This document shows positions 1 through 64,000 of a DNA stretch of 64,000 bases, in pieces. Each line of letters starts with the position of its first letter. The stretch's first letter is position 1. Source of the DNA: Atractiella rhizophila (taxonomy: Eukaryota). The position numbers were made by a program, and so were the translations under genes. The DNA lies in the NCBI GenBank assembly GCA_021432655.1, contig MU271422.1, forward strand, positions 1 through 64,000. Reading direction: 5' to 3'. Below the pieces are notes generated by a model. It was not told the origin of the DNA. It worked only from the letters and a program-made list of their open reading frames with translations, and searched no databases.

Positions 1-24
1 TAAGTTGGGACATATCCAACAGGC

Positions 25-3000
25 TCACTGAGCGACGACATCCATGAAATCGACGGTCCGATGTTTCCTCTCACACAACAGTTCCCTCGCATTGAACGTC
101 GTCTCTCTCTCCTTGAGTTCCTCCCTCTCCACCACGTCCGTCTTCTTTCCTCCAATCATGCTCAAGCTCCCTCCCGTCACCTCTTGCGTCGGACAGCTCC
201 CAATAGCCTCGATCCCATTATACCCTCGCTGCAATATCTCTTCTTCGTTCACCAAAGTTCCCCACAGGTCCAGGAACGGTGAATCCTTCCAATCTGGCAT
301 CCTCGAATCGGGCAGCCCGTCGAGAAGGGACGCGTCACCCTCCATAAGAGGAACGATGAATTGGCCCTTAGCCTTGTCAGTCTGAACAGTAGAGTGAATG
401 TGAGTTCCCTTTTCAAGATGGTTGGTGGAAAAGCTCTTGAAGTCTTTATAATTCGGGTAGAGCATCGTGTAACCCCTGAGGTAGACCATCTCTATAAAGT
501 ATTTCTTCCAGCTCTTCGCCCATCTATTCGACCTAATATCCGGCACAACGATGTCCGAAATATCGATCGCTACCTCGCTCAATCTCAGAGCGAGGTACAT
601 GTGGAATTCCCGCCAGACTTCTGGGAAGTAGACTGCGCCCCAAGAGCAAGGGATTTGGGAGAGATAAGGCGTATAAGGATGCATCATGAGGTCTCCAAAG
701 AGCTGATGGGCGTCGAAATCCTCCCTCCTCTCCGGTCGGAGCTCGATATTCTTCTGCTGATAGAGACTGACACCATACATCCTCCTCGACCTCCTCCTCT
801 CCTCAGCCGTCCCATAGCGATAATTCAAGATCGCAAACTTGACCCAGGAGTAGAAGAGGGGCGAGACCTCGACGTCGTCTTCGAGGATTATGCCGTACGA
901 ATGATTCGAAGAAGGGTACCAAGACTCCACGATGGCTGGCATCAGACCTGCCTTCACGATTCGATGACGGACGGTCACTTTTCCATGCGGCCAATCGAGT
1001 CCATGTACGAGGTCCTGCGTCACTCGATCCGCCGTCTGTTCGAGGTTGATGGTTAACGAAACCTGGTCGCCAAGGTAATACGACGTCTGCAATGCCCTCA
1101 GAAGACGGGTAAGGGAGGAAGGACGGTTATCAGTGATGACGGCGAGGTCGATTTGTGGGGTATGCCACTCTGTTCACACACACACACATATACATCAGCA
1201 TTTTTTCCCCAAACATCAAATGTGAGGAACGGACCTAAGACTCCCTCCAAAGGCAAACTTCCGATCCACTCCGCCCCACCAGCCTCCTCCTTCCCCAAAG
1301 CGATGACAGTCGTCCTACCCTCTCCACCACCACCAGCCCCACTTCCCCACCTCCTCGCCTTCTCTCCAAACCAACCGCCCCAAGCCCTCAACGCGCGTTC
1401 CCACCTCTGTTCGTGGTCGCTGCCCAAGAGATAGAAGGCGACATCCGTCCCTCCGATCGTCGTTAGCGTCTCGAGGACGGGGGAAGAGAGCAGTCTGACG
1501 TCGAGAGCGCATAGGTGAGTGGAATCGTAGGTGGATGTCCCGGCGCCATGAAGGGATGAAGCGTCCTCTAACTCTTCTGAGGAGGCGAGGAAGAGCAAGA
1601 CTTCGTGACCCCTCTTCCTAAACTGGCACGCGATTGGCTCCCAAGTTCTGCCCTCGTCATCATCAGAAGCGAAGAAGACGACGCGTCCCCTCCTTCCCTC
1701 TCTCTTCGATTCTTCCCTCCCCACACCTGCTCTCACCAACTCCCTCAAGACGATCGGTTTCCTGTCTCCTTCACATTTCTCCCCTTCCTCCTCTCCAGCA
1801 TCATAATCTTCATCCTCCCCTTCCCTCTCCGCCAAAGGCACCGCCGCGCCTTCAACGCCTACATACCTCCTCAACCCCAACGCGAGGAACTCTCCCACAT
1901 GTTCCTCTCTTCCCGGGATCAACGACGTCCTCAACTGCACCGGATACTTAAACGGCGCCAAATGCTGAATCCACTCCGTAAGGACCACAAACGGGCCCCT
2001 GGGCACAACGACCTCCTTCGCGCCCACACTCCTCGGATCATCCCAACACGCGCCCTCCCGATCCCACCCGGTACTGCCGATCCACCTCCCGCCCAACTGG
2101 GGGACGTTCAACGACCTTACAAAGTGCTCCAACCACCCGTTCCCGTCGGGCAGGACGTCGCCGCCGCCTAGGATGAGGAGCACGTTCGTCCCGCCGAGGT
2201 AGCGCACGCCGGCGCGGACGAGGGCTTCGTTTCGGGAGTCGATCTCGTCCCCGAAGGTGGCGACCTGCAGCTCCATTTCTTCGCCCTCTTCTTCTCCCCC
2301 TCCTGATCCGGACCCGGGTTCGTTCTCTAACGCCAGAGCTACGTCTTCTCCCTCTCCGTCTCTGCAGACTACGAGGACACGCTTTGGGAGGAGAGACTGT
2401 TTGCGGAGTTTGGAGACTAGGATGGATGTTTGGGAGGAGGTGGAGAGGGGAGAGGAGATGAGGACTCCGAGGTTTATTTGGTCCATGGGGAGGGAAGAGT
2501 AAGATGGAGAACTGGTGAGGGTGGTGTAATTCAATCCTCTATTATTGGTCGATTCGAGAGAAGGAGAGGTGATCGATCTCGGTGGCGGAGAATTTCGACG
2601 GGGTGTTCGAGGGGGAGGGACGAGGATGGGTGCTATAGTTTGAGGCAGGTCTGGGAGAGAAGGGAAGGGGAAGAAGGGGAACGGAGGAGGTAGAACAGGG
2701 TGAGGAAGACGAAGAGGAGGGTGCAGAGCTGTATTCGGCCCATGAGCATCAACCTCCCCTTTCCTTTTCCAATACCCCCTCCACCAGCTCCGCCGCCGCC
2801 GCCACCACCACCGCGGTGTAAGACCCTTTCTCCTGGCCCTCCTCCTCCTCCACCACCTCCCAGTGAAGAAGCTGCGGCCAACCGCAACCTCTTCACCCCT
2901 CGTCTGAGATACGATCCCCACCCCTCTTCCCTCGGCACATTCATCTTGAAGCTCCTCACATCGGCTGGCGGGGTGAGCGGGAGGTGCAGAGGAGAAGGAG

Positions 3001-3781
3001 AGTGCGGATCGGTCGCTGAGAGGGTGTTGGAATGCCGCGGGGTGTGGAAGTAGGAGGAGTTTTGGAGTGCGAGTGCGAGGGAGGAGAGTGGAGAGGGGAC
3101 GGGAACCAGGATTCTTCTCTGATGTCGGTGGAGGTGCGGGAAGAGGAAGAGGGGCGAGAGATGGTTCGGATAGTCGCTTTATCGTCGTCCACCCAGAGTT
3201 ATGCAATGCAATGGGAAAAGAAAAATGCGTACCGACGACGATGTTGTAGATGTGGATGTGGAAGAGCCATTGACCCAACCCAACTTGCTTATCTGCTGGG
3301 CAGACGTAGACGGCGGGAGATAACTCCCCGCATAACCACTGCCATAAACCCCATTCGCATTCCCACTTCGCCTGTCCACTCGCCGCAGAACCAACGTTAC
3401 CACTCGCAGCACCCGCCTCGAACGGCATCTTCTTCCTCCTCCTGCCCACGGGGGTCGTCTCTCCGCTCTCTCCGCCTCTCGCCCCCGCCCCGCGCTGAGG
3501 GGGACGTCGTCGTCGGTGCCCAGCGCGATGGCGGCGGAGGAGGTGGCCTGGAGCGGAATGGACAGCCTGCGCAGGGGCGGCTTCTTCGTCGACGGCGAGG
3601 GAGGCATGCTGCTGCTCGCTCGCACTGTCACTGTCGCTGTCGCTGGTGGCCCTGGCGCTGATGCTGATGCTGATGCTGATGCTGGTGAGTCTGGGCCTGA
3701 GTCGGCGTGGCAGTCGAAAATAGAAGTAACCGTTCCGACGGAGCTGGGGACAATCAGTGCCATGCTCTGCCCGCTCACCAT
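25..3781 (-). CDS. GT-A fold (GT2-like) glycosyltransferase, type II membrane protein with long low-complexity N-terminus
   Basis: C-terminal exon has IILEDDVEVSPLFY (DxD-like) and LSQIPCSWGAVYFP..WREF. An intron at ~1170-1236 joins ...LPLEGVL to EWHTPQIDLAVITDNRP. A TM segment (LCTLLFVFLTLFYLL) lies at ~2680-2725. The 5' part needs frame changes in C/T-rich tracts, so the start is uncertain. Confidence 0.7.
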
Positions 3782-6044
3782 CTTCTCTTCGTCTTGTCTT
3801 GGCTGCTCAGCTGTTACTATGTCTAGACGTGTGCAGTATCAGAAGAGTAAAAGGGAGCTGAAATAACAGGAGGAGCCAGTACATTACATAGCCGACCACC
3901 TGGTTTCCCGTCGTCGCGAACGCAGGTCATGCCTTCGACCGCAACAGATGAAAGCGACAATTGGATCAGGAGAAGTTGGTGAAGCGCATGTGGGGTGATG
4001 CATTCATGTCTACAGTATTGTGAGAAAATGCTTCCTTCCCCCGGACCTTCTCCCATTGTCGCGCTCCCCATGCACATGATATCGGATGATATGGCTGGAG
4101 CCACAACAGATGCGTTCACTTGGAGTTCAGGAGCTCGGAGGGTAATTGGAGACTTTGGGCTATGCCACGTTCCATCCTCGGTGTGAGGCGATGAAAGTCC
4201 TTTATTATCATTCCGTCAAAGAAACATTGAAAGAAGTGGAATCACACATGATACGGCAGAAAGAAGGCTGAGAAGAGGAATCTTGTCGCATCCATGACAG
4301 TCCTTCTCTGTCCTTCATTTACATGTTTTCCCCATGTTATCCCATGTGCAAGGGCTCGGTTCGTTCAGACCAAAAGAACATTGTCTGCTCAATGATCATG
4401 AGACAAGTTTGGGCTCCCGATGTTGATGTAACGGTGATGCATGAAGAGACCATCTGCGAGCCTTACGACTTTCCTTCTTGCCATTCTTCCTTCGTGTCAG
4501 TTCCAGTAGACTGAGTACCCGACCTTGCCTCATCTGCAGCAGGGCTACATTTCAAGCTGCAAGCTCCCATTCAAATTACGATGAAGAACAGTGTTATCCG
4601 TGATCGAACGTACACCGATCACTTTGGTTCTCCCCCCGTCGCGTCTTCATTGATCCTGCTCTTGCTCTTCTCGTCCTCAAGTGTATGGTACGGACACCGC
4701 CATGTTGCCACCTATGGGAGGGAAGGAAATGCGACCTTTTTCGTAACATCTGTGAGCTTTCAAGGCAAGCAAAGAAGCGCTCAGTTGGGATCCTCTGTCG
4801 GGTATGAGAGGTAGAAAAGATGGAAATTAGACTCTCGTCTCACGCTCGTTCTTTCGTTTTCCACTTTCGCAAACAAGAGACTTCTCCTGACTTCTTGCTT
4901 TGCGCGCTCGTTGATTGTAGAACATTTTGCTTTGCTTTTTGTGCCCGTATTTCTCAAAGCATTGGCCATTTGGGATACCGACGCCTTCAGAGAGGAGTGT
5001 CATATGCTTTGAATTTCAACTCGACATATATGGTTGTGGTTCGTGCATCGCTGAACAAGCTCTCTCTCGATCAAGTATGGTCCTACTGTTCTTATTCTCC
5101 TAGCATCCTCTCGTCTTATGTGCAAGCGCTTTGACATGATGAGTGTATGGTAGCCATTGTTTCAAAGGCAACGAATATCCCTGCCACTAAGCACAGTAAA
5201 AGGATGGAGAGCGAAGAGCTGCCTAGCTTTCGCCTCGTAGCAGCCTTCAAGCCATGTTTTCATTCATTCCAATACCTTTTTTTGATTAAGCATCCGTCGC
5301 ATTCGCCCGTGGTACTCCGCTTCTGTCGATGGAGGATGGAGGAGCTGGCTAAGCTCCGGACACCATTGGACGCAGCGCAACCTGAATCTAGCAGTGTCAG
5401 ACGAGGAGGCGCCTCATCCCCCTTCCGGACTATCTTGCAATACACAAATCGCTCACAGGTGATGTTCATTTGGGATAGTTTCAAAGTGGCTTGTTGCGCA
5501 ATGGAAATTTTAATGTCAATCATGAAGAAGAAAGTGGAAACTCAATCCTCGTTAAGCAGAACCACAGCACCTCCAGCACATGGCGGTTTGCATGCCAGTT
5601 ATTGTTTTGTCAATCGATTTCAAGCTAAGCATCGACCTGAATCCAGTTGCAATGTTTCTTTTCGGTGGCGCTGCAACAGTCTGACACTCGAGTAAAGAAC
5701 ATCGTGATACCATAAACTGGCAGCTCTGTTCCCAGTGCTGTTGAGAGTGATTTGCAACACAAAGGAAGCATTGAAGTTGAGCAAAGAGGCCAGTTGCTGA
5801 GGAAGCGCGTGACAGTGGTGCCGTCTGCGTGCCGTGCAAGTGTACAATGAGTGCTCCTCTCGACAAATATGCTCTCATTTATACTTCATAATGCATTTAT
5901 GGTGTAAAACAACGCGTGTTTAGTACAGAGTACAAGCTCGGAGATCAAAGGATGCAAGGACCCAGAGGTTACGCAGGTTGGTCAAGGTGAGGGGACAAGC
6001 CGACTGTCCTAGTGGGGGTTGGTGGTTCATAGATGCTCGTGTCG

Positions 6045-8006
6045 TTAAGTATTGCAAGAGAGCGGTGAGTACCTAAAGAGAGCGTCGCCCATTCGGTAGA
6101 GGATGGAGACTAAAGAGATAGAAGTTGGTTTGAGGTTATTGTGACCTGTTGTGACGATGACGAATGACCGGACGTGTAGCTGACGGTGTCTGGCGTTCCT
6201 GGGAGAAGTGCTCACGACCGTCCTCGATACAAACAGCGATGCGGAGGCACGTCGCATGTTGATAGGCATCAGAAGAAGCTGCTTTTCAATGACTTCTTTA
6301 GTGCAATAAAGTGGCACAAGTAGTGTCACTCGCTGTGACAGCTCTATTGCGGTAGTTAGAGGCCGGAGCAGAGGAATCGCAGACAATGTCCATTGGATGG
6401 CCGAGGACGGTGCACGACCCTCGATCTGCATGATGGAGAGCGATGAGGAGAAGCTCTTGAAGTTCAGTGATCCACAAACACCTGGGAACAAAGCCTCCAT
6501 AGCTCCAGAGAAAGACATGGACACGTGAGGGCTGATGATCCAGGAGATACCCTCCCACTCGAGCTTCTTCTTGTGATAACGTAGTGGTGGAGTGAAGTGG
6601 CGTGTCTGTAAATAGCTGGCCCTTCGTAGTACTGGAGCGTAAAAGCGAATGCGCATCTGCCTCATCTCTTCTTCAACGAACGATTCCAGCTCCTCCTCCC
6701 TCTCCTTCACATCGAGTTCTCTGGCCGCACGGGCCATATTCGACAGACTGGCAAACCGCGTCTGGCCCTCGTTACCCACCCACTCTTCCTCTTCAGAAAT
6801 CAAGGAGCAGATGCAAGTCCACATCTCCTCCCGACCGTTCGCGACATCAACTAACCCAACCTCCTTCGCCTCCCGCATCTCCCTCTACTCCACAATTCTT
6901 GCTCCCCTTTGTTCTCGATAACTAAACGTGTCGTGCTCACTCCCGTACAAGCCCATAGACAGGTAGCTGGGATTCAACACCACACCGTCTTCCCAGCCAC
7001 ACCATTGGAGCATGCAGCCGCCAGAGCCACTGCTCCTGCAGAGGCTTTTCAGCGCAGATGGGCGAGGTTAGCAGTCGGAGGCAGATTAGGGAGAGAGCGT
7101 TGATTGCCGTGATGTTGGAGAGATGGGCGTCAGCTGGAGAAGTCGAGGGCTCGATTAGTCCCAGATGGATGTCATTCGAAAAGTACACCATCGGTCACTG
7201 TAAGACGACCAAGCCTGGCTCGCGGTTATTGGCCGAAGGATTATCGTCAGCCTGAACAAATTCTTTGGTGCGAATGGTTACGTTACCGTTCGGGTGTGAT
7301 GCTCTTGACCAGCTCTTTCAATGTTTCGCAGTGTTTGCTGGAGAAAGTACCATTGTAGACTTCCCAACCGACGACGATGACCTCTCCATCCTCCCTTTCT
7401 TCATTGCAAAAGTCCAGATGTGTCCCCGCCCCACTCTCTTCTCCAGGTCCCTGGGCTCGATCTCCGTCACTTCATCCATCTTTTCCGGCGCTCTCCTCTC
7501 CAAAACACCGACAACAGGCACCGTTGGTTCGTACCATGCCTCCCGTCCGCCTTTGCTTTGGGTACTCTCGCATGAGTGATCCACGCCAAGCCTTCCCTAC
7601 ACCCGAGCAACACTGCCCCTCCCCTTTTTCTCCCTGTAACGTGTTTCTCACCTTCCCCTCGAAGGGGGACGGGGAGGCCTCGATCGTTCCTCCGCACAGA
7701 AACATGGCGGGACCGAGCGCTTTTCTCAGAATCCCAGGTTGGGAATCGGAACCGCGAGACTTGCCAGAGACGGAGACGGCGATCTCGATGAGAGGATTGA
7801 AGTCTCTTTCGGATGGATTGAAGAGAGGGGCCGCACAGAGGCATTGAGAAGAAGGAGAAGGCTGACAGAGGAAGGGAGGTGCGAAAATGCGTGGAGAGAG
7901 AGAGTGAGGAGGTGGAGACGGAGACAGCAGTGGATGGGATTCGGTGGAGGGTTTGGATGATGCGCGGTAGAGAATTTGGTCTCAGTCTCGAAGGTAGGTA
8001 GGGCAA
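6045..8006 (-). pseudogene. Fragmented hypothetical gene of unknown family
   Basis: Chain of protein-like ORF fragments in different frames (MPYLPSRLRP..., ...EIEPRDLEKRVGRGHIW..., MREAKEVGLVDV...). The 5' part is duplicated at 14563-15300. Confidence 0.3.
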
Positions 8007-8708
8007 ACTCGGAAGTAGCCCAGACAGGCCCAGCGTCGAACTGTGCCTTCCGTCAGCACCTTTTCTTTGTTAAGAATTTATTTGAGGGTATTCTCCGAAG
8101 AGACGAAAGAAATCGGAGGGAATAAGCACATCTTGGACGGGATGTGCGGTAGAGTCAGTGAACTTTATTGAGCTTCCATCGGCGAACACTCACTGCATCT
8201 TCCGCTGAGTGTCAAAGACAGCACGATATCGGACTGTTCTCGAGTTTGTTTGCTGAGTGTCAAGCGTTTCTGAACGATCGGAGAAAGAGTCTCAGGAGTC
8301 CCGTGAGTCTTAAATTTATCGACCCTGGCATGTCGACACCGAGATGAGGGATGAGTTGGAGTTGGGGGGATGAATTTTATGTTCTCCCTCGTCAATTCGA
8401 TATTGTGCAGCCTTCATACTCCATATCTCCATTGGCTCAAGCGGAAGCATAACTTCACCTTAGCCACAACGCCACTTCTTCTTAGGACCGTTTTCCGATC
8501 CGTTAGACAAGAGATCTTCAGTGCTGGATGGTTCATCCTTCTTTTTCCTAGCATTCATTCCTCCGTCTTGCGAGTTGACAAATTGATTAAGTTGCGCTAA
8601 GCTTCCCTCCCTTCTTATCCTCACATCTTCACATTCATCTGAATTTTCTTTCATGCATTCGTACGTACGTATCATTGGATCGGAACGCAGCGGTACTGTA
8701 TTCCGTAT
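7245..8708. repeat. Copy 1 of ~1.46-kb diverged direct repeat, upstream of the NLR
   Basis: Starts cgtcagcctgaacaaattctttggtgcgaatgg and ends ...gcagcggtactgtattccgtat. Colinear with 14563-16043, with substitutions and indels. Confidence 0.95.
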
Positions 8709-8874
8709 TCCTTGTTTCTTCTTCCTCTTCTTCACAGCCAGTTCAAGTATTCTTTGACCACCCTCCCTCCTGGTAGCTCTCGTCCAGATCTGACACGCAT
8801 TCTCTCAGTTTCGTCTCACGTTCAACAAGGAGTTCTGGGTCAATCGTCATCGTTTTCATCTCGTGCTCTAAGCG

Positions 8875-11800
8875 ATGGACGCCTCAGCCTTCGGAAAGAC
8901 GCCTAAGCCTTCTTCAACAAATCCCAGCAACCATGAAGACCCTGGGAATTTGTCTGACGACGACCACGCATTCAGCGCCGATCCGCGAGAAGTTCCTCGT
9001 CCTAATGAAGGGATCGGAGTACAAAATCTTTCAGTATTGCAGCTGTACTCTCAACCTATCCGTTTCCTGAGCACCAACCCGACAATTTTTGGCTCACAAT
9101 TTCGCTTCCTATCGCGTACCGCATCTCCTGTTGCCTCCAGATCTGTTACCCGAACACCTTTCTCGTCCTCCAGCCGATCCCAAGTTCAAACCATCAAGAT
9201 TTTCAAAGTCCCTGACAATGTCAAGAAGACGAACGAACAAGGACTCCGAATCCTCGCTATCGACAACGGCGGCGTCTGTACCTTCTCCACGCTTTACATG
9301 CTCGAAGTCGTCATGCTCCAGGTTGGCAACCTCCTCAAAGTCCACGAAGGAGAAGAAGTCCGGCCGTGCGACGTTTTCGATCTCATCTGTGGCACTTCCA
9401 CGGGAGGGTGGATCGCCCTCATGCTCGGAAGGTTGGGAATGACCGTTCGACAATCCATCAGCGCGTACGAAGAGATCGTGCAGGACGTCTTTTCCGGGGG
9501 AGCTCCACTTTCGAATGAAGACTATGCATGCTCCGCAAAGACGCTCGAAGCCGTCCTCCAGGAGATCATTACTCGACACGCTCCACTGTCTATCTCGTCC
9601 TCTCGACTTCCTATGAAGGATGTGGCAAGACACGCCGGTTTCGTTCTCGGACCTCCGCCATTTCCATTGGCGGCTGCTTGACGTTAGGCAAGTGACGTGT
9701 GATGTTCCTGCAGTCACACCATAAATGTGCTCTCCATTCTCTTGTATGGGACGTGCTCTGTAACTCGTCGTAGTGCGCGAAGCACTGGGTAATGAACGTA
9801 TATCCGAAAACAGGCTGGGTGCTGCAGGAAACAAGCGAGGGTGAGGAGGGTGAACTACGGAGGGTAGCACACCTGACTTTTCGCCACTATCGCTACCGGG
9901 TCCGGCGCTAGGACGTAGAAGTAGAAGTGGACTAGACGATGGACCCTTGTTAGAAGCTGCTAACGGAAGTGTCGCTCAAGTTAGAGCGCAACCCAGCCGG
10001 GGTTAATTGTCGGCCTCGCTAGGGGCTGGGGTCTCTCTGTTCTGTCCGCTGAAGCGAAGGAACAGGGGTATACACGAATCGGAGCAGTTAGCGATAACGG
10101 CGACCCAATAACAAGGGCTACTACTGTATAAGGCATAACAGCTACTGCTATCCTCCTTCCTTCCCTGCCCCCTCTCCTTCAGCGGAGAACGACGAAGGTT
10201 GTGGCATGTAGCACGTCGTCTTACTTGACGTAAACCGCGTAGCATGCACGCGCTTAAAACAACTTTGTTGACGCAAACTAAGCATGCAACTGTGTTGTTT
10301 TCAAGATGTAGATAGGGGTTANNNNNNNNNNNNNNNNNNNNNNNNNNNNNNNNNNNNNNNNNNNNNNNNNNNNNNNNNNNNNNNNNNNNNNNNNNNNNNN
10401 NNNNNNNNNNNNNNNNNNNNNNNNNNNNNNNNNNNNNNNNNNNNNNNNNNNNNNNNNNNNNNNNNNNNNNNNNNNNNNNNNNNNNNNNNNNNNNNNNNNN
10501 NNNNNNNNNNNNNNNNNNNNNNNNNNNNNNNNNNNNNNNNNNNNNNNNNNNNNNNNNNNNNNNNNNNNNNNNNNNNNNNNNNNNNNNNNNNNNNNNNNNN
10601 NNNNNNNNNNNNNNNNNNNNNNNNNNNNNNNNNNNNNNNNNNNNNNNNNNNNNNNNNNNNNNNNNNNNNNNNNNNNNNNNNNNNNNNNNNNNNNNNNNNN
10701 NNNNNNNNNNNNNNNNNNNNNNNNNNNNNNNNNNNNNNNNNNNNNNNNNNNNNNNNNNNNNNNNNNNNNNNNNNNNNNNNNNNNNNNNNNNNNNNNNNNN
10801 NNNNNNNNNNNNNNNNNNNNNNNNNNNNNNNNNNNNNNNNNNNNNNNNNNNNNNNNNNNNNNNNNNNNNNNNNNNNNNNNNNNNNNNNNNNNNNNNNNNN
10901 NNNNNNNNNNNNNNNNNNNNNNNNNNNNNNNNNNNNNNNNNNNNNNNNNNNNNNNNNNNNNNGCTCGCACTCTTCGAGGAGTCATATGGAAGCAACGAGG
11001 AGTCCTCGCTACTGGTGGTCCAACAGCTAGTTGACCAGCTAGACTTCCACGCTCTATCCATCAAGCTGTTCGCTCTCCGTGCGCAGGAGGATTCAACTAT
11101 GACACTCGAAGAATTGGTAGAGGAGTGGAAGGAGAAAAAGACACTTGTTTTCTGGAACGAAGACAGTGAAGATACCATCACGCTCAAAACATCTCTATCG
11201 TTCTCCCTCCATTCTCCCGCTCTCAAGAAGCAGGGGGAGCGTGCTGTCTTTGCACTCGCACTACTGTCTTGGGTGCCAGACGGTCTAGCCCACCATGACC
11301 TGTCAGCACTCATTTCCAGGTCTTATGAATCTCAGGATATCTTCAAAGTCATTGCTGTGATTTTAAAGATTGGACTTGCCGATAACATCAAAGGTACTCT
11401 CCGTATGCTTGCTCCTATTCGTGAATACCTCAACGAACTTGTCACCGGCTCCAAATCACCGTTTTCAATGCCCGTGGCTTGGTCGCTCCTACCTCTTGGA
11501 AGCCATCTCATGCAGAAAGCCGAGTCAAATATTGAACAGTTTGAGATCCACCAGGATCAACACGCACTGTTTCAATTCCGTGAACAATACCCAAACCTTG
11601 AACATGTCTTGCTAAGGAGCTTATTATGCCTGTCAAACCCTTTACCCATGCTGCGGCATTTGGAGAACACATCAGAGTTTGTACGCATGAAACATCGGCT
11701 CTCAACTTCGCTGTTACAACAGGCGACGCATGCCGTGAACACAGGGTTGGGAATGCCCCTGTATCCAGGTTGCAGAGAGTCTGAATGGTTAAGACTAAGA

Positions 11801-14298
11801 CGTTCACTGACAGAGTCCCTCGGCAATTGTTTTTACGACCATGGCAAGAACGAGGATGCTGTGAAGGCNNNNNNNNNNNNNNNNNNNNNNNNNAAGAGTG
11901 TTCAAACAACAGGACGGTCAAACGAGAGAGCGCGTAGACGAGAGAGCGTTCGGACGAGGGAGCGTTGATCTCCCCGTGAAACGTCCAACGTTGGGTAGCG
12001 ACTTGGTTTGAACTGGAAAGCGTTGACCTTCCGTGAAACGTGTAACGTCGGTTGGTCGTTGTACTTCGTTGGTGAAGTGCTGTCCAGCACTTCAACCACG
12101 GAAGTGGTACTTGGAGCATATAAACCCGCTCAAGTACAGCCCCGAGTAGGGCCGGAGCGCTTGGTAAAACCGACAACTCAGACTCGACTGTCCTGAGCTG
12201 CCACGCAAGGCAGGGCAGTCCAATCAAGGCAGTCGGTCTCGGAGTTGATCCGACTGCCCTGAGTGGGAACGGGACTGGGATTGAGGCAAGGGGTCGGTTT
12301 AAACTGACTACCTTGTCAAGGCAGGGCTTCCTTATCATCATCAGTTCGACCGTTCGTCTTGAGAGTCGTACTTTCTTCCGTCGTGACCTGTCTCTCCGTG
12401 GTGAGGTTAAGGATGAAAACAGCGCTGACGGGGAGGACACTAAGGAAGATTGTTCTCCTTCCGTCTACTAAGTCCCAAGTGTAGTTTGTTCGTTCAAGCG
12501 TAGAAAGTCGCGCATCGTGCGATAGTCGTCAAACTATCAGCGTAGCTTCGACTTAGAGGAGGGTAGGATCAGGGTCGAGACACCGCGTACCATGCCTTGT
12601 CAAGTCAGTGCTTCCTTATCATCATCCATCGACATAAGTATTTAGGAGGTAATACGTGTAAGTTACAACAACTATCAAGATGATTTTAGTGGTAGGTGTA
12701 CAACCGGCTAGACAAACTATAGAACGGGTCTAAGGGAGATCTTAGTACGAGACTAGTCAGACCGGGTATGTGGTCTTTTTAGTAGGAATGCAAGTCGGAT
12801 TAAACTATAGGAGACGAGATATACCAATAGCTTCCCCGACGTGTCTCAAACATTAACAGACTTCGTGAAATGAAAGGGCAAAACTAAAGGGTGAAGTTAT
12901 ATCTCACCAAAACGGAGGAGCTTGCGGAAGAAACGTAGGAGTAAGACCGGTGTAACTTTTAATTATAGGGGATAAAGTATCTACGTCAGCCGAAGTAGGT
13001 CAGCTAAGGGGTGACGTTATCTCACGGAAACGGAGGAGATTGCGAGAGTCACGTAGGAACAAGGCCGGTGTAACTTTTACTTGGAAGGGTTACGACGCTT
13101 GTGTCAGCCGAACTGGGACAGCTCTAGGGTGAAGGTACATCTCGTGGAAACGGAGAAGCTTTCGGAAATCTCGTAGGAGTAAGGCGGGTGTAGCTTTTAG
13201 TTATAGGGGTTACGACACTTGTGTCAGCCGAACTGGGACAGCTCTAGGGTGAAGGTACATCTCGTGGAAACGGAGAAGCTTTCGGAAATCTCGTAGGAGT
13301 AAGGCGGGTGTAGCTTTTAGTTATAGGGGTTACGGGGTTTGTGTCAGCCGAACTGGGACAACTAGAGGGTGAAGGTACTTCTCGTGGAAACGGAGAAGCT
13401 TTCGGAAGTCTCGTAGGAGTAAGGCGGGTGTAGCTTTTACTTATAGGGGTTACGGGGTTTGTGTCAACCGAACTGGGACAGCTATAGGGTGAAGGTACAT
13501 CTCGTGGAAACGGAGAAACTTTCGGAAGTCTCGTAGGAGTAAGGCGGGTGTAGCTTTTAGTTATAGGGGTTACGACACTTGTGTCAGCCGAACTGGGACA
13601 GCTCTAGGGTGAAGGTACATCTCGTGGAAACGGAGAAGCTTTCGGAAATCTCGTAGGAGTAAGGCGGGTGTAACTTTTAGTTATAGGGGTTACGGGGTTT
13701 GTGTCAGTCGAACTGGGACAGCTCTAGGGTGAAGGTACTTCTCGTGGAAACGGAGAAGCTTTCGGAAGTCACGTAGGAGTAAGGCGGGTGTAGCTTTTAG
13801 TTATAGGGGTTACGACGCTTGTGTCAGCCGAACTGGGACAGCTCTAGGGTGAAGGTACTTCTCGTGGAAACGGAGAAGCTTTCGGAAGTCACGTAGGAGT
13901 AAGGCGGGTGTAGCTTTTAGTTATAGGGGTTACGACGCTTGTGTCAGCCGAACTGGGACAGCTCTAGGGTGAAGGTACTTCTCGTGGAAACGGAGAAGCT
14001 TTCGGAAGTCACGTAGGAGTAAGGCGGGTGTAGCTTTTAGTTATAGGGGTTACGACGCTTGTGTCAGCCGAACTGGGACAACTAGAGGGTGAAGGTACTT
14101 CTCGTGGAAACGGAGAAGCTTTCGGAAGTCTCGTAGGAGTAAGGCGGGTGTAACTTTTAGTTATAGGGGTTACGACGCTTGTGTCAACCGAACTGGGACA
14201 ACTAGAGGGTGAAGGTACTTCTCGTGGAAACGGAGAAGCTTTCGGAAGTCACGTAGGAGTAAGGCGGGGTGTAGCTTTTAGTTATAGGGGTTACGACG
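8875..14298 (+). CDS. NLR-like receptor: patatin-like phospholipase - STAND/NB-ARC-like - TPR array; partly mirror-reversed in this assembly
   Basis: Forward 8875-9637: GLRILAIDNGGV...DVFDLICGTSTGGWIALMLGRLGM. Backwards read 10321->9677: CRTFVVSTY..KFRTY..CTVLEAARATS..NNPA..DEAKHIW..ACLVSLGSG..YHRFSV. Forward 10963-11868: LDFHALSIKLFA, SLSFSL.SP, LLSWVPDGL, LRMLAPIREY, then first TPR SLGNCFYDHGKNEDAVK. Backwards read 14298->12798: TPR units ending ...EQRISN-stop. Confidence 0.88.
9677..10321. other. Mirror-reversed (reversed, not complemented) segment encoding the patatin C-terminal half
   Basis: No sensible ORF in six frames. The backwards read gives patatin residues and an intact intron (gtatgt...ctgac...tgtag), with a few 1-nt indels. 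Confidence 0.93.
10322..10962. other. Assembly gap (641 N), expected to contain the Walker A/B part of the NLR
   Basis: N run. Its size (~210 codons) fits the missing NBD between the patatin domain and the LDFHALSI motif. Confidence 0.8.
11869..11893. other. 25-N placeholder gap at the start of the TPR array
   Basis: Exactly 25 N, falling mid-TPR after ...NEDAVKA. Confidence 0.95.
11894..14298. other. Mirror-reversed segment containing the TPR array, NLR stop codon and 3' flank
   Basis: The backwards read encodes TPRs matching the forward TPR before the gap. Its far end (...gagagagcaaactggcaggacaacaaacttgtgagaa) runs into the forward minisatellite at 14299 (cagcaaacttgtgaga...). Confidence 0.93.
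12841..14298. repeat. 120-bp tandem repeat: ~10 near-identical units plus 2 diverged units, encoding 40-aa TPRs when read backwards
   Basis: Unit read backwards: tac atg gaa gtg gga tct cga cag ggt caa gcc gac tgt gtt cac agc att ggg gat att gat ttt cga tgt ggg cgg aat gag gat gct cta aag gct ttc gaa gag gca aag gtg ctc = YMEVGSRQGQADCVHSIGDIDFRCGRNEDALKAFEEAKVL. TPR consensus G8, G15, A20, F24 and A27 are present. Confidence 0.95.
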
Positions 14299-14562
14299 CA
14301 GCAAACTTGTGAGATGGCCAACTCGCAAGGCGAACCTAAACGCTAGGTTGCAAACTCATGAGAATGCAAACTCGCAGGAATGCAAACTCGCGGGAATGCA
14401 AACTCGCGGAATGCAAACTCGCGGGAATCCAAACTCGCGAGACTGGGAACATGCGAGACTGCAAACGTGCGAGACTGCAAATGCGAGAGAGCAAACTCAC
14501 AAGACAGCAAACTCGTGAGACAGCAAACCCACGAGACGGCCAACCCGCGAGACAACAAACTC
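14299..14562. repeat. Degenerate ~16-bp minisatellite (gcaaactcgcgggaat / gcaaactcgtgagaca)
   Basis: Repeated gcaaactcg(c/t)g core at ~16-bp spacing. It continues in mirrored form at 11894-11960. Confidence 0.85.
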
Positions 14563-16043
14563 CGTCAGCCTGAACAAATTCTTTGGTGCGAATGGTTTCG
14601 TTACCTTCAGGTGTGATGCTCTTGACCAGCTCTTTCAATTTTTCATAGTGTTCAGTGGAGAAAGTACCTTTGTAGACTTCCCAACCGACGATGATAACCT
14701 CTCCATCCTCCTTTTCTTCAATGCAAAAGTCCAGATGTGTCCCCGCCCCACTCTCTTCTCCAGGTCCTGGGCTCGATCTCCCTCACTTCATCCATCTTTT
14801 CCAGCGCTCTCCTCTCCAAGCACCAACAACCGGCACGCTGGGGATCGTACCCTGCCTCCTGTCCGCCTTTGCTTTGGGTACTCTCGCATGGGTGATGCAC
14901 ACCAAGCCTTCCCTACACCCAGATAACACTGCTCCTCCCCTCTTTCCTCTCCCGGCAACATGTTTCTCACCTTCCCCTCGAAGGTGGGCGGAGAGGCCGC
15001 GATCAAGGGAGCGAGCGCTTTGCTTAAGGTCGCAGGTTGGGAATCGGACCCGCGAGGCTTGCTGGAGACAGAGGTGGCAATCTCGATAAGATTGAAGTCT
15101 CTTTCAGATGGATGGAGGAGGGTCGCTGCACATAGGTATTGAGAAGAACGAGAAGGCTGAAAGAGGTGCGGAAAGTGTGGAGAGAGTGAGGAGGTGGAGA
15201 CGGGTATAACGGCGGGTAGGGTTGGTGGATGGTTTGGATCGTGTGCAGGGTGATGTAGTGCCAGTAGAGAGGATTTGGTCTCAGTCTTTAAGGTAGGTAG
15301 GACAAACTCAGAAGTAGCTCAGACAGGCGCAGCGCCGAACTGTGCCTTCTGTCAGCACCATTTCTTTATCAAGAATTTAGTGGAGGGTTTTCTCCGAAGA
15401 GACGAAAGAAATCAGAGGGAATAAGACGCACCTCTTGGACTCTTGGACAGTCTAATGCATCTTCGGGATGTGTGGTAGAGTCTCAAGAACTTTGATGAAT
15501 GTACAAGCTTCTGGAACCCAGTCTCTGCCATGGGTGAACACTCACTGCATCGCTCTCTCACTCTTGAAGAGAGCAAGATTCCTGAGTTTTTTGTGCTGAG
15601 TGCCAAGTGTTTCTGCACAATCGGAGAAAGAGTCTTAGGAGTCCTGTGAGTCTCAAGTTTATCAACCCTAGCATGTCGACCTAACGAGGAGTGATGAGTT
15701 GGAGTTGGTGGGATGAATTTTATGTTCTCCCTCGTCAATTCGATATCATACAGACTTCATACTTCATATCTCCATTGGCTCAAGCAGAAGCATAACTTCA
15801 CCTTAGCCACAACGCCACTTCTTCTTAGGACCGTTTTCCGATCCGTTAGACAAGAGATCTTCAGTGCTGGATGGTCCATCCTTCTGTTACCTAGCATTCG
15901 TTCCTCCGTCTTGCAAGTTGACAAATTGATCAAGTTGCCCTAAGCTTTCTTCCCTTCTTATCCTCACATTCGTCTGGATTTTCTTTCATGCATTTGTACG
16001 TACGGATCTTTGGATCCGAATGCAGCTGTGCTGTGTTCAGTAT
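14563..16043. repeat. Copy 2 of ~1.46-kb direct repeat, downstream of the NLR
   Basis: Colinear with 7245-8708. Paired ORFs such as MNFMFSLVNS... (8370 and 15713) and MTRENIKFIPP... occur in both copies. Confidence 0.95.
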
Positions 16044-16937
16044 GATGAGCTACCAAAATCAATCGCTTGCCATTATAAATGCAGAAATTGGAGGAAATGG
16101 CTATCAATGTACAAGCAGCCTCAAAATTCTCTTCAAGGTTGTCAGCCTTCTCCAGACATATAGTTGATCGAATCAGCAAGGCCTGTGAGATAACGGTGTA
16201 AACACAGTGCATCCTTTAGAAAGTGCAGAAACGGTTATGCAAGCGACAGCAGTCTGTACCACCGACCACCATACAACAGGATTGGAGCCCCATGGGTTTC
16301 CCAAATAGAAAAAGTGCAAAGTGATCAATCTGATCCCCAAACCTGTATTGTTTCACTTTTTTGTGTTTCACGCTTGTGAACTCTGAGTTAATCTTTTTCT
16401 AGCTGTATTTTCGGTCACTTGGATCAAGTGGGAACTTAAAAAAGTGATACAAAAATGTGGAATCCAAGAAAAAGTGTGTTTTGGACAGTCCTAGTTGGCT
16501 CTGATTGTCCACATTTATCATATCCTCGTCCAACAGGCACACAGGATTCAAGGACAATCAAGCCCTGTGTCAGGCTTGCCCCTACGTATTACCGAAATGC
16601 ACCATCCGAGGTCACGTGACTCACTTTACCGTGTCATGAGATCACGTGCCTACCCATCACCGCTCTGCACATGTCTGCGCTGTTCGCTGCTTTCTCATTT
16701 CTCACACGAATTGCCGCTCAGCAAACCTTATACATTTCGCCGGTCTGCACCGTCTCCATTTTCGCCTTATTGTCCTTTCTCACGAGTGTGACCCAGTATA
16801 TCTTATTTCCGAGTATTCCCTTTATTACTTTCCTGATCTAGTTATCTTACACGTTTCAAGCAAAGTATGTTACGGTTTATGGCAGTGCCTTTACATATGT
16901 ATATATACATCGAGATGTAGTGGTGGTGACCTCAGCG

Positions 16938-17014
16938 TATTCTCTTAGGTTTACCTCCACTACAGGTTAGTCTTCTCATGACATACTATTCTCTTAGGTT
17001 TACCTCCACTACAG
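16938..17014. repeat. 28-bp direct duplication tattctcttaggtttacctccactacag
   Basis: Identical at 16938-16965 and 16987-17014. Confidence 0.85.
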
Positions 17015-17784
17015 ATGCATCACCCATCGGCGACCGCACATAGTGTTTGCCCTAACACCCTGAACAAGGAATGGATCGTTTGAGGAGTGACACCAGTGAA
17101 TCTATTCTTCTAAGATTCATCACTTTTTGGCATGAGTCATCAAACATACTTTTGAGCGTTCATACCTCCCTCAGTAGGCACGTTAAATTGAAATGAATTA
17201 CAACATCTGATTGCATATGCTTGTGCCTTTCTGAATCTACAAGGAAATTTTTTTCTGCAGAGGTCAAAAATGTGTCTCATACTGGACTAAAACCCTCACA
17301 AGGGTCAAAGTAGGGTCCAGGGGGCCATGCCCCTTGCGAGTGGGTTGGGGGGCCTGACGGAGAAGGCCGATGAATTGTTTAAGAAGAGATGGTTAATATT
17401 TGGAAGAGGAAACACGACGATTGGCATTGGTTAAGGGGAGGCAGGCATGTCAGTGTGTAAACCCAATCCTCCCGATATTTCGACCTGTTGTTTATGCAGT
17501 CTCCAGGAGACTGACCGCACATTTCCATATGCCCATCTTTGGACAGAAGCACGCCTCTGAATTTTGCAGCGAGACCTGAGCTGTATTCTTACCGTAAATC
17601 ACGTGACATTGTACGTCTTTCCTCTTCCCCTCCGTTCCGCTTCATAATCCATCTGATGGAACACATCCGGTAGCAGAGAAGGTGCAACCGACTTCGGATA
17701 GCCGTTTTATGAAGGAGATGTATAAAAGGCAGCTCGCTCACCTCCAAGGTCTCATCATCGAGCACTATAGCAGAAGAAAACAAG

Positions 17785-19264
17785 ATGCTTACTGGACAAA
17801 AGATCACCATCAAGGGTCTGCGCAAGAGCGCGACGATAGGGAGAATAGGTTACGGCCTGCTGAGCTTGTGCGTTTCTTCGTTGCTCCTTTCTTCGTGGGT
17901 TGACAATGATGAATAAAGGACGGCAAAGAACGACCTTGATCCTGTATCGGAAGCCCAGGCTATAGAAGCAATCAAGAGCGCCATAGACGGAGGTTCGACG
18001 TATCTGAACGCGGGTCCGGCTCTTTTCTCTCTCAAAATGCCTGACACGACTAACCTATGAATTGGACAGGCGAGTTCTACGGCCCTCCCTCCGACTTTGA
18101 CGCGAACATCAAGCTGCTCAATCGGTTCTTCAGCGTCCATCCCGAGTATGCGGACAAGTGTTTCCTCTGCGTCAAGGGTGCATTCGACATGAAGACGTAC
18201 CAGCCTAGGTGCTCGAAGGAAGGGTTGAAGGCGAGCGTGGAGAACATCACGAGGCTTTTGGGTGGGAAGAAGAGGCTCGATATGTTTTCCCCCGCTCGTG
18301 GTACGTATATCTCGCTCAAATCACCACCACATAGAGTTGAGTACCGATGGCGGTTGTTAGTCGATGCTACTGTCCCCATCGAGCAAGTCGCAAGGGATTT
18401 GAAAGCGTTGGTTGAAGAAGGACTGTTTGACTACGTGGGGATGTCCGAGTATGATCCTCTATTTCCCTCATTCAAGAAAAGTCTCAGACGACGACTGGGA
18501 ACAGATGCTCAGCCCAAACAATCAGGAAGGCACACGCAATCTGTCCTATCTCCCTTGTGCGCTTTTCTCCACACTTGTTCATGATACAACAATACTGAGT
18601 CTTTTCCGCTTTGGTATGCAGCTCGAAGAGGAATACAGCCCGTTCTCTCTCGATGTGGAGAAGAATGGAGTCTTGGATGCTTGCAAGGAATTAGGAATCC
18701 CGATAATCGCTTACAGTCCTATCAGTAAGCTCGGTGCTCTCCATAATGGAAGTCAGTTCACTCATATTCTGTATTACAGGCCGCGGAATATTAAGCGGTC
18801 AATGGAAGCAACCCACCGAGCTGGACGAAAAGGACCTTCGGAGGACTTTTGACAGATTCCAAGTCCGCTTCTCTTTCCTCTGTATTTCGACTTGCAACGT
18901 GGGCTCATGTTATGATTATTTCAGCCCGATAATTGGGATCATAATCAAGCTCTCGTCAACAAATTCCTGAGCATAGCGGAAAGAAAAGGCGTCACCGCTC
19001 CCCAACTCTGCCTCGCTTGGATATTGAAGCAATGGGAAGGATTCGTGCCTATTCCTGGAAGCGTATGTGCTCTTTGTCCCTCCAAGCCTTATTGTTGATT
19101 AGCGTATGCGAATACCATAGTCTAGGCCGCATGTAGTGCGAGAAAATCTGAAGGCTCTGGATGTGGTGTTGACGGATGAAGAAGCAGCTGAAGTGAGGGA
19201 CGCAGTGCAAGGTGTGGTGGGAGGGAGATACAACAAGTTCGTGGAGCATACCTTGGCTCTCTGA
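17785..19264 (+). CDS. Aldo-keto reductase (pyridoxal reductase-like), multi-exon
   Basis: MLTGQKITIKGLRKSATIGRIGYGLLSL, GEFYG, CVKG, LVEEGLFDYVGMSE, EEYSPFS, ACKELGIPIIAYSPI, PQLCLAWILKQWEGFVPIPGS. Confidence 0.9.
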
Positions 19265-19702
19265 GCAGTTATTGTATGTTTCGGATCGTTCTGAATTACG
19301 AGATTCCTTGCAAAGCTTTGTCGATATTATGGAAGGCAACAATGATAATGACACGTGAACTCCTCCCTCATTATGTGACGTCACTTTCATTACTACGATT
19401 GAGCACGCGAGAAATCTGAGCTACTTGCGGATCGAGATCATCTTAGTTAGCCCCCGCTTTGGTCAACCTTTGGTGACGGGATCAGCAATCCCAGTTTCAC
19501 GAGTGAACAGCTTACGTATGGCAGTCCTCAAAACACGGCAAAATACGCGAGGGAACGAATGACGCAGTCGATAAAACGGATCCAGTTTGCAAGTGCATCT
19601 GGAGGCGTCAACGGTGCGTCAAACCCTGCGCTTTTTCACGTCTGGCACCTGTTTCCAGTTTTCTAATCCCTCTTCGCTTGTCCGCTGACGTCTTTCATCT
19701 GC

Positions 19703-19712
19703 GATATAAAAG
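19703..19712 (+). promoter_or_regulatory. Putative TATA box of the CFEM gene
   Basis: atataaaagg about 100 bp upstream of the ATG at 19803. Confidence 0.45.
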
Positions 19713-19802
19713 GGAGTCCCTCCCTTCGTCCAGGAACCAGCAAAGTTCATTCACGTCAAATTTCACGACTTCCTCGCTTAACGAAAACGAAAAATAGTCA
19801 AC

Positions 19803-20788
19803 ATGATCGCCTTCCTCCCTCTGCTCGCTGCGACCGTCCTCGCCACCCCCCTCACCTTCCCCGTCTACAAGAGACAGGCACCTACTTTCCCAGAAGGCAC
19901 CCCCGCTTGCGCTCAGCGCTGTCTCGATAGGAAGTTCCAGGAACAATCCTCCCTCGCTCCTGGTACCCCTTCTGGAGATGTAGCCGCCGTTTGCCAAGTC
20001 CAGAGCTTCACGGCCGCTTATGCACAATGCGCGAGGGATCACTGTGTTTGTCTTTGTTGTTTCCCAGTTTGAGCAGTGGGGACTGAGAACCTGTCGATAG
20101 ACTGGAGACGAGCTCCAAACTGCTCTCTTGGCTGGTGCTGATCTGTGTGCGAATGCTCTTGGAGGTGGAAGTGGAAGTGGTGCGTCCCCTGCTTACATCC
20201 ATCACATTCAAAGCTAACAAATGAAATGTACAGGATCATCTGCAGGATCCAGCACCACCGCCAGCCCAACTGAGTCGAGCGCGTCCTCAACCGCTACGGG
20301 ATCCGGGGTAGGAGGAGGAGCCGGAGGAGCAAGCGTGTCTGCCTCCTCCATCCTCTCCTCCTTCTCCTCCGCCGCATCCGCCAGTGCCTCTGCTGCTTCC
20401 TCCTCAGCTGCCTCCGCCGCTTCCTCTGCTTCCTCAGCCGCTTCAGCCGCCTCTTCTGCCGCATCCGCCGCCAACGCTTCCCTCTCTAGCGTCCTCGCTA
20501 GCGCTTCCTCAGCCGCCGCCGCTGCCACCACGGTCACCGATGCTGCTGCCCACAGCTCCATCTTGGCTAGCATCAGCAGCGTGGTCGCCAGCGCTAGCAA
20601 TGCTGCCAGAGCGCCGCGAACCCGGTATGTCCTCTTTGTTTGCCTTAACACCCAAAACTAATCTCTCCCACGTTCAGGCCCCCACTACTGGAGCCACTGG
20701 AGGAAATTCTCCCGCTTCGCGTCTTACCGTCTCCTCGACCCTTGTCGGATTGGTCGGAGTTGCAGCAGGTTTCGTTTTTGTCCTTTAA
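19803..20788 (+). CDS. Secreted CFEM-like, Ser/Ala-rich, probably GPI-anchored surface protein
   Basis: Signal peptide MIAFLPLLAATVLA, KR-Q processing site, PACAQRC...D..AVC...C...C...C, S/A stalk, hydrophobic C-terminus LVGLVGVAAGFVFVL. Confidence 0.8.
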
Positions 20789-21121
20789 AACATGAAGACA
20801 TACGAAGAAATTTGAATGGACTCAGACTAAAGAAGAGGACGCGATGGTTTCTTTGCTTTGCTTTTCAAAATTTGTTACGATTGAACGATTATGAACATTC
20901 TTCTCTGTGCTTGTATAAAGCTTCAAAATCAGGATACGAATGTACATGAGAGTCGTTAATCATCTTTTCTTCCTGATCCGTATGGAGAAAACTTGATAAA
21001 AATCAGAAACAGTTCATCTTCGACTGAAGCCAACAGTAAGATTATGCACAGGTGAACGCACATCCCAAGGTGTGCATAATGTCAAGGTGTTAGACCACAC
21101 CGCAGAGACTTCAAGAGAGAT

Positions 21122-23770
21122 TCAATCACAACCCGTCGACATCGCTGGCGGCGCGATCACAGCGTTCAGGGTATCAGAAAAATCTACAATCGAAGGCGAA
21201 GGGCTCTTCAAATAGGATCTTATCCCATCGGGGGATGGATCGAATGGCGATGTGACGATGGAGTTGAGAGTTTCAAGATGGTTGAAATGCTCTGCGTCCG
21301 GGATACTAGTGGATGGTAGACTATGAAGCACCATCAGCTACGAAGGAGTTTCGTCAACTTTTCGGTTCTCAGTGCCAAAGCAAAACCAGACCTCTTCTCT
21401 CAAAGCAGCAGCCTCAAGCTCCTCTTGAACGGTTGCTTGTTCTGCCACGTCAATCGCAAAGAACGAAAGGTGTTTCAAGATCACCATCAACCTAAGCGAC
21501 AAGGCAGACGAAAACCATCAGTCATGGGACAGAGTCGGACCAAACTAACCGGTGGATGAGCGCCTTTCGTTCCGGAAACCGCCTCGACCAAAGAAAGAGG
21601 TAACCTGGTTGGAACGAACTTCCAAACATGTGGATGAGCTTTCCACTGAAGCCGTCGTCGAGCATCGGCCTGGGCAGGACCATGTTTCTCCGGAGCACAA
21701 TGTCGAATGCGTCTAGTATTAGGTGGATTTGTTGGTCGCAGGCGAGGTGCACAGTTTGAGTCATTTCCACAAAGGCTCGATTGTCTGGCCAGAGTTCTCG
21801 GCAGGTCTGAAGGAGGCTTGCGACCATGAAGACTGTCTTGCATTCGCGACTTTGGATCATGATTGAAGTGGTGAAGTTCTCTTCTCCCGTTGAAGAGCGC
21901 AGATGTGCTTGTTCCCTGTTTTCGATCCCCTGCAGCGATTCAGTGATGATTTCGAAAGTTGATTCACGCCAGAGTCGAAAGTTTGCGCAGAGCTGAATCA
22001 TTTCGAGGCAAAGATGTTGTGCCTCCTCCTCGCTTACCACGCCTTGTTTGATCTTATCACCTACAGTGAGAAGCCAAAGAAGGAGAACGGTCAGCTCGCC
22101 GGGCCAAACTCAAGCCAAAAATGACGAACTCGAGAAGGCAAACCGTCGTCGTATGGTCCACGCGTTTATTTCTCCAGCGTAGGGCCATTGGCTTAACAGT
22201 CTCTCTTGATGCAGGTAGAAGTAGAATGGATCAATGTAGAGCTCCGGGTCCACATCTAAATTCTGGAGAGCGGTCTGAATCTCAGCATCCGCACTAAATA
22301 ATGACTCTCATTAAACGCTTTGAGATTGAAGAACTGTCACCTACAGAGCAGGTGGTTCCCCGCAGGCTGTATTGACGCTGATATCAAACACCTGGTACAA
22401 CGCGTCGATTAGTTTATTCGGAGTTTTATGTACGAAGGACATACAAATAGTGACTCAAAACAGCTCTCAAACTCCTCAGTCCCCCTTACTTCAACAGTCT
22501 GAGCCTGCAGGCAGATTTGTCTGAAACATTTCACGGCTAATCCAAGCAGAGGTTTCACAGATTCTACACTCCAGTTATGCGCCGAACTGATAATTGACAA
22601 GACTATTGTGAGTGAAGATAGATTAGGGCGATCGAGTAATGGTGATGTTGGCGACGACGCAGCGAAGTTGACGCATTGGCGCAACAGAGACATGCGAACG
22701 CTGTGACGGGCGTAACCTTGAGCGCGGAGGTCTAGTGGATTCTCCAAAGTTGTTGTTCGAGGTACCGAAGGCATACTGTGCCTACCAAGGACTGCCTTCG
22801 CGTCCAAGTCAGATTTGCACTTTCTAGCAGGAATGGCCATGATGGAAATATGAATGAAACGGAGGGAGCAAGTGACTAGAAGACACCATGAATGAACAAG
22901 AGATGTGACGTACCGAGTGTGAAGTCCATTTCACACCGAGCACCAAGATATAAGATATCCAAATCTGGAATAGTTTTATTCAGAACTCGAAAGCGGAAAT
23001 AAAATCTTCACATCAGTGTAGTCACTAAATCCTTTCGAGTTCTCCGCTTTGAGCTCCTGGTAGGAAGTGTAAGAAGCTGGTAACTCATGAGAACTAACGC
23101 CTCTGAGGATAGTAGGTGAGTAATCTATGCCCACTACTCCAAAGTCAGTGTGTCTCCTCAAGTGATAAGCGTACATCTTATTAGGTGGTCCCCGAGGCTC
23201 AATGCGAGCTGATGTCTTCCAAGTCTAGAGTTCAATTCCGATTCTCCCAATTGGATAGATTGAATCGACTTTAACATTTTCTTCGAGACATGCGAAAGTA
23301 AATGATCGTAGCCTTTTTTGTTGCCCGTCGCCCTGCTTTGTGCATCAGTGAGGCATAACTCCTGGGGAAAAGAGGAACGATGGGTACAGACCGAGCCTTC
23401 GATTTTGAGGCTGAAACATCTTTGACAGAACTTGAGACGTGGGTGGTTGCAGTGCCGGAAGATCCCCGCTTTTGCTTTTGCCGAATTTTCGCGATATCAG
23501 CGTACAAGGCCTTCGAGGAGCTATAAGCTCCTTCTGACAGTTGATTTAGGTCCCATCTAGATATGAGGTTCAGTGCCTCACAAATGAGAATGATGTCGTA
23601 AATACAAACCGTGTTCGCGCTGGGTCAACATCCGCATCATGGCGTTTGCGTTTTGACCCTTTCTTCACGAGTGAGCACGAAGTTCCTTCGTGTAAACATG
23701 GGAGGCACTGAGACCCCTGGGTGGAAGGAAGACAATCCCTCTTGTGAGTTTGACAAGCCACGCAGCTCAT
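21122..23770 (-). CDS. Zn(II)2Cys6 transcription factor, multi-exon
   Basis: MSCVACQTHKRDCLPSTQGSQCLPCLHEGTSC followed by basic KKGSKRKR. Downstream exon ORFs on the same strand run to 21122. Confidence 0.78.
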
Positions 23771-24406
23771 TGTAGCTAGTAGAGGCATCAGTCGTTGAAA
23801 ATTGCCTACATTCAAGGGCATACTTGGTAATGATATTTCTAATAGTTCACTTGATCCTCTCTACGCTTCAGAATCCATCTCGTACTAGTACCTGAATGAG
23901 AGCAGGCTTGAGATATTCTGACTGGCAAAGGGATTGCCTCACCTAGTTATTGCGTTACAGAAGTGCTGTATTGTAAAGCTAGGAAGATAATCACACTTGA
24001 AAAAGGGCCGCCATTGGGGTGAAAAGCTTCATGCTGATCTCTGGGCAACGGGCGGAAGTGCGGAAGCAAATGGTGGACTGGGTTGTGTCATAGTTATATT
24101 ATCACATGCAGTCTGAGAGTGTCTACTTCTAGTGTTTGGGTTGCGATTGTGGTGTCTCGCCGGCACAAAAGTTCAACAGACCTAAGTCTTGCAAAAAGAT
24201 GGCGGAGGAGATGGACAGGGATGGACTTCTTCAAGCACGCAAATGTGATCGAAAGCCATTTCTCCCAAAAATTATTGGTGCTCGACTTATGAACCAGCTA
24301 CAAGAGCTTGAAATGTGGACGATTGCTGGCCTATGAATGCAGGCTCTCGAAGTATTGATGTGTTTATGGAGATATTCTGTAATGCGACTGAAGTATATAA
24401 TCCAGT

Positions 24407-25868
24407 TCAAAAAGCCGTTCCCATTGCATTAGACGGCGCAGGATACCTTTTAAAATCAGTTTTCTGCTGCGTTCAAAAGCTGGACACACCTCATTCCCAC
24501 CACCTTGATCGCTTGCACAATCTCATCAAGCTCCATTAAATCTCCCGCTGACAGCTCTACTTCTGTAGCGACGAGGTTCTCGAGAAGATATGTCTCGTTC
24601 TTCGTTCCTGGGATAACGAAGATACTGATTTAAATAGCTTAGGTCGTTCTTGGCTAAAGGGAGATACATACTCATCTCCTTGTGCCAACACCCAGGCGAG
24701 AGCCAGTTGACCGGTCGTGCACAGTTTCCTGTCTGCCACTTTCTGCACAGCATCTACCAGTTTCATATTCTTTGATAGTGTTTGAGCACAATGCAAAACG
24801 GCGAAGAAAATGAGATACCTCTTCGAACGCGTCTTTCCGGAAACGAGGACTCACAGCCCTTATATCGTCTTTCCCAAAATCCTCTGGCTTATATGCACCA
24901 GTGAGAAATCCCGTTCTCCATCAATCTCCCATGAACGGCAGAAAGGAGATGTTATGCGTACCTCTTCCTAGTGGAGAATACGCGACAATCCCAATGCCTA
25001 ACTCGCGACAAGTGTCCAATATCCCGTTTGTCCTAATGTCCGGTGTCCATAACGAGAATTCAATCTCGCAGGCTTGGATAGGTGCGATGGAATGCGCCTT
25101 CCTGATCTCCTCAGGTGTCGCCTCGCATATTCCAAGATGGTTAATCTTTCCTTCCTTCTGTAGTTTTGCGAGTTCTGCCCATGTTTCTTCAATGGTGATG
25201 GTACGGTCGACCTCCAATTTGTGTCAGAGAGACGGTAGATGGATATGAGGGATGACCTACACGCGATTGATAGTATAAGTCGATGGTATCCACTTGTAGC
25301 CTTGCCAAAGAGGCTTCGCATGATTGTCTAACTACTTCGGGTTTGCCTGAAATACGGAGCTTCCCATCCTTATCAAACACTGAGCCAAACTGTGCAATTC
25401 TTCATCAGATCTTGAACTCCTTATTCACGAGGAGAAGCACCTTCGTCGCGATAAAGCACTTTTTCCTATACTCTGGATCTTGCAAAACGCTTCCAATTAA
25501 GACCTCGTTCTTGCCATTCCCATACTTGAACAGGTTTTATCAGTGGGTTGAACTTTATATGGAGAAAACGCACAGAGCTGCTGTGTCAACATGTTGAATT
25601 CCCAAATCGAGAACCTAATCAGGATTGGCGATCAATTCGGTGCCGCAACAAGTAAGAGGCTCCACTATGCCTTTTTCAAGAGCCTCCTGCTCTCTTCGTC
25701 TGACAGGGAACCTTGATAGAAAGCTGAGAGCCCCATAGCGCCGTATCCAAGGGCTGGGACTAGGTCATCGCAAGCCGATATCAACGAAGCTGCTAGCATT
25801 AAGGCTAAGAAGGAGAGCACACTGTAGGGGCCATTTTTGCCTAATTGTCTAAGGGAATTCTTCGACAT
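24407..25868 (-). CDS. Aldo-keto reductase (YakC/AKR13-like), paralog 1
   Basis: [76 protein letters not shown]...[12 protein letters not shown]. Confidence 0.92.
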
Positions 25869-26489
25869 TATACACTAGGAGTATACGTCTTCTGTTCGTT
25901 TTAGGAATCTATGATTCTTAACTGTGCACGGCGCATCGCACTGTTTTATAGGAAGCTAGACTTGCTTGATATATCGTAGCAAGCTACTGGAGGCCGCGCC
26001 TTCAGTCAGTATCATTCCCCGATTTCGGACTATGCGACTGAATTCACGGGCAGCACGTCCCGTCTCCTCCTCAGCAAGCAGCGAAAGAAAACTCGGCGTC
26101 CATCATCTAGCCTCAGGGAGAAGTTTCCATTTGCTCCTTTTCTCCTCCGATTTCGGACTGATGCATCTCGACAACTTGAACTGCAACCGTGTAATGCGGT
26201 ATGGATATAGCGGTTGTTGGTTGAACACGACTATGGTAAGAAAGAACGGCACGTAGCCGAATTCGGGGACTGGATATCTTTTTCAGATAACTTTATAGCA
26301 ATGGCCAATAGAGATGCTATACGATTATTAATGAACAGTATCGAGCCAATGAACCTTGTTAAAGTGAATGTTAACACTTCAATGTTAGTCTTTGTCTAGT
26401 CAAGCACTTGCGTTACCAACGTCCATCCCACAACTTTGTCCTTCACGTATCTTCCACTCGTTCTCCAGTGCCCTCGAGCGCCAGACGTC

Positions 26490-27146
26490 ATGGCCACTCC
26501 ACCAGAATCCAGCCAAGCAGCCGCCACCAACCCGACAGGAACACCATTCTACGAGCTCTACCGCAGGTCAACCATTGGTGTTGCTCTCATGGATTCGCTA
26601 GACGAACTAATACAAAGTGGACATATCAACCCTCAGCTGGCTTTGAAAGTGTTGCACCAGGTGCGTTCCTTGGCTACTCATGAGCAGACGGGTAGCTATT
26701 GTCGCATGACTTGATTCTACTTTTGTGTTTAAGAAATCCTCTGCTACCAAAAGCATATTTGTGCTGCCATGAGCGACATATGAGCTGTGGACAGGACATG
26801 GAACGCGTCACTGACACGTGAATTTTTCTTTTGTGGCGTTACAGTTCGACAGAGCAGCGGCAGCAGCCCTCAGCACAAATCAGACAAAATCAAAAGCTAC
26901 GATTAAAGGGCATTTGAGCACGTATCGGTTATGTGATGAGGTGTGGACCTTCATGGTAAAGGTCTGTCCGTCCCTTTGTTCCCCCCCAATTCATCCTATG
27001 TCCGCTACCAAACCCACTAATGGTAGATTCTGTGTGGGTTATAGGACGCTACCTTTAAGATGGAGGGAGGAGAATCGATAAAAACGGACAAGTGCAAGAT
27101 TGTAGCTTGTAAGAGCAGTGCAGCAGGTGGAACCAATGCCGGGTAG
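26490..27146 (+). CDS. TOA2: Transcription initiation factor IIA gamma (small) subunit
   Basis: [41 protein letters not shown]...[16 protein letters not shown]...KIVACK; two introns. Confidence 0.97.
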
Positions 27147-27479
27147 TGAGAGACTCAGAAGGGAGGACTTTGACTTTGGAGGAGGTTCGTACTCTGTTTG
27201 TGTATCTGAGGCGATGTACGAGTAGTGTAATACTACTTTTGGCTTTCTTTGCGATCGTCTGCTCGTTGTCGAACAGAAACGATCATGAGGCTATTCCAGC
27301 TCTGAGGAATATTGTTGCTTATGAGCCTTCTCCAAGGCAATGCTTCTACGCTCATATTCGCTGAATCATCTCGTCGATTTCTTCAACTTTTTCTCACACA
27401 CTAAGGCACGTTAGAAGGCATATTTTAATTTATTTGACTTGCAGGATGTATTGTCTTAACATACTAAAATTACAACTGC

Positions 27480-28970
27480 TCAAAAGGCGGTACCGACGAC
27501 ATTGGAGGGAGCTGGGTACCTAGGAAAGCATAAGCAGAACCCAGTAAAAATGTTACAATAACAAACCTCATTCCCACGACTTTGATTTTCTCCACAATGG
27601 CGTCGATTTCTTTGAGGTCTTCAGCAGACAGCTTGACCTCCGTCGAGCCGACGTTCTCAAGGAGATATTTTTCATTTTTAGTTCCAGGGATGGCGAAGAA
27701 GCTACAGCGATCTGTCAGATTCCTGCTGATGCAAATATGGAGGAACCGCTTACTCGTCTCCTTGCGCGAGAACCCAAGCGAGCGCCAGTTGACCTGCCGA
27801 ACAATTCTTCTTCGTCGCAATCTCTTTGACTGCATTAACTAGTTTCATGTTCTGCAAGCCAACGTGAGCTCATTCCCTCTGTCAAATGGCAATACCAGAG
27901 GTTACCTCGTCGAACGCCTCTTTCTGAAAACGAGGGTTAATGGATCTGAAATCGCCTTGTTTGAAATCCTCAGGCTTGTATGCGCCAGTGAGGAATCCTT
28001 TTCCTCCAAGTCAGAGCCGTAACACAAGCAGAAGCATGTACATACCTCTGCCTAGAGGAGAATAAGCGACAATCGCGATCCCCAGTTCGCGGCAGGTGTC
28101 CAAGATACCATTTGTCCTATGAGCATCTCTATCAGCGTGGAAATGCCAAAGTGGTAAGAGACGAGCCTGATATCAGGCGTCCACAATGAGAATTCGATTT
28201 GGAGAGCAGATATAGGAGCAACAGCGTGCGCCTTCCTGAGCTCATCAGCTGTCGCCTCGCTGATTCCAAGGTGCTTGATCTTTCCTTCCTTTTGCAGCGC
28301 TGCCAATTCCTTCCAAGTTTCCTCAATCGGGATGTTTCGGTCCACTCGATGTTGATAGTAAAGGTCGATAGAATCCACTTGCAGTCGCTTGAGTGAATCT
28401 TCGCACCATTGCCTCACGACCTCGGGTTTCCCTGACAAATACATCTTTCCTTCTGGATCATACATGGCTCCGAACTGAAGTGCTCGCGTTCATATGCCAG
28501 GGAAAGTGAATGGAGAAATGCACAAACCTTTGTTGCGATGAAGCACTTCTTGCGGTATTCAGGATCACTCAGCACCGTCCCGATCAATGATTCGTTCTTT
28601 CCAGCACCATAACTAATTCGATCGCCATTTGTCAGCGACAATCACTGCACGCATAAGCAAGAAATAATACAGGATAGCAGTATCGATGTGCTGCACTCCA
28701 AGATCGAGGACCTATCATTCCATCATCAGTACAGTGTCTTGTGGACGAACAATAAGGATAAGACGGCGGCGATACCTTCTTCAATAGCGCTTTGCTTTCC
28801 TCCTCGGGTTTCAATTGACCATAGAAGGCAGAGAGACCCATAGCACCAAATCCAAGCGCGGGGACTGGCCGAGCACCAGCACAGGCGTCAACGCCATAAT
28901 CTATTGGCTGGAAGGGCTTACTGCGTGGACCATTCTTGCCTAATTGTCTGACAGGGTTGCTTGAGGTCAT
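27480..28970 (-). CDS. Aldo-keto reductase (YakC/AKR13-like), paralog 2
   Basis: [78 protein letters not shown]...[12 protein letters not shown]. Confidence 0.93.
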
Positions 28971-29399
28971 CGTCGTAAACTCGTAGATGATCAAAACGTG
29001 TTGTGGTGTTGTTGAGTTGGGGGGAAAGAGATGTCGAAGCTGTCTGGATTTTATGTCCTGGAAATAAACAAAAGCTCCACCGGTCTCACCACTGATGTAC
29101 CTGATGTTTGCTAGTCGCAGCAAAGGGGAGCTCCTCCAAGTCTTGTGGCCGCGCACTACTCTCAGTATCTCTCAGCGCCCCGCACGGCCATAATCCAGCC
29201 CGCTCTCTCCTTGATTCCTCGACGCAAGAGCAAGCAGCTCCACCCGGCAAACTTCCAAAGGCAAAGTGGAGCCCGCCACCCCCAACATGCCGGTCGCGGC
29301 GATGCCTTTCAGGATCCAAGTTTTATCGCTTCACCTCATCCTCTGGATTACCAATCTACCCCGCGTTGAGACATTAGCAGGACAATGACGCAAATTCGA

Positions 29400-30760
29400 G
29401 CTCGATTCTGCTAGAAACTTGAAGACTCTGCCAACCCCCGCCAATGGCACGAATGCATCTCAACATCTCAACAATCTCAAACTCGGGTCATTAACCATCT
29501 CCCATTGGCATAGGTCGATTCGGAGCTCCTCGTTCGTTCTCAATCGTTCTCAACAGTACCCTATGGTCCTCCGCTTAACTCTCCTCGAAAGACCCCTATA
29601 GTCTGCCGTTTCTCAGCAAAGCAGTATGGACACCACCCTCTCACGATCGATTCATCTTTGGGCTGTGATGCTCTTCTCTAGCATCCTCACAGTTTGAATT
29701 TGGATCTCTAACGAGCTCTAACTCTGTTCATCCGAACCGAAAGCACTCAAATGGCCGGAGTTTTCGACGTGATCACAATCTAACACAGGCAAGAACCAAT
29801 CACTCGCTTTAGTACTTCTTTTCACCCAACATACTCATCAGGATTCTTAGGAACCCGGTGCGAGTTAATTTTTTCCTAGCTCTCATACTCTTGGACTATG
29901 ATTCTGCGAAGATGCCCTCAGAATTGTTGTGCTCCTCACCTGCAGTTCTCGACGCCGTCACACAGGTCAACATTTGGGGAAACATCAGGTGTCTCCGGAG
30001 GTTAAACGGTTTCCATCTGCACATTCATCCATGGACATGACGGTTCGAGGAAGAGGAGGAAAGGGAGGTGGAGAGGTTTACAGGAAGATCAGATACCTCA
30101 GCGTTTGATATGAAGATTCGTCCCCACCACCTTTACTTCTTCGGCGTCAGTCAGCCTTCAGTTACCTCCTAGCCTTTGACACTTGGATCTTATCGGTACC
30201 CAACGGTCCCATCTCTCTCCCTTCCACACATGCTGCAGACCCTGGCACTGTCAGAAATATGTCTCCGCCATCCCTCCAGCACAGGCTCCCTCTACCACAA
30301 TTCTAAAACTTTCCAGCTCAAACTCGCCCCGTTCTCTGCTGATGGAAATGCCTCCATCCAACTATCTCCGATGGACTGCTCTCACCTCGGACAGCTCACC
30401 TCCCTCACCCTCGACTGTGGTGAGGAAACTTCGAACTTTGTTACCCGCAGGTTCTTGGGCATACTCAAAAATGCAAAGAAGAGATGAGGAGCATACAACT
30501 TGAGTATCGTCCGGTGGACTGGTTCGATTTCCGAGAATTCATCCCCTGCTTGTTCGGCGATCGCGGAGTGAAAAGGAAGCCGTACTGAACAGAAGAAAAG
30601 GACTCCAAAACGCTGACTGAAGGTTCATTTATTCTTTGGAGAATGGGATAAAGAGAAAGATCGCCGATCTGAATGTGAGAGTGTGGGGTGAAGGACGAAC
30701 AGTCAAGGATATCAGACGATCAAACTTGAAGGCGTTTCAAGATACTCAAGATGTTGACAC
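29400..30760 (+). pseudogene. Possible degenerate F-box/LRR-like gene relic
   Basis: LRR-like fragments (LQTLALSEI, LGQLTSLTLDC) broken by stops and frame changes. Confidence 0.25.
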
Positions 30761-31074
30761 ATGTTCAAGTAACGCTGAGTCTCCAGTGATCCCATCACTG
30801 TCATCGTTGCCTTTGGCTTCGTCGCATGTCGCCGAAGGTGAACTTTCTATTCTAAGTTCGACCTATCCATTCGACTCAGTGGCGGCGCATTCAATATTCA
30901 CGCTCCCCCAGGACATCTTAGCGAGCTGGGACGATTAGTATAGTCAGGTCAGATAGCTGAGGGTCATATAAAATTCATCAGTTGCCTGCCAATTAGATTT
31001 ATTGAAGGTTATCACTCGGTGGTATCATTGTTCCAAATTAATACACATGAAGCAGTACTGTCCTCGTACATGTG

Positions 31075-31971
31075 TTACGAGGTGCTTTCCAGGCCGCAAA
31101 AATGGCTGACATCCCCTCGTATGAGCCACAGCTCCTCACCATCCTTGAGAAATTTATCTAGTTGTTCTGAATAGGAAGGAATCTTGATCGAATCCATTGT
31201 TGGAACAGCGACGTGTAAAATCTACGCTCTTTGGCTTAGAGGCAAAATATAAACAATGGGATGATTAGTCAGTCACCTTTGATGGATCAGTGACGCGGTT
31301 GTTCACGTTCGAGAGCTGGAACTGATCAGCCATGAGGTCGAGAGCCTTCCCAACAGTTGTATTCTATATGGGACCTTCAACATTTAGCTTTGCAACTAAA
31401 TTCAGGAACGTACCTTGTGAAACCACAGCTCCTTCTTCTCTGATTCCTTCAGTCCCATACCTGTTATCTCTCCAATCCAAACGACGGAAAGGAACAGCTT
31501 CTCATTTCGCTTCACATCCTTCTCTTTCTCATTCTTTGACGCTGCTTTCGCTCGCTGACGAAGCTTGATCAGGCGAACTGTATCACTGTCTTTCTTACCA
31601 GCCTTTTCCTGCTTTTCTTTATCTTTCAACCCCAACTTTTCTCTCATCAGGCGCACTCTCTCAGCGACCTCTCTGTTCCTCTCGTCCTTCACAGCTTCCC
31701 TCGCAGCTTGGGCCACTTCATGTCTATCTCTTGAGGGCACAAGCTCCTTATAAGTCCCTCCACCTACAACGTTGCTGCTGGTCGATTCTGAGATTGCCGG
31801 AACAGGTGGAGGGGCGGAGCAGGAATGGGTGTCTGGTCGAAAGTGCGAGGAACAGAAGGGAGCTCTGCAGTTGGGACAGGGTAGTGGAAGGAAGTCAATT
31901 TGTAAGCAGGAATGGTGCGAACATTGCGCCCCGATGGCCATGAGTGCACTGTCCTTCTCTTGTGTCGCCAT
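31075..31971 (-). CDS. AN1-type zinc finger protein (Cuz1/ZFAND1-like)
   Basis: IGAQCSHHSCLQIDFLPLPCPNCRAPFCSSHFRPDTHSC. The C-terminal UBL-like part includes LWFHK..TVGKALDLMADQF and LKDGEELWLIRG. Confidence 0.88.
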
Positions 31972-32297
31972 GCCCTGTTGTTCAACTCTGGAGGTTGGCC
32001 CTGCTCGATCTAAGTAGGATTTGTTTGGTCTTGCGCCGTATTTGCTGGTCTAATCTGGGTTCAGCGGCTCGTCAGCTGGAATTCTTGAAGTTCAAATTGC
32101 GAATGGACTGCCTTGAAGAGGTAGCATACTGGTGCAGCAGCGATTTACCGTTCAACAGCAACATCTCTTTCCGTAGCAAGTACAAAATTACAATTTTGAG
32201 TGTGCGAAATGACAAATTTTACTGTGGTCATAAGATGGACTTTCCCGGTGTTTACATGTTAGCGTTTCTAGCCAGCTTGCGCTTTACTCGTCGAAGT

Positions 32298-35200
32298 TCA
32301 AATCGCTAGGCCAATATCATTAGCAATGACGATTGCTCCCTTCTCTCCAACCATGAGAGCAGAAGCATATAGGTGCTACGGACAGCGTCAAATTAGCTGG
32401 GTCAGCGAGTGACGGAATGAAATACTCCTCCGATTGGTGCTGGAATGATCGACATGTCTATTACCTTGAGCTTGTTGACCCCATAGACATTCAACCTTCC
32501 TTTCTCGATTAGATACATCCTCGAGTGGGAGCAGAGACGAACCGACTATCCACGACTCCATTCTGATCCCTAGATTTCATGGCACATGTGCCCATCTAAC
32601 CAGAGAACAAAGCATGCTTTCTTTTTCTTTTGTCCTCCAGGGCTGAGAGGGGCTTACAGAATGATAAGTAGTCGCGACTGTGTTCCGGATCCACTCCTCG
32701 ATTGCCTTATTATCCTCCTCCGAGTACGTCACCACCTCGTTCTCAGGCTCCTTAATCGGATCCCACTCCTCAGAAACCATCCATTCGTTATTGAGGTCCT
32801 TTACTCGAGCGCTGGAGTACGGCGCAAACTTGGGATGGGCGTCCGCTAGCTCGCCTTGGAGGCAGGTCATGCGCCGAACGATTTCTCGCGCTGATTCGTC
32901 ATTTGTTGCTCAGTGATTTGCGCGTTGGGATGAAAGAAATGATGGAGTCGAACCTTTCTTGTAACCCCAAACGAGAGGAGCCATATCAGCATCGTTCGAC
33001 AGAAATCCTGGGTCATAAGTGACCTGTGCCCCCGGAGCTGGACTATTGATATGAATGCTTCCTATAACCTCGCATTACCGACCTTTCTCACTAGCAGTGA
33101 TGATACCTGCCTCGACTTTCAGGATATGCAGCCCAGCTCAGCACCTGAAACCCTTTCTCCACTATCCCGGTCCGCTTGGGGCTGTTGGGATTGATGACCA
33201 ACGTAGCTATGACAGTGAGGCAGACGAGAGGCTTGTCGTGGAAATGGGAGAAAGAATTGTTCCACACGGATTGGAATGAAGGCGAATTCATAGAGGTTAT
33301 CTCATCGTTTGTTGGTCGAAGCTTCGCACCTGGCATTCCAACCAATTAATTCAGTTGACATAGAGAGTGCGAGCGACTCGGAACAACCGACCAGCATCGA
33401 TCCCGTTCGTTGTGAAGAGCCCGCGGCCGCCCTCGAGGAAATCTTTCTCCGCCCTTTGGACTGTTTCCGGGTTCTGAGTGAAGAGAGGATCGAGGGTCTC
33501 CTGATCCAAGCTTGTCCGATATTTCGACACCATCACTTCGTTCAATGATCTCAGTCTAGGCCTGTGTCTACTGAAAACGGCGTACATGGGTGATCCATCA
33601 GACTTGAGCAGTCCGCACTCAGGTCTCTTTCTTTCAATGAAGGGAGAGAACCCACTTACCACTCCCCCACCCCTCTCAAGTCCACCCTGCAAGGAATCCC
33701 TGCCCTCTCGAGGACCTCCCTCCTTCCCACTCCGCTCCTCTCCAACACAATCGACGAACCCAACGCTCCACATCCGAGAACACACAGCATCCTCGCCCGC
33801 ACCTCCATCCTTCCTCCCACCCTCGTCTCCACCTCGAACCCTTCCGCGTTAGGCGGATCATTTGCGCTGAGGAGGACGCGGACAACAGTGGCCTGGGTCA
33901 GGATGTGCAGATTTGGGTTGGCTGAAGGTTGAGAGGGAGAGGTGGCGCTGTGAACTGAGGGGTTGAGTGGGAGGAGGTAGTTGAGAGAGGAGGTCCGGGT
34001 TCCTGTTCGGTTGTCGATGTACTACTCTACCATTCGTGAATGAGTCAGAATAACCGAATGAGAAATCTGACCTTTGGGACCGCGAACACTGCGTTTGAAG
34101 TTGCAAAGTCTTGTGCACTGTTATAGGGGGCGAGAGCATTAGCGGAACGAGCATTGTGGTTATCGAAAAGGACGAAAGAAGGAGATCAGAGTGGACAATG
34201 ATCCGAAGATTCCGGTATTGATTTCTCTCGTCGTCCCGTCCCGTCCCCCCTCTTTTTGAATAAAGGAAGAACAGTCGAGACGAACGACGAAGAGCATTAG
34301 CGGAACGAGCATTGTGGTTATCGAAAAGGACGAAAGAAGGAGATCAGAGTGGACAATGGTCCGAAGATTCCGGTATTGATTTCTCTCGTCGTCCCGTCCC
34401 GTCCCCTCTTTTTGAATAAAGGAAGAACAGTCGAGACGAACGACGTCAACTGGCCCCGGCTTCTCTCATCATTTCTCCTCTTTTCTTTCATGCACAAACA
34501 AGCTCGATGTCTTGCACGGGTTAAATCACTTAAGCCAATGCGCGCGACACAAAAGCAAAGCGGAAGAAGGGAAGGCGAATGATGCGTACTCAGTCTTGAA
34601 AGGCACACCCACCGCTCTCGCCGCCTGTATGAATTGTGCGCCGACAGAGAGTTGGTTTCCTCCGTAGCTGACCTGTCCCAGAAAGTATGACGATCAGAAA
34701 CACGGGAAAGAGTGAGACAGAAGTAGAAGGGAGTGACGAACCTTCACTGGCCCATCACTCCCATGTATCGTTGCAACTGCACCTGGTATTTGATAGTTTT
34801 CGCTCTACGCATGCAACTTTATCGTTATCACCATCCATCCTCAAAACTAGAAGCGAGAAAGGAGGCACCTTCCGATAGAGAGGGAGGAGATCCTTTGCAG
34901 TCCTTCACGCTTCAGTGTCAGAGCGAACACGATGATCAGGCAAGCGTACCATCCTTCCATCCTCCACGAGTCAAAGTCAGACGCCGAACCTCGCGTGTAT
35001 GCGCCTAACGAGACTACAAACGGGAATCTTTTGAGAACAGCTCTCGCAGAAAAGACGCCAAACAGGACAGTGAGAGGGCGTACTGCAGGAGCTGCCGCCG
35101 ACAGTGGAACCTGTTCCACCCAATTCCTTTCGTGAGTCCCAAATCAAACAAACGTGAAAGTGGAACAGACCATAACAACTCCATTGCGTTCTACCTCCCA

Positions 35201-35493
35201 CCTTTTCTCCACCTTGTCCTACGACAAACGCACTTCGATCTGATTTTGGGTCTGGAAAGAGGTTCGAGTATGCGAGCACGGGCTGGACGATCGACTTGTC
35301 GTGAGTAAGGAGTGAACCAGATTCGATTATTCCTTAGCAGACAAGGCAAATTGATTGGTTAGCTCGAGCAGCGATGAAGGTACCTGCCTATGGACAATGA
35401 TGGATTTGAGACAGATAATCGTGAGGCAACCACGAGGGCGCTAGATCCAGCACCTGCGATGAGTATGTCGTGAAGAAGAGGAAAGGATGACAT
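32298..35493 (-). CDS. GMC oxidoreductase, alcohol-oxidase-like (AA3), multi-exon
   Basis: DILIAGAGSSALVVASRLS, YTRGSASDFDSW, HGSDGPVKVSYG, NPNLHILTQATVVRV, LERSGVG, YPESRG, GELADAHPKF, YSEEDNKAIEEWIRNTVATTYHS-MGTCAM, RLNVYGVNKLKVIDMSI. Confidence 0.9.
34133..34444. repeat. ~158-bp tandem duplication inside a GMC intron
   Basis: gagcattagcggaacgagcattgtgg...gtcgagacgaacgacg occurs twice, nearly identical. Confidence 0.92.
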
Positions 35494-35828
35494 CGTGTTG
35501 ATGTTGATGATTGTAAAAAAAAACAAAGTTCGGGTAAATAATATTATGATAAACACTGCTCGGATCCGCAACAAACGACGATCCAAGCTTTTCACAGACT
35601 TCCGCTCACCGGGAGGCCAAGTGTATTAATTGGTGCATAATTGGTATTCTCAGCTATTAATGTTATTTCTTCAGCACTAACCAGGGGCCATGGCGCTGTC
35701 CAGGATATAGAGGCTGACAGAAACACGAATATCTCTCCGCCGTTGAAATCTCGTGACATTTGTTCAAGTTTTACCTCTAGCCACTTGAGGAGGAAGGGGT
35801 TTTGAGGGGTATTTAAAGAGTTTCTGCA

Positions 35829-37358
35829 ATGCTCCACCGCTGCTCAGGACCATGGAAAAAGATACAGCTCCAGTTGCTGTACCACGGACTGCCAACGCGA
35901 CCACTCTCGGCACTTCGAACGTCTCACATTCACATTGGAACAAGTAGGCTACAGCAAAAGTACTAGTGAGTCTGTTCTCTATATTCCTTTCCACTTTAAA
36001 GCAGTTCCCGATAGCGGATGTGGTCGTGGTCAACTCAGTAGCTCACAAATGATGCGGAACAGCCCAAACGTTCAGGATAGCCTCACCCCCTTCCCTTCCC
36101 GCTCTGCTCTGCAGGCTACTACTTCCTCTCCCTTCTCTCTAGTTTCACAAAAACGATGGCACGGTTCGCACGATCACTCTCACAACGAGCACGAAGAGAA
36201 GATGTCCGTCCTACTAGAAGCGCCATTCCGCTCCCTTCTCTCCCAGCCAGACATCCGCATCGTTTTCATCGGATTCCTTTCCAACATCGCCCTTGCAGGA
36301 GTCAAGTTCACAGCTGCCTCTATGTACCACTCCACAGCGCTCGCAGCCGATGGGTGGCATTCGCTAGCTGACGTGATTTCTGACTCCATCGCCCTTACAG
36401 CTCTCATGTTGAAGAGGAACCGAACGGGATTCCTTGCTAGGTGTCTAAGCACACAGCGGTATTTTGGGAGCGGAAGAGGAGAATTAAACAAGTTGGATCC
36501 ATTCGCCAGTTTAATCGTTTCGGCTATCATCGTCAGAGCTGGAATCGGATTCGCATGGGAGTCTTTACAGAAGATCATCACTTTCTTACCCACTGCCTAC
36601 GCGCACGGAGGCCACTTACACATCTCTTCTGAAGCGGTGGGGGCGGCAGGAGATGTCGCAATGTCGCCGGAGGCAGCTGGAGTCGCATTCTCAATAGCTC
36701 TCGTCGTGATCCTATCGAAGGAATGGCTCTCAAGAGCAACAAACCGCATCGCAATCTCACACAACTCTGAACTCCTCCATTCCACAGCCACACACCATCG
36801 TTCGGACTCTTGGACGACGGGTAGGGCTCTCACTCTGAAACTTGAGCAGGTTGTTGACGCGTTCATTTGATGAATTGAGCAGCCGTCGCCGCCTTGGGTT
36901 TAGGATGTGCTGCTGCTGGCGTACCTGTTGCCGAACCACTCGCTGGCCTTGCAGTTTCGATGATGATCATATGGCAAGCTATCAAACCCGGCGCTCGATC
37001 CATCCTCAGGCTACTTGACGCCTCCACCCCTCTTTCCGCTCACTCTCACCACCCGGAACCTGACCTCCATGACGAACCGCCCGTAACGTCCAATCACTCT
37101 AGTTCACACGGTGATCTCCACGGACAAGACCATTTCGACCTCTCACAACAGCTTTTAGACATTGGATTTCGGATAGTGGATCGGAGGAAGATGTTGGACG
37201 GCTCCGGTCTATTGAGAGTGGATGTCATCAAGGGGGGGAAGGTGAGCAGTCCAGATCTTGCTTTGTTGAGCGACTGGATCAAGCAAAGTAAACGACGGAA
37301 GGTCCTGGTAAGGGTGACGGGATCAGATGGGTTTCTTATCGATATTAGAGCTAAATAG
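35829..37358 (+). CDS. Cation diffusion facilitator, mitochondrial metal transporter (Mmt1/Mmt2-like)
   Basis: Arg/Ser/Leu-rich N-terminus, HGSHDHSH, SNIALAGVK...STALAADGWHSLAD (HxxxD), KEWL, ATHHRSDSW, EPLAGLAVSMMI. Confidence 0.88.
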
Positions 37359-37448
37359 AAGTTGCAGCACAATGCAAGATGTAGTTTATACAGTAGAAGT
37401 ATCAATGCTACCTAATACAACAACTGAAAGCACTTGTCAGCCTATAAA

Positions 37449-40232
37449 CTACAGCCAAGCAAGACCGTCTCCGTTAAGAAAAAGATCGTTAAATCTGTCC
37501 CAAGTGAAAAACTCGATCTATAAGGCAGTAATCAGCACCATTCATGCATAGACAAAAGTGACGGAAGGTGAACCTCTTCATGGTCTATTGAAAATGATGT
37601 CGTCTTCATCGATTCTGCATCTGCCGTAATGACGACCCATCTCCTTACATTCAGGTACTTGTCGCGGAAAGAGGTGACCAAAGTGCTCAGCTCCTGCAAT
37701 TCCTTGAGCTCGTTCTCTTCCAGTTCCTTCGCCTCCATCATTGGATCCAAGCCGTACAGATGCAAGTCTTCGACATCGTGTATACGATCATCCCCAACAG
37801 GGAACCAGTCGAAAGATGGTGCTAAAATCGGTGGAGGTGCTTCGTATTTAAGTGGAGGACAAACCAGGGAGAGGGATGGGTCAAGGCGCGTGACGGTGGA
37901 GTAGCTGTTGTTGGGTAAGAAAGCCTCGAGGGCGTTCAATAAAATGGATCGCACAATAGGAACGCTAAAGCAGACAGTTTCATCTCCTGTTACCAAGTTC
38001 CACATTAGAACAGGACTCACCCTAAGTGATAATTAAGCCAAGGATCCTTGGTCAAGTTGGTCTGCAGGTTAAACACAGCGTTGTCCACAAGCAGTCCAGG
38101 ATGGAGGTATGGATGAAGAAGCCATGATGGACGTAGGGATTGGAGAGAGTTGAAGTTGCGATCAATTCCCACTCCGCCTAAGAAATTTCTGAGTTGATCA
38201 ATGTGATTGAGCATGGCGAGATGTGTAAAGGTGACGGCGACGCCTAAACTCTCTGTTCGAAAAGCAGTTTCTGTAAAGAAAGGAAAGAAATATACCTCCA
38301 TCCCATATGCGCTTCCATACTCTCTCCTTCTGCTTCGCACTCCCAAAGAAGCAAACATAGCCATCTTTTCTTATCCTCCCATTGTCTACTTCTTCGATCC
38401 TCTTCAAAACCTCCCTCGCTTTCTGTTCATCGTCCAATTCGCTCACATGAATAAACACGAAGTCCGTATCTCCATCCAATTCACTCGAAAACTCGAATGC
38501 CCGCGCTCTTGAGTTGTCGCCGTCGCTGCCTTCTCGTCCTACTAGATCGTCTGACTTCAGGAACCAGAGGAGGGCAAAGATATCTCCATTGATTTCGACT
38601 CCTAGTTCTTCCTTCAGCTTCCATCTTTCCGCATCCGGCGTTTCTTGCAGTCGCTTGACCTCGTCCATAGTCGCCGAAAGTTCGAACGTCGCCTGGTCAG
38701 CGATGATGAATCCCTTCCCGTCGTTCCCAGAGGCGTTTTTTACACGCAACAACGCGTCTATTCCATCCGGTATGCCCCACCACAACTTGAGTAACGTCCT
38801 CCCTTTTGAAGCAGCATCAGGAAGGGTGTTCATCGGCTTTCTCCACCAGTCTAAAGCCCCCAAAGCGGCCATCAAGCTTTTCCTTTGGTTCTTCAGATCA
38901 CTCAGAACGACGGATGACCGCACCAGCTGATCGTGATATAGTGAGCGATTGAACGCATCCAGTTCTGGATCGTGAACTTGTCCCAGACCGGATACAGGGC
39001 CAGAACCAATTGAATGCCGCGCGGAGGTATTGATGGAGTGAACTGGGGCTGTGGATGATTGTCGAGACGTTTCCACTTGAATGATGGACCCGAGTCGTGA
39101 TCCAGATGCGCGGGATGGCCCGGGAAGCTGCGTCGTTGTTTCATTTGGAAGAATAGGAGGAAGATGATCCACCGCATCTCCTTCGTCCATCACGTCGAGG
39201 AAAAGGTTCATCTGACTTTCTGGTACTCCTCCACCTCCTGCCACATCCACATCCATAACATCATCTCGAGCAGATTGCGTCTGCGACATCAGAGCTGGTG
39301 CTAGAGGTTGTGTGACAGTCGTCTCCACAACAGGCGATGTACCTCGCGGAGACTCAATCAAGATTGCTTCACTTGCCTTCCCCTTTCGTTTAGGAGGAAT
39401 GAGCATCGATTCGAATTCATCGTTGTCGCTCTCTGACTCTGGGACCAGCTGCGCTAGCGTCTTCTTTTTTGTAACTTGCTTCGGTGGCTCTTTCTCCTGC
39501 TTCTCTTCCACTGTTCTCCTCTTCCAATCGTTCCCACTGACTTGTTGGCGGAGTGGAACGCTATCGTCTGAACTGTCTTCCTCGGTCACTTCTCTTGCAC
39601 CCTGTGATTGCGACGGGAATTGATATGTTGACTTGCTTTTTGACTTCTTCACTTCCTTGATGAGCGATTCGTCAGGCGAGCTTGAAGCTTGTTCGACCTG
39701 AGAAGCTTTGGTCGACGACTTTTGTTTCTTCTTTTTCTTCTCCTTTTTCTTTGCCCGCCGCGAATATTGTTTGAAGCCATGACCTTTTGGATTTTGATCG
39801 TAGAATTCCTTCAGCCAAGTAAACGTACACATCAAGAAACTGCCCCTAGAATGAAGGCAGTGACGTACAAAGATACACTCTGTGTCGTTGAAGTTCTCAA
39901 ATGGCTCCCATCTCAGGACAAATCAGCAAGGCAGAAAACAATGAAGTAAGAAATACGTACGAGTTCTCTGATTCGCTATAACCCGCCCACTGGCCAGAAG
40001 CGCTCAGCTCCAAATGACTGCTATGATGCACCGTACCTGGACCAAGAACTCTGTCCTCTCTTTCGACCTGCTGTACCGCGAGTCAAGCACCTTCTCTATT
40101 GTACCCTATCAGATTTCAAGTGAAAGGTAATCAAACGAGCAAAGTCTCACCAACGGTAAACTCTTCCTGACTATCCGCCTCTTCCTCCTGTTGCTGTTGC
40201 TGCTCGATTTCGGCTCTCTTACGCTTTGGCAT
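37449..40232 (-). CDS. Chromodomain protein with long disordered middle and globular C-terminal domain
   Basis: Spliced small 5' exons give EEFTVEKVLDSRY...EFLVQWAGYSESENSWEPFENF (aromatic cage F/W/Y). A large exon spans 38198-39835. Confidence 0.82.
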
Positions 40233-41059
40233 CCTTACAACTTCCTCAAACTGAAATGACTGCAGATTGCGATGTTATCAATTGTCAATGTTAAGGCGCT
40301 GCCGTCAGTGTCGTAGTTGTTGCAAAGGAGAGGCTGAGGCGCGTAGGCGGTCCCCGTGACCCTGCGGGTAAACCCCGTGAGGGGGATGGGACGGGACCCC
40401 CACCAGTTGTCAGCCGTGTCTTAGATAACTCTTCCTGAATGCAGCTTTCGTTGGTACGACGATACGTGCGCACAACGTGAAATATCCAGGCAGGTTCGAG
40501 ATATCTTTCTACGAACATGCAACGACGTCGCCTACTAGTACGGAAAAGCCAGCGCATCTTGGCAGCGAGTTGTGATGGAATGGAAGACGTTGTCCTCAAT
40601 GGAATGCCCGTGCCTAGTGGACAATGAGATACCTTCGTTCGTTTACGGACACTTTCGATCGGCGGACATCGGCTGCATCACATCGTCTTGGAGTACCTTC
40701 TTCCATGTCAGCGGAGTTGGAAAGGGAAATGTTTGGTTAGACGTCCACTTCTACAGTTCTCAACACCAACTAAAAATGTTACACTACAAGCTCCACCAAT
40801 TATGCCTTTGGCTGAATATCTAGAAGGGGTTTGAAATTGTATGAACCCATTGACTGTTGAATACAAGGATATGAGGACAAATGGAGACATGGGAGTGGCG
40901 ACGAACCCAAGCAACATGGATGAAGCACAAAGTCTGAAAGAACACTAAGAAAATCACGGCCAACTTTGAAAATTGAACATGAACTGAAGTGTACCAATTC
41001 GAAAAGGTCTCCGCGGCGCCATCCTTTCCGCCTGTTAGACGTCGCTTTTCACATTACAC

Positions 41060-43055
41060 CTACAGAAAGGGCTCACAATGTTGCTCAAGTTTCAGTACAT
41101 AAACTCTGAGATGCTCCAAGCTCTCACATGTACCTTTTCCAGGACACTGATGGTCGCTATTCGAGTAAGCAAAGTCAATCAAGCTGATCCTGCCATCCTT
41201 CCCCATCGTAACATTCGCGTCGGAAACATCCCAATGCTCGACTCCGCGCTCGTGCAGCTTGACAACGATATCGTAGACCCTTTGGCTGGCATACAGTCAG
41301 CCTCAGTGCCGTGAGAAAATGCAGCAGACAAACTTGATTTCGCGGTCTGAGAAGCCTATACCAAGCTTGCGAAGGCTTTTTCCCACATCCTGAAGCAGCA
41401 GGACCCCTCCTCCCTCTTCCCCCCCTTTGAAAGCCCCAAAAAGCATGGGGACATCCACTCCCGCGAGGTCCTTCAGGCGTCTGTACGCGTTGATCTCGTT
41501 CTCCAACTCGTATTGCACCTGGAGCTCCTTCGTAATGAACCTGTTCGAGTCGTTTGCAAAGGCTGCCGTGAACGTGAATGAGTGGCTCAGCTGTTCGTGC
41601 TGCAAGAGGAGGAACGGTTCGAGTGGAGGTGAGGGGGGTGGGGTGTGCAAACCGGACCGTTTGAAGTAAAATCCATGAGGAAGGTGGGCCGTATCGAAGT
41701 TCACAAACTGCGAGTCAGGAATCTTGGGAAGCGAGAGCGTCAAGTCGCTCCTCCCTTCCGCCCGGCAGGCGAACTCAAGGCTGTCCACCTAACCTTTTGT
41801 CACACAAAAGCGGAGTTAGAATAAATGTTCTTTACCTCACATAAAACGGAAGCAATCCCTGCAACGTCCAAAGACACGAGAGGATTTCGCCAAGTCGGAA
41901 AGTCCTCCATCGTGTCGATTCTTTTGACACCCATACTATCGTACCATTTTGCGTGCCAACAAGCGGTTCCAAGCCAATCCTGCTCGTCCAGCATGCCCCC
42001 AACAGCACGACTCTTGTCCCCACGGTTTTGCTTTTTTCCTCTGGATTCTGCAGATCCTTCACGATGCAACGTAGCTTTTTCGTCAGAAGAACCTTGGAGA
42101 TTCAGGGTGGACACCTCAGAAGCGAGTATGGATTCCACGATGAGATCGTCGAGCGACTTTCCTCGGAAGTCGTCCGGAATGTCGACAAGGAGCGAGGTGA
42201 GAATTTCAAAGATTGGATCTCGCTCCGAATGGTGAACATCAGATACGGCGAAGTAAGTGGTATTCCCAAGCGTAATCTTCTTGAAGAAGACAAATTCCAA
42301 GGCTGAGTGAACGGTTGCGCGGTCTAACTTAAGCTCTGAATTAGTCAAAGCCACCTATAAATCAGTTGAGTGAAGAACCCTAATGTAATGGTCAGACGGC
42401 CTACTTTGCTAACGATCGAAGTCTCATCCGTTGTTTGGCGGTCGACCACTACTGGTTGCTGAGAGCGAGCAGCTTGCACGATCTTCTCCAAATAATGATG
42501 AGCTACCAGCCAAGCCTTCTCTTCAGCCGACATTCGAGGTGCTCCACCGACGGAGAACTGACAATCGGTGAGTATACCCTTGGAACGGCCATCTTGCGGG
42601 TTTTTAAACACTGGGACACCAGATTTGTAGAGGAACGTTGGAAGGCCCATAACCCTGAATAGGAGCCCCAAAACGAACCCATAAGCAAAGTTAAAGACAG
42701 GCCGAACATCGGTTTCGGGAGCAAGTTCCTGAGTTTGAACGTGGTGCTCAGAAAGTAGAAGCGCGTCGTCAATTGTCTTAATCGCGTTAGGATCAATAAT
42801 CCAAGGGCACGAGTCAGATGTTAAATAGTCATGAAATCGCTCTCTCGCAATGTCGGTCAGACTGGGGCAATAAATCAGCTTCTCTGGAAGTCCCGGCATT
42901 GGCAGTGTCAATACTGCTGGCTTCTTATATGGCGAAGTGTCTGGTTGCCAACCAGCTAGCTTCTGAGTTTCGGTCCGCTGATGGTTCAGTTGGCGTCTAG
43001 GTAGAGTTTTGATGCGTTCCGAAAGACGCAGGCGGAGTTGCGCTGATGAAGACAT
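41060..43055 (-). CDS. Lineage-specific protein with C-terminal atypical protein-kinase-like domain and possible PD-(D/E)xK-like N-terminal domain
   Basis: ELENEINAYRRLKDLAGVDVPMLFG..LLLQDVG; last exon LHERGVEHWDVSDANV...ISLIDF..S..HQC. The N-terminus has ILTDCQF...MSAEEK. Confidence 0.75.
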
Positions 43056-44989
43056 TGCGTGGTCGACGGGAAGAAAGTGTCTGTGAAAGAGATATCCCGA
43101 TCGTGCGAGAGTTCAGATTGTGACTTTGTGGCTATGAAATACTGTCAGGGCATTTCCATGGTATGGCCGTTGTGGAGAAAGAAAGGTAAATGAGATACGA
43201 ACAACAGAATGCCAGAGTTCACCAGAGACGTCTTATCGCAAATGCGTTGAGAGTTGGATCAAAATCTGAGCGCGGAGTGGTATATATACGGCCAACGGTC
43301 TTTGTTCTCATTCCTGTTTGTGTTCATTCCTTCTGTCCAAACAGCAAAGAAACAAGGACAGCGGCTATGGCATGTTCTGACTAATAAGTTACCTTTGATC
43401 GTTTCACACAAGAGGGAGACATCAGGATTCTCCACAGCATAGTGTGGAAACAAAATTCCTTGTCTAGGACAGGTTTGATGGAAAATAGATGAAATGATGG
43501 AAGAAGGGAACGCACGTCACTGGATGGACAGAAAGTGTATACCTCTAAAAGACGCGGGCAATCAGAGCCTCGCTAATGCTTACGACAGGGCATGAAAGCA
43601 AGAGGCAGAGCTTGTTTCGGGAAAAAGATCAGAAAGCGCCAAAGACTGGGAGCGGAACCAGACGCTCGAGGGTGTTTTGCGCGAATACCACTGGTAAACG
43701 AATACCGCTCTGCTTCAGCTTCTCTGGATGGAGAGATATAGCACCGTTAATTTTTCAAAGGATCACGACTGCTGACACGTTGGAAACTAGGTCAGCCGCC
43801 CCAGCGCTTAGGAACACATACTACGATCTAAAAGGAGGCATTCGTGCTGGTGGCAATCCTTTCCGCACTTGCGCAAGGCTTTCCCACATACGAATCGGAA
43901 GAAGGAACTATTTGATCGTCTTAGACTCACTGCCTCAGTTCTGGGCAGAATTGGTCAAAAGTGGATAGAAAGCTTGGAAAGAAGGTGAAATTCAATACCA
44001 TGATTTCTCATAGGTTTCAAACTGGCGCTTGCTGATCCACAAAACTTGAAGGGGACATGCGAAATTAGGTGCTCTACAATACTATAATACTATAATGTTG
44101 CGACGTGATTCAAATGAGATGAATTGTGGTTACAAAAGAATGCATCGATTTATGCATTCTGAAAGAAGTAAGAGCAAAAATGCGGACTAGACGGCCTCAA
44201 GAGGGGCTCATAATCCTACTCACTGGATCGTGATTATCCCTTCAATCAGAGCCCCTCTCAGTATAACCTCAGGCTCAGGCCGCAGCACCAACTGGATCAA
44301 CAAGCTGAGCTAACACGAAGGCTGCTCAGAGTCTATCACATGGAAGGTAAGTACGCAGCTTCGGCTAGCTCTAAATACGAGGAACAGCTCTCATTCCCCT
44401 CTGCCTGCGTCAATTGAATCAAATCCTGTCCTCGTGTCGAGGGTAGGTGGAATAGCTGGGAGGTAACTATCACTTACTGGTAGTCCTCTGTACGCAACCT
44501 TGGCTCTTGAATACCTGAGTAACCTAACTGCTGAACGCTTTTGACCCGGCCGCCGATGAACTTGTCTCGGCTCCGATTCCGGTTTGTTGTGAGATGGTTG
44601 CTCGCAAAACCGAAGGGTTAAGATCAAGGGCAATGGTTAGGCTGCTTGGCTGCTTGTTGGAGATTGGCTTGGACTGAGGTTTGGAATCTACATTTCTTTT
44701 GTGAGTTTTATTCATCCCTTAAACCGACTCTAGTTGGATTAGTTACTATCATGCCTTGTGTTGACCCTTTACTGTTGACTTTTCATCTGCGGTACAATGT
44801 TGGCGCATTGCCCATCTGGAATGAAATCCAGGGAATACGTCTATTATAGATAACTCTTTGTTTGTGGACACATGTGAGCACTGCAGGAGACAGTGTAGCA
44901 GCCATAGAGAGGAGCATAGAGAGTAGAAGCTTCAGTGCGAGTGTGCTTTTGATCGTTACTCCCCTGTGTATCCAAATGAGCCATTGAGA

Positions 44990-45400
44990 AGATGTTGCTT
45001 TTGCTTGTTCCCGTGATAACAGCGTCTCCGAAGTCCCCTTTCAATGCAGAATGATACACAATCCACCTCGTTGCTGCATCCATGGCGTACAGATTGCCGG
45101 GTTGCTTTTCAGATTAGCGTGGAACCATTGTAGAGCTATAACCCATGACTGGCGAACACGCCTCGAAACATGGAAGTCACGGCAGCTGGAATGATGGAGC
45201 TGCTTACGCAGAAGCTGCCATCAACAGAAACGTTTGAGATTTAGAATGTGTGACCAACTACGAGAACAAACCGATTATCACTTGTAGAGCCTGCTTCTTG
45301 TAAAATGTACTTCTATTGAAACAAACCCTCCCCTGAAGTGGTGGACAAGCGTAGAAAGGTCGACAATTCTTCAGCCTCATCTGCAACATCCAAGGCCGCA
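44990..45400 (-). pseudogene. Relic of an AKR7 (aflatoxin aldehyde reductase-like) gene
   Basis: DAATRWIVYHSALKGDFGDAVITGTS resembles the AKR7 C-terminal motif (AALRW..HHS.L....GDAVI.GAS). A degenerate FYACPPLQG (~FYAYSPLAG) lies upstream, with stops between. Confidence 0.55.
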
Positions 45401-45800
45401 GAGACAGGAGGAGCATGAAAAGGTGCGGCACCCGATCTTTCCTCTTTGACTAAAACACAAAGCTTCCTGTTGCGAGTCCCGTTCTACCACAAAACTTCAA
45501 AAATAAATGCAGGTAATAAACCAATAATATACTAGTAGCCACCATGGGTACATTGGTAAAGTAATGACCCGCCGTGTTACTAAGCTACTATTGCATTTCG
45601 TCTTACAATACGTCCATGCCAACAACACCGGGACTACATGCATAGGAAGAAAAGGATATTGGCAGATGTGTAGTGTTTCTACATCCTAGAATCGTAACAC
45701 CTGCGTTTACGTTTTGATTCATGAGAAGCTGATTGATCGAACCAGATTGAGCCATATTTCGCTATGTTTGTCTGCATATTTCACATACATCTCGCACAAG

Positions 45801-46547
45801 TTATTTTTTCTCTCTCAGCTCCGTCGCTAGTCTTAGGAAGGTCTGGTCAGTCAACCCTCTCCAGAAAGCCCAACCCAGACATTCCCGCCATCCAATACCC
45901 ACCATATCTAGCAACTTCATCATGGGAACCTCCTTCGTTCCAATCATATCCAACGGCATCAAGGCTTTCAAAACAACTCCTTCTTCGTCCGCGATCCCAT
46001 CTCTGCAACCATCGTCGCCTCCTGTACGATGTCTCAAGTCATAGAACCGAACTATGGGTCGCTCTCCCCCAGGTCGAAGTTCACTCGTCGATAACATCGA
46101 GTCCATCACCATCTTCTGTACCGGAGTGCGAAATCGAAATCGGAGCAACCAGACTGAGATTCCCTTCCGTCCGTCCGCTTGTAGCTCTCTCGAAGCCTCA
46201 AGGATCGCTTCCACCTTTTCTTGCTCCGCGGGAGTGAAGAGGGTAGTATCAGCTCTAGCACTGGCACTTGCGTTCTCGCCGTGCGGTAAGGGGAGGAGAC
46301 TGACGTGGTCTAACGCGTAGCGCTTTTCTATAGGGGTGTGATCGTGCTCTTGCACGGTGGATGGAAGGATGAACAGGTCGAGGAGGAAGTAGTGCGCAAG
46401 AACCTGAGGTTCATTGGTGGATGAGAACCCGAGGGCTCGCGAAGCTTGACCCTTAAGCATCGCCACGAATTTCTATTCCAGTGGACACTGTTAGTTAATA
46501 GAGGAGACAGGCACTGAAACTAGAAAGGGATGCGAACATTTCTCCAT
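45801..46547 (-). CDS. Hypothetical protein
   Basis: 221-codon ORF with globular composition. A probable short first exon starts at ATG 46547. Confidence 0.6.
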
Positions 46548-47822
46548 GGCTCGACGTCTGAAAAGACATTTGCGACTACTCCGCAAACAAGTTTGTGAGA
46601 CGACCAATCGGCCGATTGGCATTCGCGACCCTGTTCGAATCATTAGTCAAAGTTGGAAACGATAAGGAGACAACAAACGCAATAAGCAACGTAAGCCAGG
46701 CACCTACTGCATCGTTGTGCTCTGCCTTCTACTCCGCAGACGCTGCAGGAATTAGGAAGGAGAAGGGTGGGTTTGAGAATTTCTTCGCTCATATCGTTGT
46801 GCGGTCAGGTGGGGCAAAGAAAATAAAGTGCAGCCTTTGGATATAACGGTGAGGCGACTGGCATTTTATCAGGGATTTATAATGACGCGCCTGAAATAAC
46901 GGTGAGAAAAACCTTGTTTCTTCGAATTCCCACCTTGTCCTCGATGTCATTTTCAATCACAAAGAAATGCAGCCCAGTGTAGGCCTTCTCGAAGGCGCAG
47001 TTATTCCAAATGGCGCTCGAGCGTTCTGGGCCTGGAAATCACGATAATCATTCGTTGTTCTTTCAACCGTTTCTCGATCGATGACTTCTTGTCGTTACGC
47101 TAGTCTCAACGCGCGTTGCACGTCGCTGGACGCCATGGAATGTAGTCAATCACTTCAATTCATCTCTGATTCTTCTGGTGCACCATTCGCATGCACGCGA
47201 CCATTCATCGGTATTCAGGGCAAATGCGAAGAACCTGGCGATTTCACTTTATTCCTGTGAGCAGAACCGCTAACATGCTCTGGTCGCGTTTCTTTAAAGA
47301 ACCTCCATTTACCCAGTATTTCACAGAGTGAATATTGTGGATGACGTAGTTGATCGCAGTCAGAACTGAGAGAGTCTGGGTATGTCTCCTAAAAATTCAA
47401 CTGTGATTAATAAATGCTCCTTGCTTTTGAAACGTTTTGAGTAGATCCATTTGAGCCCCATCAGACACAACATGTCAGTTTTAATCGCCACATTAGGAGT
47501 CAAACCAAACACCAGGCAAACGTCTTTCTACGGAGTTAATTCTGTCAGGATGGAGGGCTTTTCTTTGACAATTTGCACAAGTTCCAACTCCAAAGAGTCA
47601 ATACTTGATTTGCCTCTAAGGCGGTATCCCATTCCAGCACGCAAAATATTTACTCGTGAGCAATGTTCACTGTAGCATGCATCGCTAACGTGCGTTTTGG
47701 TTCAGTTAAGACTCTTTTCACCCAACTGCGCTTTTCAAATCCTTCCGTTCGTTCTTCACAACCTTCGGGTTGAGTCAACAATTGTGCATAATATCCAGGC
47801 ACATTCCAGCCTTGTCTCTGTC

Positions 47823-48262
47823 TTATCCGTCGAATCTGAAAACCTCCTCCGTTTGACCCCACCACGATGGAGCACCTTGACTGGCGGCATAACTTCCCAG
47901 CGCTCCGTCAACTGGGCTCGTTTGCATTCCATCTGTCATGGACCACCACTCTTGAACTGTCGGATTGGCAGCCATGGCAGCCATATCGGCGTCCCAGTCC
48001 GTTCCGACGTATTTGAAGCTGGCGAAAAGTACGCTTCTCGAGGCGTCGAAGAAGATGGAATCTGTGTCAAACCATAAGTTCATCATAGAAGTAATGTGCA
48101 GGTGTATTCCCTACAATCGACGATGTTCGAGTCTTTGATCTGCTCCAAGACAGCCGGCCAAACTGCAGCATGGCACTGCTTGTACTCCTCAACTCTGTCT
48201 TTCTTCACATGGATCCATTGAGCAATGCGCTTTGGTTCTCCTGTCGACTTTGGTGAGCCCAT
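47823..48262 (-). CDS. L-rhamnose mutarotase (RhaM/DUF718 family)
   Basis: KRIAQWIHVKKDRVEEYKQCHAAVWPAVLEQIKDSNIVD-YSIF...LFASFKYVGTDWDADMAAMAANPTVQEWW...EEVFRFD. Confidence 0.9.
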
Positions 48263-48572
48263 GGCGGCAAGGTGTTTTCAAGGTTAAGGCAGCTCTGCTT
48301 CAAGATCCGAGACGCCGGCACTGTAGAAGAGGAGGGAGGTTGATCCTCATTGCAGAAAAGAGCTGCACCTTCTTAAGTAGATCGATGGCACTCGATGGTA
48401 TTTTGCGGACTAACGGCCCGTCCTGCCACCCTAGTCTGTCTTTTTCGATACTCTGCGCTACGTAAACCAAGACTGGATCGTGAACAGCAGCGTATGCTCG
48501 TGCGCTTACAAGGATATTCATGCCAATGTTACAACATATACAGGACGGTTTATACATGCGAACGCTACCATG

Positions 48573-49099
48573 TTACTTCCTGTTGAGTTCCTCTTGACGC
48601 TGAAGAACAATTTTCAATGCTTAAGTCACTTTGGGGGCGGAACACGAACCTTTCTCAACTCATCCCGTCCCAAAGGCTCCTCCAAGCTATGAGCAGTCTC
48701 CTTGGAGGGGATATGAGGTCCGGGGGCGGTCTGAACGCCAGCCCCTCCACCGAAGAATTTAGCGTCGTGACGCTTCCAATCCTCTTCCTTCAAATCACTG
48801 GGATCGTTCGTTTTCGCGGGGTGAGGGCTAAAATCCACATCAGCCTTTAAACGACAGAGGAGATTGAGAGACATACAGAATACCAAAGCTTCCACCCTTC
48901 CCGTCCCCATGTAACCCCCTGACTTCTTTAGGATTGTTATGAGCACCATGTTGTCCTTGCTGAGGTCCTGTGGGAGGATGTGGCCTGTGAAGCTCTGTCA
49001 GCTCAGCAAGAGACGGTGGCAAGAACAGGTATACAGAATGCTGTATATTTTGTCCTTGAGACTGTGTCGATCATTCTCGTTGGGATTGTCAATAGTCAT
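48573..49099 (-). CDS. Small hydrophilic hypothetical protein, multi-exon
   Basis: MTIDNPNENDRHSLKDK...TAPGPHIPSKETAHSLEEPLGRDELRK-RQEELNRK*, with GT-AG introns. Confidence 0.6.
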
Positions 49100-49551
49100 C
49101 GTGATTCAAGTAATATGAACGGTAGCTGAATTTCTGATTCGATAAATGTGTTCTGGACTGGACGAAAGGGAAACAGAACCTTTTATGCAGCAAAGGAGTG
49201 ACGTCAGTATGTGCGCGTACCTTGACTTGACTCGTTGAGCCTGACGTTCAGTTCACGTGACTACGCTACAGTGAGCTTAGGTGCAACGATCGACTTCTAT
49301 TGAGTGTATATACCTGCTCCTGCATAACAAGAAATAGAACGACTGCATCATACTCTGCTAGCACGCACGATATCCATCCAAAATCCCATCCTTCCTCACT
49401 CTGCACTCGATGACTGCTTCGAAAGGAAGAAAACCATGTACACGAAACCGACACATCAATAAAAAGCTCTACCAACTGGTGTCTCGTTGTCGTCGTAATG
49501 GTCTGTTCTATGATGCTCTTTAGGATTGGGATCCCTCGTAAGCGACGGCTT

Positions 49552-50979
49552 AATCCATGGGACGACACGAACATGCTGTTATAAGGCCTGGAGGAATGGT
49601 GAGCTTTGGGCATAGGTTGGATAAAGATGCTTACTTGACGATCCCACCACGAATGAACTTGAGATCTTTCGTCACTACATATGAAGGACGTCAGCCCGTG
49701 TGTCCACAGACAGGACCAAGTTCTATATGTACCGAAGTACTAAGCCTCTGCATCACTAGTTTCAGAAACTTCGTCGATACATAGACCGCTATCATAGAGA
49801 CCAGCGGGTGCGATTCTCTTTTCTTGTCATCTTTCAGCAACAAAAAGAACGCTCCAGCAATCATGCTAAATTAGGAAGACAAAGAGCTCTCAAACCTCAC
49901 AAACGAAACGAGAGGACTATATAGAACCTGCACCTAACACACCACACCCAAAACGACCTGCCTTATCGAAGACGAAGGCACATACAGTTCACACCTTTAA
50001 TTGCGGTGACAAAACGTATGATCGGTGGATAAAGGAGAAGCTTGGGAACTGCAAAAAGGGATGCATTTGAAGAAGATGCCGAGAGATGTCTCCCCTTCGT
50101 CCATCCAGCAACATCTTAGCCACCTTTCTCTCCCTCCAAGGCCGTAGAATCGACATCACATCCGCGGAGCGCGCTATATTCAGGGAGCCACGTCTCTCTC
50201 TATATATAACGACCAATGTGCGGAGAGAACATGGAGAGCCGACTTTCATCAAGGTAGCAGAGATGCTGAAGTGACAGGAGTTCGGGATACGAAACTCTGG
50301 ACCGACTTTTCGCTTTCAACCTAAAGCTTTGCGCTCGACACCCTGGAGTTCTCCATCTCCACCTCTTTAAGGTAAGATGACGCAAGGATTGGAGTTTAAA
50401 AGGTAGCCTCCTTTCTCCCTTCAAGCACAGCAGCGGATTACTGTAAACACGACAGTTTCTTCCCGCATATAAGGAAAGACAAAAGAACCCCTGGAATGTT
50501 GAAACTTTTGGAGAAAGAACACTCACGACTCCACCTGAGCACTTCCACCATCCTTCCTAGCTCATCCTCGCTCTCTCCAATCATAGCGAATATATCAGGT
50601 CTATCGAGGTAACACCAGTACTCCAAGTTTCCCACCGGCTCGAGGAGGTTCGACGGCAGACTCAATCTGACAGCGGCGAGATCTACCACCAGTCACCAGT
50701 TCATCCCGCGCAAAAAAAGCATCCAAGCGTACCCTTGACGCCCAACATCTTCTTCAGTATCCCCAACAGCTGTTTGACCCTGCTCCCTTCGCTCTGCACC
50801 TCCCCATCACGGACGGAGACCATGTCTGCGGCGTCCGGATGGATGACGACCGCCTCCCCGTTCTCGTCTTCGTACGACTCTCCCAGTGCGGTGGGCGTGA
50901 GAGAGAGCGTGCTGGGTGTGGGAGACTTGAGTGGACTGGGAGGGGCGGAGGGAGACTTGGAGGGTCTGAGCCAGGACAT
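49552..50979 (-). pseudogene. Truncated oxysterol-binding protein copy B
   Basis: Exons run through TKDLKFIRGGIVK-PYNSM, then homology stops at 49552. Confidence 0.8.
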
Positions 50980-51166
50980 GGTGGTTTATTTCTAGCCTAG
51001 ACTGGAAGGTGGCTCTTGAAAGAGGGAGAGGTGATAAGGAGATAGTAAGGTGGAAGAGGCTGAAGGAAGAGTTGGGATGGAAACAAAGAAAGAAACGTTG
51101 GTTGATTGGTTGACTGGGTTGATGCAAGATGCAAGCGGAACGTGTTCCGAACTCCGCCAATCGTAA
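49552..51166. repeat. 1.6-kb direct repeat of 52207-53827 (OSBP 5' half plus leader)
   Basis: Colinear with scattered substitutions. Both copies encode MSWLRPSKSP... and SLPSNLLEPVGNLEYW. Confidence 0.95.
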
Positions 51167-53643
51167 TCCTCACCGCGGGTCCGCTTCCAGGTCATCTTTG
51201 TACGCCAGGACCCTTCAAAGGTGGCAACGATCCGATCGGCGGGCACATCCTTCATCATCCACTTCTCTTCCGTTTCATTGTTGCATTCATAAATGACGCC
51301 CTTGATCGCGAAACGTGGACGACTGATCCATCCCTGCATCGAAACATCAGATAAGCTCAATGAGAACACGGCTGAAAATGACACACCTCATCTAGGTATT
51401 GAGTAATGGCGCGCAATGATTTACCGTTCGAATTAGCTCGACGGCAGGTGATTGAAGTCTGTTCAGTGATGGTAACGTATGGCGAGAGCTTCACGATGCC
51501 CACGATAGAAGCGACCGGATGGGTAATCTGTTACCAGTGATGCGCATCGCATGAGGCTTTCCCTTTCTTTGGGGAGAGGCGAGTGAGACGGACCTGATAC
51601 TCTTCACCGCGCTCGGGAAGGTTGACGAAGATGCCCAAGTTCTTGACTCCGGGATAGATCTTGAGGCCTATTCATTCTCAACTAGTTGCAGCACAATCGC
51701 TGGAAAACACACTCGTTCCCGTAAATCGACCGCTGATCTGATCGATCCCGTAAGCTTGTATCCGTCGAGCTCCATCGTCGACGACGGTTTCATACCAGAA
51801 TGAAGATATAGGCGGGTGATGGCAGATCTATTTGATAAACATCAACACCCCATCTTTTCGTTTATTAGTAAAATCTGTTCACCTGTTCGGTGAGGAAGAC
51901 GGATCTCGCTTTCTTTCCATCACCTCCACGGCTGGGTCGTGTCGTATGAGTCTCAACAGAAGAAGACGAAGAGCTAGAAGCGCTGCTATTGACATTCAAC
52001 GAGCTATTCGCGGGAGAAGGGTTGATGCTAGAGCTGGAAGAGCTAGCCGGAGCTGAGGTCGAAGTAGAGGCAGTAGCACTTCCCAATTCCAGGAGACCCT
52101 CACTGACGAGAAGGTCCCCAGAAGCCGGATCCGTGGAGGCGATGGAGGTATCCCAACAGCAGCGAAATTGTTCTCCCAAACTGTGTGACTGATTAGGGGA
52201 GGAAAGAATCCATGGGACGACACGAACATGCTGTTATAAGGCCTGGAGGAATGGTGAGCTTTGAGCATAGGTTGACTAAGATACTCACTTGACGATCCCA
52301 CCACGAATGAACTTGAGGTCTTTCGTCACTACAGATGAAGGACGTCAGCCTATTTATCCCCAGAGACAAGACCAAGTACTGAAGGACTAAGCGCTCTGCA
52401 TCACAAGTTTGAGAACCTCCGTCGAAGCGCAAATACATAGACCGCTATCATAGAGACCAGTGTGTGCGATTCTCTTTTCTTGTCATCTTTCAGCAACAAA
52501 ATGAACGCTCCAACAATCATGCTAAATCGGGAGAGTGATAGGTGTCTCAAACCTGACGAACGAAACGAGAGGACAATATAGAATCCGCACTAAACACACC
52601 ACACCCAAAATGACCTGCCTTATCGAAGACGAAGGCACATACAGTTCACACCCTTAATCGGGGTGACAAAAGGTATGACTGGTGGGTAAAGGAGAAGCCA
52701 GGAACTGCAAAATGGGATGCATTTGAAGAAAATGCCGAGAAATGTGTCTCCTTCGTCCATCCAGCAACATCTTAGCCACCTTTCTCTCTCTCCAAGGCCG
52801 TAGAATCGACATCACATCCGCGGAGCGCGCAATATTCAGGGAGCCACGTCTCTCTCTATATATAACTACCATGGGGAGAAGTGCGGAGAGAACATGGAGA
52901 ACCGACTTTAATCAAGGTAGTAGAGATGCTGAAGTGACAGGAGTTCGGGATACGAAACTCTGGACCGACTTTTCGCCTTCAACCAAAAGCTTCGCGCTCG
53001 ACACCCTGGAGTTCTCCATCTCCACCTCTTTAAGGTAAGATGACGCAAGGATTGGAGTTTAAGAGCTAGCCTCCGTTCTCCCTTCAAGCCCAGCAGCGGA
53101 TTACTGTAAACACGACAGTTTTCTTCCCACATTTAAGGAAAGACAAAAGAACCCCTGGAATGTTGAAACTTTTGGAGAAAGAACACTCACGACTCCACCT
53201 GAGGACCTCCACCATCCTACCCAACTCATCCTCGCTCTCTCCAATCATAGCGAATATATCAGGTCTATCGAGGTAACACCAGTACTCCAAGTTTCCCACC
53301 GGCTCGAGGAGGTTCGACGGCAGACTCAATCTGACAGCGGCGAGATCTACCAGCAGTCACAAGTTCATCCCGCCCAAAAAAAGCATCCAAACGTACCTTT
53401 GACGCCCAACATCTTCTTCAGTATCCCCAACAGCTGTTTGACCCTGCTCCCTTCGCTCTGCACCTCCCCATCACGAACGGAGACCATGTCTGCGGCGTCC
53501 GGATGGATGACGACCGCCTCTCCGTTCTCGTCTTCGTACGACTCTCCCAGTGCGGTGGGCGTGAGAGAGAGCGTGCTGGGTGTGGGAGACTTGAGTGGGC
53601 TTGGAGGGGCGGAGGGAGACTTGGAGGGTCTGAGCCAGGACAT
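51167..53643 (-). CDS. Oxysterol-binding protein (Osh family) copy A, apparently 3'-truncated
   Basis: DLAAVRLSLPSNLLEP, RMVEVLRW, KPYNSMLGEQFRCCW, signature FLTEQICHHPPISSF, VATFEGSW. It fuses to the duplicated leader at 51166. Confidence 0.85.
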
Positions 53644-54001
53644 GGTTTATTTCTAGCCTAGACTCGAAGGTGGCTCTTGAAAGAGGGAGAGGTGATAAGG
53701 AGATGGTAAGGTGGAAGAGGCTGAAGGAAGAGTTGGGATGGAAACAAAGAAAGAAACGTTGGTTGATTGGTTGACTGGGTTGATGCAAGATGCAAGCGGA
53801 ACGTGTTCCGAACTCCGCCAATCGTAACTTCGTTCCTTTTCACGAGCTGCATTCGGACCTTTTGTTTATTTACGTAACGCGTCCCCTCACTTGCGCGTCA
53901 ATTCATCCATCTTACGCGTCCGTTCTTCCCTCCCATAAATCTCACAATCTTACCTTCTCTCTCAGACTGCCTCGAGCGTCAAACACAACGAGAGAAACAT
54001 C

Positions 54002-54941
54002 ATGGACCTCTTCGCTCCCCGTGTTGCCTCCCAACCAGCTGCATATCAGGTCGAATCCGACAGTGAAGAGAGTGAGTTCGAAGACGAGGCTGGGTTGCGG
54101 TTGCATCCTCGTCGCTCTCATCGTAAAGAAGAAGCTAAGATCGAGGTGGAATTTGAGGGAGAGAAGGGGAGGAAGGTCGAGGTTGGGTTTGGATTTGAGA
54201 AGGAGGAGAGGGGAGAGAGGGTTGGAAGGGTGTTGATTGATGGTGAAGAGGTGTGTTTTTGTCTTTGTTGCATCCTTCCTTGGTGCAGTGTCCATGAGAA
54301 GGGGAAGCTTGTGTTTATTCCTTGTGTAACTCATCGCGAGTTGTATCACTACTCCATTTCATTCTACGCGACATCATCGATACTGCAGAAGCCAGCAAAC
54401 CATCGCACAAGGCTTCATGCTCACAGCGCATAAGAATGGTATTCTAACCAATTCTAACCCATTATTGACGCATGATTTCGCACAGATCGGACAAATCCAT
54501 TCCCACGCCTCCACCAACACCCTCACCCTACACATCCCTCCCACCCTTCCGCTCCCCACCCTCTGGTCCCTCTCCACCGCCCTCCTCAGCACACTCTCCC
54601 CCTCCTCCCTCCTCCTCCTCCTCCCCCACTCCACAACCGCCTACCTCCGCACCTCCCCCTCCTCTCCTCCCATCCCAAAAACCTCACCTCGCCCCGCACC
54701 ACCCCTCCAACCCCCAACGCTGTTGACCGGCGCACCAGCGGCGCTTATGGCCCTTGCGAATGCCCATGGAGTGGAGTGTACGGCGGTGTGTGTGCAGAGG
54801 GGGAGTGCTGTGCCGCCTGGGATGGTGGATTATGGACTTTCGGCGGAGGGTGGAGAGGGGGAGGTGGAGGGGTGGAAGGCGGTGAAGGTTAGGAAGGATA
54901 AGGGGAGGAAGGACAGGGGCGATTCTGGAATGTATATTTGA
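54002..54941 (+). CDS. Putative proteasome assembly chaperone 1 (PAC1/Pba1-like)
   Basis: N-terminal YQVESDSEESE, LQPPTLLTGAPAALM, and C-terminal MYI (HbYX motif). Confidence 0.55.
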
Positions 54942-55519
54942 GAGATGGTGGATGGAATGGCGGCTGGAATTGTGTTGTGAGTTGTTGTGTAGCATTCAAG
55001 TTTGTGGTGCAACGAAATTAAGTCCGAAATGTCATTATGAGTTACGGCAGGACAGCTTGGGACTTGCATCCAACAACCGCATCGTCAACAGCAGGTGCCA
55101 GTGCTCGAACTAAACAAACTTAGTCAACCCCATCAGCAAGCCAAGTCGTGCCAATCGCTTCCATCCGTGTTTGTGTTTCCACAAAAGGGAAGCGTAACTT
55201 CGATTTAAGTGAAGTATCTGCGGATCTGAACTCCGTCATTACCATCACTGCCGCTCATGACCAATTGTAAAGCTTCCCGTTCAGTTTGTTTTCGTCGTTC
55301 GCGGCTTACTCGGGCCCCGAGCTTTCGTACGATCATTGGCGTACAAAGGACTATGAGAGGCGATAATAAATACACGGTCAACGGGAAGTCCGACCAGGAC
55401 GTCGCCTAAATAAAGGCTCGTGAGAGGAAGAGGAATGTTCTCTCCACGGTCGAAGCGATTCCCGAGACCTATTAGTAGCTTAGGAGGTGACTGCCAGCGT
55501 CAGGAGAGAAAGAGGGAAA

Positions 55520-56790
55520 ATGTCGAGAGATAGACTGGCTGCGTTTCAGGTTCGTCCCTTCGACTACATCCAGATTACAGTAGCACTGAGATGGCTGAGA
55601 TGCTTTCGAAGAACCAGGCTTCACTTGGAGGAAACTCGAACGCTCCAACGACAAATGGCTCCGATCATCCTCGTAGCCTGGAAGCTGGAGAAGGAGGGAA
55701 CGATTTTAATCATGAGGTGCGTTACAAGTTCTCACTCCGCTCCTTTTCAAAGCTACCAAAAGCTTTGAAATACTCATAGCTCGTCAATTTCTGAATATCC
55801 TCTAACGAGATTCATTCCCAGTTCTCAGTAATTCAAGACCAGCTCTCCTCCCTCAGTGGCACGATCCAACAACTGTCCTCCACCCAAGAACAAGCACTGT
55901 CTTCTCCAGATCGTGACCCATCCACCACCAAAAACGTTCAAAGACTTCAAGAGGAGGCTTCTCGTTCATTGAGCAATATCAAGAGCCATCTCACTCGTTT
56001 GGAGAAGTCTATCGCGCGTCTGCCAGCAGGGGATGATAAGAAAGTCCGGCTTCAACAGGCGGCTGCCCTTAAGAACAGGTTCAAAGGAGTCATTGAGGAA
56101 TATCAAAAGGAAGAGAAGAAGAATAGGGACAAACTGAGGGAGCGGATGGAGAGACAGTATAAGATTGTGAAACCTGAGGCGGTGGGTCTGAAATCGGTCT
56201 CCGTGAGAGGAAGGCTGATGAAGAGCAGACGGACGAGGAAGTGCGAAGCGCGATCGAGGACGGCAGGGGAGACCAGATATTTTCTCAAGCTGTGAGCACT
56301 TCTGTGCGTCATCCGCTCACAAGCCAATGACAGCGTGGAAGCTTTTGAACTCGAATCGATATTCGGATGCGAGGAGTGCTTACCAGGATGTCCAAGAAAG
56401 GAGGGACGAAATAAAGAAGATCGAACAGACGATGACCCAACTTGCCCAACTCGTCAATGAGGTCTGTTCGGTTTCTCCATCTCAGTGAGGACTGTCCTTA
56501 CGCTCTTATGCAGCTCTCAATCATGGTTGAACAAGACGATGAGAAGATAGAGCGCATTAATGAGAAGGTGGACGATACGACTAGAGATATGGGCTTTGCG
56601 TATGTCCTCTCCTATTGCTTTTACTTATGGTTGATACCGTACGAACTTTGCTTGTACTAGGCTGAAAAACATGCGGGAAGCGGTCAAGAGCGCTCGAAAC
56701 GCGCGCAAGCTTAGGTGGTATCTCTTCGGGTGTTTCGTTTTGATAATCGTCGTTCTCGCCATCGTCTTGGGAGTGGTCTTCGGAACCTAA
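55520..56790 (+). CDS. Plasma-membrane syntaxin (Sso1-like Qa t-SNARE)
   Basis: MSRDRLAAF, ERQYKIVKPEA-TDEEV, AYQDVQERRDEIKKIEQTMTQLAQL, AVKSARNARKLRW plus C-terminal TM. Confidence 0.92.
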
Positions 56791-57696
56791 CGGGCTTCAA
56801 TCCTTTTTTTGCTGCAACAAACAATTGTCACATTTGCTTTAAACGTTCTCGTATCCTTTAACGGCCCCCCACCTCGATGTGTCAAGTTCTTGGTTTGAAC
56901 GGACTCTTGGATTCTGCTGGTAGTGCTGTCCTGTGTATTGTGAATTAATATACGAGAATCAGTCAAGTTGGGAAACGCCTCCGGGCATGACAGCAAGAAG
57001 TAGCACACGTTATGTCTGTTCTTTTGCCACTGTTTGCAGGAGAGATGTAATCTAATATCAATACTCTCTCAGTCCACAGTTTGCATGCCCCACGGCCCTG
57101 GCGGTACAGGAGTCACGAGAAGAGAGGTTACGGATTGGAGATGGGGATGACAGGGGATGGGGATGAACCAAAGATAGCTGACACTTTCCTTCGACAGTGC
57201 ATCTGCGGCCGCGATATCCACGACTGTGACGTGAAAGACAGGTTGACTTCGCTCCGTCCGAGCTCTTTCTCGTAAGAACCCCCACAAATCACATCCTCAC
57301 ATCACCTTGGCACCTGCCAAGCGAAGGAGCAGAAGGAAGGGAAAGAAGGGGCCGAGTTTTTTCCGGGGATTCGACCTGTGCTCTCAGGTCCAAATGCGTC
57401 GTGTACCCAGGACAAAAGTTCGTGTCCGCTTTGGGCACAGGTCGACGCGACAATCAGTGTCCGAAAACAGCCAACAATCGCAATCAGCTTGGTGTACAGG
57501 TTCTGCTGCAGAATCCGGATAAAAATGTCGAACGTCCACCAGAAAAGATTTCATTCATCCTTCTTACTCAATTCTGGACTCTATCATCCTATATAACAAC
57601 GAATTTGCATCGATTTTTGCTTTCAAGATTCAAGGTCCGCTCTTCCTCTGCCCTCACTTACGGTTATCTCATCTTACTTGCTTGATTGCTGGGTAG

Positions 57697-59062
57697 ATGG
57701 AATTGGTGCACCATTTCATTGCGCGTCAAACCACACAAGGGTCGTTAGTCCCTGGAACAAATTTGACGGTCGAACAATATTGCGACCAAGTACGAGACAG
57801 CGAGCCGAAGCTTTACGATTTGCCAGGTTATGATCCGACGCATGATCTCTGCAATCCCTATCGTTACATGCCTTCCAAGGCATGGGGTTTTGCCAGTGTC
57901 ATTCTCTTGTGGGTCTCATCGCTTTCTTTCAGGCCAGAAAGGAAACTCACCGTATTTATCGACAGCGGCATAGCAACACTCGCTCATCTCTTTCTCACCA
58001 TCAGAACGAGGAGATGGTGGCTCCTCAATTGGGTCGTCGGAGGCGCTCTCGAAACCTTGGGATGGGTGGGCAGGTTGATCGGTGGCTATGATCCCTACTC
58101 GCAAACTGCCTTCATAATCCAAGTCGTTTGCCTCATCATTGCTCCCGCTTTCTTTTCGTCAGTATATTCCCTCACCTATCTATTGCGTTCCTGAACACAT
58201 CTGTCTCAGGGCTGCGATCTATGGCATTCTTGGCTGGGTCATCTCGGCAACGAGCTCGAAATACTCCATTATCAGACCAAACCGATATTGGATTATATTC
58301 GTCTGTCTTCTCCCCTTTTGCCCGGTCAACGTTAATTCATGCAACACAGATTACTGGAGATATTGTATCACTAGTCGTACAAGCGATTGGCGGAGGCGTT
58401 GCATCAGCTGGATCAAACAGCAATGATGTGAAGAAGCTCCATCGAGGCAGTGACATCATGGTTTGTCCTCTTCCATCGTCACCTTCACCCTCACCCGCAT
58501 ATTTACTCGTACAATGCTCTGGGATTAGCTTGGCGGGATCATTGTCCAACTGGCCGTAATGATTATTTTCTCCGTATTCGCCCTTCACTTTTGGAACGGG
58601 CTGAGGAAATCGCCTCTCGCTCCCCATATCCGCGCAACGCCAGGCTTGGAGCGTCTGCACTGGCTCGGCTGGGGACTAGTCTTCGGTAGCACTATGATCA
58701 TCCTTCGAGGCATTTACCGAGTCATAGAACTTGCGGAAGGCTGGCGTGGTTATCTCAGTAGGTTTCCGCTTGGCCCTTTTCCTTTACAATCAACTGGCAA
58801 CGGCTGACGTTGGTTTTACCATCAAGTGTTGCACGAATTCTGGTTTCTTTTCGACATGCTGCCCTGCTTGATCTGTCTCCTGATTTTCATCCCCGCCAGT
58901 CCACTTTTTGCCCTTCCTCGTGGATATCAAACGGCAGAAGATTTGGCGAGGAGGTCTGATGTCAGCTATGTCCCTGATGGTGAGAAGACTACTTCAAGTG
59001 ATGATGAGACAAGGGTTGGTGTCGAGAGGGGGGATCAGAAGGCATGGAAGGAAAGGGAGTAG
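57697..59062 (+). CDS. RTA1-like 7-TM protein
   Basis: NPYRYMPS, GGALETLGWVGR, FIIQVVCLIIAPAFF, GDIVSLVVQAIGGGVAS, RGIYRVIELAEGWRGYL, HEFWFLFD. Confidence 0.92.
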
Positions 59063-59480
59063 AATTGTTAATGGACACTTGAATGAGTAGTAAGAGTTAA
59101 CCTGTCCACGTGAGACGTGTCGTTTTCATATATTGCATACAAGTTGTGTTTCAATAACCCGTTGTCCAGCCTACATTTGTGCATGGTACTTGCTGAACCT
59201 ACGGAAGAGTTATGTGCGAACTAGAGATGAGTTGCAGCGGGATAGGAGGTGAAGGCAATAATATTCATTGTCACGTGTCATATGGCTTCCCGCCCCCGCA
59301 TCTCCTTGCACCCCATCGATGAAGCGATCTCTCTGCCGAGTAGCTCGCTGGAATCGACCATCACGAATCTCTACACCAGTTGTAGCGTTCCCTGCCATCC
59401 ATTTCTTGCGAACAAATCGAACTGTCCCAACAACCTCAACGCATCCAGTACAATATTTCCAGCGTAGTTTGACTTACAGA

Positions 59481-62124
59481 ATGGGTGCCCCAGTCAAAGC
59501 CAATGCTCCTCCTGTGGACACAACTGAAAGAGTTAGACGCGTGCGGGAGCTCATGAAGCAGGAAGGTGTCGATGTTTAGTATGTATTCAAGAAAGCTTTG
59601 AGCAAGCTAACCGGTGTTGCTAGTATCGTGAGAAGTGAAGATGCACATTCGTCCGAGTATGCTCCTTTTTGATTCAGAAAAGTAAGCGACATTTATATGC
59701 ATGCAGATATGTTGCCGAATGCGACAAAAGGAGGGACTTTCTCACCGGTTTTACTGGATCAGCAGGACGTGGGAATATTTCTTGATTCATTCACGAAGTA
59801 CAGCGCTTACTGACTGACAGTGGCCCTCATCACACTGGACAAAGCTTACCTTTTCACGGATGGCCGGTACTTCTTGCAGGCATCTCAACAGTTGGATAGT
59901 AACTGGGAGTTGGTGAAAACGGGGTTGACGGGTTCGTTTCCCTTTGCCATTCACGTAAGACTGATTATGGCTCGTAGACGATATGACGCCGTACAAGTTC
60001 ATCAAGACCAAACTTCCGGCAACGACTCGGATCGGTGTGGATCCTATGTCTTATCCTTACCGTCCGTTACACTTCCTGTCCCTTTCATCTTTCCGACTGT
60101 GTGATTCGTAGCGGACGCGAAAGAGTTTCGTGACCTCCTTTCCGCTACCGGAGGAGCCGTAGTTTCTTTATCGGTGAATATTGGAGAGAAAGTGTGGGAA
60201 GAGTCGTCTACGCGACCTAAGCGAGACCTGAATGCAATTACCGTTTTGAGCGAGGATTTCTGCGGCAAGAGCTTCGAGAGCAAGGTCGAGGATTTGGTCA
60301 AGACTATAAAGGAAGAGGGCGGAGTAGGGTATTTCTCTGGTTTGTTTCTCTTCCGAATCTATCGCCTGGCGCCAGCTTATGGTTGTCAAAGCCAAATTGG
60401 ACGATATTGCCTGGTTGTTCAACCTCAGAGGAACCGACGTCGAATATAACCCAGTCTTCTTTTCCTACGCATGGATACCGATTGAGGGTGACCCTGTCCT
60501 GTTCATCCACGCGGAACAGGTATCAGAGAACCTAAAGAAGCATCTGAGCGGGAAGGTGAAAATTGAAGAGTACCAGAAGGTCAGAGAATGGATGGAAAAC
60601 TATACTAAGTCTGTCAAAAAGGACGAGAAGGTTGGTTGATCCTGCCTAGTATGGAATACCACTAACATGGGACCTGATTTGAGGTACTCCTCGGAGTCGA
60701 GACATCCGTGGCTCTAGTCGACCTCTTCGCGTCAGATCAGGTCAAACTCATCGCCTCTCCCATCGCTCTCGCTAAAGCGGTAAAAAATGCCAAAGAGATC
60801 GAGGGCTTTCGCCAATCACACATCCGCGATGGTGCAGCTCTGGTAAGTCTCCGTTATCCACTAGCTGTCGACTGAAATGAAGAACAGGTATCATATTTCG
60901 CTTGGTTGGAGGAAGAGTTACTCAATGGCAAGGAGATTTCAGAGGTGGAAGGAGCCGACGAGCTTGAGCGGAGGCGCTCGTAAGTTGTATCTCACTGTGT
61001 TCGACTAACTCTGCTCAACGACAGCAAACAGGCAGTTGAAACATTACAGAGGGCTCTCGTTCAACACAATCTCCTCAACTGGCTCTAACGCAGCCATCAT
61101 CCATTACTCACCAGACAGAGAGACATGCCCATTGATTAACAAAGACGAAGTGTTTTTTTTTTGTCCTGCAGAACTTGATTTATTCACCTGCCCAGATTTA
61201 CCTGTGCGATTCTGGGGCTCAATTTACGGATGGTACTACGGATGTCACTCGCACTCTGGTAAATTTCCATTTTCTTTTCCCCACGTCTTAACTTTCCTGT
61301 AGCACTTCACAACCCCGAAACCATTTGAGAAACGAGCGTTCACCCGAGTTTTGCAAGGGCACATTGCAATTGATCAGGTGGTCTTCCCTACTGGGACAAC
61401 TGGATATCGACTTGATCCTTTGGCGAGGAGAGCGCTTTGGAGCGACGGATTGGATTACCGCCATGGGTGCGCTTCCCCAGTTGGTCATCTTGCGATATGA
61501 AACTCACAATTGGTAGCACTGGTCACGGCGTCGGCCATTTCTTGAATGTTCACGAGGGTCCTCAAGGAATCGGAATGAGAATAGCATTTAACAACACTCA
61601 CCTCGTTGAGGGCATGGTGCTATCTAATGGCAAGCTACTTATTCGCATACCAACTCGCACTGAACCTACGTCCATAGAACCAGGATACTATGAAGATGGC
61701 GCTTTTGGTATAAGGCATGTTCGCGTTAAACAGAGAATTCAGAGATTAATGTCACTCTAGGATTGAGAATCTCGTCGTTGTGCAACCTGTGCGTCTTAGT
61801 CTAGAATTGCCCAGCTAAATACTAATGAATTACAAGCAGACGACTCCGCCAAATAACTTTGGTAACCAGAAATGGTTCAGATTCGAGCGCCTCACCATGG
61901 TGTGTCATCCCCCTACAGATGCGTCAACAAGTCTGAGTGCGTTCTTAGGCACCGATCCAGACAAAGCTCATCGATACTTCCATCTTGACCCTTTCTGAAA
62001 AGGAATGGGTTAACAATTATCACAAGGAAGTTTTCGAAAAAGGTTTCTCTCTGTTGGAGATATGAAAGACGAGAGAGCTCTGAATTGGCTGAATGCAGGG
62101 AAATATGAGGAGTGTCATCAGTAA
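59481..62124 (+). CDS. Xaa-Pro aminopeptidase P (M24B), multi-exon
   Basis: [105 protein letters not shown]. The 3' end has apparent indels next to the gap. Confidence 0.95.
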
Positions 62125-62183
62125 TACTCGCTTTATTCTCCTTGAATGGATTTCGTGCAAAAGGACTTTGCTTTGCTGAGAGG

Positions 62184-62983
62184 NNNNNNNNNNNNNNNNN
62201 NNNNNNNNNNNNNNNNNNNNNNNNNNNNNNNNNNNNNNNNNNNNNNNNNNNNNNNNNNNNNNNNNNNNNNNNNNNNNNNNNNNNNNNNNNNNNNNNNNNN
62301 NNNNNNNNNNNNNNNNNNNNNNNNNNNNNNNNNNNNNNNNNNNNNNNNNNNNNNNNNNNNNNNNNNNNNNNNNNNNNNNNNNNNNNNNNNNNNNNNNNNN
62401 NNNNNNNNNNNNNNNNNNNNNNNNNNNNNNNNNNNNNNNNNNNNNNNNNNNNNNNNNNNNNNNNNNNNNNNNNNNNNNNNNNNNNNNNNNNNNNNNNNNN
62501 NNNNNNNNNNNNNNNNNNNNNNNNNNNNNNNNNNNNNNNNNNNNNNNNNNNNNNNNNNNNNNNNNNNNNNNNNNNNNNNNNNNNNNNNNNNNNNNNNNNN
62601 NNNNNNNNNNNNNNNNNNNNNNNNNNNNNNNNNNNNNNNNNNNNNNNNNNNNNNNNNNNNNNNNNNNNNNNNNNNNNNNNNNNNNNNNNNNNNNNNNNNN
62701 NNNNNNNNNNNNNNNNNNNNNNNNNNNNNNNNNNNNNNNNNNNNNNNNNNNNNNNNNNNNNNNNNNNNNNNNNNNNNNNNNNNNNNNNNNNNNNNNNNNN
62801 NNNNNNNNNNNNNNNNNNNNNNNNNNNNNNNNNNNNNNNNNNNNNNNNNNNNNNNNNNNNNNNNNNNNNNNNNNNNNNNNNNNNNNNNNNNNNNNNNNNN
62901 NNNNNNNNNNNNNNNNNNNNNNNNNNNNNNNNNNNNNNNNNNNNNNNNNNNNNNNNNNNNNNNNNNNNNNNNNNNNNNNNNNN
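62184..62983. other. Assembly gap (800 N)
   Basis: N run. Confidence 0.99.
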
Positions 62984-63329
62984 GCGTAACTTTTTGGAGA
63001 TTGTCCATGCAGCACCGCAGCATTATTTATCAGGACATCAACTTTGCCTGATATCCTTTCAACGTCTTTAACCACTTGCTCTAGCTTTGAAGTGTATGCC
63101 TCGGTACCGCCTATCTCACCAATTTCGAAGACATGCACATTCGAGGCAGGAGTGTAAATGAAATTGGTTTTCGTGCGCACCAACGCGAATATAGTGTTCG
63201 ATGGATTCATAGAAAGCTGCTGCACCAAAGCCGAACCCTTATCCCACCCCGCGTCAACAATTGTATCTAGGAGGTAACAAAGGCAGTTACGATTCCTCGA
63301 GACGCTCCTGTGACCACGTAAGTAGACAT
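62984..63329 (-). CDS. Short-chain dehydrogenase/reductase, 5' part (remainder in gap)
   Basis: MSTYVVTGASRG-intron-GSALVQQLS...IFALVR...KVDVLINNAAV. Confidence 0.88.
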
Positions 63330-64000
63330 GTTTGGGTTTGCAGGTGACTGTGACGTAAATGTCAAACTACTGAAAAGAGGATTTATATCACTTGGTTTTT
63401 ATATATCTGGCGTCACTTGGTCCTCTTCTATCGAGCATTGAGCAGAATGTATGCTCCACTCAGCCTGCTTCCATGTCCGACAATGCTTACCGAAAGATCC
63501 TCCTTTACATTCTTCCTGCTTGTTCCGATCGGGGTAAGACGTTGATTGAAGCAACAGAAGGAGAAAGAATCATGAAACAATGTTTATCTAGTGCTTATTG
63601 GGCAGCTTATGCTTCAGGGATTCTTCCCGCCTCTTCCTTCAAGATTCAATTGAGAGAAAGAACGAATCGAAATGATTAACGCCGCGATGACGAGGGAGAC
63701 AATAAGCATGTGGAGCGTTACCCTGAGAATGCGAGCATGGCTCTGAGAAGGATTCTACCGTGATTTTGCAGCTGTAACGGGCTCGCCAGCTAGCCACATG
63801 GAGCATTGAGGTGAGTTAACAGTGGGAGACTGTTGGTCAGGACTTCATGCACTTCAACCACAGGAGGTACAGTGTGTGTTTGCAGGCTGAAGCTTGAGAT
63901 GTTAGGAAGATTTGTTATGGATACGAAAACAAGGTTCAGGACAGTGATGTCTACCTCGTGCGTACATCCTTGTCAAGAACAGTAATCCCTTTTTTTCCGA

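Follow-up and report, generated by a model that had tools for sequence, protein, structure and literature searches.

The window analysed here, positions 1 to 64,000 of contig MU271422.1 of Atractiella rhizophila, carries on its + strand what is very probably the gene for a fungal NOD-like receptor (NLR; a STAND NTPase) built from a patatin domain, an NTPase and a TPR-like tail, the tandem array considered below being its C-terminal sensor domain. Two pieces of this gene stand in the record ‘mirror-written’; that is, reversed in place without being complemented. The 5' part (8875-9630, + strand, with an end uncertain by about 10 nt) encodes the N-terminal region together with the opening half of a patatin-like phospholipase domain. 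It is followed by mirror block A (9630-10321, start approximate), which, when read from 10321 down, supplies the rest of that domain and a linker running to ‘...PLPPPGSCFGR’, with one change of frame near 10010. A run of 641 N (10322-10962) then occupies the site where relatives carry a P-loop NTPase (NOD) domain; the length of the run is close to that of the missing domain. Relatives and contigs together place the C-terminal part of the NOD module, a linker and then the beginning of a first TPR-like unit (‘...LGNCFYDHGKNEDAVK’) at 10964-11868, on the + strand. Next comes a run of 25 N (11869-11893), which interrupts the TPR array and does not show the true size of the gap, and then mirror block B (11894-14299; 2406 nt). 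Read from 14299 down, this block yields the TPR array with its stop codon, followed by some 0.8 kb of non-coding 3' sequence and the beginning of a 16-nt minisatellite. The minisatellite itself lies in normal orientation at 14300-14562 (+), its other end being the mirrored stretch from 11990 down to 11894. Two copies of a 1.5-kb direct repeat (families D3-D14, 71-98% identity) flank the gene: the second at 14563-16043 (+) and the first about 7.3 kb upstream, at 7245-8708.

The open reading frame at 8872-9681 matches the Pfam family Patatin (PF01734; E 4.6e-08, 33.9 bits against a cut-off of 27.7), covering profile positions 2-108 of 191 only. An N-terminal effector domain, as expected of a fungal NLR, is present, written in two orientations, PF01734 being read forward and its second half recovered from mirror block A; the TPR array provides the C-terminal superstructure-forming repeat. 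Between these two ends, the NLR architecture is one that we infer from relatives, with the NTPase domain itself hidden by N. The 301 residues that follow the 641-N run gave no match in Pfam, and a phmmer search with them against 1.84 billion representatives returned 198 matches at E<=0.001, the best of which was P0001 (5.9e-67, 58% identity); tblastn likewise found matches on the real strand at 10964-11662. The closest relatives are four uncharacterised proteins of Atractiella rhizophila itself (41-58% identity). Relatives carry a GxxGxGKST motif, and their matches to NACHT are weak, reaching 27.9 bits in P0002 (above the cut-off of 26.7) and 23.5 bits in P0001 (below it); in both proteins the weak match comes after the linker motif and before the stretch aligned from 10964 onwards.

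As written, the 120-nt array is coding on neither strand, and a TPR reading appears only when the + strand is reversed without complementing; it is also only in this reading that the array region contains an open frame of 466 codons. The sole open reading frame of at least 100 amino acids within the array as written (13244-13603, minus strand, 119 amino acids) has no match in Pfam. P0002 and P0004 match the reverse-only reading from 14295 down to 12852 (E 1.3e-84 and 9.5e-69; 39-55% identity), and neither gives a TPR match on either real strand of the window. The same holds for block A, where P0001 matches the reverse-only reading from 10251 down to 9597 (E 2.3e-49) and where the alignment of P0009 passes directly from one orientation to the other, with residues 111-208 on the + strand at 9358-9642 and residues 210-314 on the mirror reading from 10315 down to 9998. 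For a set of 164 proteins compared with the window, real-strand matches fell only in 9000-9999 and 10500-11999, and matches to the mirror reading in 9500-10499 and 12500-14999.

Further support comes from outside the coding sequence. The mirror of the stretch from 11990 down to 11894 aligns to 14300-14570 with a score of 61; the other orientations score 19, 12 and 16, and none of 200 shuffles exceeds 28. Un-mirroring block B makes the minisatellite continuous across the junction of 11894 with 14300. Pentamer direction was also scored in 400-nt intervals, with training on those parts of the window that lie outside 8800-14600, and came out negative over 9601-10600 and 11801-14600; these two stretches account for 17 of the 23 negative intervals, the other 6 being isolated and weak (-1.2 to -13.2).

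Contigs from the public runs X1 and X2 (one sample, possibly the source of the assembly and hence not independent of it) agree with the 5' part up to 9626/9628 and match the 10964-11868 region with 0 differing letters. One of them, with 0 mismatches over 11583-11868, extends a further 40 letters, which in frame read ALQEAKVLYME; a TPR unit in the forward (+) direction. A 20-nt motif from this extension occurs 0 times on either strand of the window and 4 times in its mirror reading. The continuation of the contig past 11868 is not followed by the sequence that stands after the 25 N, and we have accordingly rejected this run as a gap of true length. None of the public contigs from X1 and X2 lies on 9804-10807 or 12063-14070, the flanks of both being covered; this is in keeping with the mirror reading, but we leave it out of the evidence, a lack of cover being no proof of anything. 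The best runs contain 0.40 of the sampled words of 11894-16300, a stretch of which 45% is normally written.

As no rearrangement of DNA can yield a sequence that is reversed but uncomplemented, the two mirrored blocks are a fault of the record, of its assembly or of the preparation of the window, and not a feature of the biology. Both blocks touch runs of N, and most likely they arose when sequence was written backwards during extension of contig ends into the two gaps. A common long-read gap filler uses 25 N to denote a minimal gap, which is compatible with a gap extension written in this way. The preliminary description had noticed the mirror writing, since it called for ‘un-mirrored’ units, but it neither took this for an error in the record nor drew the consequence of a corrupted locus. 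In practice, until the blocks are turned round, gene calls, translations and homology searches will either fail or mislead in 9630-10321 and 11894-14299.

Turned round, block B opens with a partial first unit (14266-14299), which begins at TPR position 5 (‘RSIGDIDFRCG’) and in which one extra G shifts the frame. Ten units of exactly 120 nt, or 40 residues each, then follow in phase (13066-14265, read from 14265 down; consensus in position-16 phase: RNEDALKAFEEAKVLFMEVGSRQGQADCVRSIGDIDFRCG), and after these comes a terminal pair of degenerate units, with a short tail leading to the stop codon (12798-13065, the stop at 12800-12798 of the mirror reading), with a 1-nt deletion near 13020 that again shifts the frame. 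P0004 and P0002 also match this degenerate stretch, from 13019 down to 12852. Tandem Repeats Finder reports the array at 12910-14299, with a period of 120, 11.6 copies and 92% matches; in all four reading directions, the window holds no further copies of the unit outside the array. Across the ten units, of which 8 are distinct, DNA identity averages 94.1% pairwise (88.3-100%), which bears out the earlier count of about ten near-identical units. Amino-acid identity averages 88.7% (77.5-100%) and is at least 85% in 37 of the 45 pairs, over a span of 400 residues; in internal identity the array thus falls within the high-internal-conservation (HIC) class of Dyrka et al. 2014, for which repeats are more than 85% identical over at least 100 residues.

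Every one of the variants previously listed for these units is found after un-mirroring: D/N at position 2, RS/HS/WG at 5-6, D/H at 11, R/Q at 13, F/Y at 31 and, in the loop, SR/DQ/YR at 36-37. To these we can add E25K, found in a single unit, and K9/V10, found in the last, so that 11 positions of the unit vary in amino acid among the ten. Only the codons of positions 5 and 36 have three states, and several variants differ by 2-3 bases inside a single codon and recur in several units. Reassortment of variants between units, as originally proposed, is also borne out; all four combinations occur in 43 of 78 pairs of non-singleton biallelic columns, which requires at least 5 exchange events. It is true, too, that most differences change amino acids, with 14 of the single-step changes in the 19 variable columns being non-synonymous and 5 synonymous; but this share, 74%, does not exceed the 71-77% given by random change of the unit, and mean pairwise dN (0.065) and dS (0.068) stand in a ratio of 0.95, a value for the unit taken as a whole; 8 distinct units of 40 codons, which moreover recombine, are too small a set for a site model. 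The 19 columns fall in 15 codons, against about 16 expected under random placement by a hand estimate, and we claim no clustering.

More can be said of where in the fold the variable residues would lie. In HOP TPR co-crystals, six positions of the unit bind ligand, according to the accessible portion of PMC1261162, and the variable positions 2, 5, 6, 9 and 13 coincide with five of these six. Set against 11 variable positions in all and 6 ligand positions among 40, this overlap has a hypergeometric probability of 0.0036, or of 0.016 when sites seen only in the last unit are removed; variable residues are thus modestly enriched at known groove positions. P0004, a relative with near-identical units of its own, also varies at 2, 5, 6, 9, 13 and 31. 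Two more diverged arrays, P0151 (a TPR/CHAT protein from a metagenome) and P0152 (a Chthonomonadales protein), show no enrichment at the groove (P=0.97 and 0.25), as nearly all of their positions vary. The suggestion that the variable sites are TPR groove residues is therefore supported for 2, 5, 6, 9 and 13, but not for five others: positions 11, 25 and 31 lie off the groove stripe, and on a helical wheel 36 and 37 stand at 120 and 220 degrees from position 2.

That the units are TPR-like is supported by the relatives and by the pattern of residues. P0002 and P0004 match the Pfam family TPR_12 (PF13424) with E-values of 1.9e-49 and 1.4e-16, exceeding its cut-off of 30.1 bits. Small and large residues characteristically occupy positions 4, 7, 8, 20, 24 and 27 of the canonical TPR, and the consensus unit has V4, I7, G8, G15, A20, F24 and A27 at canonical spacing. 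It departs from the canonical form at position 11, with D/H against the usual aromatic residue, and in its length of 40 residues, 6 above 34. The available text of PMC1261162 lends partial support to the canonical pattern. In an AlphaFold model of P0004 the array has a pLDDT of 93-98 and is predicted to form alternating helices at unit positions 37-13 and 17-34. The best matches of this model in the PDB are a STAND-TPR protein, 6mfv (6mfv_A, E 1.4e-09), and then the TPR domains of LGN/Pins, with E-values for the LGN chains of 2.6e-07 to 5e-06 and TM-scores to the target of 0.58-0.81.

Taking these observations together, we can propose a model for how such a receptor might work. Unequal crossing-over and gene conversion, judging from the published behaviour of arrays of this kind, would keep the units alike whilst shuffling their variants. 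On helix A, the variable residues 2, 5, 6, 9 and 13 form a single stripe that may line a concave groove, and in doing so determine the ligand of the receptor. Binding of that ligand might then release NTPase-driven oligomerisation and the patatin lipase, with cell death as the outcome, as has been proposed for patatin NLRs in fungal allorecognition.

How far the record can bear this model depends on the reliability of the array, and several other accounts have to be weighed. There is next to no chance that the stretch is real as written, a non-coding 120-nt satellite that resembles TPR genes in mirror image by coincidence: all that speaks for this is that the record reads so, and it would have to accommodate the strength of the reverse-only match to natural TPR arrays, the 466 open codons, a second block of the same gene that is also mirrored, and an actual contig that yields a forward TPR reading past 11868. 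A more substantial concern is decay. Given three frame breaks, near 14268, 13020 and 10010, this copy of the gene may be dead, and if the frameshifts are real, the differences between units could be neutral drift, partly homogenised by conversion, with no working generator of specificity; a dN/dS of 0.95 and a non-synonymous share at its random expectation would suit such a pseudogene. Saying this, all three breaks fall inside the mirror-written blocks, whilst the frame stays open wherever the gene is normally written (8875-9630 and 10964-11868), a contrast suggesting that the mirrored sequence is of poorer quality; moreover, variable residues are enriched at the groove (P=0.004 to 0.016), an intact relative, P0004, varies at the same positions, and codon variants of 2-3 bases recur in several units. 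We accordingly regard the pseudogene as an unlikely explanation, if one to be taken seriously.

It is conceivable, although again we would not favour it, that the order, number and combinations of the units are a product of assembly, in which reads from paralogous or longer arrays were collapsed or made chimeric, so that the reassortment would not be that of one locus. The array starts at the 25-N gap, where the contig continuation differs from the sequence after the gap; many contigs from paralogs (90-99% alike) align to the gene, as many as 16-18 different ones at a single place; and the array block has already been mis-written. Highly conserved NLR arrays are indeed described, in the part of PMC12222747 available, as needing long reads for their reconstruction. 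The ten units nevertheless keep exact 120-nt phase with regular junctions, their identical pairs (3=4 and 6=9) and linked blocks of variants look natural, and exchange among units and paralogs is natural for such arrays, so that even a chimera would show real variants. Since the array adjoins a gap and carries frameshifts, the order of units may be unreliable, and neither their number nor their order should be trusted without long reads. A different question is whether the variation amounts to a TALE-like modular code, in which the pair 5-6 of each unit (with the pair 36-37) would read one element of a linear ligand, and shuffling would rewrite specificity predictably. Were this so, the specificity of TPR-NLRs would be readable from sequence. 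Residues 5-6 (RS/HS/WG) and 36-37 (SR/DQ/YR) do each co-vary by multi-base differences, and the two pairs recombine freely. Against this, each pair takes no more than three states across the ten units, variation extends to nine positions besides 5-6, residues 36/37 sit on a different helical stripe from 5/6, and solved TPR-peptide complexes, to go by the available sections of PMC1261162, would seem to use several positions of neighbouring repeats for each ligand residue instead of devoting a repeat to each element. The TALE-like two-residue site put forward in the preliminary description is not supported, as the 11 variable positions are not confined to one pair, and a code of this kind seems to us highly improbable.

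Seen as a receptor array, then, the locus is a further example of a well-described class of fungal NLRs with shuffled, near-identical TPR units, here in a little-studied basidiomycete lineage; its biology opens no new question, and its practical value lies in what it shows of the record. The mechanism of the repeat-shuffling generator put forward earlier is already published for fungal NLR arrays in the accessible parts of PMC4986451 and PMC13449251. According to the former (Dyrka 2014, as far as its available text goes), HIC is seen in 21.2% of TPR repeat domains in fungal NLRs, accompanied by polymorphism in repeat number and by sites under positive selection on the concave face; portions of both papers describe concerted evolution of TPR, ANK and WD arrays, with diversifying sites on the binding face. 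The array shares with these HIC TPR arrays its near-identical TPR-type units at the C-terminus of a STAND/NLR protein, a few variable codons on the concave face of helix A and the exchange of units. It differs in its 40-residue unit, its named relatives from Pucciniomycotina (Atractiella), its patatin N-terminus, the NACHT-like rather than NB-ARC module of those relatives, and a record that is mirror-written and gapped.

The combination of patatin, NOD and TPR is the architecture of known allorecognition and cell-death NLRs, on the evidence of the available parts of PMC13449251 and PMC4986451, and is shared with het-z/PaPLP1 of Podospora anserina and with the incompatibility gene of Cryphonectria parasitica that encodes a patatin NLR. 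In the portion available of PMC13449251, het-z is an NLR of patatin + NB-ARC + TPR type, and genes of this kind exchange TPR repeats with one another. The likeness is one of architecture; the best relatives here are the Atractiella proteins, at 41-58% identity. The WD40 arrays of HET-E, HET-D and HET-R (HNWD) in Podospora likewise combine high internal conservation and a few hypervariable positions on the ligand face with gain, loss and shuffling of repeats, but have a fold of their own, a WD40 β-propeller as against the TPR superhelix here, and an effector of their own, HET. The repeat-variable di-residue code of TALEs resembles our array in its tandem repeats of near-identical units, which vary at a pair of sites, and differs in that the variation here is not confined to a pair. 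LGN repeats are not internally conserved and lie outside the NLRs, and sequence identity of P0004 to LGN/Pins and 6mfv is only 12-14%; through the modelled P0004, however, the array resembles both the TPR domains of LGN/Pins (PDB 3ro2, 4wnd) and the archaeal STAND-TPR protein 6mfv, in a helix-turn-helix superhelix whose inner channel binds extended peptides.

Tandem Repeats Finder reports a single array at 12910-14299 (period 120, 11.6 copies, 92% matches), separate from a 16-nt minisatellite at 14349-14560. A repeat protein is encoded on neither real strand of this array; just one of 27 ORFs (stop-to-stop, ≥100 aa, overlapping 8000-19000) lies in its interior, at 13244-13603 on the minus strand (119 aa), and it finds no match in Pfam. 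Read backwards without complementing (hereafter the ‘mirror’ reading), the region holds a 466-codon open frame, from 14394 down to 12997, made of near-perfect 40-residue units. Two blocks, A (about 9630-10321) and B (11894-14299, containing the array), are each written reversed without complementing, and four independent lines concur on this: homology, non-coding continuity, composition and real read data.

In terms of homology, the normally oriented 10964-11866 codes for 301 residues; searched against 1.84 billion representatives, these have 198 relatives with E no higher than 0.001, the best four being Atractiella rhizophila proteins. The Pfam TPR_12 arrays present in two relatives, P0002 and P0004, match the window solely in the mirror reading, 14295 down to 12852 (E down to 1.3e-84), and the patatin C-terminal half and linker of P0002 and a third relative, P0001, likewise match the mirror of 10251 down to 9597 (E 2.3e-49). 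Across 164 proteins, real-strand matches are confined to 9000-9999 and 10500-11999, and mirror matches to 9500-10499 and 12500-14999. With a further relative, P0009, residues 111-208 align forward on 9358-9642 and residues 210-314 on the mirror of 10315 down to 9998; where the forward part stops, the protein thus picks up again at the opposite edge of block A, which fits a reversal in place.

Outside coding sequence, the mirror of 11990 down to 11894 aligns to the minisatellite at 14300-14570 with a score of 61, against 19 for the forward, 12 for the reverse-complement and 16 for the complement reading (200 shuffles: mean 16.3, maximum 28), and turning block B round makes the 16-nt repeat continuous across 11894|14300. 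A direction score that sets every pentamer against its reversed form, with everything in the window except 8800-14600 as training sequence, has a mean of +30.3 per 400 nt (sd 25.9) and falls below zero in 23 windows, 17 of them within 9601-10600 and 11801-14600, with the other six weak and scattered singly; the non-coding 11894-12800 is thus mirrored as well, and by the same score no further mirrored block is apparent in the 64-kb window. Part of the stretch is also present in two public runs from one sample, which are read-derived, though the assembly may itself have been built from them, so that they do not count as independent of it. Here, a contig with no mismatches over 11583-11868 runs on for 40 more letters, which, in frame with ‘...GKNEDAVK’, read ALQEAKVLYME, a plus-strand TPR unit in normal orientation; a 20-nt motif taken from these extra letters is absent from both strands of the window, and is present four times in its mirror reading.

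As DNA cannot yield a reversal without complementation, the mirrored blocks represent a fault of the record. Block A adjoins an N run at 10322-10962 and block B one at 11869-11893, such that each prolongs a contig end into a gap; the gene’s three frame breaks (~14268, 13020 and 10010) also all fall within these blocks, with none in the normally written parts. Taken together, this suggests that the blocks are lower-quality gap-extension sequence, written backwards. By eye, translations resembling an aldo/keto reductase (18054-18584, plus), an Xaa-Pro aminopeptidase (61500-62183, plus) and a short-chain dehydrogenase (62984-63200, minus) are in normal orientation, and the sequence adjoining the third N run (62184-62983) is therefore apparently not mirrored.

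Put in corrected order, the parts of the gene are patatin, linker, 641 N, the rest of the NOD module with its linker, a gap and the TPR array, a predicted fungal NLR architecture in which the NTPase is placed from relatives. The N-terminus and first half of the patatin domain (Pfam PF01734) read forward; the second half and the linker to the NTPase, a linker that ends in ‘...PLPPPGSCFGR’, lie in block A (9630-10321, mirror reading). This block abuts the 641-N run (10322-10962), where the NTPase of relatives has a GxxGxGKST motif and matches NACHT weakly. This run sits at the exact place of the relatives’ P-loop NTPase domain, and its length is close to that of the missing part (by eye, ~185 residues of P0001 separate the linker motif from the stretch aligning from 10964 on). 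The remainder of the NOD module and its linker follow in normal orientation (10964-11868). In the mirror reading come an incomplete unit carrying an additional G, ten units spaced by exactly 120 nt (the first starting at 14265, the second at 14145 and the last at 13185), two degenerate units in which 1 nt is missing near 13020, and a stop codon at 12800-12798. Relatives and residue pattern point to TPR membership; in a model of P0004 the array is confident (pLDDT 93-98), with one helix over unit positions 37-13 and another over 17-34, and the model resembles a STAND-TPR protein and the TPR domains of LGN/Pins. The array here begins at a gap, numerous paralogous contigs map to the gene, and the blocks contain frame breaks; the number and order of units may therefore differ from those of a single real locus, and this gene copy may not be intact.

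Among the ten units, 19 of 120 columns vary. The preliminary description held that most differences change amino acids, and the count bears this out (14 non-synonymous single-step changes to 5 synonymous); over the whole unit, this 74% is what chance alone would give (71-77% for random change of the consensus), with mean pairwise dN of 0.065 and dS of 0.068. The sole signal is in the placement of sites. Amino acids vary at positions 2, 5, 6, 9, 10, 11, 13, 25, 31, 36 and 37, five of which fall among the six (2, 5, 6, 9, 12, 13) through which HOP TPR domains hold ligands, according to PMC1261162 (P=0.0036; 0.016 without sites varying in the last unit only). The groove positions named earlier (2, 5, 6, 9 and 13) all vary and fall within 100 degrees of one another on the helical wheel, but 11 (opposite), 36 (120 degrees) and 37 (220 degrees) vary off it. 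P0004, with near-identical units of its own, also varies at 2, 5, 6, 9, 13 and 31 (P=0.0095). Codons 5 (CGC/TGG/CAC) and 36 (GAT/TCT/TAT) each have three states, several bases apart. Reassortment of variants between units, also noted earlier, is clear: all four combinations occur in 43 of the 78 site pairs, which requires at least five exchange events. Among the units there are also two identical pairs. The suggested analogy with TALE repeats fails on one of their defining features, the confinement of variation to a residue pair, as variation here spreads beyond any one pair.

The array is a further example of the highly internally conserved TPR class already described in fungal NLRs. According to Dyrka et al. 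(2014, PMC4986451), this class (>85% identity, ≥100 residues) comprises 21.2% of TPR repeat domains of fungal NLRs, repeat number differs between Podospora isolates, and positively selected and polymorphic TPR sites lie on the concave face; mean identity here is 88.7% over 400 residues. A 2026 study (PMC13449251) shows that such genes swap TPR repeats and that the class is present in all domains of life; a search made here agrees with that broad distribution, as its 15 matching proteins (E≤1e-10) include STAND and CHAT proteins of bacteria whose units are 40 residues long. Podospora het-z (PaPLP1; PMC13449251) and a Cryphonectria incompatibility gene (PMC4986451) have a patatin / NOD / TPR layout as well.

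Close paralogs of this gene seem to form a large family in the organism. In public contigs from one sample, many variants stack on the patatin part (8800-9630), and position 9372, for example, is T, not C, in 16 to 18 different contigs. A 1.5-kb direct repeat flanks the gene (7245-8708 and 14563-16043, spacing ~7.3 kb, 71-98% identical in pieces), and one public contig links 16034 back to 8804, a joint that may reflect either paralogous copies or an arrangement in tandem. The minisatellite (14300-14562, with mirrored 11894-11990) lies directly downstream of the gene’s 3′ region, and public contigs carry length variants of it, with joints 14521 to 14300 and 14543 to 14471.
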